A stretch of DNA of 63,145 nucleotides, counting the filler, from Sphacelaria rigidula (taxonomy: Eukaryota), in assembly GCA_964200075.2 (NCBI GenBank). It is 4 parts of 4 records of this genome, joined end to end, with 100 filler letters (N's around TTAATTAATTAA, not from the genome) between each part and the next. Parts side by side here need not be neighbours in the genome. Positions count along the whole stretch, not along the records: positions 15,815 to 31,525 come from CAXNAA020001629.1; 3 more parts are not named here. One strand, given 5' to 3'. The notes under the pieces are model-generated. The model ran no database searches. It was not told the origin of the DNA and saw nothing but the letters and a program-made list of their open reading frames with translations. The position numbers and the translations under genes were made by a program. Positions 1 to 63,145 of this stretch are shown here, in pieces (within the stretch, counting starts at the first letter, position 1; each line of letters starts with the position of its first letter).

Positions 1-1456
1 GGGGTGCCCGAAACAGACAAAAAAAAACACAACACAGACCTCTTGCGCAAGTACAAGGCGGGGAAAATCACTGTTCAGCGTGAAGAACCAGACGGTAACG
101 GAGGGAAAAAAAGGTTGTAAGTCGCCATTTCAAAATACCAGAGACTGTGCAGTTCCCAAACTCGAACTCCAGGTGTGGTGGTGTGGGCGTACCTCGGCTG
201 TTTTTTCGAAATTCAAAATTCCGGCTGGTGGGTAACAAAGCTTGGGTCCTCAGCTCTTTCGTAGAACCGGTTCCGTACGCAAGTTCTCCAGCATCAGATC
301 TATCTTTCATTTCCCGTGAAAAAATATATTTCTTGACGAGCCTGTTTTCGTCCCCGTTTGCTGCACGCTGTGTTGTGTTTCTCACCATGACACGTCTGTT
401 GTCTGAGGGCTGCAGTCGTGACCTTTCGTTTGATACCATAAAAGGCACCGTGATCCTTCCGTGCGTCTTTGAGCGTGTTCATACCGAGCTTTGAAAGACT
501 TGCAAAATTCAAGAAATGAAAAATCGCGAAAAACAACAAATCTCACCTGCTTGTCGAACGAAAAAATGAGTGAGTTTGAACCTTTTGACAATGTGCCTCC
601 GTAATATTTTTGTTGTTTCAACCCTGGAAATAAAGTACTAGGCGCCTGCACTATTTTTTGTTCATGAGGGTTTTTTCTCGCGACCACTCTTCGATTGAAC
701 TCGTAAGTGCTAGTGTCGGTCGATTTCTGGGAAAATGAACAGATCGTATTTTCCCCTCAGTGCCCAAGTTGGCGCTAGTTGGTTTTATGGGACGATACGA
801 GTGGATACCCCGTTTATCACAAGGGTGGTATTGACCGTGAAACACGGTTTTTCAGCTCTAGTGCAATGAGTAGGTATGATTTCCCAAGAATAATACTGTA
901 CATTTCTTCACAAATACGATAGGGACAAGCTCGATCGACCGAAAATACCGAAGAGTCAGAATCTGGGCCGAAACGTGTCAGGACTCCTCATGATCGGTCA
1001 GCCCGTAAGTCACTCAATATTGAGTACAGACGTTTTTATGTCTTGGAATGTGAAGTGGTATAAGTATCTTGCAGATTCCCAATTTGATGAGCGATGGCAA
1101 GCAAAAGAGCCCAAGAAATCCGTCAATTGCAAAGAAATCACAACATGAATTGTTCAGGCGCCCAGTAGTGTACCTCAAAAATGCATTTCCGTACTAGACT
1201 CAATTTCTTGGGAGTTTGCACCGAACATGAAAATTCTCACGACGTTAAACTTCACGCCGTTTTCTGGAGTTGGACCCTGAAAATGTGTACGTTTCGGGTC
1301 ACAACAAAACTTTTTGTGGACGAGGTTTTGTTTCCTTTTTGTTATTTCACCGATTTTCGGGGGTCCTGGAGGGGTACAGGATCCCTAGGAAACCTTGGGT
1401 CCTCCGGAAACCGATGAAAAAATCGGGAGAGTGGAAAACTCGCTCATCGAAATTTT

Positions 1457-1630
1457 TCACACCTTGGACAATATATGGTTAATAGTTGTGCAATAGACAA
1501 GAAATGTACTGCATAGAGTATAGGCCTATTGCGACTATTGTCGGCCGGCAATAGTTGCAATATGCCTATATTTTATGCAGTACCCTTCTCGTCTATTGCA
1601 TCTATTGACCATATATTGTCCAAGATGTGA
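1457..1630. mobile_element. Fold-back MITE (near-perfect ~175-bp palindrome), CACC(C/T)TGGAC-terminus family
   Basis: Left end tcacaccttggacaatatatggtt pairs with right end accatatattgtccaagatgtga. Arms pair through to the centre (ttgtcggccggcaa, ~1545). The terminus resembles that of the 17710-18610 element. Confidence 0.75.
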
Positions 1631-1744
1631 TATTTCTGTAATGACCCATGATATATGTGTGCAAATTCTCAGTCTTACGTAAAATAGAAGCGTCAAGTAT
1701 TGCCGATGAATAAAACTCGGGTGATACGCCTGGGCCAGCCTGGA

Positions 1745-2270
1745 AACAGCGTATTATCGAAATTAATGATGGAGCTATTCATTGAGGATCATGTCCCGGG
1801 AAATTAAAGTGTTCGTATCCACACCAATTCTTCGCAATGTGGTCGCATTCCTTAATCTACTGGTAGCTTTTGACAACTGCTACACGCCATTCAAATTTGG
1901 ATTTCCGATAACCGAAATATTTGGGGTCCTAGCGTCAGGGTTTTAGCTCGGACCACCTACACTCCACAGAATTGTTCTTCACCTATGATCCCAACATTTC
2001 GGTTGTCGGAATCCAAATTTGTATGGCATGTGGTGGTTGTCAATAGCGGGTCATCGAAATTCCCCACAAATGTTTTTTCACCTAGGGCCCCAACATTTCG
2101 GTAATCGGAATTTAAATTTATACGGCGTGTGGTAGTTGTCTATGGACACCATTGGGTAAAGGAATGCAACTATATTGCGAAGAATTGGTGTGGATACGAA
2201 GATTTTAATTCTCACCGTTATCATCCTTGCTGACAAGCTCCATCCTCAATTTCGATGATCGACTGTTTAG
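1745..2270. mobile_element. Non-autonomous long-inverted-repeat element (MITE-like)
   Basis: Arm ~1745-1932 (atcgaaatt...ttcgtatccacaccaattcttcgcaat...ggggtcctag) is the reverse complement of ~2082-2270 (ctagggcccc...attgcgaagaattggtgtggatacgaa...aatttcgat). Homologous copies lie at ~32510-32950 and ~61920-62075. Confidence 0.7.
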
Positions 2271-2704
2271 ATGGGATTCGGCTAAGCAGGTTGAAACAAG
2301 GAAAAACAGTGTTATTACTGTTCGGTATCATGGGGGCATTAGCGTCGGAGAATTTGTATCTCACAGTACATTGATTCATGTTCCGCAGTCTCAAATGTCT
2401 CGGGCTCAGAGGGGAGGTCATCGCGGGAAGAGGGGTGTGCACGATCCGCACCAACAGCTGGCTCCACGGGCGATATGCAGAAGTAGAGAAAGCCGCATCA
2501 CGCACGAGATCCGTCATGGCATACATCGCAAGCGATTGCTACTAGAAAAAAGTCGTGTCCCGGTAGTACGCGACGAAGTTTTCTGCAGGTTTCTCTACAT
2601 GCTGATCCCACTATACGCGCATGGATCTTGAATCATCCTTGTATATAATACATACGTATAATACTGCTTGCTGCCTGTGTACGTGGTATACCACCCCTCG
2701 CTGT

Positions 2705-3023
2705 GCCACATTTTACAGAGCTTTCTATGTTGCAGCTAAGCGTGCATTTGACGTCGGTGGCGCACACAGGAGTGAAAGGCCGCGTCCGCCACTATTGTGG
2801 TTTCCTGTATCTTGGGCGAAGCTATATGGTAACAGCCGCTATGGCGCGCAGGCCGGCTGTAACATTTCACACCGTGGAGATTGCTACACTGTCTCTAAGT
2901 GTACTGCGATTAATTCCCAGTATTGCGACACGTTGCAATAGGCATAGATTCCATACTGTCCACAGTATACTCTTTGACACTGTATACTATACTGACTGTA
3001 GAAAGCTCTGGTCCAGGGTGTAG
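2705..3023. mobile_element. Degenerate TIR element of the CACCCTGGAC-terminus family
   Basis: Right end tagaaagctctggtccagggtgta; left end retains cagagctttcta (~2716-2727). The interior has repeated cagtat/atactg motifs. Confidence 0.4.
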
Positions 3024-3485
3024 TACATTTCCACATTTGTTGAGCCTTGAGGTCGTGTAATGATCGAAAACACATGACCGAAGTCGAAGTCGGGCAACCA
3101 CCGAAATATTCACGTGCAAACCCTGTGCGACTGTACTCTGACTCGATACCGCTAGAAGAACACCACTACAACGATCAGTCCGGCTGCCAGGCTGTTTGCA
3201 CGGCCGTCCCGATAGTGGTGGGACTGTCTGCAACGGGATGTCGCCACCCCTGCCAGGTACGCTGGCAAGGGTCCGTGGCGCAAACAACTGGTAGCGCGAT
3301 AGGATCTTAACCTTCGCATGTCGCGCTTTTTGGAGCGGCAGCGTTTAGCATCCAACCATCACATCTATAACGGAGACAAACCGATGTTTCTTTGCTGGGT
3401 TTCTCCGAGCGTTCATCCACAACTGGGCGAAGATTTATGATGAGGTTGGCAAGATCCGTCGCTGCGTGCGTGCCCGACTGACACC

Positions 3486-3842
3486 GTGTGTGTTGTATGT
3501 GTTGCCGACCGATCCATTCTGGACGCCGGTCTTCCCCTTTCCGTATTTGTGGGTATACCAGCCGGGGTCATATGGGAAAAAGGTCAACACATGAGTTTTT
3601 ACTTTTTTGTTTTGCTTTAGTTCTCCACCTTGCTTCTGCGGTGCTTGCCTTCCTTTTTCATCGCGAGAGGGGCTCAGCAGTCGCTTTCCCTCGTCGACCA
3701 TTAAAGAATATTGTGAAACCACGACATGGTCGCTCTCCACTATAAGGCATTTTATGTGGAAAATCCCAGATCGCTGAGATTCAAACACACGACCCAACCG
3801 TCAGAAGGTTTGGAGGTTACCGACTAAGCCACCGGGGCGACT
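3486..3842 (-). mobile_element. tRNA-derived SINE, family B
   Basis: Homologous to 21935-22274 and 48463-48856. tRNA-like head on the minus strand (gccccggtggcttagtcggt...), conserved body (ccagccggggtca, cttctgcggtgcttgcct) and (CA)-rich tail. Confidence 0.7.
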
Positions 3843-3971
3843 AGTACACCGTACCCATCATGATCGTCATCATACAGCAGGGTGTTGAAAAAATGAAATC
3901 TGACGCGTCGGTGGTATTCACCGTTTCAATGCAGACCGGTCCCTCAGCGACTTCCGCGCTGCAGCTGTGAC

Positions 3972-4403
3972 TGTGACGAAATTACGCCGTTACGTTGAGT
4001 TGGTAGTGATGATCCGGATAATGACCGGGGACACGGGGATGATACCCTGACGGGTCCATGAGGCTGTGCCTGCAAGGGCACCCCGGATAATGAAATGTTG
4101 TGAAGGCTCCAAGGGCAGGTCGAGTAGTGTTTACTCAATCGCGGGGTGTTTGAAAAGTCGTACTCAAAGTCACATATTGGGGGAAGGGTTTGAGGGATCG
4201 CTTTCCAGTTACTTTTTGGAAACGACTGCTAACACTCTACCCTAATTTGAATACCTCAAGTGCATCTTTCAAAATACCCCGCAATTGAGTATACTCTACT
4301 CGACCTGCCCTTGGAAGGCTCGCAATTGAAACCGAGGCCAGTGCGACTGGGGAGTCCCTCAAACAGCAGTGATCCAGCAGTTCTTCTTCTGGCTGGCGTC
4401 ACA
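3972..4403 (+). repeat. 5' LTR (interrupted by a hAT-type MITE)
   Basis: TG...CA bounded; colinear with 6641-6860 once the 4110-4313 insertion and its TSD are removed. Confidence 0.85.
4110..4313. mobile_element. hAT-type MITE (~200 bp) with 8-bp TSD
   Basis: TIRs caagggcaggtcgagtag / ctactcgacctgcccttg; flanking direct repeat gaaggctc at 4102-4109 and 4314-4321. The empty site (single aaaggctc) is visible in the 3' LTR. A second copy lies at 57734-57927. Confidence 0.9.
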
Positions 4404-4479
4404 ATTTTTTTTTCCTACCCCAATGGCACTCAGAAGCATCCGGTGTGGCGCAACGCTACTACGAACCCTTGAAACTACA

Positions 4480-6560
4480 TCGTGGACGGCAGCGAAGGAT
4501 TTGGTGGCCCATGCCGTAACGCTGTTGCAATTTCGTGCTGGTTGCCAGGTGTTGTTGCCGAATGCTTCTGCGTGCCATTGGGGTAGTTTTGTCATGTGGG
4601 TGCCTAAAGTTGAGATGCAAAGACGCTTACCGGTTGAGGATATGACGCATGAACCGCTGGCTTTTCTCAGTGCTAATTTCAAGGGTTCCTAATTGCGTTG
4701 GGCCACATTTGACAAAAAAGGCTTTGCCATCGTGAACACTTTTCGTCGTTTAGAGCATCTTTTGTGGGATGTCGTGCACATTTTCACGGATCACCGAAAT
4801 CTCGTGTATGTTTTCAACCCGGAAGCGTGAGTTACGTCTGTGTCGAAGGCGTTGGCACAACGTTTGGAGGCTTGGAAAGCTGTTCTTGGCCAGTATTGTC
4901 ACTCGATTTGCCACTTTTCAGTGGCCGTAACGCGTGGGGTGACTCGCTTTCGAGTGAATATTCCGGCTTTGCCTGTGCGTGCTGTGGCTGTGCATGGTCC
5001 GTGTGGATCTCATGACTCGATGCTCAAATCTGTTGTCCGCCAAGCGCAACGAAAAGACCTTGGGGCCGAAGATGCGGATGTGAAGTATTCCGAGTCGGAC
5101 ATTGGTACTGCTATCTTCAACAATGACGGTCAGTTTTGTGTTCATGTGCGTGGCCAAAACGTTTTGGAGATTCCGAGCTCTGACAAGCAGTTGCAGGTAC
5201 GTCTGATGATTAGCGCGCACATGCGCGACGCCGGGCATCGTGGGGTGGCTGTGACGCTTGTGCGCTTGCTAGAGTTTTGTGTCTGGCAGGGGATAGAAAC
5301 TCATGTGCGCGAATATTTTCGCCAGTGTCTTACTGTGCTGACTCGAGGGTGGGCGATGTTGTTCCCCGCCCGCTCGGTGAAACGGTCCATGGGACCATGC
5401 CGAATGAAGTCGCCCATTTTGACATCTTGTACGTGTGCGGCAGTGGCCCGTTAGCTTCCCAAGGTTTGTCGGAGGATGCTGGGTTTTGATACATTTCGGT
5501 AATCATGGATTAATCAACTTCGTGTCTCTGAAACCAGTAACAGTATATACTGCTGCATCGACTGTTGCTTTGCTAGATTGGTGCATGACTTTGTGGGTGC
5601 CGCGTGTGTGAGTGAGTGACACCGGCACGCATTTCAAGAGTGCGATTTTGGTCCCATTGCGAGAGGCTTCGCACGTTGATCACCAGTTTGCGGTAGCGTA
5701 TTCTCCGTAGTCGAACGGTACGTGCGAACGCATGGTCAAGGAAGTAGTTCGAGCTCTTCGCTCTATTCTTCTCGAGCAGCGTAGAGCGGTTTCCGAGTGG
5801 GTGGATGTCTTGCCTGCGGTGCAACGGGCGCGCAATACAGCGTATCGTCGTCATTACAACAGTACGCCGTTCCACGTGATGTTTGGTCGTGCTCCTCGGA
5901 CGTCTTTCTCATTGTTGGCGTCTTAGTCGGCGGGAGAATGGAAATGTGATGTCTTGGATGATGGTCAAATGGGGCGTTCATTGCAAGGGGTCTTGGACTT
6001 GCAAGAACGTTTCCACCTTCAAGTGCAGGAACGTGTTGCCGCTGAACGTGCGCGTAGACGTGGGGGGTCCTCGTCGGGGCTGGAATTGCCGAATTTTTAG
6101 GTAGACGACTACGTATTTTATGCACGCGTGCGTCGTCCGGGCGTAACGCCCAACTTGATGGCGACGTGAACTGGTCCGTGGAGAGTGGTCGGTGCTCACC
6201 ACCCGCACGTGTGTTGAGATCCAGAGTATTGTTTCGGGTCGTGTTCAGACCGCCCATGTAGTTCTGTTGCATTTTATGCAGACTCGCAACTTCATGTTAC
6301 GGCTAACGTTAAGGACGTGTTCCAGCAAGCTTTCAATCGAAGACAATTTCAGATGGGTGGTATCGTCCGAGTGGCAGAAGCAGACGATCATTCGTTGATC
6401 GTGTTGGTCGACTGGGTTGATTTTCAAGTCGAGGAGCGTACGTGGGAGCCTTTCAAAGATACTGTTGAGGCCGCTCTGGAATATCTCACGAAGGAGTTGC
6501 GCAAGTTGCTCGTGACTCGTGCCGCTGCCGCTCGCATTACGCGTGAGTCTGGTATTCAGT
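4480..6560 (+). pseudogene. Gypsy pol remnant (RNase H, integrase, chromodomain)
   Basis: Fragments in ORFs 4369-4692, 4840-5454, 5732-5926 and 6317-6763 carry recognisable pol motifs separated by stops and frameshifts. Confidence 0.85.
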
Positions 6561-6640
6561 TGTTACTTAGCTCATCGTTTTGGCGTTTTTCATGTGTCGA
6601 GTTTGTTGCTCGATTTTCGTCCTACGCGCTTTGGGGGTGC

Positions 6641-6860
6641 TGTGACGAAAATACGCCGTTACGTGGAGTTGGTAGTGATGATCCGGATAATGACCGGGGA
6701 CACGGGGATGATGCCCTCACGGGTCTACGAGGCTGTGCCTGCAAGGGCACTCTGGATGGTTGAATGTTGTAAAGGCTCTCAACTGAAACTGAGGCCAGTG
6801 CGATTGGGGATTTCCTCAGACAGCAGTGATCCAGCAGTTCTTTTTCTGGCTGGCGTCATG
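6641..6860 (+). repeat. 3' LTR
   Basis: Diverged direct repeat of the 5' LTR, following the PPT-like tract. Confidence 0.85.
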
Positions 6861-8399
6861 GACTGTAGCACCTTCCTCTAGTACAAATTTCCACATCCTC
6901 CAAATTCGGGCGTCATCTTAAGCGGGGTGCGGATTCCCTTCACGCCGAAAACACGGCCTCCATGATATCGAAAAGGATCAACACTGAAAAACGGCACGTG
7001 TGCGTATGTGATATTTTGTAATGAACCTATGGAGTGGGGGGGGAAATGGAATCCATCCACTGCACGCCTATCGATGTTCGGATTCGGATACGAGAAATGC
7101 AACGAAAAAATCGAAAGGTCCTGCAGTCAATCTTACGGCTGGTTGCTCTACACATGTCAACCCGGACATGGTGAAATTCTAAGCTGAAACACAAACACAT
7201 AACGCTGATCCGGGGCCGAACGAAATCAGACAGTGGTCAGGAGAAGGTATACAGACAGTACATTGTTATTCTATCCATTTGACGATGCAGCTCGGCGCAG
7301 ACGTTACTAAGGTCGTATCTGTACGTGTATATCCGAGATATTCTCACGCCTTGGATGCCGACTCCACCTCGGAACACTTTTCTCCACTGACAGTCCACGG
7401 GTGTCCCAGAACAAACTGTCATTATCCAGACTGTCCAAGTACAGATCGATATTTTCTTGCCAGCGCAGCAGCCGCTCAGGTGCCCATGATTTGGAATTTA
7501 GTGCGCCAGCTTTTCCAAATATGAATTCACTCACGGTGCACTAAGTCTGGGCTGCGGGCGTTTCGACGGGGCATCGCCGGTATTATCTGAGATTGGTATA
7601 CGCATTGTTGGTTTTTTAGCACGGCCCGAACGTGCCGCCGATTGGTGCACCTGCTGCCTGTGTTTTATCCGACTGATGCGCGGAGTTTCACGGCGGTCGG
7701 TCTAGCCGCGGGGGAGAAATCCACAATCTTCATCAAGTGTAAGCTTCTGTAGTTGTGTAAGAAGTGGCAACAGTTGCCCCCGTCTGTACCCCGTGGCCAT
7801 CACCAGGGACTGGCGACCTCCGAAATATTACGATATGTCCTGAAAAAAGAGTATCCTTCATCAAAGCGCAAAAGTTAGCTGGCACATCCCCGCATGCGCC
7901 GCGCTGACAAATATTCGCTGCGAAACAAATTCTACAAAGAGCCATCGTGTTCCGACACGACTGCTGCATGTTTTGTAACATATCGGTGGGAGAGGCATCT
8001 CAGGACAAGTATTGCCCGTAAGCGACGGCATACCCCTTCGTCATTTTGCTTCTGCCGTGTTGCCGTGGCAATACGTTCTGCGGCTGAAGTGTTGTGCCAT
8101 TTGTATGCATCGTGCCCGGAGACTCACGAGTATGGGACGGAGTGTCAAGGTCGTGAAGCAGATGTTTTCTCCCTAGTGCTGGGAGTTCATGCAGCAGCAG
8201 ATCATCGCCGAAAGAACGGTATCGCGGGTGCCCCGCGACAAAAGTTCTTCATGAACCACGTATCCCTTGGCGAAAGTCTCACATGGTAAACATCTCTCCT
8301 CCACTGGTGAGAAAATAAGCATACCCCGACTAGTGATCCCGACAAGCAATAGTGTTAATTCTTGCTTCATTGTCGAGACTCTGGACCTGTTTCCACACC

Positions 8400-9100
8400 A
8401 TCCCTCCAACGTTTCCTAAACGTTTGCCGTGTTCCAATCAAACGGCGGAAAAACATCAAGTGCTCCACCGGTTGACGATTCAGCTCATATATTTTTCGCA
8501 CATGTTTTTCCACAAGCTGTCCGAGATTTCGGGCGGGGGGGGGGAGGAGGGGGGAATAGTCTCGGCAATAAAACTCTTCAANNNNNNNNNNGTGTTGATG
8601 ATGATGATGTTTTTTTTTTGGATGGTTTTGTGACAGACGCGGTCGGTTGTGGGGGGGGGGGGGGGGGAGGAGGGGGGAATAGTCTCGGCAATAAAACTCC
8701 TCAAAGGCAACTGACACCAAGAAAAAAGAGCAGAAGAAGAAAAACAGAATGGGTACAAGCCTACATGAACAGGCATATGTTGCAGGTGTTGCACATGTAC
8801 CAAAGTTACCGTTCCAAAGTTCCTCCTCTTCCCAGCGCATGGACTCCTCTTCAATGGTGCAGGGGCATGTCATCCGCCCCAAGCCTTGAATTACTGCTGT
8901 TAGACACTTGCAATGGCACATCAGTACACAAAACGCGTATGCTTCTTGCCGACACTGTGGATCCGTGAAGTAAAAACGACAGGAGGCCCTGCGAAGTCAA
9001 CGCCATGAGCGCCAGGAGAGCGCAAATGGGCCGCGTCATGAAATAGAAACTGTGCCCAAGAGTGCAATGGAGCGGGAAACAAAAAGAAGGAGGCATAATC
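8400..9100 (-). pseudogene. Possible Tc1/IS630-like DDE transposase relic
   Basis: Minus-strand fragments ADDMPLHH (cf. DNAxxH) followed by YSPLLPP..RNLGQLVEKHVR (cf. YSPxLNPIE..W..VK) in the expected order. Heavily decayed and spans a small N gap. Confidence 0.3.
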
Positions 9101-9124
9101 AGCATATACTAGCGACCGCCAGTC

Positions 9125-9357
9125 GTGTGTGCGTGTGTGTGTGTTGTCTTCCCATATATTCTGGATGCCAGTCTACACCTTTCGCGGTCCATGTGGGCGC
9201 ACCAGCCGGGGTCACACGAAAGGATTTTTTCATGTCTTTCTTTTACTTGTCCGCGTTCCTTCTGCGGTGGTTGCCTTACCTTTTCATCGAGAGAGGGATT
9301 CAGCGCTCCCTTTTCCTCGTCGACCGTAAAGCCGGTTTTTGTGTACCCACGACCTAA
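9125..9357 (-). mobile_element. SINE family B, partial copy
   Basis: Body motifs attctgga.gccagtctacaccttt, gtgggcgcaccagccggggtcacac and cctcgtcgaccg are shared with other copies. Confidence 0.65.
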
Positions 9358-9579
9358 CCCCGAAAAAACCTAAATTTTCAGCATAATATACTCTCAAATA
9401 ACTGGTTGTACGAAGGAAAAATATAGAACAAAACCGACAGGAACGGAATGGGGCAACGCCCATGCACGAATGCAACCTGTTGCAGGCTTTGCGAACGTTG
9501 GTGATATGTTGTGCCGATATTCCTTCATTGTGCAGCACTACAGGTGCGCACAAATTAAGTGAACGTTACTTCTGCATTT

Positions 9580-10508
9580 GCCACAACGTCCGACTTTTCA
9601 CCGCATGCTCACCTGCCGTATACAAGACCCCTCACCTCAGGGCGACTTCCACGCTACCACGCAACGATACCTCGTTGCAGGTACCGTTCCACGATGTCCC
9701 CGCCCCCCCCCCCGTCTCCGCTGGAATCGGAAGAAGTGTCAAACGAGGTGCTTTAATCAGTCTCCGACTCACTCGCCACTGATGCGCCGCTACTGTTACC
9801 CTCGACTCTTTTTCATCCCCACCCCTCTCCTCGAGTGACTGAATCCCATTTTGCACCGATAGTCGGAGCGCACCGCCCCTTGCACCGCATCATACGGGGT
9901 GGAGATACTTCGCGGACGTCGCGCACGTGCACACGCGCTTGTACTCGTGCGCTTCTCCGCCGCCACAGGGTTGCAGCAGCACAGAAGACGTATGATCTTG
10001 CCCGCGGAGTCCGTGTATGCGTGGTCGGACAAGTTGACGACCACATGAACGTTCACGAAAACATTGATGTGGTCGTCAACTTGTCCAACCATGCATACAC
10101 GGACTCCGCGGGCAAGATCAAACGTCTTCTGTGCTGCCGCAACCCTGTGGCGGCGGAGAAGCGCACAAGTGCAAGCGCGTGTGCACGGGCGCGACGTTCG
10201 GGAAGGATTCCCACCCCACATTATTCGGTTCAAGGGGCGGTGCGCTCCGACTATCGGTGCAAAATGAGATTCAGTCACTCAAGGAGAGGTGTGGGAGTGA
10301 AAACGAGTCGAGGGTAACAGTAGCAGCGCATCAGTGGCGAGTGGGTCGGAACCTGATTAAAGCACCTCGTTGGAGGCCTTGGCCGATTTCGGCAGAGATG
10401 GGGACATCGTGGAATGGTAACTGCAAGGTTATCGGTGCGCAATGAAGTGGAAGTCACCCTGAGGTGACAGGTGCTGTAAGTATGCGGTGGAAAGTCGCAC
10501 GTTGTGGC
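9580..10508. repeat. ~930-bp palindrome (fold-back with almost no spacer)
   Basis: gccacaacg at 9580 pairs with cgttgtggc ending at 10508; centre ~10056. The mirror-image ORFs 9796-10278(-) and 9835-10317(+) confirm the symmetry. Confidence 0.9.
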
Positions 10509-11904
10509 TTTTTTTTTGTCACGAAAAATGGTCGTCCCGTCAGTTTTGTTCTTGTCGTGCCCCCCCTGCGATTCCTCGTACCAAACTTTCGAAAACATGA
10601 CTCTAAACACTGAGTCGAGGGTCAAAAACGTCATTTTCCCGCCAAAAATGTTCTGAATTCATTCAAAGGAAGAAAAAAAACAGGCTCCGGCAGTTTCGTG
10701 TTTTGGTAATTCCTTTCGATACTCTACATCAATTTCCAAAGCACGACTCTCAAGTCGAGGTGAAATTCCCAGACAGATAAAAACGACGCTTCGTGAGATT
10801 GGGAGCCTAACGTTGATCGAGGGTGAGTTTTATTGTTCGCTGTAGCTTGACCAATTTTTCATTTTGCGTTTGCTTTTCTTTGCCTGTAATGCCGTCGTGT
10901 GCTTACAGCTACACGTCGATACCCTACTTGGGTATATCTTGAGGCTCCAGTGGCAAGCTTCGTTATAAAGCGTGTTGGGCCTCGCATAACGCCCCGACGG
11001 GCATTTCGGAACTGAAACCATTTCGTAAATTGATTGATCGTTCGATTGATTGATTGATTATCTCACATTAGCTGATTGCAACAATCCAGCCCGTGGTCAG
11101 GAGCAACAAAGAAACCCCAGAATAATGAAAAAGAAAAGCAGGGAAGGAGCAGGAAAAGACAGAAGCAACAGCCTCAAAGATAAATAAATAAAGGGAGCAG
11201 CGATAACTGGACTCTCAATCTCACGAAAATATTGTTATTAGTGCATTTAGTACCCCTGCTTGTAATACACTGAGCTTAGGCTGGAATATTATTTGCACAG
11301 TATCTCTGGATAGAGAACGAGTTAGGTGAAGGTGAGAGTATCCATCGTTTCGCCGTGCTCCAAGGAATTTTCGGACATAAAATCATGACCATCCGCTGCA
11401 CATGTCGTTCGGGGTCTCCGCAGACTTTACTATAAACCTTACCTCCGTAACTCATGGGACATACTTGACATTCCGTTTAATCCACGACAAGAAAAAAAAA
11501 CTCCAGGCTGTACAGCAGATAGTCATCTGCTATTTAATAAGACGAGTAATAAAACAACAGTGCGGATCATGGCCCAGTTTGTCTGTGTCGACAAAATACG
11601 GCTGTCAAAACTTGAATCCGATTTTGGGCTGGCCCAGCTCGTACCCGCCTCCCTGTGTACCTGCCTATCTACCTCCCTGGCTATAAGACGACACACCGCA
11701 CACCGTGCCACCTACCAATAGTTAGAAGCAGGTAGGCGGCTGGTGCATGGGTGAAAAGGTTTTGAGATCGGAAAAAAAATCTGCACAAGTGAAGAGATGT
11801 GGAAGCTGAAGCAGTAAGCCCGGGGCCGACAAGAAAAGAAACTTGGTGCCAGCAAAATACAAAATAAGGCCGAAAAGTGTTATTTTGGGGGGCCCACATT
11901 TTTT

Positions 11905-12208
11905 TTTGTCGCACTTTGAACCCCTCCCCTTCCTCGGGATGGCTCCGTGGTCTCGAGGGATCAACCCATGTCTCCCCCGGTACACGCCTTGCATTTTGGT
12001 CTCGCGGAATGAGTCATGACTATCAGCACTCCCGCGCCGCGTCAACCGACGTCAGACAAGCTCAGTCGACTACTTTGTTTAATCACGGTTTCACGCTTTC
12101 CACGGTGGAAATCAGACATGACGAAGAAAAAGCCCAACGCATCGGGAATCGAACCCTCTTTCTCTCTACCCTAATGGCGACAGTCGGACCATTACACCAC
12201 CGGGGCGC
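11905..12208 (-). mobile_element. tRNA-derived SINE, family C
   Basis: Minus-strand head cgccccggtggtgtaatggt...gggttcgattccc (A and B boxes). The body is shared with 41437-41640 and 56648-56830. Confidence 0.7.
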
Positions 12209-12575
12209 GGCATACAAAACAAGAAAGAAAAAATGATCCTACGGGGCAGAGGCGTAGGGTGCACATTCTGAGAGTCGAAATGCGAGCATCGGCGATAGCG
12301 CCGTCGGATGCATGTGTTTGGAATAGAAACATGAAGCCGCCTGTATGTCGTATGCGTGGTGCCCACCGAAGTGATCGTTACAGGGCAGCCGGCACTACTC
12401 CCTCTGAATGTTGGATCTGTGCGCACTAATGGTCTTACTTCACCGAGCTCTGCCTCTACGCACGTTTCGACGCCCTTCCGGAATCCATCTGCACTCCTGC
12501 GCGCGCTCCCATAGAGATTCGTGACGTGCTGGGGAAGGACACGGTGGGTATCGTCACGAAACAAACCATCCCTTC

Positions 12576-13046
12576 AGTCCGCTCGTTACAGCAAACAAAC
12601 AAAAAGTCCTGCAAAAATGTTTTTTGGTCCTTCTCCATTGTTCTACGCCAAAAATGTGAGCTAGGCTGAGCTTGATACCTTGGGATGACTTGCTGCACTC
12701 GTTGAGACGGTTCCCGGATATCTTCGCGTTGTCCGGTAGCCGCAATTTGCATTTTTGCCAAATTTGCGTTTTTTGGTCAAGAACGGTCAAGATTGGTCAA
12801 GTCTAGGAAAAACTGCCATTTTTCTCTGGACTCGACAGTCTCTGGACAAAAATGCTTGTTTGGCCAAAATAAAAACTGCGGCCACCGGGAAACGCGGAGA
12901 TGTCCTTGAACCGCCTCAACTAGTAGAGCAAGCCATTCCATGGCGTCAAACTCCGCCTAGCTCTCTTTCAGGGCGTGCAACAACGAAAAAGGACCAAAAA
13001 AGCATTTTCGCAAGACCTTCGTTTTGTTTGCCATAAGGAGCGGCCT
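12576..13046. mobile_element. Fold-back MITE (~470 bp)
   Basis: agtccgctc...aaaatgttttttggtcc on the left pairs with ggaccaaaaaagcatttt...gagcggcct on the right; pairing extends ~190 bp per arm. Confidence 0.7.
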
Positions 13047-13099
13047 TGCACTTCCCATCTTAAATTCGGGCCAGCTGGATCCACTCGGAATGCAGACAG

Positions 13100-15660
13100 T
13101 CGGAGAATTCTTTGAGGCGGATGGACAGGTTTCAATCCCACTCGTGTTGTGGCGATGAGGAGGAAATACGGCGACTTCGGGCTGGTGCCCTTCATGTCGC
13201 AATTGTTGGGCGCGATCGCTACCGTTCCCAGTGATTGCGGGATGACGCCTCGGCCTCGCGTCGACTGCACGACGAGTTTGTCCCGCTTGGTATATCGGCT
13301 GTCGGGCAAACAAAGCCCAAGGGTGGCTAGGAATCCCTTCTCTTCCCTGGTGACACCGTGAGATTTCAGCACCTAGGTGAGCATGAACTCGTGGGGAGCC
13401 CTGTACGCTTGCTGTAGCATACCTTGACGAACATTGTCGCCACGAGGTACTAGAGTGCTCCTTCCTTTGTAGTGCCGTTGTCTCCCATGCATCAGGGGCT
13501 GGACACGGGACACTTTCGTTATGCACGCGTATGCTCCGGCTTCCATCACCTACCGATTCTCCCAAGAAGAGAATCACGACATTGGCGCATGTTCTCCCCA
13601 CCGTCAAACCCCATGGCATAGCGAAAGACTGCCCGGAACAAATGGCTTACCGTCACAGGCAAAGCCGCGACATATTAACGCGGTGAGATGAGGTCCCCGT
13701 CGATACCGTCTGGAAGTACCATTCCTTGACTCACGTTTTTCAGGTCCAGAGACCAGACCGTGTCCTCGCGCATGATTCACCCAGCTCTTTGTATGGCCTC
13801 TTCGCGTTGCCGAGGAGGAAGAGAGGTGGTCGTGGTTGTTGCCCCCGATTCCCAAAAGGTTCCCTATACACCAATTATCTGCTGCACCGCGGTCAGTTGA
13901 CGTTCGAGGTCGGCGATACTTCCTGCCCTCTTCCTGACGACGAGGGCGACCTTTTCTGTAAACTCTGTATCGGGAAGCTCCGAGGGATGATTTTTTTTTT
14001 TTATCTGCGCAACATCAACCCCTGAGGAACCGTCGCCCCGCAGGATCACCGAGGAGATGTCACTCAGGCGCTCACCGATGTACGCCATCATAATTTGGGG
14101 CGTTGTCCGCAAGTACCTCGGATTAGCATCCGGGCACTTGTCTTCCTCCCCAGATTCGAGTCGCCACGCCCCCACTTCCCCACTCTGAACCACAACTCCT
14201 GCATGCACTGTCGCTTGCACAAACTCTATGGTGCGACACACCTCCCGTTCTTCCCCCCTTACTGGGGCTTCACAGTTGACGGATGTATGCTGCCGTCCCT
14301 TCACGTTTCCCTTCCGCAAGGCTTCAGTATAGGCGCAGTAGCAAGGATTGCACAAAGTACTGTTCGCCCCCAGTGTCTTGTTCCCCCTGAGAGAGGAGCA
14401 GCGTAGCGGGTCCCCCCCCCCAAGCGTGAAGAACTACGTCATTGCACAGCACGTAGCACACTGGCCAGACCCCACCATCGGCTCTCTTCCGTTCTTGTCT
14501 GCACATGTCACCCTTCTTTGCTTCACGTGGGGTTCTGAAAATTCGAAACCTGGGATAGGTAAATTGAACAGTCGACTGTCAAGAACAGTTAGTCCGATGT
14601 GGGCTCGTGGGCGCTGGTGATCACTGTTGGTGACCGGTCTTTCCCGTTTGCCTTCCACCGCCGCAGGGCGGAGTTTCTGCCGCGAAAGTCAGTGGTGATG
14701 GCAGCCGTCTGTTGCGCTGCACGTGACTCGTCGTACACTATAGGCACGAACCTACCAACCCGGGTGCCGGCCGCCCCACATTCAGTCTCGCCAAACTGCG
14801 GCCCTCTACCCTTCCGATATCGGTGCGGATGTTGCCCTCGTACGACGCGCCGGGGAATACTGCGGCCTTTCTGCGGGCGACACACCGGTGTGCTTTTGGT
14901 GATGGCCATCACGCACCCTTCGCCTCGACCGTCTCCTGAGGTCATCATTGAGGCTGTCCTCGTGCACCGTCTCGTGCGTTCCAAGCATGCCGGCGCCCGA
15001 TTCCGTCTGCGAATTCGCGGAGCAGAGGTCGCCTTGTTTGGAAGTGGGTGCCGCGTCTGCCGTATCCGCTCGAGGGCTACCCGTCAATCCGCCGCGACCG
15101 GAGCTACGGAGCGGCCGCTCGTACAAGGCACCGTCTAGTGAACTGGCCCCGGTGCCATCGGGCATGGTCCTCTTCGGCCTCAATTTTCGGTCCATTGACC
15201 CAACACGATACCCACCAGTAACCACCAGCGCGACCGTCATCTTTTTTTTTCCATGCGCATAGGTGGACTCCCGCAGACATGGGATGTGAGTTCGGTGTTG
15301 AGGCGTTGACCATCGGCTTCCTCTGGACTTTCCCCGTCGCCGGCGACAAAAGAAGCGACGGAACTTGATACAGCATCACCGCCTTGGGTCAAGGATGACA
15401 ACGAGGGCCCCGTGGTCACTGCTCACGCTTAGCAGAAGTAAGTCTGCCTGGCTTTCGATTCATCGATCTGTGAATTATGCAAGGGGCAGCGTGCCCCTAC
15501 GTCTTGAGGAAGCCTCAGCCGACGAACGTCCGTATCCCGGCTTCTGCAAGACGACCCTGCAACCGTGCGTTCGGTGGGTTCTTCTGCAGAGTATCCCTCT
15601 GCCGCGAGGCGAGTGTCTACGAGGCTTCCGGTCAGCACCTTCAGCCGGCCGTGAAAACGT
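13100..15660 (-). pseudogene. Decayed GC-rich coding relic, possibly retroelement gag-like
   Basis: Minus-strand protein-like fragments, including a helical segment (EFTEKVALVVRKRAGSIADLERQL) and a zinc-knuckle-like NNCDMKG(H). No intact ORF or diagnostic domain. Confidence 0.25.
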
Positions 15661-15714
15661 AGTCTAGCAAATAATCGAAATAATGTTGACCACGGGGAGG
15701 GGGGGGGGGCGTAC

Positions 15715-15814
15715 NNNNNNNNNNNNNNNNNNNNNNNNNNNNNNNNNNNNNNNNNNNNTTAATTAATTAANNNNNNNNNNNNNNNNNNNNNNNNNNNNNN
15801 NNNNNNNNNNNNNN
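15715..15814. other. Assembly gap with artificial TTAATTAATTAA linker
   Basis: 100-nt block: 44 N + ttaattaattaa + 44 N; the same construct occurs three times. Confidence 0.95.
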
Positions 15815-15916
15815 ATTGACGTACACTCCCAGAGTACGAGGCGTCTGATGTTTTTGCAACGGCAGCAGAAGGCAGTCTCGTGACAGCTCAGGGCGTGCGT
15901 ACTGCCACCCCAGCTG

Positions 15917-16740
15917 CCGCGAAACGCGAGGCTGCCTTCTGACCCGCTTACAAATGACGGTATATGCCTGGTGCTGGGTTTTCCAAGTACAGGCTGTACT
16001 TGTACCGTAGGACCGTAGTTGCTTTACAAATACTACTGCTGTATCCTGCAGCACACTGGTGGTGCACTGTGACTGTTGTTGTGGTGACCACAGACAGTAC
16101 ACTCGTACTACTTTGTACACACTACTTAATACTCTGCTGCACTGCCTTGGTGCTGTACTAATGTCCTATTCGTATTTTATCCGTCATCTCGGAAGAAAGA
16201 AATGCTCCCGTGTCGTACGATACTACCGTATGGTGGGAAACCGTAGCGAGTTTTTTCCGTTGTGTACTGGTAGCTGGCTGGACTTAGACGAGAACGGTGG
16301 TCACCACAACAACTGACAGTCACAGTGCACCACCAGTGTGCTGCAGGATACAGTAGTAGTATTTCTTAAGTAACTACTGTACTACGGTATAAGTACAGGC
16401 TGTACTTTGGAAACGTAGTACGAGGCATATACCGTCATTTGTAGGTGGGTCAGAAGACAGCCTCGTATTTCGCGGCGGTGTTTTCCGTTCTGTCTGTACT
16501 TCTTCACCGTGTAGGGTTCAACGAGACTTCGTATATGGCACATGCATATGGATGGGACATGACGCGCAGACTGAAGAGACAAGCCCCAGAAAATGTTGCG
16601 GTAGCTGGTACACAGTGCAGCTGTTCGTGAGATGCAGATTGACGGCTGGAACGGCGGTCAGTGCAACAGTACAGTACAGCGCCAAGGCGGTGCAGCAGAG
16701 TATCAAGTAGTCTTGACAAATAGTACGACTGTGCTGTCTA
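15917..16740. repeat. Interleaved inverted repeats
   Basis: 15917-16090 is the reverse complement of ~16297-16478, and ~16095-16160 is the reverse complement of ~16670-16738. Confidence 0.75.
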
Positions 16741-17709
16741 CCACCCCAAAAGTAGAGGCTGTACTTTTGCAAAAATCCGTGACGCTCAAATTCAAAAGTC
16801 ATGGGCTTTCGAATTAAAAGAAAGAACGTCGCCAGATCGGTCATAATAAAAGGTGTGGGTGGATTCTTATTTCCCCCCATATAGGTGGATATACTTTTTG
16901 CGGCGCACGTAGCCGCAAGGTTATGACGAAGACCGAAAGTTTCATCCAATCTAGACTCAGGTACAGGGTGCGCATTAGGTAATGTACATCTGATGTAGCA
17001 AGCAATATGGGTCGCCTTATAGAGCTTTCGACAGGATGCGGCGACCGGCGGGCCGCCCGCCACTTTTGGCTTTGGATGATATCATTGTCCCCATCACCTC
17101 GCCACACAGCCCTTTGTGGTCGGGGTGGGCCGCGATTTTGCTCTATATTGCAAGTGGCAAAATCTCTTCGAACGGTATCAACGTTGCGGCGCGCATACAC
17201 ACTGTACAGTACAGTACAACAGTACAGTACGCCTCTCCGACTGCAGCAGCAGCTGCTGCTGCATACTCCCTTGCACGTTTTGGGCAGTTCTCAGCAACCG
17301 AGATCAGTACAAGTACAACAGTACGTACCAATTGTTTCCCCCTGTATTGCTTCTTCTTCTTCTCGCTCGGAAGGCGGCCCGCGTTTCGACCTGCGACAAT
17401 ACCCATACCCCCTTGCGCGTGACTGCCGCCCACCTTGAAGTCGCTGGTCTGTTCGCGTGCTGTTTTACCGTCTCAGTATCACTTGTTTCTCACCCTAGCT
17501 TGCTAAATTAGAACGGCGCATGATTTCTCATTATGCTCCTTTTCCATCATAACAAAGGAAGGGAAGAAAACAAAATTGGAAGCGCGACGCAAAGCAGAGC
17601 GATCGATTTGTTCAGAGTAACCTCGTGGATCGTATTTCCGAGGCACACGACGGAACCAAAAAATCGCGGTTTGAATCAGTTGTGCGTCCAGCCTTATACA
17701 ACATATCAC

Positions 17710-18610
17710 ACCCTGGACAACACAATATGTAATATATATTGCTCGCTCAATATGTAATATATATTGCTCGCTCAATATATCGACGCGTCGGATGGTCAAG
17801 TATATATTGGGCGAGCAATATGATGACCCGAGATAGGGTTATATCAAGGCTCGCGACATGCAATATATATTGACGGAACAATATATCACGACACGCGCCA
17901 CCTCAAAATATATTGGCCCGAGTAATATGTTGGTGCGAGAAGGCACCGATGTACATTTGTCGAGTAATTTATTTGCTGCCACCCGAGATTAATACATATT
18001 GACGATTCAATATACTCGACACCCGAAGCGCCAATATATATTGCCGCCCCAATATGTCGTGTGTCAATGGGTCCAATATGTATTGGGCGGACACTACACG
18101 AGGGAGCCGACGGTCACAATACATGTTGGTGTAGCAAAATATATTGATTTTCAACATATAGATTGGAAAGTGTATCGGAATTAGCATAGTGGGTAGTTCT
18201 TTGTTCGCGGGCGCCATTCAAAGACGTATTTTACATGCCGAAAATGCTCAATGTATTCCTCCGCAAGCGTGTTCAATATATTTTGGCTGCACAAAAGCTA
18301 TCCGACCAGCGTGCGCAAGATATATTATGGTAACAATATGCTAGGCATCGCCTCGACTCAATATATATTGACACTTCAATACATACACGGTCGGCATGCA
18401 CAATATATGTTGAATGTTCATTCTCGGAGCAACTGCATGTCCAATATGTATTGACGTACATTACTTCATGATCATGACATGAGCAACATATGTTGTTGCT
18501 TCAATATCTCCGAGGACATCTCAACACAATATATATTGAAAGGACAATTTTGCGCTGGCTCCAATACGAAGTATCGGTATCATATTGGAACATATTGTAT
18601 TGTCCAGGGT
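17710..18610. mobile_element. TIR-bounded non-coding element carrying a CRISPR-like repeat/spacer array
   Basis: 21-bp TIRs accctggacaacacaatatgt (17710-17730) and acatattgtattgtccagggt (18590-18610) match at 20/21. The interior is ~16 units of CAATATATATTG-N6-CAATAT plus a unique spacer, at a 42-43-bp period. Confidence 0.85.
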
Positions 18611-19136
18611 ATAAGCAAGACAGCAAAGCTGGGGGGAGGAGGGGAGGGGTAGGGAGCAGGAATGAATCACATGGATGAAAAATTACTCGAACGACGCCTG
18701 CACCACCCGACCAGCCAATAAAACGATGCCATCTAACCCGTGAGATGCAGCATATCAGTACACCCCGTAACCACAGGGATACCAAAAGGCGCATATCGAC
18801 CCGCGTTTTCTGTCTTCGTGATGTTTAGCCAAGGTATTTATACTACATGCTGGAAAGGGGATGGGCGGCCCCGCACCGGTGGCCAGATAGGTATCAGGAG
18901 GCATGTATTCCGGGTCGCCTCTTCTGTCACCATTTTTTTTATCAGTATACGTATATATATATATATATATATATATCAAACGCATTCGACGACTTTCCTG
19001 AGTAATGCAAGCGAACTTCTGCAGCTCCCTTTGAAGCTTTTCCCAATCTGCACGGGCTCCGGCATCCATCGCGTTTGGATCTCTCTCAAAGCGTACACCA
19101 TACTTGAAATATCCAATATATTTCGACCGGCCAATA

Positions 19137-19495
19137 CATGTTTCCCAATTTTTATCTAGGCAGCATGCATCATTGGCACATGTCCCCGGCCTTCCATTCA
19201 TGCGTCATGAATAACAGGAACATGTTTCTTCTTTTCCATCCATGCAGCATCAATCACAGGCACACGTTGCCCACCTTCCACTCATACGAGGTGAATCAAG
19301 TGCACGTGTCCCCCAATTTTCACTCATGCAGTAAGAATTCCACGTACATCTTCCCCACTTTCCATTCATACGATATGAATCATTGCACATGTTTCTCACT
19401 TTTCATTTATGGAGCATGAATCATACGTACATGTTCCCCACTTTGTTTTTATACGAGACGGATGCAGTGCACGTATCCAACTTTTCATCTCATGG
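19137..19495. repeat. Degenerate ~42-bp minisatellite (~9 units)
   Basis: Consensus ~acatgttyccyacyttycattcatrcrrbrtgaatcanrngy, units starting ~19137, 19178, 19220, 19262, 19304, 19346, 19387, 19430 and 19471. It resumes at ~21342-21478. Confidence 0.8.
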
Positions 19496-20969
19496 GGTGA
19501 CTCTTCGGTTGCGCGGCTTATTTGCAAGTAGGGTAGACAAATGGAGCGTGCAGGTCGCAAGCACCTTCAGATCCAAATCCACAATAAAACCAATTGTAAC
19601 TATTGTACTCACACTTAACACGACACGACAAATACAGCACAACACACGCGTCTGCGTGCCCAAAGCGGGTCCTGGAGTTATTTCGGTTCCCGAGCTTAAC
19701 CAGTGGAGGTCTTGCTGCGGTTTCATGTTCCTTTCGCGGCACAGCTGACCTGACTATGTCAACTAATGCGAAGACAACTTCAGACAGCACCAGTACTGCA
19801 AGAGGCGGTCCTGTATGTTAGCGTGAGTTTCTGGAAACACTCCGGCAGCGCTCACTGCATTCAGCGGATAGTACAGTCAGCACAGAACAGGTTGGTACTC
19901 TGCAATTTATACGGGGGGCATTATAAAACTGCAAGACAGGCTGGTTCACGCAAATCACCCAAAATTGTGTCAACAGCAAATGCCTTTCGCGATACCTATC
20001 CAATAGTCGCATACATGACATCACACTGACCGCCATGGAAAGCTGAAGAGCGTGACATGGGCAAATTTTTATGTAACAACATAGTGGTAGCGGTAAGAGC
20101 GAAAATGTATATTGGCCAATCAGCGCCCGTCAAATTGTTCCAACATCAAAATTACGAATTCCAAGCCCAATTTCCACCAAATCTCTTCATGCTTCAAACC
20201 GTTGTAAATGTCATCGGCTCGGGAATCTAACGAACAAAATGTATTTTAGAACGGTTACCACGAGGATCGAATTATACCCCAAGCCGTGATGTTTCGGTGA
20301 TGTTGGGTGTTAGCGTCGTCTAATTTCCACTAATGATACGCACGAAAGACCCAGCGAGCCTCGTGACGGTGTCCCCTATATCTGTTGTAGAACAGCTTAG
20401 ATCGCCCTCGAACTTGGCAGCTCCGGGGTGGTGATGCTCCAAACGAAAAAATCGTATTCTTCACAATATTTCATGGTGTCTACGTTCTCTACCGGCTTAT
20501 GGGGGTCCCCGTATGAAGACCCCCGGAATCCGGTAGAGAATGCCCTAAAAGAAAAATGATGGATTGATGTGTCCCGGGATAGTCCAAGGAATACATGTAC
20601 AAAGTTTGGTGGAGAAACTCGAAAACCTCATACCGTTTTTCTTGCCTTGACATGACTTTCACCCCAAAAGATGTTTCCGTACTAAAACAAGTAGTCAGGA
20701 GTTGGATCCAAGACAATTTTCTAAGTAATCGTCATTCTGGGACCCCGGAGAACCGGCACTACGATATTTTTTACAAACTGTTTTGTGGACGAGCTGTCGC
20801 TGCATAACCCAAGGGAGGGCCTCACAAACTTTTGTCGCAAAAACTCGATCAACTGACGCTTCAATTTTCATGTTCACCCCAAAGAAGGTCCAAAAATGCC
20901 GTTTTGGTACTGAAGTCAAGTAATTTGCGGTTACACGGCGGCACGTCAAAGTTCCTCGCACAAAAGCGA

Positions 20970-21253
20970 CAAACCTCACGCCGTTTCAAGGAGTTAGACC
21001 CTGAAATTTTGCACAACTGTGCAATGGGTCATTGCGCAACTTTAGATGAACGAGGGTTCTTCAGTGATTTTTCTTCACCGTTTTACGGGGGTCCGATTAG
21101 ATCGATGCTTCCCGAAAAAAACTGGGACCCCCGAAAAACAGTGGAGAAAATCCAAAAGGCCGAAAAACCTCGACCTTCAAAAGGTGCGTAATGCCCCATA
21201 GAACATCTGTGCAAAATTTCAGCATCTAACTCCTTGAAACGGCGTGAGGTTTT
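20970..21253. mobile_element. Fold-back element (~285 bp), family shared with ~1240-1370
   Basis: aaacctcacgccgtttcaaggagttaga pairs with tctaactccttgaaacggcgtgaggttt. A similar arm (aaacttcacgccgttttctggagttggaccctgaaa) lies at ~1247. Confidence 0.75.
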
Positions 21254-21934
21254 GCCGATGAGTGTTTTTTGGGTGATGAGCCTGAACCATCCTCTACGAA
21301 ACCTTTTATTCAAATAACATGGATCATCCGTAAATGATCCCGTTCCATTCATGCAGCATGAATCAAGCGTACATGCTCCTCACCTCCATTCATACAAGGT
21401 GAATTAGGTGTATCTCTTTGAGCGTGATTAATGTGAGATGAATCAAGTGTACATGTTTTCCACAAGTGATTCATACAACTATTGTGATTTAGCAATATTT
21501 TTCACGCTTGATTTGTGTTGCACTACTTGGAATGTACACATTCCCAGTTCATGGTTTGTGCGGCACGGTTTTGAGCGTGCAACTTCACAACCCGTGATTC
21601 ATACGATACGACGCTTTGATCCATGAAGAGTCAACCCGTACGAACTCTGATTTGATCAAATCGTGAAATGGGGTAGACTGAGAGAAAGAGAAGAGAAAAA
21701 AAGAGCTGAAAGTTATGGGCCTCTGCAAGATGGCTTCGGCGGCCAGGATCTTGCTTGCGCAAAAGCACACAACCACACCCAATCGTGAGAACAGAAGGCC
21801 GCGGGACCACGTTGCGGCTGATCTCTTTAGGCCTCACTATTCTGGGTATGAAGCTCTCCTCTATGAAGATAACGAGAGCAAGGCATCAAGGTACTACTTC
21901 AATGCACCGGGAGGAAAGGGTGCATATATATACT

Positions 21935-22274
21935 TGTGTGTCGTGTGTGTTGTGTGGGTTGTCGTCCCATTTATTCCGGGCGCCACTCTACACGGTATAT
22001 GTGGGCGCATCAGCCGGGGTCACACAGGAGGAAGGTCAACACAAGGGCTTTTTTTTATTTGTTTTCGATACCCCACCTTCCTTCCGCGGTGCTTGCCTTT
22101 TATTTTTTTCGTGAGAGGGGTTCAGCAGTCCCTTCCCTGTGTACCCACGACAGGGTCGCTCTCCACTTTTGGGCATGGTGTGAGAAAAGATCCGAGAGCG
22201 CTCCGGGAATCGAACCCCACTACTCAACCGTCAAAAGGTTACGAGGTTACCACCTGAGCCACCGGGGCGACCGG
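21935..22274 (-). mobile_element. SINE family B
   Basis: Same body as other copies; minus-strand tRNA-like head ccggtcgccccggtggctcaggtggt...gggttcgattccc. A further partial copy lies at ~22737-22853. Confidence 0.7.
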
Positions 22275-25046
22275 TTCATATACCTAGAGAAAAAAATGAG
22301 GAAAGAAAGGGAGAGCAAAGTAGGAGACTACAGAGATGATGAAACCCGACAGATATTATACCATTCAAATTTCACTTAATGAAGTTGGTTTCTGCTCAAA
22401 TTCGACTAACGGCTTCTGGCGACTCTATTTTTGCGACTCATTTTTTGCTAGCGGATCCTACGTCCTTACGTTTGGCAGCCGGCAACGTAGTTTTTCAGGG
22501 GTCCTACTAGCGATATCAACTTACTGTTCACTCGAGCAGAGTTTCCAGGTGAAAATTATGGCGATCGCCTCACCTGCTATTCGCCCAGATGTTGTAGACT
22601 CCTTCACGACGTCACTGAGTAACATTACATACATGTCGAAATGTACCAGGCCCTGCATTATACGTCAAACTGTACCAGACCGTGAGCACAGATTTCTACA
22701 GTCAGTACGGACATGATGCTAAAAGTGTACTGCGCACAGTGTTTTGAGTGTTTTGTCGTCCCATCTATTCTGGACGCCGGTCTTCATCTTTTGGTATATG
22801 TGGGCGCACCAGCCGGGGTCACAGAGGAGAAAGGCCAACACAGGAGGTTTTCTAGGTAGGCAGCCATCACAGGGGCGGAGGCGGCCACCATGCGCCACCT
22901 GGGGCAAACGCACGCTGTAGCTGCAACACGGGCGACTTTACAACATGTGGCGTGGCGATATAGCGCGTAGCGAGGGGTGATATCCCGCGCACCCGCGCAC
23001 ACGTTGGCCGCAGGTACAAGCGGCTGCGCTCATGATGTGGTGAATCGCATAGGACAGCGCGAAATCAATGCAGGGCAGGGGTAGGCTAAGGATGTCACGT
23101 CCTGCGGTGTGCTCTGTCACCTTGCACCCTGTCGCTGTGCAGTGAGAATGTAGTACCGCCGAAGGCGTCACGCTGCGGTTGGTACGCAGTGTACGCAGTG
23201 TCGAACACAGCAGCACGGGTATTGTAAATACATGCACACGTCTTCCAAGATCGATGCGCGCACACACAGCAACTACTATCGCCATCCACCATCGATCAGG
23301 TGGGTAACCCCCCTCCTCAGATAGGGTACCCGGGGGTCTCCCCCCCCCCTCTCTTCCTACGACACCAGAATGAGGTTTGGGCGACATGGGGGGGGCGTGC
23401 CGTCATTTTCCGATATGGTGTCCCTCGGCTCAACATACAGCTGCTTGACGCTTGACGTTGCCTCCTGTCTGAGAAACAGTTGTTTGCAACTTTTGGTGTG
23501 TGGCATACCGGGAAGCAAGTCCTGTACATGTACTTGAAAGCAGGCATGGCAGCGGCTGGGACAAGTGCCGGACGAACCAACGGGAGTTTGCTGGGAAACG
23601 ACTCGCGTCTCAGCGCTGGCTTGCTGTGGGCCCTTGCGAATGTCGGGCGGCGGCGATAACACGAACACGATTTATGCTTCAATACAGCTTTATGCTTCCG
23701 TGCAAGGACGCGTCACCATACCTCGGGTGCGTGCGGCAGACCTTCATTTTAGAGCCACTTCTAAGGACCCGGTCGGGACCACTCCGGATTTATCGCCGCA
23801 ATTCAAGGGCGCGATGTCACAAACACCGAAATTAATTAAAATTAAAAGCGCCCTGACCACAGGGCAACCCATACAGCGAAACCAGTACAAAACCACACCA
23901 GGGAGCACCGGAAAACCACCGACCGGAGACACAATCAACAATCGATTGGAAGAGAAAGGAGTACATCGGTTTCTATATTTGCCCAATTCCTCGCATTCAT
24001 CCCTAGTCAGGCGCAAAGCGGGCAATTATTTCGGTCTTCTCCATCTTCGATTTGTCGCTGCTGTTGCTCTTACTGTGCTACCGAGGGAAGTTACCCAATC
24101 GGCGGCCCACGACACATCAGGTCCTCGTTTGTGGCGGTGCCTTTGCGTCGCTACGTGTCCTTGAACTCTTCCACCCCTTTTCCGACTCCAAGATGCTACT
24201 CGCCTTCGCGGCAGTGACCCAATCGTGCGCATTTGGACCTCTACACCGTAAACGATCCATTTCCGTCGCGCTCCTATGCGTGGTAGAGCTCATAGTGCAC
24301 GTAGGTATCTCCTTGAGGTCTTCCCCATAGTGTTTGGGGCGGCTGCCAGCCTCCTTGGGCCCTTGTGCGGCTGACAGTCCGTGGTGATGCCTTTGGACAG
24401 GCGCGTTTCGTTCTACAGGACAAAGCCCCCCGCGAACCACAGTTGACGCTGCGGTACATTTTCTGTTGGTCATCTCGGGCACAGCTCTGTACGGAAGAGT
24501 CTTGCAGCCCGTTCGATTTTCCTGCAGAATCCAACCACGTGTAGCAAAAGCTGGTGATGTGCAGTGCGCAGACTGTCGATGTCCTCGGAACGTACGGTTC
24601 ATGTGGCACATCGTTTCGAAAGAGCTTCCGCCACCTATGCTTTCAGCAGCCGAGCTTCCAAAGATAGCTGAGCGTTGATATGATCGTGGAGTGGAGAACG
24701 ATACTTTCGCAGACGTGCTCACGGCACGCTGATGCGGTGGTTGATTTTGATTGAAACCTTCGCATCCACGCTGGCAGCACGAAGGTAGACAGAGTTGGCT
24801 GCCTGCTTGTACCGTTGACTTGCCGCCCTGATATGCAGGGCGATCTCTGTGGAACCGGATACTAACCACAGGTGCATGTTACTTTCGTTTTTACTCTGTC
24901 GTCAGGTGGAGCAATGGAATGAATGGAAGAGCAGGTGGACGTGAGCAGAGCATGACGTAGACCCGTCCTTGGATACTGTACGAGGCTGAAAACCTCACGC
25001 CTGCAGAAAGGTGGAGGTCTGCTCATAGCACGCCGAGAGTGGTATA

Positions 25047-26849
25047 GTGAATGTTCAACGAAAGACGTCCTGCAGGGAGGGCTGCTTCAAGATAGCGTCG
25101 TTTAGGCTGGCGGGGAGCGGGAAGATACAGTTCTGCTCACAGCATGCCGAGGACAGAGTGGTGAATGTCAGGAACAAGTCGTGCCGCAGAGAGGGGTGCT
25201 TCATAATCCCGTCGTTTGGGTTTGGGGGAAGCAAGAAGGCGGAGTTTTGCTCACAGCACGCCGAGGACGGAATGGCGAATGTCAAGAACAAGACGTGCTG
25301 TAGAGAGGGCTGCTTGAAGATAGCGTCTTTTGGGTTGGTGGGAAGCAAGAGGGCGGAGTTCTGCTCACAGCACGCTGAGGACGGAATGGTTGATGTTAGG
25401 GACAAGACGTGCTGCACAGAGGGCTGCTTGAAGAGAGCGTCGTTTGGGTTGGCGGGAAGCAAGAAGGCCGAGTTCTGCTTACAGCACTCCGAGGACGGGA
25501 TGGTGAAGGTCGTCAACAGGACGTGCTGCAGAGAGGGCTGCTTCATAACCCCGTCATTTGGGTTGGCGGGAAGCAAGAAGGCGGAGTTCTGCTCACAGCA
25601 CGCCGGAGACGGGATGGTGAATGTCATCTGCAGGATGTGCTGCAGAGAGGGCTGCTCGAAGATTCCGTCGTTCGGGTTGGCGGGAAGCAAGAAGGCGGAG
25701 TTTTGCTCAGAGCATGCGGGAGACGGAATGGTCAATGTCAAGAAGAAGACGTGCTGCAGAGGGAGCTGCCTCATAATGCCGTCGTTTGGGTTGGCGGGAA
25801 GCAAGAAGGCGGAGTTTTGCTTACAGCACGCCGAGGGCGGGATGGTGAACGTCCTCAACAAGTTGTGCTGCGCAGAGGGCTGCTTAAAGACCCCGTCGTT
25901 TGGGATGGTGGGAAACAAGAAGGCGGAGTTTTGCTTACAGCACGCCGAGGACGGAATGGTTAATGTCAAGACCGAGACGTGCTGTAGAGAAGGTTGCTCC
26001 AAGCGGCCGTCGTTTGGGCTGGCGGGAAGCAAGAAGGCGGAGTTCTGCGCACAGCACGCGGAAGACGGGATGGTTAATGTCGTCAATACGACGTGCTACG
26101 GAGAGGGCTGCTTCAAGCTACCGTCGTTTGGGCTGGCGGGAAGCAAGAGGGCGAAGTTCTGCCTACAGCATTCCGAGGACGGAATGGTGAATGTCGCCAA
26201 CAAGTTGTGCTGCAGAGAGGGCTGCTTGAAGAGAGCGTCTTTTGGATTGGTGGGAAACAAAAGGGCGGAGTTCTGCTCACAGCACGCCGAGGACGGAATG
26301 GTGAATGTCGTCAACAAGACGTGCTGCAGAGAGGGCTGCTTGAAGAGAGCGTCTTTTGGGTTGGCGGGAAGCAAGAGGGCGGAATTCTGCTTACAGCATG
26401 CCGGAGAGGGCATGGTTAATGTCAGGAGGAAGATATGCTGCACAGAGGGCTGCTTCAAGCGGCCGTCGTTTGGGTTGGCGGGAAGCACAAAGGCGGAGTT
26501 CTGCCCACAGCACGCCCACAGCGAGATGGTGAACGTCCGCTCCAGCAAAAATGTCCGATCAGCAGCTTGCCGTTTTGAACAACCGGCGATTCGCACGAAA
26601 ATGGTGAAGCTAGAGATAGCTGTGCAAAAGTCAAATGACAGGGGAGGATATCCAAGACGGGCACGTATTCGCGGAATGCGGCAGTCGAAGCACGGTGAGG
26701 CTCCGAAGAGTAGCACCACAAAGAGAGCTGAGCTCACTCGTACGACTGGTGAGCTATCTACGGAGCAAGTTACCCATAGCATGACCACCGCATGCGTGCT
26801 AATGTGCGAGGGCGTGACGAGCGTGAAGTCCGAGATGAGCGTCTCATAG
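25047..26849 (+). CDS. EsV-1-7 domain (Cys/His zinc-finger-like) tandem-repeat protein, 13 x 38-aa repeats
   Basis: 600-codon open frame; repeat consensus K.CCREGC.K.PSFGLAGSKKAEFC.QHAEDGMVNV (C-x4-C...C-x2-H), matching the brown algal/phaeovirus EsV-1-7 repeat, then a basic C-terminal tail. The true start is uncertain: first in-frame ATG at 25272, in-frame TAG at 25026-25028 within a degenerate upstream repeat. Confidence 0.9.
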   Translation: MNVQRKTSCREGCFKIASFRLAGSGKIQFCSQHAEDRVVNVRNKSCRREGCFIIPSFGFGGSKKAEFCSQHAEDGMANVKNKTCCREGCLKIASFGLVGSKRAEFCSQHAEDGMVDVRDKTCCTEGCLKRASFGLAGSKKAEFCLQHSEDGMVKVVNRTCCREGCFITPSFGLAGSKKAEFCSQHAGDGMVNVICRMCCREGCSKIPSFGLAGSKKAEFCSEHAGDGMVNVKKKTCCRGSCLIMPSFGLAGSKKAEFCLQHAEGGMVNVLNKLCCAEGCLKTPSFGMVGNKKAEFCLQHAEDGMVNVKTETCCREGCSKRPSFGLAGSKKAEFCAQHAEDGMVNVVNTTCYGEGCFKLPSFGLAGSKRAKFCLQHSEDGMVNVANKLCCREGCLKRASFGLVGNKRAEFCSQHAEDGMVNVVNKTCCREGCLKRASFGLAGSKRAEFCLQHAGEGMVNVRRKICCTEGCFKRPSFGLAGSTKAEFCPQHAHSEMVNVRSSKNVRSAACRFEQPAIRTKMVKLEIAVQKSNDRGGYPRRARIRGMRQSKHGEAPKSSTTKRAELTRTTGELSTEQVTHSMTTACVLMCEGVTSVKSEMSVS

Positions 26850-28246
26850 CACTATTTTACTGACTTGACTGCGACACGAGTATCCGCTGCTACTCATGAT
26901 GGTGTGTAAGCGCTATGATATTGGTCGCCAGAAGACTGTTCACTAGCAGGTAACTGTTTATGACTGATCAGGATATTTGGGTGTGACCGGTGTCGAATAT
27001 AGAGTCGCCAGGGTCTGTCTTTTGACTCCCAACGGATACAAATCCAAGCGTACAACGCAGATTTCTCAGCCAAGTATGGAGGCCACAACTGAGCGCGTTC
27101 TCACATCTTGTGCAGAAGTTGTTCAATTCCGAAAGGTCCTGCGTTCATCAAGCGCGTGCAGATGTTGAATGACATAACGTGCTCTCTTCGGCACGGCCTT
27201 ACAAATATCTATTATGCTTGAGGATCACGCTAAGAAGGCACCTGAGGAGTATGCCGAGATGGGCACCTGGAGCAAGCTTGCGCGGTGGTGCGTGAGAAGC
27301 GATCTGCTTCCTTGAAGATGTTGATGTATGCGACTCTATTTGAACATTAAACAACACGGATTGCCGTGCCGGCTGCGTTTGTCGCAGCTTTACATGCAAC
27401 GAAAGAGCGCGTGGCGTCGTTGTGCGTGTTCAGACAAGACGATCGGCGCTGTTGAGGGTAGGCCGGAAACTGCGGTACGTGGTCTACCGATTGAATGGTT
27501 CGAGTCGACAGGAATTTCATGTTAAATCGGAATTGAACATCTCGCCAAACAGGGCACCATTGTGTATGGGTAGAGGGGCGGTTCCTCTACTGTGGGCCGT
27601 TGGACGTGTTTATCGCGTTGAGAGCAGTGAGGATTGGTTTGCTGCCGCCGATGCATGTCTTTCGTGAGGGGTCATATCTGCTTTTATTTGAAAATGTGAT
27701 GCTAGAAGTAGTCAGTCAGCCGATTCGACTTTTAATCCTGCGGCGTTTGGTGGGATTGAGCATATGGTCATCGCGATGACGAAGCGTCTCCTCTGGTTTG
27801 CTCCATGAACGGAAGTTTTCAATGCAATCAGCGGACTTGGACTCCCGGCATCTTTTGTCATCCCCCCGGTGGGATCAACACCGCGCGCTGGTATAATATT
27901 TCAGCAAGGGCAATTATGCGAATACCTGCCAACTGGCCTGAGAATTCAGGAAAGAAACAGTAACGGTGGCTATGAAACGGTGGCTTGGTCCGTGTGGACG
28001 CCTTCGAAGGAGCAGTGGTCGAGAAAAGGCATGCGCTGTCGTTCCGGGTGTGGTTGAGGGTCAAGTGGTGACGGAGTTGATTTATTGAGGCCCGAAGGAT
28101 GGCCCGACTTCAGTTTTGTGAAATCGCGCCTTGTTGTTTCCTTTTTACGCGCATGCACTGAAAGCAAAGCGGATAGTACTGGGCACAACGACAACGATGT
28201 GGGTAATCCTCCAGAGCTGTCCTCCACTCTATTACGGCCGAAATGG

Positions 28247-28540
28247 CGCACGGGTGGCCACTGGGGTCTGTAACCTGGCCATTTTGGGACCTTATCCACC
28301 TTTGGCAAGGTCCGCGGGTTGAGTAGACAACTGAAGAGCATTCGCACAGCATGGACAGGATCGAAACAAAACATGTCCCAGTCTAAAGGCGGGTGACTCC
28401 CCTGTAGACTGGAACATGCTTGTTTCGAACCTGTCCATGCTGTGCCAATGCTCTTCATTTGTCCACCTAATTCGCGGACCTTGCCAAATGTGGATAAGGT
28501 CCCAAAATGGCCAGGTTAGACCCCAGTGGCCACCCGTGCG
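28247..28540. mobile_element. Fold-back MITE (294-bp near-perfect hairpin)
   Basis: cgcacgggtggccactggggtct..aacctggccattttgggaccttatccac pairs almost perfectly with the right end; pairing continues to a short loop near 28395. Confidence 0.85.
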
Positions 28541-29314
28541 AGATGTATTTCTTTGCTTTTGCTTTTTTCGGGTTCTTGCTTAGTTTATTGGTCACGGTTC
28601 GGCGATTGTAGATACTGTTGTATCATTTTATTGGCCTCATCGTACATTGTCATGTAACGGAAAAGACACACTTTAACTTGTGTGCACACACTATATATGT
28701 GTAATTCACATTACATTTAATGTGTACCAGTTTACTGTACAATCACACCCGGAGGAGAGATACGTAATGGAGGCCAAGTGGCGCGACCTATTTGCCGGTG
28801 GGGTATGAAGATAAGAGCGTACAGGTCGCGAACGCCATGAGCCCATTTTCAAATCGAAATGTCATCGTTCGATACTCACCACCTAGGTAGGAAGATGCCA
28901 GTTCAGTGGGCACCGGGGGCTAGCGGGCCCAAACACAATCATTAGTATCGAAGCCACTGAGCTCGACGTTACCAAGTGTAAAGTCAGCCACCGCACCAGT
29001 GGTCAGGTGGCATGCCGTGAGCCGCGCAGGCTGCAGCACAACATGTGTTGCATGGAGGTCGGGCTTACATCGTAAAAAGACCAGAGATCTCTCTGATACC
29101 GCAGTCCGTGATGACGTAGATGCTCTTGTATTATTGGCGTACAGGCTAACTCATCCTTTGTGAGTTGAGATGCATAGTCCAAAACGCTGTGACACTTGAG
29201 GGCGGCCGGCTCGATCCCAACTACAATGGAGTATGACCCATCAGGTACCAAGCATGACAAAGTATGACACATGAGAACCTAATCGACTGGACAATGACCA
29301 ATAAATCTGTAATG

Positions 29315-30200
29315 TCCCCCTAGCCATATTTATATGGCTAAACAAAACAATATTGGAAGGCTGGAAAGGCCAGAACAAAAACAAAGCCTGTGCATCATAC
29401 GCCTGAAAGTAAAACGAGAAAAGCCTGCTGAATTACAGTACAGGGGAAAACTCGTTGCAGATCTAATGAATAGGTAAACCCTGATAAGCAGGGGAAAACT
29501 CCATCCGTTAGGAAAGGAAAAAAGACTATAACGCCCTTTCCAACGACAAAAACAGCAGACAAGTACCGTCGCTGTCGTGTTCCCGGGATCTCAGTTAGAC
29601 TGGAGAACGATCGGCTAGTTAGCTTGATCGCGCGTTGACACCCTGGATCAGTTCCACTGGATTCTGGGGTAGTGCAGGGCTTGAACCTCGCTGAAAACAA
29701 CCTTTCCACGAACTGATCAATAATTACAGGAGTGCAGCGTTTGAGGGGTGCTCTTCTGTAACTACTGACGCCTATTCTACTGGAACTAGAGCCCACGCGC
29801 CTTGGCTCACACATGTGCTCGTATGTTACCAAATGGGGAGCAATCAATAACACAAAGCGACAAAAGAAAAAGACAAGGAAATTCATACTGAAGCATACGG
29901 TAGCAGCGATCTATAGTTGCTCATTCCCTTATTTCATCACCCATTCCTCTCGCAATAATATCAGATACCACATCACACAACAGCTATTCGTGAACGTCCT
30001 CGGCTCCAGTCTCTCTTTGGTTCCTCCGTTCCAGCTTGGGGCGCTCAAGTTCCCCCCGAGATAGCTCTTTCCAGTCTTCATCTTCGTATCGTACTCGCCG
30101 AAAGAAATTCCCATAATCATACACGTAGTGCTTCAGCTTGGCACCGCTATAGCTTTTCCAGGAGGTTACACCTATGGGCAAAAGCTTCAAGGTATCACTA
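29315..30200 (-). pseudogene. Possible 3' remnant of an LTR retrotransposon (Tudor/chromo-like C-terminus plus 3' region)
   Basis: Minus-strand RVRYEDEDWKELSR motif (ORF 29984-30370) and a downstream purine tract agggggaca near 29320 that could be a PPT. Confidence 0.35.
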
Positions 30201-30254
30201 CGTGGGGAAGGGGGGTGCTTTGAGTGCGATGGCGAGGTCGAAGAAACTGTGGGG

Positions 30255-30757
30255 TGATACAAGTGCAAAAGGCTCATGACGCAGTATGGAGCAATGGGTT
30301 GTAGGAAAATATGTGAGGAACTGGGATCATAGAAAACGTGTGGACGATGAAGACGACAGAAATGTGCCAAAAGTGCGATGATGCTAGACAGGGAAACATC
30401 GAAATATTTTTAAATTTTGCAAGGAGTCGCACCAGGATGTACGTTATCACCCTCTTTACTCGAGGTATTCTTTGATGACCTGATACTAGCATTAGACATG
30501 GCAAAGCAAGGGGTGAAGTTGCTGAAGATTTGTAAACTGTGCAGCTGGCAGGAGCCAGAGGAATACTTTGATGCGGAAACGGTTCAAGTGGCAGCAGGTA
30601 ATATATTGCTTGGATGCAATACAAATAGTGAAGAAAATGAAACCAGTACAGATTGCAACAGCTCAGAAAATACTTGGATGCAGTGAAGTTGGTGAGGGAG
30701 TTGGAAACAGTACAGATGACAGCAGCTGGGGAAATTACTTGGATGCTCGACACAAAT
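30255..30757 (+). pseudogene. Non-LTR (LINE) reverse transcriptase fragment
   Basis: Decayed KA(Y/H)D.VW.NGL, SAMMLD.E.SKY..ILQGVA.GCTLSP.L..VF.DDLI.A...AKQGV and a duplicated ETVQ.AA..ILGC segment. Confidence 0.75.
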
Positions 30758-31525
30758 GAGTACGCCCCCCCCTACCCCCCTAGTCTTCCCCTTTTCCCCA
30801 CCATCAGTGCCCGAAATAACGTAGAGTTCTCGACAATCCAACATGGTGACAGAACAGGCAATGCAGTCCAACACGGGGACAAACTCAGGGGTGAGGTGAA
30901 TGTGGGTGTAGCGTTCCAGTTTGGTCCCCCTCAAGGTTGGACGCAAACGCTTTGGGTATGAGGTGTTTCGGATAGGGTGGGCGGATATGGAAGGAACTTC
31001 TTGCTTTTGAGACAGCGGTGGTACGTGTGCAATGTTTACGGCCAGTCCAGAGCTCGAAGGGAAACGTGTCAGACGGTAGCATGGCGTCGGGTCGTCGGGT
31101 AGGGTGCGATTGCGCAAGAGTGTGCGTGAAACGTACTCTCTCTGGGGCCAAGATTTGCACAATTCTGTAACCTTTTCAGCAGCCGTCCCCCTAGGTTCTC
31201 GAATCCTGTGAAACTTTAGACATAATCCTGGCGAAAATAAAATAGACAAGGCATGCGGAATAAAAATATAATTATGAGGTACGTTGGACTAAATATACGG
31301 AGACAAAGCACAGAAATGACAAGTGGTGAAGTCTTGCTGCAGTTATATGGCACATGAGTTTGATAGCAAAAGGAGAACGCGCGTTTACCTACATCGTGCA
31401 GCAATACTGTTGGCTTTCCTACTTATTTAGAATATCGGTCAGCGGGGCGACTAGAGTGCTACGCCCTGTGACGGTTTAAGAGACAACCAACTAGACTACT
31501 GACAAGTCAGCGCTGACTTATCAGT

Positions 31526-31625
31526 NNNNNNNNNNNNNNNNNNNNNNNNNNNNNNNNNNNNNNNNNNNNTTAATTAATTAANNNNNNNNNNNNNNNNNNN
31601 NNNNNNNNNNNNNNNNNNNNNNNNN
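31526..31625. other. Assembly gap with artificial TTAATTAATTAA linker
   Basis: 100-nt N block with central linker. Confidence 0.95.
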
Positions 31626-32119
31626 ATGAGAGCGTTTTCTTTTGTTATTCTAACGAGAAGAGGCTTGTAGGAGTCACTTTTTTGGTCGGCTAGCGGTGAG
31701 AGTGTACCGCATTTTTCACAACGCATCTTCTACGTGTGTGTGTTGGCTACCCATGCAAGCCAACAATCTCCACCGAAGATTTTCCTGTGAGTCTCTGAAC
31801 CCTGCTTCAAAATCATTCCCCAGTTGTGTGGTCCCTCACCATTTTCACGACTTTTTTGTCCCAAATTAACTTCAGGTGACTTTTTCGTGGAAGAAGGGAT
31901 TCGCGCCCGGGATCTTCTGTCAATGTATGAAGCATGCGGGTCATCTCACTGGTGTCCCCAATATGAAAAGGTGCATCCTCGACGGACACCAGGGGGGATG
32001 TTTCCCTCCATGAGGTGGTTCCCACATAGCTCCATAAAAGATTGAAAAACTGCGACATCCTCGGTCACGAATGTGCTACTTGCATGCGGAAGATACTGGA
32101 AACATTTCGGGGCAAGTCA

Positions 32120-32470
32120 CCTAAAATGGGGCCCAGGGTAGAACTTTTTGTGTAACACCGCTGCTTAAGTGAAACAGGAGACTCTAGTCATGGAGGTCAC
32201 GAGTTCTAATCTCCACAGATCCTCTTTTTGTTTCGCAGAACTTGACTCTGTCGGCGTTACATGTTATGCAGTCTATTATTTTTTTTACAGCAAAGATCGC
32301 GCGACCAGGTTGGTCTACAGCTTACGGCGATATACCTACCTCGGGCTGATTCGGGAAACTGAAAAGGTTTTTGTGTGCTTAGGATATGCACATTTTATAT
32401 CCGGCCCGGCTCGTACTGGCACTGTCCGTACAGCTACTGTAGTTACCGTGCCTTTGTTTCGAGAGTTATC
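32120..32470. repeat. Dispersed repeat (second copy ~37485-37900)
   Basis: Shared ctaaaat..ggcccag.gt.gaac.ttttgtgtaacaccgctgc...aggagactctagt.atgg.ggtcacga and gattcgggaaactgaaa. Confidence 0.7.
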
Positions 32471-32509
32471 TGACGGCACTATACAGGGCGCTGTAACACG
32501 GGTTTTAAT

Positions 32510-32950
32510 AGCCAATCAACGAAATTGAGGATGTAGCTTTTTATTGAGGATGAGAACCCGGAGGATTAAATCTTCGTACCCACACCGAATCTTCGAAAAG
32601 ATATGGTTCCAGTTCCTCACCTACTGGTAGCTACCTACAAGTGCTACACGCTCTACAATTTTGAATTTCGACAACCGAATTTTCGGGTTCATAGAGAAAG
32701 AAACAATTTTGGGGGGTTAAGGTGATCCGATCGGATCGCCGAAATTCCCCAAAGTTGGTTTTTCACCTAGGACCCCAACAGTTCGGACACATGTATCCAA
32801 ATTTGAATGACGTGTAGTACTTGTCAATAGCTACCAGTAGGTGAAGGGATGGAACCATATTTCGAAAATTTGGTGTGGATACGAATATTTTAATCATCCG
32901 GGTTCTCATCCCCAATAAAAAGCTCCATCCTCACTTTCGATGATCGGCTG
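32510..32950. mobile_element. Long-inverted-repeat element, same family as 1745-2270
   Basis: gctttttattgaggatgagaacccgga...ctactggtagcta pairs with tagctaccagtag...tccgggttctcatcccaataaaaagc. Confidence 0.75.
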
Positions 32951-35900
32951 TTTTTCGAAGGAGTATCAACCTCGATTTTATCAAGAGTAGCGGCTCGATT
33001 TCAGAAGCCGCTTCGCTGGAAAAAATCCCATCGATATCTTCCGATAGTCGGGGTGTTTCGAAGAGGCAGGGGTTTCGTTTTTGGAGAAAAATCGACGCTC
33101 CAACATGGAAAACAACGCTCCAACATGTAGGATCATGGGTGGCAAGAGCCCTAGGTAGGTGCCGGCTAGGCGATCCGTGATGGCACTGTATTCAATGGAG
33201 GATCCACGGTGTGAGAATGCGAAGGAGACGATAACTGCTCAGATGATAAAAGAGAGCTCAAAACGTTTATGTTTGCCTACACAGACATCATCAAGTGGCG
33301 AGAGGTTCGCACCGTGGGCTGAGATAAACGTTTCGGAACCGATCGATCAAGGGGTGACCCATTGGGTATGAATCGTGACAGGGTTGTGTTGAATTTGGTA
33401 TCTGTGGCAGGTTCGGTGATCTCCTGTTGTCTGAAAGTGCGACGTCGCACTTTTGCCTGCCGCAGGAGACGATATTTGCCCAAAATACATAAGAGAGCTC
33501 ATGAAATCATCTTGCATAGACAAAGATGAATCGAATGGCGCGAGGTTCGCGCTGTGACTTGAGATCGACTTGAAAATGACCGAAACAGGATAGTATTTAA
33601 CTTGGATCTGCGGTAAGTTCGGCGATTTTCTCTGTCGCCTGTCATCTGAGAACGCAACACCCATTTTCACATGCCACAAGAGGGACCAAGAAATTATCCA
33701 GCCCACACATGGATGCATCGAGTGGCGCATAAGATTCGCACAGTGAGCTAGCTGACTTAAGCTCTTGAGATTCATTCGATCAAGGCGTGACCCTTGTCAA
33801 CAAAATGACACCGTTTCCCTTCCTTCTCTGACACCTAATCTCCTGTCAGAGCTTGATATTTTCAATAACCAAATAATTAATCTTCCCACGTTCCCTCCCA
33901 TTTGTTGTTCCAACTTATACCTTGTTTTTCGAGCTTGATTATATTCCCCTCCAGAAGACCAAATACAGTGAAATATCAAAAGTCGCTTTTTTTCCCAGGT
34001 GGCCAAAACAGTCCTGACACAAAACAAAGAACTGAAATGCAAAATATCATACTTTGCGCTCAGGGTGGAGGGTGGAAAACGCTCCAAACTGCTTACCCGG
34101 TTTGTCCTGGAGAACCCTTCACGTCCCCCTGGGGGGGGGCACGTTTTGAAGCTACCCCCCCAGGTCTTTCATCCATCATCTCAGTGTTGTTTTATCCCCC
34201 CCAAGTGCCCGCCTCCAGCCTGGAAGAAAGTTTTTTTTCCGACAAGATTTTTCTTTATGAAGCAGGACATTTACTCCGGGCCATCCTTGCCGGTCGCTTG
34301 TTCCGGTCTGGAGTGGTGGTATACTCTATAAGTTGATGTGTATGTCTTTTTCTGCAATATTACTCTCAATTCACCACCATCGTCGTCTTCATCAGTCGTA
34401 TCATGTACGTTCTTTTTGCATTGCTACTTATGCCGCCCCCGCCGCCCATTGGGCGCCGGGACGTCGCCTAGCCCGTGTATTCCGACATGTAATTTCCACC
34501 GTCAATCGACAATCGACGGAGATAGTGCAGATGCATGATACTACAAACATGAGAGTTTGAACACACCCAGGAGAGTGATTATTTCTCGTGCACCGATAAG
34601 CCACCTTCAAACACCCCTAAAGCCTCATACTGTACATTCCATCTACGCCAATACCTTATGGTGCTCTGCTGCTCCAAAAAATAGCGGGCCATGAGCGCTT
34701 TTATGGTCAATTACATACCACAGTATGTATCCCGACAGCGAGTTGCTTACACATATACTACAGTGTTCTTTCTCACGAACGTTCAACCCTATATCTTATC
34801 GCTATTGTTCTCCGTACCGCCGCACATGCTATAAGTGACAAATTCAATGACGACAGCTGCTTGCACTCCTTGCTATTCTAGCTTAGCGTTCAACAAGCAG
34901 TACATTTCACCCGCAAACAGCTGTCTACACACCGATGACACTCAAGGGATGCAAGTCGACAACCGAACGGAAGATTATGTCTTCCCGTCATTATCACATC
35001 GACCCTGTTATTTGTACACCTGCCGTCGAAAAGCAAAGCGATTGATCACAAACAAGGAAAAAAAAAGACACGCACATCCTGCTTCTTGGCGGCAGAACTA
35101 CGAAGAACTCGTGTGTCTTGCCTGCACAGAAGAGCCGCTTACGCATCTACATCTTATATTAAAAAAGACAGGCCAGTCACACGGAATGGTTCACCAAACG
35201 TCCGCGAACGAATGTTCGCACATACCTCCTCGCATCGAACTACGAACAGAATACTGTTACATGCACGTGGTCAGCGCTGTGTACGACAGGGGCTGACGGA
35301 AGTGCCAACACACAGAACCAGTGGTGTGTTGAGGGAGACTTGTTTCCCGTTCACATTTCAGATAGACGGTCAAACTATGTTTCACTGTACAGTCGTCCCT
35401 AACGACAATGTGGACGGAGCTGAAATTTTGCCGCAGTACGCAACATGGAGCGGCTCGCCACCCTTAAAAGAAAGAGTGTGCTGTTTCCTCCAAATCCTAC
35501 TCCCACACCCACCGCAGGCAGCTAGCTTCCAATAGTGGACTGGAAACGGAATCTATTGTCATACGTTTGTGTACGCGGCAAGAATCTAGCCGAACATAAC
35601 CCCGTGCTTCACTTCACCTTGAAACACAAAGTAAGCGCACCACGTACACGTCAAAGGCACGCACACGCGGATATTGTAATAATTCTGGCAGCTCGCCAAT
35701 AACTGGCGACACGCACACAACACATCCGCCCAAGACTAATCGATGCAGGACAAGGCTAATCAATGTAGGGCACGCCCACGGATGATCGACGTAGGGCCCT
35801 CAAATGGTGGTAACCGTTAGATTTGGTCATGCCGCAGCGAAGCTACGCCGAGCACGCGTACTCTCCGCTATCGCGATCCACACGAACGATTTCGTAAGGG

Positions 35901-38409
35901 GTCATCGGGATATCGTCCGGGAGCACCTCGAACTTGGCGCTCACGACGTACCTGGGACATGACAAAGAAAAAAAAAAAACGAAGGGTATCTTAGTGTCAA
36001 GTACATGTACTCCAAGTCAGGAGCTAAAAATGAACGGGCACTTCGCGGAGTACGATGCCACCCTGAAAAAGGCATATTCCGATGCCCAGCCGCAACGGGA
36101 GAACTTACAGAGAGTTGTACTTTCGAATCATCGTAGTGGGGTAGTCGAACAGCTTGTTGGTCAGGACACGGGGCGCCACAGCTCCGCACGTTCTGTCCGG
36201 CGAAAGCGAGATCTGCGTTCAACAAAACGATGGCAAGATGTGATCGTTGAGAACATAATGGGCGCATACATCGGATTGACTGATTTGCACGATTCAAGGG
36301 ATCCGGGAACTGCACCACTCTTCTTGTACCCACCCGCGGCTACATATATCGAGGAGGTCAGGAAATAACTGAGGGAACTTCCAAGCAAAGGGAACGTTGG
36401 GTACTCCTATAAACACGCCATAGATGCCATGGGCTTGTAGCAAAAGCGCCCCACAGCGAATTGAATAAATGGCTAGACAGAACAGTTCAGGCTGATGGGT
36501 TTTATACGTGAAGTCAGCCTTGTGTCGGAGTCCTTTTCGCGCGATGTTTTGTTTGTTGGATACTTCGAACCATAAGGGCGCACCAAACTCGGCACCGTAC
36601 GTGCGGACGTGTGTGAACTGTACACTCGTTAAGGGGGAGGAACAGGTGGATTTCAGGAGAGGGAGACCAAGGAGACTATAGCCACAGACGGAAGGAGACC
36701 CACAACCCTGCGGCTATTTGCGGTGCGTAACACATGTCTACAGCTCAAATTAAATCGACACGTGAAATGGGATAATAGAAACGGTTCGATGCTGGCGTTG
36801 ATTCAAGACAGGGGTTGTCCCACTCCTCCACCCCAAAATTTGACTGCGGCGATCGTTCACTCGAGATTCGATTTTTTGGGCTCGACATATTGAGTAGAGG
36901 GGCGCATCGACATTTTAAAGGTCGTCATTAGGGCTCTTTTCATTTCTTTCAAAGTCAGGTTTGTTCTCCATGATAAATACCCCATCCCCTTTTGCATCCA
37001 GGGCGAAAATCAAACACCCCTATTTACGGTGTAAAATAGTCGATGCGCTACTCTCCTCATATCCATCAAGAAACTCGTCAGACAACCGGGGCTGCACACC
37101 ACCGACGATACGACGGTAGTCCTGGTGTTACCCTCTGCGATGACCCTCAGCTTTTCGAAATCGCATTACTTCGCTAAAATGGCATGTCTGCGCCTACGGG
37201 ACCCTGCGAGCTGGGCCAACCGACAGGTTTTTTTCGTCGGTTTACAGGTGATGCGGGGCTTAGGCTAAGGAGTTAGGCGCTGAAATTTTGACACGAATTT
37301 TCCATTATTTACACGCACAATATCTCCGGGGATGCCAGGAAGGAAAACTAAGAGAAAGTCAAAGCGAATTGAATTTTCAGCGAAAACTCAGATGACATAA
37401 CTACGTGAAAAAAAAACGGCGGCATCCCTCGTCATGAATTTTCACCCACGCGCGGGGATCCTGGTCAATTCTCAGCTGAATAGTTCTAAAATTAGGCCCA
37501 GCGTGGAACCTTTTGTGTAACACCGCTGCGCCCCGGTAATCCAAGTAATACAGGAGACTCTAGTTATGGCGGTCACGAATTCGAGTCCCGACAAAATTCT
37601 CCTTTGTTTTTCGCAGAATCTGGTCCTGTCATTGAGGTGATATATTATGCAGAACATGATATTTTATTTTAAGCGGCAGAGTATACATGATCAGGTTGGT
37701 CTGTGGTTTACAGCGATATACTTGCATCGGGCTGATTGAAAAAAAAGTCATCAACAACAACAAAAAAAATCAATGATTCGGGAAACTGAAAGTTATTGTG
37801 TGCTGGGGATGTGCAAGTCTTACGCCCGGTCCAGCTCCTACAACGCGGAAATACTACCCCGTCTTGACATGCCTGCTGGCACTGAGAATTTGTTTCTCTA
37901 CAGGAAAATAACTTGAAACTTCTCACGGGCCACGCAAATTTGAAACATGGCAATATTTTTGAGAGCGTTGCTGGTTCTCAAAAGCACATGCCGTTCGAGA
38001 CATGCACAGCTGACCCTACGATGCACAAGGCCGCCCCTCCCACAAATTCTTCTGTGACCTGCATAACAATGAGCCCTATCTCGACATAGCTTCTCCAACT
38101 CCATTCCATGTTCACAAAATGGGCCCCGTCCGGTCGACTTCCGATCCTCTAGCTCAAGCGTTCCAGCGTTCATCATCAGATTCTCCGAAAAGTTCTTGCA
38201 CATGAGGAACAAACTACCATTACACTTGCGTGACGTCTGTTTCGATATTCGTGGGCCTAGTTGGGAACTAGCTAGCATCCACAAATTGAGTGATGTTCTG
38301 CTGCTGTACATTATCAAGACCGACTCTCTCCGTCCGAAGCACATGTTGTGCATCGCAAAAGGCTGGATGATGCAACGCACATACCATGTTAAATGCCTAC
38401 CTAGGGCGG

Positions 38410-38647
38410 CAGGTGTGCTCATGATCTTGCATGTCATTGCCATATGACCATTGACCTCGCCTCCCTAGAGTGTACTCATGATTTTGCATGCCATGGTCAT
38501 ATGACCATTGACCTCGCATCCCTACAAAGCCGGGATGGAGCACCCCGGGTTTTCGCCGGACTAGGCTCGCAAAGCAGTCGCCAAGCCCGAAGCGCCGTGA
38601 TGTGTTCGGCGAGTCGCATGAATGCTGAGCTTCAGCCTGCTAAGATT
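38410..38647 (+). mobile_element. Dispersed SINE-like repeat, family A
   Basis: gtactcatgatc.tgcatgcc..gtcataagacc.ttgacctcgcatccctacaaagccgggacggagcacgccggg...ccggaccaggctcgca; copies at ~42918-43024, 52625-52880 (two), 56095-56190 (minus) and 59930-60110. Confidence 0.75.
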
Positions 38648-39299
38648 GTTCGGCCCGAAGCGTACTGCTTATCTTGTATTTGGATGACAGCCTCCAATGA
38701 GTTGAAATATTTTCTGGTACCGCCACTTCCAGAGGCAGCCACGGCCTATATGCACTGCATCATGGGTATCTCACCATTCAAACACTGCATAGTACGATCA
38801 TCTTCTTTGCGCGTAGTTGAGGTTTTCCCACGCCGCACAATATGATCTAGCTCGACCACCATCATGGTAGCCGCAAGAAAAACGCAAGCGCGCAAAAAAA
38901 ACGGTAACCTGGTAGCCTAGCTTACGCAGTGAGTGGCGTGTTTTACAGCGTCATCGCCGACCGGCACCAACCCCATAGGGGGTACTGTCTGAGGAGAGAC
39001 TTAGAGCTCACTGAGGGAGTTTATCACCTTTGCAAAGGCTGTTTGGGGTATCCCAGGAGAGGTAGACATGATAGAAGTACCTGGATGATGGATCACAGCG
39101 CGGGGCGTACTCCTGCGTGCTTGTACGAATTCAGGGGTCTTACAGACTCTGCCATTTTTTGCTCGCGCCCGAGCTCCGTGCTCCGGAGGCATATTTTTGG
39201 GTCAACTAGTGTAACCACGCTGTGCCACAGATTTCGAAAACGTTTCCAATTGCTGAGTAATACTTCAACGACCACCTGTCTCTGGGTACAAAGAAAATC

Positions 39300-40300
39300 A
39301 GCGTCTGCTCTCACGGCACCATGTCAACTGCTGCAATGCCCCCAATATGTGTGGGTTTCCTACCAGATCAAGTCCGACGTGATGAAAATATATTGAGGTG
39401 ATACCCAAGACCAACCCGCACACACAGTAGCCGCTGTCGTGCTCGTGCAACAAAGCGATCTCGATCATCAGCGGTTTCTTTGGCCAGAGTTCAGCTCTAT
39501 GGCTCTCGTAAAAATCACTGGTGGACAAACGGCTGTTTGTCATGACTGCGTTCCCTCAAGAAGTAGCTCCACGAACTCACCGCGTAACTCCGCGTGCGGA
39601 TGGATTAGTTGACGCGATCATATGGACACGCAGGAAGTCATTCTTATCAAAACGTTGGCAGTCATTACCATAAACTCATGTGGATACACAAGTAGTTATG
39701 CGCATCAACTGTTACAGTGATGACTACTTGTTTATCAAGGTAATCGCATCAACTATAATTATCGCTGAGTTCCGTGGTGAGTTGTCGTTAACCCTTCGGG
39801 AATCCAATGCTGATTTTTGTCTTTGTGACTCGGCATCATTTTCTCTTGAAAATGACCGCAAATGATACCGAATCACAAACATAAGAATGTTGCAGTGTCT
39901 CATCTCAACTGGAACTCGCCGGAAACACGCGATAACCTCGCCTGCATCCCCAAGCGTATTTTGTAGAAATGACCTATGCACCCCCGTGATCGCAGCAAAT
40001 ATATATTTTGTGCAGTTTTGCGTGGTGAGTTCGTAGAGAGATACTTCCTGATGAACAACACATTCTCATACACACATAGCATTTCGATGATGCCATGGTA
40101 GTCGTTGCCCATGGCGTTGCCTACGGGTCATCTTATTGATCGTTCATACCTCCTTGATGTTGGCCGCCTGGATATCGACCACCCATAGCGTGTTCTTGCG
40201 GAGCACCTGGAAATCGATAGGGTCGGTCAGCGAAATAGACACTCCGTGAGGTCAGCGTGTAAGGCCAGCGAATGCGAAAACTTTGTAGAGCTAGGGCATG
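39300..40300 (-). pseudogene. Probable Mutator/MULE transposase relic with SWIM-like finger
   Basis: Minus-strand motifs in MULE order: WVVDIQAANIK, GNDYHGIIEMLCVYEN...YL (cf. DGN...EN...FL), ICCDHG (cf. ISDR.KG), P.EMRHC (cf. P...H.C..H), then YCVCG.......YFH (SWIM-like). Many stops and frameshifts. Confidence 0.45.
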
Positions 40301-41104
40301 AACTCACCATCTAAATGGCGCTAATAGCAGGTCGAGCTCCACGCGTACCTATGCATCAACGACACGCGCGCGGCCGCGCTCGTGAACGTGGCTGGGTCAT
40401 CACACACAAAAGTGGGGGACACTAACTAGCCATTGCGACTACGTGTGTGTTCAGATCCTGTGTCTCGGCGAAGACAGCGAGTGGCGAGTTTATACCGATC
40501 TCGTTGGGAATGTGTGCAGTATTGCCTAGGAACAGATCACCGCCAAGTTGTTCGTGTGGCCCGGCCTGTGAAATGACGGTACCGTGTATGCGGTAGCAAA
40601 GCACGATTTCTTACGAATTCGGGCGTTGCATCACATGTGCCTCCGTCATCCGGATACTGTACAAATCCAAACGCATAGACGTCGCTGAATAACTTCGGGT
40701 AAGGTCTATCGTGCCGTGGGAAATTTGAGTGAGAACGTCAACGACGGCAGGAGGCCTCATTCTATCCCAATGCCTACAGGACAAAGCGCACAATGGAAAA
40801 TCGCACAGGACTTTGGCTGCGCTCTCATCAGGCGTTTCGGGTGTCCAATATTCCAATCGTAACACGAGTTTTTTCTTCTATACTCAACCGCGATCGGGGA
40901 TGGTCTTGTCGGGGTGTGCTAACCCCGATCACCAACCGAACGACACAACCACGCGTAGGAGATTGGCATAACCTACGGTCTAGTCTGTGTATTGTGCCAG
41001 CGGTGATGCAACACACGAAGTAGCCGGTGAGTCATGTCGACCGTGTCGGACTCCAGGCTTAACCCTGGACCTCTGCTGAGGTTTGCCCAGTACTGGGACC
41101 CAAA

Positions 41105-41335
41105 CTCAACCTTGCAGCTGCAGAGTTTCACCCGAAGTTGGGGCCCTGCCACGGAAAAGGCGTGTGAAAAAGTGTCCAACTCGGCGGACTGGAGCAAGCG
41201 GCTGACGCAAAATCAACCCTGCAGCTGCAGAAATTTACCCGAAGTTGGTGTACTGCCACGGAGAGCACGTCGATGGGGATGAGACATGTGTGAGTACGAG
41301 CCAGACTCGGCGGATTTAAGCAAGCGGCTGACGCG
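41105..41335. repeat. Imperfect tandem duplication (~110 bp x 2)
   Basis: tgcagctgcaga..tt.acccgaagttgg...ctgccacgga and actcggcgga....agcaagcggctgacgc each occur twice. Confidence 0.7.
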
Positions 41336-41436
41336 GATTGGGACGGCTGCACCCTCCTCGTTGGACCATCACGCAAGGCGGGTACCATGACCGATGTTGT
41401 TATTTCTTGTATTTTTTTTTCACTACTTTTTCCTAC

Positions 41437-41640
41437 TTGTCGCACTTTGAACCCCTACCCTTCCTCGAGACGAGCCCGTGGTCTCAAGGGATCAACCCAT
41501 CTCTCCCTGGTACACGCCTTGCATTTTGGTCTCGCGGATTGAAACATGACCATCAGCACTCCCGCACCGCATCAACTTACGCCAAACAAACTCAGTCGAC
41601 TATTTTGTTTACTCACGTTCTCACGCTTTTCACAGCAAAA
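41437..41640 (-). mobile_element. SINE family C copy
   Basis: ttgtcgcactttgaacccct.cccttcctcg...ggtacacgccttgcattttggtctcgcgga, as at 11905. Confidence 0.7.
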
Positions 41641-41729
41641 AAAGCTTGTGTACGATTGGAGGAACACACTCGAAAGTAGGGCAAAACGAGGAGCAAAGTG
41701 TGTAGATGTAGATAAGGTAGAGCTAGGTT

Positions 41730-44700
41730 GCGCACATGGGGAGGTCGAACTGGCGACCTACAAGACCCGCACACTGTCCTCTACGGGAAAGAACAGGGTT
41801 GGTTATGCTGAGGCGGTTCTGCCAAAGTGTCAAGCGGTGGGTTGTGGCGTAATTAGAGTGCAGGAGACGGAGACGATGCCGAGCCGAGTTCGCTGCTGTG
41901 GAATACCGTGTCTTCTGCTGTGGGACAGATGGGGGTAAGGAAAGGGCTGGACAACATGGGATCGGCTTAGCGGTCCAGGAGTCGATCATCAACCAGGCGA
42001 CGTGGACTCAGGCGCTTACCAGGGAACGCCTCGGGTCGATGATTTTCAACCTTACAGGTGAATCGAACGTTGTCACGCCTGCGGTTGCCTTTGCCTCTGC
42101 GGGTACATCAAAGTCAAGATAAGAGAGAGATACGTTTGGACTAAGTCGGACAGCACTATGAATCAACTTCCCAACAAGCATCACGTGTTTATTTTATGAG
42201 ACGCTCACTAGGGTTGGAGTAAGAACAGGAGAGGAGGATTGTACAGTGCTAAGGGCGTACGACGGCGACTCCCGAGCCAACGACAGCAAAGGCACCTCTT
42301 TGCTACAATTTGCGGGTGACAAGAGGCTTGCCCCGGTCAACGCGTTTTTATTCACCCGCAAAGGAGACCCGTCTTGTACGCTAACGGTATTACGGATCAT
42401 CCCGCTGACAAAAAATAAATCGATATTCTCACAGGGCAAGATCACCGCAGGCTTGTACATAAAATCACTGCCCACCTTCAACTACCCAATTCACCGGACT
42501 CTGATGACAACATCGTTTGTGCCTCAATGCGGCTCCTTGATCGTCTCACACTCCACAGACCTTGGCGAAGCCCAACTAGGGGCAAGCCGATCGACAGGCG
42601 GGCGATAACATCCGATAGGCGTGAGCAACCCATCGAGTCCACAATCAGGGAGCTCAAGCTAGGAAGAACTGGCAACGAAGACAGTACTTTGACTGCGAAA
42701 TCGCCGACACGTTCCCGAGCTTCCCTGAAAAGTTCCCCGTGTGACCACAAAGCCACGCACATCGTGGTGGTTAGAAGATACTGCGGCCCGACCGGAGTTC
42801 GAGCAGGCCTGGAATGAGAGGGAAGGGCGAGGTTGGTGGGAGTGGGACTGATATTCAACCCCACACGGCGCGAATTTGCCAGGATCGTGCCGTAAGCCCA
42901 CAGAGATGATCAAACCTGGGGGAGGTGTACTCATCATCATGCATGCCATAGTTATAAGACCATTGACCTCGCACCCCTACAAAGCCGGGACGGAGCACGG
43001 CGGGCTTTCGCCGGACCAGGCTCGGGTGGACACGTACATGGGTGTGTATGCGAAGGAACTAGAGGAGTATGTTAGGATTGAGTAAGTACATGAGAGAATA
43101 GTAGGATATCTGAAAAGAGGGTGGAGTCGGTCAGGACGACAAGTAGAGAGAGAGAAACACATCGGAAGCGAGGGCGGGAATCTACTGCGAGACAAATATT
43201 CAATGTGTGAGAGTTGGGGACGATACTTCTTCCCCTTGCTGAGTGCCATGTCGATGATTCTCGGCCAAGCCGCCATCGAGAATACTGCGCAGCGACCGAC
43301 AGCGCTGCCACATGAAGACCCGCCAAGCCCAACTGAATTCGTGGATGCCCTTAGAGCCACGGCAAACGGCAAAGCGACGGGCCCGGGTGGTCTGTCTGTT
43401 GAACTCATCAACCTCGGGTTGGTCGGGGAGCCTTTGAAGATTATTTACCATGTCCACGGCACCATCGCTGCGGTCTGGACATGTGGCGAGATGCTGCAGG
43501 AGTGGAAAGACGCCACTATCAAAGTGCTACACGAGAAGGATAGGATCGGGTGTGGAAATTACAGGGGCATCTACCTCGTGCGACATGCTGGTAAAATTCT
43601 GCTGGAACTCAAGACGAACAGGCTCGGTAGTTTCTGGGAGGAGCAAGGGATCTTCCCGGAAGTGCAGGGCAGAATCTGGCGCCAACGATCGACCATCGAC
43701 ATGATATTCGTGGTACGCCGAGTAAAGCAGTTAGGACGTGAGAGTCATATCCCACTAAACATGCGTTTCATCGACCTGCAGAAGGTCTACGATTCCGCAG
43801 ATCGCACTCTCCTGTGGGCAGTGCTTGCCCGGTCCGGAGTCCTGCTGCGGATGATCAAGGTCATCCGCATGCTTCACAATGGCATGCGAGCTCGGGTACA
43901 GCTGGATGATGGCGAACAATCAGCGTGGTTTCACGTCTACCAGGGACTCGGGCGCGGATACGTTTCGTTCCCGCTACTGATCATCATCTTCGGCGCATCC
44001 TTGGTCGACGTCGTTTTGTAGCGGTTCGCGACAGACCCAACCACTGCATCAGACCTAGTACATGTATATGATTCGCCAAAAGGTGAATATAGTGCACCCC
44101 TGAAAGAGATGCCGCTGGAGTTGAGTACGGCTCGAGGTTCGGGGAATGCTAGATGCAGATGACGCTGGCAGAGTCTCGAAGTCTGCAGACGAGCTTTCTG
44201 GGATGATGGTCGTGATGACGGTGGTGGCCCGTCAGGAGTTCGGATTAACGGTATCGGAGAGGAAGACAGGGTCCACGCGCCTGTCGTCAGTACCCAGCTC
44301 CGCAGGGGGCGCACTGCACATTATGCGACATATGTACAGAAAAAACAGATGTCAGAGTTTGTCTACACCTTGGTACTCCCTTCGGAACCAAGGTCCGCAT
44401 CAGCACTGCGTTGGCACGCCACCGAAAGCATAGCTCCCAACTCTACGATCGGCCCAACGCCTAGCTACCTCTGAAAACACAGCTGCTTAAAGGCCGAGGT
44501 GATGGAAGCCATTCTGTACGAATGTGCTCCATGGGCACTGCGTCCCGAGGATTTCGAGAGTCTCCGCGCACGCACCGTCAGCATTTAGCGGGAGTGTTTT
44601 GATTCCGCTGAAAGGAGCGAACCGGCGTAGAGAGATGCTCGAGATGACCAACTGCGCCCACACCGAGACGACTATCTGCGTCAACTCTGGTTTACGGGGG

Positions 44701-45110
44701 CCTTTGTCTGGAAGGACGAAACAAGTATCGCAAAGCGCGTCATGTTCGGATGATTAGCCGCACGAGGACTCGAGGAGGCTGGCCACCTTCCCGTACACTG
44801 GGTAGACCGCCTCCAGGAGAGCCTACGTGCACTAGGGACCCTTACACGCAAGAAAGTACAACGGAAATGGTTCGTCTATGGAGTGGAGGTCGAAGACGTA
44901 TACGATTGGGTCACTGCGGCAAAGAAGACGCACCGACGGCATCTTGGAGTCGAAGAAAGTTTGAGGAGACGGGGCGACGCGGAGACAGTCGCCGATCAGA
45001 TCTTCGCCAATCGGAGAGCTTCCACCGCTGACGCAACAGCAGCAACAACTCGCGAAGGGACCAGGACAGATATGGTCGAGAGAGTGTCCCGCTTTTTACC
45101 CGTATATAGA
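41730..45110 (+). mobile_element. RTE-like LINE (APE endonuclease + RT), pseudogenised
   Basis: APE motifs (ATYKTRTL, GC.VI.VQET, GQHGIGLAV) at 41740-42100. RT motifs EWKDATIKVLH, CGNYRGI.L..HAGKILL, FIDLQKVYDS.DR, QGL in ORF 43203-44021, and MLDADD (mutated YADD) at 44146. Interrupted by a family A repeat near 42918. Confidence 0.9.
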
Positions 45111-45546
45111 TGAGCGGGGGAAGCTCGGTTCACCCGGAAACCGATGTATGTATCCCTGTTTTCCTCTCATCGGTTGTTGACATTTTCCGTGGCCTGTGGT
45201 CTTGCGGTGTTCCCCGGTTGTGCTTTCGCACACGCTGTACTTTGTCGTTGGGTTTCATCCCGTCCATAGTTCGCGTATTCTGTTTTCTCATCATCTCTCA
45301 ATATATTTCCCTTTCCCGCTGCTCCTCTTCTCTCTGTTCCATACAATTAGCGGTGCAATGCCTCGCCTAGGCCTCATGGGTGAGAGCTCATACCCGACTA
45401 GTATGCCCGAAATAGCTGAGCCGCAATCTGCTCCCGTTACCCTTTTTCGTTTGTGTATGGGTACGTGTGTTTCCTGAGTAAGGCTTTTATCTGAAACCGT
45501 GCTGTAGAGGCCGGCTACTTCGATTTTTACTTAGATAATAGTCATG

Positions 45547-46022
45547 TAAGGCCGTTTTGTATAGTCAGAGAACGGACTCTCTGAGAACTGCACTTTTTGA
45601 GCCTTTTACCGCGTATTTTTGGCGGAATACAGGCATTGGCAGATTTTTCCTCCTCTGGAAGATGTCCTTATTTTTCACGAGGATTGTAGCGCACTTTTCC
45701 GATTTTTCGCACGCCCAGTTTTGCTCTTGGCCGGATTCTGGATTTCTTCAGTCGCACCAAAAACCTTCGAGCCGCGGAAAAACGTCCGCGTTTTTTTCCC
45801 GACAACTGGACGATTTTTGCGGCGACTGAAAAAATCCAGAATCCGGCCAAGAGTAAAACTGGGCGTACGAAAATCACTAGAATCCTCATGAGAAACATGG
45901 CAAATCTTTCCGAGGAGGCCAAATCCGCCAAGGCCTGTATTTCGCCAAAAATTCACGACAGAATGCTCAAAAAGGGCAGTTCTCAGAGAGTCCATTTTCA
46001 GACGATGAGAAGCGGTCTAACA
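45547..46022. mobile_element. Fold-back MITE (~475 bp)
   Basis: ggactctctgagaactgc / gcagttctcagagagtcc and ctcttggccggattctggattt / aaatccagaatccggccaagag pair; centre ~45790. Confidence 0.8.
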
Positions 46023-47336
46023 GTCATATCATTATCAAATATCTGAAAATGCAGCAGTAAATGCCCTGAACTGCTGGCCTCTCATTCTCTCCAGCAATGA
46101 ATTGTTTGCACGTCGTCTTCTCACTTGCTTTGAGAGAACGCTGCTCGAGATACATTTCACTTGACTTGGGGTGCGTCCTGCTTCTACTTGGGTTTAGAGT
46201 ACTCCACCATAGAAAATATCGGGGGAAAAGCTCGCCATTTACTCTGCTGGTAGCCTTTGTAGCCTGACTGATCCATCTTGTGTTGCCAGCATAGCTTCAT
46301 CCTGTAGTGTTGCTGTGAAACACTCAGCAGAGATCATCAGCGTGCAGTAGGCTGCGTTTTTTTTATGTCTCTGAGACATCAAAAAAACAAGTACAGGTGA
46401 GACGATGCGACATGCGCGCAAGGTCAAAACAATCTCGAGAAATGCCAGCCCTGCCCCGAAAGTAGACTGTGTTCGCTGTTGAGCGATGGCACGCTGACTG
46501 GTTCACACCGTTGTATCCACCCGCTATGTACGGCAGAGCAGCAGCAGCAGCCCATACCGTAAAAGGATATGTACCGTTGAGACCATGTAGCATGCGTGCA
46601 GGATCAAAGCACGCTCGAGGTATGCTAGCCTTGCCCCAAACATAGAGAGGATGCATGTTGTTGGCAAATATCGGAGCAGTGGCGGCTGCTAGCGTACGCC
46701 ACTTGTAAACCATCAAAGCATGTGCTCCACGAAAACTGAAAAGTGCTCCGTGAGGACATACAAACTGACTCTTAATGTACTTGTCGTGTCGGGGGTTGAC
46801 CGCCTAAGGTGTCCATTTGTTGAATAGGCATCATTTTTAGTCCCTTTTTAAGTGAAAATGATGCCAACTAAAACTCCACGAATGAACACCTTCGATGGTT
46901 GAAGGCTCCTCTCGGGTCAATGTCTCCTCCCCCAGACTACCGTGCTGTACTTTATTCATCCTACTGCGCACTACTGCTATACGAGTACGATTTACACTGA
47001 CGTGCCGTACTACCGTGGTGAATTTGTTCATCCTCCCGTACTGTACTGCCGCACGAGTACTGTCCCTGAGAGCAAAACGACCCAAGAGTTGCTCAGTGCG
47101 CTCAGATATCGGTGCGTATGCTTGTTTTTGAGTCGAACCCTAACATGTTGGCCACACTGATCTCTTTGTGTCACCTGTCTTTTCCTATTTTTGTCCTCTA
47201 TTATCTTCTCTCTTCCTTTCTTTCGGTGTACACTCTTGACAGATCTGGCGTTTGTTGTTCGTTTGTTTGTTTGTTTTTCTTTCTTTTTTTTTTCTCCCCG
47301 TTGAACTCGGGGTACCTACTTCTCACCGGTTTTCGT

Positions 47337-47436
47337 NNNNNNNNNNNNNNNNNNNNNNNNNNNNNNNNNNNNNNNNNNNNTTAATTAATTAANNNNNNNN
47401 NNNNNNNNNNNNNNNNNNNNNNNNNNNNNNNNNNNN
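47337..47436. other. Assembly gap with artificial TTAATTAATTAA linker
   Basis: 100-nt N block with central linker. Confidence 0.95.
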
Positions 47437-47504
47437 CCCCGGGACCCCCGCGGGCGCCCCCAATAGGCGGCCGGCGGCTCCCCCCGGAGGGGGGGGGCGG
47501 CGTC

Positions 47505-47537
<33 letters not shown>

Positions 47538-48462
47538 ATAAAGGGAGGGCGGAGGTACTGTAAGACAGTGGCACTGTACAATGTAGTACTGGTATTCTTG
47601 TACAAGCACGTGTTTTGTCCTTGTTTGCTTTTGTTTTGTCACCATGGACACGTCCGTCCCGTCCCGTCATCCAGCTGATCCCGCAGTCCAAGGATTGGAC
47701 TTTGTGAGAGATGTGCGTGACAGACTGACTCTCTGTGCTTGGAGCACCTTTGTATGCCTTCTATTTAGTGTGTAGAGCTTGCTCCAGACCTTCCGTGGGT
47801 TCCGTATTTTCGATTCCCTATAAAAAAATCCACGAGGGTCATCGCCCACGACCAACACAGCGCTGCTAGCTGTCGTGATGCTCTCCAAGAAAAAAGTCAC
47901 GCCATGTCTCTCTTGGACCATCAATCTACGTGTGCTCCATATTTTATTCATGAGGCCAAACTCCTAACAAGACACAGGTGAAGCACACCCGACGCAGAGC
48001 CTGCGGCAGTAGCCGGTTTTTTCTTGGAGCATGACATCGTGCTCTCTCGGCAGCATGCTTTGCGTCGGCCCCCGATAGTGTTGCGTACTTTTTTTTTCTC
48101 ATGGCCCACATGGCCCTCGTGTATTTGGCCAAGTGCGCGCCCAGCATACATGTTCACACTGTTGTACATCGAAAATTTGTGTGGTGTATCATATGAGGAA
48201 GTAACGTGTGGTGATTGTGAGCGATCTATACTTTGTATGTCACGTTTGTTTTACGCACGGTATGCGTGGCCACGTACTGGTGGTTCCTGGTGTCGGGCCT
48301 CATGCGTGTGTAGCACCATGACCCCACTTTCCCGGTGAGATGGATAGACGGTGCATGTAGGGGTTACACATGTATGCGTCTACATGTGTGTGTGTCGTTC
48401 AATGGTAATGATCAGGTTTTCGTTGTATGCATGAATCATGTACACTTTTTGATGATCACTGC

Positions 48463-48856
48463 CCGGTCGCCCCGGTGCCTCAGTTGGCAACCTTGAAACG
48501 CTCTGGTGGTTGGGTCATGGGTTCGAATCTCGGTGAAGTCACGCGATCGGGGATTTTTCCTGAAATCATGCCCGTCCGTGAAGAGCGACTATGTCGTGGG
48601 TACACAACATCCGACTTGACGCTCGACGAAGGAATGGGACCGCTGAACCCCCATCGCGATTCAAAGTAAAGGCAAGCACTGCAGGAAGGCGAAGTATTCA
48701 ACAAAGTGAAGAAGAAAACAAGAAAAACTCCTGTGTTGGTCTCCTCCCTGTGTGACCCCGGCTGATGTGCCCTGCCCACAAATACCGAAAGGTGTAGACT
48801 GGCGTTCAGAATAGATGGGATGGCAAGACAACACAACACAACACAACACAACACGC
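48463..48856 (+). mobile_element. SINE family B, near full length
   Basis: tRNA-like head ccggtcgccccggtgcctcagttgg...ggttcgaatctc, conserved body and (caaca)n tail. Confidence 0.75.
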
Positions 48857-49055
48857 ACTGTCGATTGCTGTCATTTTTTTTTCACCTCTCTGTTGGTGCT
48901 CTTTGCTTTTTTGTTGCAACGTTTTACGAATCAATCTTGACCCCTGATGAATATTTTCACCAACCCGTTGATTTATTCTCCTCTCCCGTTTCTTACTCCC
49001 TCCCTCCCTCCCTCCCTCCCTTTCTCTTCTGTATTTTATTCTCCAATATTTACAG

Positions 49056-52000
49056 GGAGGAGACAAGGCGTCACCACGGGGGGATGAGCCTGACAAAGAG
49101 GCTGACGGTGATCGAAATGGGAACGGTAAAGGTGAAGGTGAAGGTACAGATGGCAAAGGGGGCGGGGATGCCTTGGTGGGATCAGGGGGCATGGAAAAAG
49201 AATTCGACGTGACACTGGTATCGCAGGTGAGGGATCGAAGGAATACAAATACTGTAGAAAATTTCGGGTCGTTTTTTTGTGGATTGTGAGTACGGAACCA
49301 ATTTTATGTTTGGAGAGAGGGAAAACAGGTGTATCGTCATCTTTTCTTGTTGACCGTTTCATTTTGTCTGTTTGAAATAAACAACAGGCATGAACGAAAT
49401 AAGTTATATGGCATTTGCGGGTACTGTACTGTACTATTTTCTTGCAATATCCCTGCTACCTCCTTGCCGCATACTTTTGTTTTATCCTCTATTTTTGCCT
49501 TACTTGTTTTTTTGTTTTTGACCTACTTGCGTTTGAAGTTTTGAAATTGTCCCGAACGATTCTGCGCTTCTTGCTGCCAAAAGTAGAGAAGAAGATACGG
49601 GGGAGTCAGGGAAGGGGAAAGGGAAGGGGAATTGTGTCGAATACGGCCGCCTGTCTGGTCGTCGGAATACGCAAAACATGTGATCACGACGGGATACGCG
49701 GCAGGTGTATCTGGAGTTGTCTTCTTTTTCTTCACAGTTGTACCTGAAAATCGAAGAAAAACCTGTCAGTGGCGAGCGATGCAAAGTACCGCGATTGAGC
49801 TTAGCGAGACGAACTGTGATACGAAGTCCAAAGTTTTCAGATGCGAAAGAGGTTACTTGCCCTGCCCTGCCTGCCTGCCCTGTTCGCCGCGTACATGGTC
49901 GGTAGCCCACAACGTACGGTAGGCCGTACGGAAGTCAAAGAGGCAGGTAGAAGCAACTCTGCATTGCTCACGTTGCTGGTTCTCCCCAAGCACTGCTAGT
50001 AAAGTTATCTCAAAACTCGAGGTTCCCGGTGTATTTAACAGCAATTTTTACTGTTGCATGTTCCGGGAACCTCGAGTTTCGAGATATCTCTACCTAGAAT
50101 CGCTTCAGATTCCGTGTCGACGGCGACTTGAGCAACCAGCCGGAAATAATGGTTGGGGAGCACAAGGCCAACATGTATGTATCGCCAACCCTAACCCTCA
50201 CCCTAATCCCAACTATAGCTTCCCATTTTTGTTTCGAAAAAAAATGTCTACGGTTGATTCACATTCACACATGGTTCCTTTTTTTTTAATCGAAAAAGAA
50301 AATTCAAGATGTGCTGTCCTGACTCCTCGTTTTCCTCGCGTCCGGTCGAACTGCGCTTGGAATGTGATCAGTTTCTTACGGAGAGAGAAGAATGGATAAA
50401 TAAGCTGGGTGGGGTTTGATATTATTTAATCGGGCGCGGCCGGGAAATCAAGGGTCATTCTCCGAGTGTTACCCGTGCTGAAAAATGGCGCAGAGAGTCG
50501 AGTTGTGCTCACGTTGTTGATCTTTACCGTTCTCGGGCGTCACCCTTACTTGGCGACGGATGCGGTAATGTTGGCCGTTTTCATGCCTTTGGTTGACCCA
50601 TTTGTATACCCTTTGGGGGGCTGGGGAGGAGGGAGGGGGGCGTACTCATTTGTTGCTTGCCTTGGTCGTTTGACCATTGACAACGCATCCCTTTCGAGGT
50701 GGAGCACCGTTCCTACACCGAATAGAGCCACCTCCAACACTTCGGCGCTCATTACGTTTTTTCCTCACGTACACAAAAAACACTTGTACATATATTATCC
50801 CCGTCCTGTTCCACCGTCTGTGGCCACCATATATCTCCTAGTACAGCCATTGTTTTTATCACGACAGTCTAATGCATCAAACGATTTCATGCCACCTTCG
50901 TTCACGTCCCGCATTTCACCCTCAAGCACGTCCCGTTCCTCCTTGTATAGTTCACATTTTGCCACTTTATGGGGGCGGGAGGTTGAGGGGAAGAGGTATA
51001 CATGGTAAATCGTTTGCACGTGTGAATTTTCGTCAAGTACTGACTGCAACTTCTCGATGAAAAGGATGAAGCAAGACGAGAGGGCATGACGTTTTTTTCC
51101 TTGCCGATTCGGCAAACACATTTTTTTTCAAATTTCTCCTCGTGTTTCATTCCTTGCGTTTTTTCACTCGTTCCTCTTTTGTTTCGCTCTTTCTCTTCAA
51201 TCAGGACTTCGATTCCACCTCATCACACTGGACTGAAGCGAACTGAACCTAGTTTAACTTGACTACCCCGTTCATTTTGCCTCTCGGCGCCTTTTTTTAT
51301 ATTATTATTTTTCACGCATAGCTTCTTGTTCCCGTCGTCGCTCGCCGGTGTGTGCGCGCGCGTGTGTGTTTCGCGACTTGCTTGCTTTCTTTCGACTCTC
51401 TCACAGACGTCGAGTAATCGATTTTGGATGTTGCCATTCTTGTGTCAACGCTGGGGGGGACCGATCTCAATCGCTATTTTGGAGGAAGACCGAGAGGTGA
51501 CGAGTGCGATGTAGTGACGCTAAATCGAAGTACATGATATCATGTATTTTTAAAGGGAATAGTCATTTTGTTCTTCTTGTGTAATTTTCTTTCAACATTT
51601 TTTTTTACTTTCCTGTAAGCGTACGCATGCATCCTTTGCTTTGAATTTCTCTGAATCTCTCCCATGAGTAAACTTGAAAATGAAATATACAGCACTTGAG
51701 GAGCGGCTGTCTCTGTCTCTGTCTCTGTCTCTGTCTCTCTTTATCTTTACACTTGTTTCCTTTATTCACAGTTGTGCAATTTTGTGTTCGTTTCATCCTC
51801 TCATGTCTTCTTTCATATTCTTTGTGTGTGTGTGTGTTTCCCTTTTCAAGTGTACTTCTAGCAAGATCTCTCATTTCATTAGGATACACCTCAACTTCGT
51901 CTGTCTGTCGTGAGTGACCATACCACGGCTGTATTCATGAGCGGATCAATTCAACCAATCAAATCAACCATTAATCACTCAAGCAACCAATCAACCTCCG

Positions 52001-55000
52001 CCTCGACTGCCTCTACGTCCTCTCTTACCTTCTCTCCATGGCTTATTGGATCGGCAGCACTTGCCGGAAAACTTGTGTAGTCATATGTTGATACGCTCCA
52101 CGTGGGCCCAGAGCCCGGATGAATTAGATCCCGCGTGGTATCCTGTGAACCGCCTGAGGAACGTGGCGGTTGCCGGAGTGGATACAACGCACTTCCTGAT
52201 GACGGACATTGACATCTGGCCGGACGCTAAGGCGTACGAGGCGTTGCATATGCGGTACAGGCTCGAGACAGAACGGTCAGTCGGTTGGTGATTTCAGGAA
52301 TGCAAATTTATTGGAATATGCAACGAAGACGAAGCTTCTGCACGGCACGCGTGCATGCTCATTATAATCATCATATCTCTCGCTCGCTCGCTCTCTTCCT
52401 CGTGTGTGACGTTTTCGTCGCTGCCTCTCTATATATTTTTTTCCGGCTCCTTCCTCAACGCGATGGGAAACATCACGGAAAAAAACAAAACAAAATATCA
52501 ACAGGATGGAGGACCCTCACAACGCCATTGTGTTCTCGGCGTTCAGTCGACGACGATTCTGTGATGAGGGCACTTGCTTGGAGGTGCGCGAGGTTGTGTG
52601 TTCCGGGGGGGGAGAGTGTGTGTGGGGGGTACTGATGATCTCGCATGCTGTCGTTTTAAGATCGTAGACCTTGCATTCCTGTAAGGCCGGGACAGAGTAC
52701 GCCGTGTTTTGGCCGGATCAGGCTCGCAGTCACCAAGGGGAAGTGGGGGTGGGGGGGGGTGGGGGGGGTGTACTCATGATCGTGCATGCCATCGTCATAA
52801 GACCGTTGACCTCGCATCCCTTCAAAGCCGGGACGGAGCACGCCGGGTTTTCGCCGGACCAGGCTCGCACTCAATCACCAAGCGCGAGAGTGGGGGGGGG
52901 GGCTACTGCTTGCTTGCTTGCTTGCTGCTGACCTCCGTTCCAACAGTACAAAATAACTATTTCTCGTCACATTTTGGTTCGACACGAGCTTGCTTTCTTC
53001 TCCTTGCTGCTGCTTGCTGCTGCTTGCTGCTGCGGGCGTCTGTTGGTGAAGAGCACAAGTACGCGTGTATTTCCGTCGTCTTTGTTGTGACTTTGGTTTG
53101 GACGCGAGTCTCCTGTTGTTCCTTGACCACCGTCACCATTATACTACACTGAGTGTATTGCTGGGGGAACACTACTAACTGCCTTGTGAGGGCACCTAGT
53201 GTCGTTCTTGGTTATCGTCGAAGCGATGATGCTGTCAAGACATCCGCGTTCCACAGTATATATATATATATATATAGGGTTTCGTCATGTCTGCTTTCAT
53301 GTTTTTGGTGCTCACGTATGTCGCGGTTGGAGCTCACGTACCTCTCTCTTCTCCATCTCGCACAAATGCCGTCACGTCTTTTATCTGTGCTACAGTGTGC
53401 GTGGATCTCCTCCGTTAGTGCGCGCATGTTTTCATTTGTTCTTTTCAGCTCAAGATGCGCGTTGCTGCTGCAACTCAACAGTGCGTTTATTTACGGGTCA
53501 AATTCTTGTTTATTTATCTACTTTTCATGTAAACTCGACACGTGTCGTTTCTACTGTATAACTAAACTGAAACTGTGTGCGTTTTGATGTAAGTCAAAAT
53601 GCTGCTGCACTTTTTTCACAGGCATGTGTTTTTTTTTCTTCAATTTGACAACTCAGAATTTCAGGGCTCTTTACGGCATACATCGCACGTACGTTACACG
53701 TCACAAACGTTACGTTACGAAGGAGTGACGTAACGTGACGTATGTTTTTCGAATACGTCACTACTGTGTCGTGACGTAATGTACCGGTGAAAAAATGTAA
53801 CGTGACGTAACGTACATTTTTCAAGACGTCACAAAAGTGACGTGGCGTGACGTATTTTTTATACGTTACATTGACGTGTTTTGAAACATTTCCTGTAACG
53901 TGTAATGTATTTGATACGTTACACGTCACAATAAACGTCACACGTCACAATAAACGTCACATTATACCTGTGTGACGTCTGAATGAACGTCACAACCGTC
54001 ACACGCTCAACTTGTACCATAAATAGTGAGACTAGCACAATGTGTGATCCTCGCATGATATGATACACGGGTTCAAGAAGAGTGCATACTTCATCATAAT
54101 ACGCGGGCGATGTGAGCGCAAGTTTAGCGCCACGGCAGCACGCATCGCCACACCACACCCAACCATAGAACGTAAAACAAGCGAACATCGAAATCCGAAA
54201 GCACGACTTTCGAATTTCCGAATTTCAAATTTCCAACTTCGATAGCACAGACGGGGGCGGGAGCGACGTATCGTAACGATGAGCGCGGCCCAGGATACCA
54301 TAACGATGAGTCATGATGTGTTTCTACCTTCATGATGTCCGCCCTGCGAACGCGGCTAGATTTGTACCGGACCATCAGTTGATGTGTAATATGTATAGAA
54401 TACAGATTTTCTGCATACACGCCCTGCTGAGTGATCAAGTAATTATAACAATACGGAATCGGATTGCCAAGTGTTGGGTGTCCAACGAAATGCTAACCGA
54501 CTACCAGGTATCACCAACGCATGGTGTGTACACATTTGCGTTTGCATGTGTACATCATGGCCTGCCTGCATCTCGGTATGTCACTATTAATACTTTCTGA
54601 TTATCGAACATCAATAAAGTACTACTCATGCATTTATTTTGAAATTGCAACGTGTGAGTCAGGGACGCATGAGCGATACAGTAGCTGAAACGCGTTCTTA
54701 CATGTCGGAATAGCGATCAGAATGCGGCTCATGCTCGAACAAGGCAGCCACTGTGAACCTCCCGTACCAAGTTACGATACATGAAACGTTTCAACGCTGT
54801 ACGTGGCGTCCATTTGCCCTCAACACTGTCGAAGTGTAACCTTTCATATTACGTTACACGTGCCAAACGTAACGTATAACTTTTTAAGACATCACAAGTG
54901 TGACGTAATGTGATGTACCGGCAAAAAAATGTGACGTGACGTAACGTACACATATTCATACGTCACATTTGTGACGTAACGTGTAACTGTAACGTGTAAC

Positions 55001-58000
55001 GTGAAGAACCCTGAAAATTTTGCCCAAAACTCAAGTCTGTCTTCATATATGTTTGTGTTTTTCACCTTGAATGTGTGTGTGTTTTCACAGTATGCGAAGC
55101 AAGTTCCGCAGACAATAGCGGACCTGAAGCCTTGCCTGGAGAGCAACACGTGTGGCCGCTTCGATGCGGCCAATCAGTCGGGTCAGGGTACGGCGTACGT
55201 CTATTACTGGCGAAGCATGCTCAGGCAGCCGGACAAGCGAAACTTGGAGCACATCCTTTGCTTCAAATCTCACAGGTGCAAGCAAAGCAAAGCAAAGCAA
55301 AACAAGACGGCAACAAAATAAAATAAAATTAAAAAGAACAGAGAAATAGGCATGAGGGGAAGAAAATGGAGTGTGAAAGTATAATGGAGCTATTCGTGGA
55401 GCAAAGTCTAGTGAAATGAAGAGAGCGATTGTATGTATGCATGGGAAACAGTGAACGCCTGTTTTTGTTTGTGGTCTCCGGTCCCCTTCTCTTCTGAGCT
55501 TCGACCGCAGTGCTGCTGCTGGTGAACTGGTGTGATGATGGTACTGGAACTTCAGTAGTAGCGCTGTTGCTAGGTGGCGAGCACTACCGAGTTTCATGGC
55601 GAGAGTGCGTAGCTGTTGCTGAATCACCTGCTTATCGATAACACTCGTCTTGCTTGTGTTATTTTGTCATACTCTTTTTTTCTCTCCCTTGCTGTCTGTG
55701 TGCACAATGTTACATGTAACCGTGTAAAACTTCTTACTGGACGTACGTACAGGTTTGAGCCCTACCTGGTGGTGCGAAAGACGTCCTGGCTGCCCAAGTT
55801 CGACGAGCGCTTTACGGGCTATGGCAAAAATAAGATCCAATGGTGAGTCAAATCTATTGCTTCTCTTTGCGTATTTGATGAACTTTACTTTGCTTCACTT
55901 TTTTTTATGCTACTTTTTCGCATATTTTACTTGACTTTGGCATACGTTACTTTACTTTTTTTTACTTGAGCATCCTTTACTTGAGCATACATTAGCATAC
56001 TTGAGCATAATTTATTTTTATTTCATTTGCCGTTGCCTTCTGCCTTTTTTTTCTTCGTGTCCTCCACCTACACGACAACACGATTCCACCAATCGTCGAA
56101 AACCCGGCGTGCTTCTTCTCGGCTTTGTGGGATGCAACGTCAATGTTCTCATGACTACGGCATGCAAAATCAAGAGTACCCCCCCTCCCCCCGCGCGCGC
56201 CAGTTCCTCAGCCGGTCCTTCTGTATTTAGACTCTCGTGTCATGTTCCAAAGCTTTGTCGTCGATAGTACCAAGATCCTCTGTTGCTGTTGTTGTTGTTG
56301 CCATCATTGTTGTGTTTTTTTTTTTTGTTGCTTCCACTTCTACTAACTTTTCCCTGCGCCCCCTCTGCGTTGCCGATTGTTTTTTTGGTTGTTCAGGATC
56401 AACCATCTACGGTATATGGGTTTTTCGTTCTACGTGATGCCCGTCAATTTTGTGATTCACGCGCCTCACCCGAAGTCTCTTGCGAAGACAGAGTGGGAGA
56501 AGACCGGGGGCAAGCAGGTATATTCGCAGATCATACATAGACCACGGGTTCGAGAAATAGGACTCATGTGCGGAAATGATGACAATAAGTCGTTGGTGGT
56601 GTTGGTGTTGACGTTGGCGTTTTCATCAAACTCTACTTGCAGGGCTTCCCCTTCCTCGGGACGAGTCCCCTAGTCTTGAGGGGTTGACCCGCCTTCTCCT
56701 GGTATTGTACCCGCCTTACATGTTGGTATGGAGGATTTGAGGACTGGATTGTGACGATCAGCACTCCCGCACCACGTGGACTCTCGTCAAATGTTTTTGG
56801 CCTTCTCAATCCGCAACTCTTTCGACGGCGGGAACTAGATTCCGCTGGGAGGAGGCCGCATATGTCGCGGGATCCCAACCCCCATTTTGTCAAAGTTCGG
56901 ACGAATCATGGATTCGGATCACCAAATCTACGATTTACTTGGCCTGATTTTGGTCGAGAAGAGAGGGGGAAAGTTGACCGCGGTCACAAAAGTCTCCACG
57001 CAAGTTCGGCGCCATTCCACGTGCCTGGGGTACGTGACTTGGGTTACCACGCTGAAAACAAAGCCCGAGGATGGATTGATTCGTACGGTATGAATCAACG
57101 ACACTAAAATCAAGTTATTCCCAGACGAACCATTACTCGTCCAGCCCTCGCAATCTCTCACACCGTGAACAATATAAGGTCCATACACGTAATTGAGGAA
57201 AATGTAGTAAATATCAAGTACAGGTTCATTGCAACTATTGTCGGTCGACAGTAGTTGCAGCAGACCGGTACTTTATCCAGTACATTTTTTGTTTAATGTA
57301 CCTGTTGACCAAATGTTCATTATCGAGGGTGTGCAACCTTTCACTCGAAGCGGCCGTTGATAATTGATGTACCGGTTGGATCACCGGGGTGCGGCGCCCC
57401 GAATTGAGATCAACGTAATTCGAGGGGGTGTACGCATGATGTTGCATGCCGTAGTCATATGAACGTTGACCTAGAGGGAGGGAGGATTTTACAAGGTTGC
57501 ATTCTGCTTAGATCAGGGATATTCGGTTGGCGTACTAAACCATGGCGGAATGTGTAACGGACACTCCCGTATGGTTCGGAAGGATATCGAGCCCTGCTTC
57601 GAATCCTCCGGTATGGTTGGTTCGCAAGGGTATTTATATTTAGTACTCCGTATTTGCCGATAAAAAGTGCCTGCTCCTTACTTTTATGATTTACCCGGAT
57701 TTCAGGCGGTATACCTATCCTATACAACACAACCAAGGGTAGGTCGAGTAGAGTACTTGATTGCGGGGTATTTTGAAAGTCGTATATAGAGTACACAAAC
57801 TGGGGGTATAATTCCAGGAATCGCTTTCCATCTATTTTGTGGGTACGACTCGTAACACTCTACCCTAGTTTGAGTACGTCTTTCAAAATACCCCGCAATT
57901 GAGTATACTCCACTCGACCTGCCCTTGAACACAACCTTCGATTTTTCATGAATTGTTCCGAGAATATATTGGACGCCCCCACACACGTGAGCTGTCCTTT

Positions 58001-58231
58001 CTGAATGTGACGCGTTCTTATCGTTTTTTGTTTCTGCATCGTGTGTATTTATTTGTTGCCATGTTCTTCCTTTAATGAAAATCATGTAAACTTTCGACGC
58101 AGGGACAAGGGAACAAGCTTATGGACCTGGCTTTCGAAGAATTCATGGGGGAGCTTAAGGCGGACGTGGGCGAGGGGCAGTTGGCAACACACCTTTGCCA
58201 ATCCAAAGAGGCGAACACCCCAAAACAAAAG
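49056..58231 (+). CDS. Glycosyltransferase family 49 (LARGE/B4GAT1-like), multi-exon, 5' end missing
   Basis: Phase-consistent AG/GT exons: 49056-49226 (...FDVTLVSQ), 51407-51496 (TSSNRFWMLPFLCQRWGGPISIAI), 52058-52275 (YPVNRLRNVA...HFLMTDID), 52505-52583 (DPHNAIVFSAF), 55091-55275, 55753-55842 (FEPYLVV...FDERFTGYGKNKIQW), 56397-56517 (HLRYMGFSFYVMP..FVIHAPH), 58103-58231. Stop either at 58268-58270 by read-through or in a micro-exon at 59388-59396. Confidence 0.9.
53662..55013. mobile_element. Non-autonomous hAT-like DNA transposon in a GT49 intron
   Basis: TIRs cagggctctttacg / cgtgaagaaccctg; dense subterminal gtgacg/gtaacg/cgttac/cgtcac repeats at 53690-53960 and 54850-55000; TSD degenerate (cagaattt / aaaatttt). 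Confidence 0.75.
57734..57927. mobile_element. hAT-type MITE, second copy, intronic
   Basis: TIRs caagggtaggtcgagtag / ccactcgacctgcccttg; perfect 8-bp TSD aacacaac (57726-57733, 57928-57935). Confidence 0.9.
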
Positions 58232-59269
58232 GTGTGTGTGTTGTGGAAACATGAATACAGTGATGCATGAACATATGGGAATAGGCAAACCCAACCGTCG
58301 TTGTCGTCGTTGTTGTAGATATCCTGTCTTCCACGCTATTTTTCATCCACGGTACGGTACAACGTAGCACGGGTTGTCTGCGGCATGAGACATGTCCCCG
58401 GGCATCCGTAGTACGGATTTAACAGAAAACGGGAAGGACGATCTTCATCATACCGGGAACATTGGTGGGAATTGAGTATAGAAATTTGAGCGGCACTGCT
58501 GCAACAACAACAAAAAAACTGCACATCACATATACCTTGCCGGCCGTAGTATACTCAAGAGGAAACGCCACCCTTTTGGACTAGGGGATGCGGGCCCGCT
58601 AGGCCACGCACGTGTCTCGTCCCTTCTACGGGTAGAATTTGTGCTCTGCAATCGCGCATGGTATCTCTGTTGTTGTGATCGTCAACGGCGAAGCTATGGT
58701 AACGGAACACGAAGGGGTACAGGGCGCAGCCGTCCTGCGTGCCATGAGCGTTCCGCGAAGACCAGCGAGGGGTGCGCTAGAGGAAAACGAAACCCCAAGT
58801 TGGCTGCTCAACCATGTTGAACTACTTCACTACTGGGATCGTTTTCTTGCAAAAGAAAATAATCGCGAAGTTGTTCTAGCCCGAGCGTCATGCCATGATC
58901 TCCCTCGTTTACAAGACTGACATCCTCCACGGCACTGTCGGGGGAGTTGCACCATGCCGTGGTCGCTGTGTACTTCATGAACCACCAAACAGAAGGGAAA
59001 CTATTCGCTGTGTTAACCCCTCCCCCCCCCCCCCCCCGCCGCCGCCGCCGCCGCCCTTCACCTTTGGCTGCCCACGGTCGCCCATTTTTCAGAAAAGTTT
59101 CGGCAAGAGTCATAAAAAGCAGAACACATGAACCACGCGCGGTGGTCGAACTGATTGGCGATAGATGATGGCACAGGAGTTTGCTTCATGTGCATGTGGG
59201 AGCCTTCCTGCTTGCTCCTCTCGAGACGAGATACTTTAGGTTCAAATCTCGAGAATCAGATTTGTGTTT

Positions 59270-59293
59270 GGTTCTGGTTCTGGTTCTGGCTGT

Positions 59294-59343
<50 letters not shown>
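59270..59343. repeat. Compound hexanucleotide microsatellite (ggttct)n-(gctcct)n
   Basis: Directly visible. Confidence 0.9.
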
Positions 59344-59344
<1 letters not shown>

Positions 59345-59929
59345 CCTTGTTTTTTTTTCGTTTCGTTTGTTCTTCTTTTTGTCCTAGAATCCTTAGTGGA
59401 ATGTACGAAGTCATGATGATTAGTTGTTGATGTTGTGTACGTGATTTCGGCGTTTTTGCTCTTGAAGTGAGTTTTTACTGTCTCTGTCCATCATGTCGGT
59501 GTGCGACGTGCGTGTTTCCGTGTTTGCTTGGCTGATAAATTGGCTCATAAGTGGGTTGTTTTTAAAAATGCCTATTTGCTGTTGCTGTGTTTTTTTTCAT
59601 ATTTTTTTTCCGTCTTTCCTTGCATGGGAAAACATAATACCGAGATATTTCAGCCACCTTGGATTGAGTAACCCAACCGACTCTTGGGCACGCTGGAGTT
59701 TGGAAAATGACAACGAGAATGCGTCAGACCGCCGAAGACTCGGTGGAGTCGGATAGAACCAACTGCACAAAAAACACCTTTGGCAGAGGACTAAAATCTG
59801 GGTAGCCAGTTCGAGTCGCGGTTGCATAGAGCCAAACGCAAAACGGTTCCTGTTAGTGTTGCGGTTGCGCAGAACCGAGCGAAAACCGGTTCGGCTTCTG
59901 TATGTAACGGCAGCAGGGGGTGGGGGGTG

Positions 59930-60110
59930 TGGGGGGTACTCAAGATCTTGGATGCCGTGGCCATAAGATGATTGGCCTCGCATCCCTACAAAGCCGGGAC
60001 GGAGCACGCCGGGTTTTTATCGGACCAGGCTCGCAATCAAATAACCGAATGCGAAGCACTGTGATGCGTTCGGCGAGTCGCATGATGGGTGAGCTGCGTC
60101 CTGCTAAGAT
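59930..60110 (+). mobile_element. SINE-like family A copy
   Basis: Homologous to 38410-38647, including the extension cggcgagtcgcatga...cctgctaagat. Confidence 0.7.
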
Positions 60111-62315
60111 AATCACTAAGGTTGTGTGCAGCACGGGGGCGGGGGGAGGAGAGGTGCGGAGGGATGCTGAGGAATACTTTTTCTTTTATGCTGGATGCAA
60201 CGTAAAAATAGGGGGAGGTGCAAAGGTATTCACTCGCGGCATCACCGCACAACCGATGGGAGTGTTTGATTTTTTGTTCATCAAGAGCGATATTGTATAT
60301 AGGATCTGTACTGGACAGGGACGTCCCGTTTGATCTGCCTGTGGGTGCGACCTACTTTGCTCCTGTTGCGCACGTATGGTAGTTTTTTTTGTTTTTTGCG
60401 CTAGTTCGTGCCTTGAGCAAGTACGGTGGTTATATCAGGGGCATTTTTTTGTAAAACTTGTGCGTACCCCGCCCGATTTTCAGGGCGCAGCGAGGAAAAT
60501 ACGAGATAGGGGGGGAGGGCAGGAGGAATTACTTTGATCTGGCTTTGTAGTGGGTCAACTTCGCTGGATGGGAACACCTTCCCGCCGCCCCCTCGCCCGG
60601 CATCTCGTCTTCCCCGCTACTACCTGAAATTCGATTTTGACATTTTGGTTTGGTACCACATCACTTAGCTTGTAGAATAAGCTGGGTCAGCCCGACTGTT
60701 CCCCCATTATGTGCGGCTCTACCTGCCATCTTTCTGCTTCTCTGTACTCCTTAGTTTCATGTGCTCTCCGCGTTAGTATCGTATGAATATTACGCTTGCA
60801 TTCAAGAGTAGAGTTGGGTCGTGCCCCCCCTCCCCCAATCATTTCACCATCTTCCCCCGGTGTGTATGTGTGCAGATGCAGTTGGTAGTTCTATTTCGGA
60901 CGTGCCGGTGCGGTATAGAGAGAAGGCGTCTCTTTTTTTCTTCTTTTTTTTTCCCCATCGTAACGCGGTTTCGGGTAGTATGTGACTTCGTGTGTCTTCT
61001 TGTGTGTTCTGTGCGTACCGTGCTTGTGTTCGCTTCGTATGTGTGTTGAGTGTGTGCGCGTTGTGTGCTGGTACTGTGCAGTATCTTGCGTGCTGTGCTG
61101 TGTGTTTGTATTCCCCATTCCTCGTTTCTCGATCATTCGCGTTGTTCGCTCCTCTTCATCATTTTTCTATTTCGTTTGTTTTTCTTCCTGTATGCCTTCA
61201 CAATCGTGTTTGTTGCGTACAAAAATGGGTACGCAGGTGGTATATAACATATACAGCCGCAAAAGATATGTACTTGGGTTTTGTGGTTGTTTCGAGATTG
61301 AGTGGTTGGTCTCGCGTAGGTGCCGAAGCCAGTAGCTTTTTGGAGGAAGATCAAACTATACCTTATAGTCTGTAGAACAAAAAACAACGATGGACGAGAA
61401 ACAAGAGCAACGTCGGTAAAAGCGAGGAACGAGAAATATGAACACGGTGAAGTCGGCAGACTTGACGTAATGAACCCTGACGTCTTTTTGTTTTTCGATA
61501 CTAACAGCAACAGCAGTATGTACAGAGGAGAGGGTGACCCTGATGCCATTCAGAAAATTTGCAGAAAACGTTATAGAGACACGTGCTCGTGTTGTTATAC
61601 AGGCGGTCAGTTTTACTCGCTTTTCTTCGTTTTCCCCGCGCTTTTCGACTGCTTTTTCGCCCAGATGTGGTAGCACTGTGCTCTCACCCAAGACTAATGA
61701 CCGTGGGAGCTGTGTCGGTGCTCTTGTTGTAAAGTTCGAAGTCGTGAGTGAAGTGCGAAGCATGAACAGCCTGGTGAACCTCTAGAGAGATCGAGATCTT
61801 GTCTATAGGGGCCGGGAATATGAAATCCCAAGATCGTCAAAAGCGTGCTCTCCAAAAGTTGCCCTCACACGAAAGAGTTGATATCAGAGGTTCCAACCAC
61901 GGGATTTTACATGGGGGTGGATTATTCATTGGGGATGAGAACCCGGAAAATTAAAGTCTTACTATACACACATCATCCAAACATGGTTCGATTTCTTCAC
62001 CTGGTGGTAGCTATTGACGACTACTACACGCCATACACATTTGGATTTCGATAATCGAAATGTCGGGGTCCTATTCAAATTTTCCATTTGGTTGTTGTCT
62101 CAGGCCATTCCAGGTTCGGCATTGGATTTCTGTAACAGAAAAACAAGCAAAAATTTTCGAGAACATTTCAGAAAACAAGCAGAACTTTGAAAAAATTGCC
62201 CAAAACGTGACCCCATTATATGGAGGACATGGTAGTACACTTAACACAACACACTCCTGCAGTGTTTGCAGTGTTACTTTTCAAAACCTGAACATGCCTA
62301 CAGTGTTGTGCTTTT

Positions 62316-62410
62316 TAGAACCTACTGTACACACAGATACCGCACAGCAGACAGCAGACAACTCATAGAACCTACTGTACATACAGACACCGCACAGCAG
62401 ACAGCAGAAA
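62316..62410. repeat. 50-bp tandem duplication
   Basis: tagaacctactgtaca.acaga.accgcacagcagacagcaga at 62316 and 62366. Confidence 0.85.
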
Positions 62411-63145
62411 AATTATAGTACAACGATGGTGTATCATCCGATCCCGCAAGGGAGCTACCGTACCGTTGATCATCCGATCCCGCAACAAGCAGCAAGCAGG
62501 AAGATAACTCAAGGTGAAATAAATTGACCCAGCGTTTGAAAACCGCCTCTCTTACCAAAATCGAGCCCATCCGAAATCAGGGGAAGAGCTATCGCATGGG
62601 ACATGTCCTGTATCCCTGTGCCGCAGCACAAACACACTCATGCGCTGTCTCTTGCGCTGTAGCTGTCGCTGCGCTGTGGTGTCTGCAGGTCGTTTCGAAG
62701 ACGGCTCGGTCTCCGCCGGGACTGACTGCCCGAGTTACTGTACTTCTGTCATGGCGTTCGCTTCGAAATATAATGCTGTCGGCACGCAGCGGTCTCTAGA
62801 CACTCCGGTCAAACGAACAAGGCGCTTCCCACACCCATCATTTCTTCGCTGTGGTCGTCGTTGTGCTGTTGAGCATCTACACACTCTACGGCGATGACGG
62901 TGTGATGGTTGCTGGAGAGTGCGTGAACAGTTGTAGTGCTGCATGCTGTATTCCGGCCTGCACAGAAGTGGGGTGAGATCAAAGTGCTGCACACAGAATT
63001 GAAACGAGCACATGACGACTGTGCAGTTGTCAATCAAAAACGCAAAGATATTTCATTTTACTTTGAGTGACCCCTGTCTGTGGGAGGTGGGCCAAACATA
63101 CACGCGTCACCTAAAAACAACGACCTTGCTCATATGAAATATACT

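Follow-up and report, generated by a model that had tools for sequence, protein, structure and literature searches.

We find that positions 17707–18952 of the analyzed window (a stretch of 63,145 nucleotides, filler included, from Sphacelaria rigidula) are best explained as a non-coding class II element, the phased palindromes of which probably serve as docking sites for the protein that mobilizes it; we put the probability of this reading at about 0.55. The segment would be one old, mutated copy of a very abundant, non-autonomous family in a brown-alga-like genome. Its interior would derive from an ancient tandem duplication of 42–43 bp, in which selection in the transposing source lineage would have kept the core (CAATAT joined to ATATTG), a third CAATAT six bases further on, and the length of the unit, which amounts to about four helical turns at 10.6 bp per turn. 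The remainder of each unit would have drifted almost to randomness. Each core could then be a place where the DNA-binding domain of the family's mobilizing protein docks, and about 18 such sites on one face of the helix would allow cooperative binding and assembly of the mobilizing complex. In function, such an arrangement would match the subterminal repeats known from other DNA transposons, except that it would occupy the whole element.

A phased array of palindromic motifs

Each unit of the array consists of the 12-mer CAATATATATTG, six variable nucleotides (N6), a further CAATAT hexamer, and then 18–19 GC-rich nucleotides (59% G+C). About 18 such units lie within 17710–18610, inside a pair of inverted repeats. 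When up to two mismatches were allowed, CAATATATATTG matched 22 times in the 63-kb window, 17 of these matches falling between 17730 and 18538. Shuffled sequences gave an expectation of 1.77 (sd 1.30, largest 6), and none of 100 shuffles reached 22. An earlier note, made from the sequence alone, had listed 17 repeat positions, and 16 of them were recovered at this threshold; the unit at 17947 (CGATGTACATTT) has four mismatches to the core, and an extra unit at 18135 was absent from that note. The inner six-letter segments that it quoted read as stated, and the spacing of mostly 41–43 bp that it described is found in 13 of 17 successive intervals (mean 42.46, sd 0.63), the remaining four being 25, 63, 18, and 139 bp. 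The 25-bp duplication reported at the left end is exact (17723–17778, 2.2 copies at 100%) and was the only output of TRF for the array.

The left half of the array (17723–18159, plus strand) begins with the two exact 25-bp units; further units lie at 17798, 17861, 17904, 17947, 17990, 18032, 18074, 18117, and 18135. The right half (18274–18569, plus strand) holds units at 18274, 18316, 18359, 18401, 18442, 18484, and 18527. All units of both halves have the same direct orientation. The array had been described as filling the entire space between the inverted repeats, which proved incorrect, as a central stretch of about 115 bp (18160–18273, plus strand) is free of the motif. This stretch is common to other copies of the family, and is spanned by contigs (described below) that align across 17957–18229 and 18205–18504. 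A second 42-bp minisatellite, this one of the ordinary kind, lies 500 bp away from the array, and a solitary unit occurs at 19114–19137.

Conservation per column, calculated over the 14 regular units, was 1.55 bits in the core, 1.01 bits in the second hexamer, 0.19 bits in N6, and 0.295 bits in the spacer. Similarity over the whole length of the units, as in an ordinary minisatellite, was not found, the spacers standing at 0.295 bits vs. 1.55 bits for the core. The earlier description of spacers that differ from unit to unit is accurate in so far as they are near random, but a weak residual similarity persists among them, which the same note had named as the mark of an old minisatellite: the null expectation is 0.188 bits (sd 0.033), and the excess is significant against both shuffled (p=0.002) and rotated (p=0.0015) controls. 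Moreover, some N6 segments repeat one another in direct or inverse form, for example CTCGCT and GGCGAG. Since the spacers are weakly alike (p~0.002), the array is an old tandem duplication, of which only the motif and the unit length have survived. Neutral decay of such depth should have spread the unit lengths through insertions and deletions, hence the length itself appears to have been constrained.

Spacers and their order are shared among copies of the element

Logan contigs of four runs were aligned to positions 17300–19000 (1.7 kb) at a likeness of at least 80%; a (TA)n run at 18952–18976 was left out of the alignment. Runs X1 and X3 represent one organism (organism A) and belong to one study, X4 is an 'algae metagenome' from another study, all three being of DNA type, and X6 is guessed to be an RNA run. 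The contig totals on this stretch, which include contigs of two other repeats in the flanks, were 5844 for X1, 4596 for X3, 5490 for X4, and 149 for X6. By likeness, the X1 contigs divide into 551 at 99% or above, 1386 at 95–99%, 2310 at 90–95%, and 1597 below 90%. Word depth in X1, summed in each of 16 bins of the element, ranged from 46,562 to 196,200, a figure that is not a copy number; in the unique bins beside the element (17642–17698 and 18668–18724) the depth was 190 and 112, respectively. Each variable place in the element was covered by 26–114 distinct contigs.

Contigs of 230–300 nt were colinear with this copy over five to seven units, with 15–18% other letters and 0–6 gaps. For example, X1 record 1 covers 17840–18124 with 48 other letters and two gaps, and X4 record 19 covers 18258–18517 with 42 other letters and four gaps. 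As a control, five-unit blocks were compared out of register, and these matched at only 0.40–0.65 (12 left-versus-right pairs); alignments at 80% or above therefore need homologous spacers. Given colinearity over five to seven units, both the spacers and their order are therefore shared with the other copies. These copies make up a dispersed family that is short, non-coding, and high in copy number: its contigs are many and diverged, and no domain matches were found in the ORFs scanned.

These results bear directly on the suggestion, made in the earlier note, that the array is transcribed and processed into ~42-nt guide RNAs in the manner of CRISPR or TIGR arrays. Those arrays are likewise built of conserved, partly palindromic repeats separated by dissimilar segments that do not vary in length, and it is the formal architecture alone (the conserved repeat, the constant length of the variable segments, and the weak 6-bp stems) that fits a guide array. 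Unlike CRISPR and TIGR arrays, the array described here sits at a multi-copy, dispersed locus of a eukaryote-like genome, carries identical spacers without turnover, and has no linked effector that could be seen in the window. A CRISPR-like guide array was rejected as a candidate because the spacers are the same and in the same order in other copies of a dispersed family, which is the outcome that the note itself had set against a guide function.

Other observations also weigh against guides. Pfam searches detected no Cas, TnpB/Fanzor, Nop-type, transposase, or Rep/helicase domain in 134 ORFs of at least 110 aa from the whole window, nor in 59 ORFs of 55–109 aa between 15800 and 24900, a scan that did not include nine ORFs within the array; a gene made up of short exons could go unnoticed in such ORF-based searches. 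The earlier statement that no cas, Fanzor, or other effector gene is visible in the window was thus borne out over these 193 ORFs. Hairpins of single units (ATATTG-N6-CAATAT), when computed as DNA, reach only –0.5 to –3.3 kcal/mol, which is marginal. An array half folds better than its shuffles on both strands (z=–4.7 and –3.9), and such a two-strand excess is expected of DNA palindromes and is not a strand-specific RNA signal. Rfam returned 0 matches at E values up to 1. Some of the 149 contigs of X6 lie on the element, at a likeness of 84–90%, which says nothing about processing.

Viral and metagenomic sequences were also searched. Among viral contigs, 0 contained a two-unit pattern of the array and 0 contained the 19-mer of the inverted repeat. 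In metagenomes, the 19-mer occurred at 20 loci, all of them unrelated single matches with 0–2 cores each and no array, and a one-unit pattern was found in six AT-rich viral contigs with 3–6 scattered cores each and no phased array. Two of the ~15 spacers were tried against viral contigs, and the matches were at chance level only. The spacer at 17885–17903 had two exact matches, both in GC-rich viral contigs that are mutually unrelated (51 of 139 flanking letters alike), which is compatible with chance, and the spacer at 18056–18073 had 0 matches. Collectively, we consider a guide-RNA array extremely improbable; the 'CRISPR-like array in a eukaryote' is a mobile-element family, and is not to be pursued as an RNA-guided system.

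The contigs also allowed the decay of this particular copy to be followed. We assessed the best-supported 40 of 251 rows of differences, 26 of which are within the element; at every one of these 26, most of the family has a letter other than that of this copy. Cores account for nine of them, the second hexamer and N6 for two each, spacers for 11, and sequence outside the units for two. Among these best-supported rows, motif positions make up 11 of the 24 in-array differences (46%) vs. 42% of the unit length. The cores are therefore not mutationally cold, and inserted copies lose the motif at the same rate as other sequence, that is, by neutral decay. At 10 of these 11 motif differences, the majority of the family has the letter expected from the motif; at 17871 alone, the majority departs from it. 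Majority letters turn the unit at 17947 into CAATATATATTT, make perfect cores of the units at 17990, 18274, and 18442, and shift two degenerate hexamers towards CAATAT. The broken cores are private decay of this copy, and the array of the source element was cleaner. That the motif survived among near-random segments is a mark of selection on the transposing lineage rather than of low mutability.

A different account is that the array is functionless, a decayed minisatellite inside a successful mobile element, whose cores were kept non-selectively as AT-rich palindromes or through slippage or conversion. Consistent with this account, all units are direct, the spacers retain a residual similarity, an ordinary minisatellite of the same period lies close by, and tandem repeats are common in MITE-like elements, according to passages of PMC3879986 and PMC7492417. 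Nevertheless, conservation is bimodal (1.55 and 1.01 bits vs. 0.19 and 0.29 bits), the unit length stays within one base of 42 bp, and the motif mutates as often as the spacers (11/24, best-supported rows), hence low mutability cannot explain the pattern. We regard a functionless array as improbable.

The pattern of decay also speaks to the possibility that the palindromes are bound by a host protein, either a dimeric transcription factor or a chromatin protein, in which case each copy would bring a regulatory or silencing module to its new place. A dimeric factor would be well served by palindromic half-sites (CAAT..ATTG). The spread of transcription-factor motifs by MITEs has been reported (PMC5950925). 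By contrast, the motif decays neutrally in inserted copies, and selection seems to act on the source element, which makes a host-protein role very improbable here.

Boundaries of the family and the type of carrier

The inverted repeat ACCCTGGACAACACAATATGT occupies 17710–17730 and 18590–18610; its arms are 21 nt long and match at 20 of 21 positions (95% complementary), in agreement with the earlier description. Its 19-mer occurs at two places only in the window, where 0.01 are expected, and no further copy of the repeat was found in the window with up to three mismatches. CAATAT lies 12 nt into each arm, and a second copy of the hexamer follows 7–10 nt further in. A self-comparison of the window revealed no second copy of the element, of its tail, or of the left-flank repeat.

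At the left, the end of the family (~17707) and the left inverted repeat (17710–17730) form one feature (17707–17730, plus strand), with CAATAT at 17723–17728. Forty-two X1 contigs break at 17707, and their loose letters are mutually unlike (agreement 0.41). The other loose ends listed agree at 0.71–0.97 and look like subfamily indels. Because the continuations at 17707 are diverse, this position is the true end of the family and lies 3 nt out from the left inverted repeat.

The right side is organized differently. The right inverted repeat (18590–18610, minus strand) is internal to the family, and contigs run through it into a tail. The first part of this conserved tail (18611–18624, plus strand) is recovered in the X1 letters before 18763, which read back through the right inverted repeat with an agreement of 0.97. 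A stretch of 145 bp then follows (18625–18769, plus strand), and beyond it the tail continues at 18770–18952 (plus strand) with element-like depth. In 13 of the best 15 of 210 joint rows, 18595–18625 is joined to 18763–18855; the contigs behind these joints number 38 in X1, 27 in X3, 28 in X4, and 3 in X6, and typically have about six other letters between the two segments. Similarly, X1 record 7 sits on 18445–18624 and also on 18770–18883. As contigs join across 18625–18769, this stretch is private to the present copy, either as an insertion or as a replacement of the ~6 letters present elsewhere. In most copies, the tail beyond the right inverted repeat is at least ~200 bp long.

Consequently, terminal inverted repeats at both boundaries of the family were not found, the right one being internal. 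The earlier description of an array packaged inside an element with terminal inverted repeats is right for the left repeat, which lies at the family boundary, but not for the right one, beyond which the copies continue. The flanks of this copy read CACA before the left inverted repeat and TATA after the right one, and hence contain no direct repeat. A simple cut-and-paste MITE is not demonstrated, since the right repeat is internal and this copy shows no target-site duplication at its inverted repeats; the window ORFs scanned with Pfam, as described above, gave no DNA-transposase domain either. The piggyBac superfamily was considered as well. Its repeats start with CCC, as does the repeat here, and its elements are flanked by TTAA; this candidate was rejected as no TTAA flanks are present in this copy.

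The asymmetric layout raises another possibility, namely that the carrier is a non-autonomous Helitron2/Helentron rolling-circle element (HINE, DINE-1-like). In such an element, the palindromes might act in a single-stranded intermediate or bind a Rep/helicase protein; alternatively, they might be mere 'central repeats', which are common in elements of this type. Several features are in line with a rolling-circle carrier. The left repeat lies 3 nt from the true boundary (17710 vs. 17707), within the 0–4 nt from the 5' end that characterize the 5' inverted repeat of Helentrons, and the right repeat is internal and followed by a tail. Direct tandem repeats occupy the center, this copy shows no target-site duplication at its inverted repeats, and the consensus before 17707 is T-rich, ending in ..TTC (X1) or ..TTTC (X6). 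Passages of PMC4067079 place HINE subterminal inverted repeats 2–4 nt from the 5' end and 38–60 bp from the 3' end, and mention central repeats and a TT target. For Helitron2, the asymmetric inverted repeats lie 0–2 bp from the 5' end and 20–30 bp from the 3' end, and insertion follows TTTT, as described in passages of PMC3627910. These published definitions fit in part. Many non-autonomous Helentron/Helitron2 elements were first mistaken for tandem-repeat MITEs. Ectocarpus harbors 13 Helitron families with 4688 copies, according to a passage of PMC12477816.

Overall, then, the element resembles HINE/DINE-1 (PMC4067079) and Helitron2 (PMC3627910) elements, as far as those sources describe them, in its inverted repeat at the 5' end, the direct array inside, the subterminal second repeat followed by a tail, and its high copy number and non-coding nature. 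Oyster Cg170 carriers and clam DTC84, described in passages of PMC7492417 and PMC3879986, respectively, are further tandem-repeat-carrying elements for comparison. By contrast, the flank consensus here has an agreement of just 0.41 (X1) and 0.64 (X6), and the flank of this copy reads ..CATAT. In the sequence covered, no marked hairpin follows the 3' repeat (z=0.10 for 18585–18624, 0.68 for 18770–18960, and 0.59 for the 30-letter majority continuation). The tail, at least ~200 bp, exceeds the published 20–60 bp, and the inverted repeat has 21 nt vs. the 8–15 nt described. Also unlike Helentrons, the monomers are not homogeneous, an 18-nt motif being kept in each 42-bp unit, and no RepHel partner was found in the window. 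A rolling-circle carrier is thus possible, though we consider it unlikely. The element might alternatively be the end region of a larger cut-and-paste element. Giant KDZ, EnSpm, and Sola-1 elements are known from Ectocarpus, and they contain nested insertions that are fixed across copies, according to passages of PMC12477816.

Proposed docking sites and known protein-binding arrays

The hexamer CAATAT is shared between the array and the inner half of the inverted repeat, and the cores are therefore read as docking sites. The En/Spm 12-bp motifs bound by TnpA and the subterminal repeats of Hermes offer comparisons for transposase binding. In the Lemi1/Emigrant system, the subterminal motifs are copies of the inner half of the terminal inverted repeat, and the transposase binds them cooperatively, according to passages of PMC1636448, in which Sleeping Beauty is cited as a like case. 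The likeness to these systems (PMC1636448) lies in a motif of the inner inverted repeat that recurs inside a non-coding, high-copy element; in them, the transposase binds the motifs cooperatively and their arrangement matters. Known cases have 2–10 irregularly spaced sites near each end. By contrast, about 18 sites fill nearly the whole 900 bp here, all of them are direct, their period is a strict 42–43 bp, each site is a palindrome plus a third half-site, and binding is predicted.

A binding-site lattice, one of two interpretations put forward in the earlier note, is hence the best reading of the cores, of the 42–43-bp spacing that has been kept, and of the hexamer in the inverted repeat; protein binding, its cooperativity, and the identity of the protein are what we infer from them. 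One feature counts against docking: units that are all direct have the layout of a tandem duplication and not that of mirror-image subterminal sites. Selection on the cores could also serve something other than transposase binding.

Iterons of plasmid and viral origins provide a second comparison. They too are protein-binding motifs in direct repeat, set a whole number of helical turns apart and separated by sequence that varies. Unlike iterons, the array lies inside a dispersed mobile element with an inverted repeat, has no linked initiator gene or AT-rich unwinding region, and no viral contig was found with the array.

A bolder version of the docking proposal is that the array represents a new cis-architecture, a phased lattice with four turns per unit in which about 18 three-half-site palindromes fill the element; we hold this to be doubtful. 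The mobilizing protein would then polymerize along one face of the DNA, and the number and phase of the sites, rather than a pair of ends, would decide mobility. Such a lattice could also account for the missing classical right terminus.

Tandem repeats in MITE-like elements and transposase-binding subterminal repeats are already known. What is unusual here is the strictly phased lattice of ~18 three-half-site palindromes that fills the element, together with the clean contrast between conserved sites and drifted spacers. The 12-mer CAATATATATTG had no match in the literature searched, with the supplements of brown-alga transposable-element libraries (e.g. that of PMC12477816 for Ectocarpus) lying outside the search, and a 10-mer of the inverted repeat occurs in 202 papers, the 10 matches listed being of an unrelated primer type. 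The family itself may already be catalogued in curated brown-alga libraries. Elsewhere in the window, a gene with 13 EsV-1-7 cysteine-rich repeats lies at 25029–26846 (Pfam E=5e-202); passages of PMC12477816 state that the domain has expanded in brown algae and is known elsewhere mostly from giant viruses. This gene and the 'algae metagenome' label of X4 suggest that the window comes from a brown-alga-like nuclear genome.

Seen as an array of docking sites, the element offers a clean natural example of selection that keeps the motif and the helical phase of many predicted sites while the intervening sequence drifts. If the partner protein were found, the family would be a good system in which to study cooperative end recognition. 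The family may also matter for the annotation of brown-alga genomes: a large amount of repetitive DNA appears to belong to it, and it can pass for a tandem repeat or escape repeat finders, as with TRF, which returned the 25-bp duplication alone.

A second 42-bp array near the CAATAT array

A second array lies to the right of the CAATAT array and of the mobile element that carries it, as far as the latter has been traced (17707 to at least 18952), in two blocks that are 1.8 kb apart (19136-19478 and 21299-21463). Its period of 42 bp is the same as that of the CAATAT array but its motif is different: the consensus, roughly TTCCATTCATGCagcATGAATCAnnnGnACATGT, combines an inverted hexamer pair, ATTCAT-N5-ATGAAT, with the palindrome ACATGT. 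Because the units are 61-80% alike along their full length, the second array is an ordinary decaying minisatellite.

We also noted a solitary unit, CAATATATTTCG-ACCGGC-CAATAC, at 19114-19137, directly preceding the second array. It is similar to the CAATAT-array unit that starts at 17861, when the latter is taken in its family-majority form (the commonest letters among other copies of the element). The solitary unit may be a stray putative binding site, or a relic.

Other repeats and mobile-element traces

Immediately to the left of the element, and separated from it by a unique 65-bp stretch, is a separate high-copy repeat (17357-17641). Among contigs aligned to 17300-19000 at a likeness of at least 80%, the summed word depth over this repeat, which is not a copy number, reaches ~140,000 in sequencing run X1. 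Contigs from run X6, which is only guessed to be RNA, break inside the repeat at ~17604, and their continuations are diverse.

At 15916-16476, a foldback-like structure whose 161-nt arms are 88% complementary and enclose 239 nt probably represents an additional small mobile element. The region 20971-21252 likewise has inverted arms, which are 88 nt long and 84% complementary; these match 1247-1366, close to where the window begins, at ~68%, and together the two loci look like a further dispersed repeat family. Retroelement remnants are present at 4831-5451 and 43086-44018, among which Pfam searches assigned one match to an integrase zinc-binding domain (Integrase_H2C2, E = 9e-08) and another, which is weak (E = 2e-04) and falls below Pfam's cut-off, to a reverse transcriptase. 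Lastly, two tandem repeats, one of 57 bp (38413-38524) and one of 141 bp (52624-52900), are related; they have the common start GTACTCATGATC..GCATGCCAT and may represent another repeat family.

Three identical N patterns, each made up of 12 bases flanked on both sides by 44 N, occur at 15715-15814, 31526-31625 and 47337-47436, spaced by exactly 15,811 bases, and an additional run of 10 N is located at 8582-8591. The N runs in the window look like masking or assembly artefacts, not biology.

An EsV-1-7 gene

A long open frame at 25008-26846 codes for 13 cysteine-rich repeats of the EsV-1-7 type (Pfam E = 5e-202). At the DNA level, the frame consists of 13.2 tandem copies of a 114-bp unit, with 80% matches.
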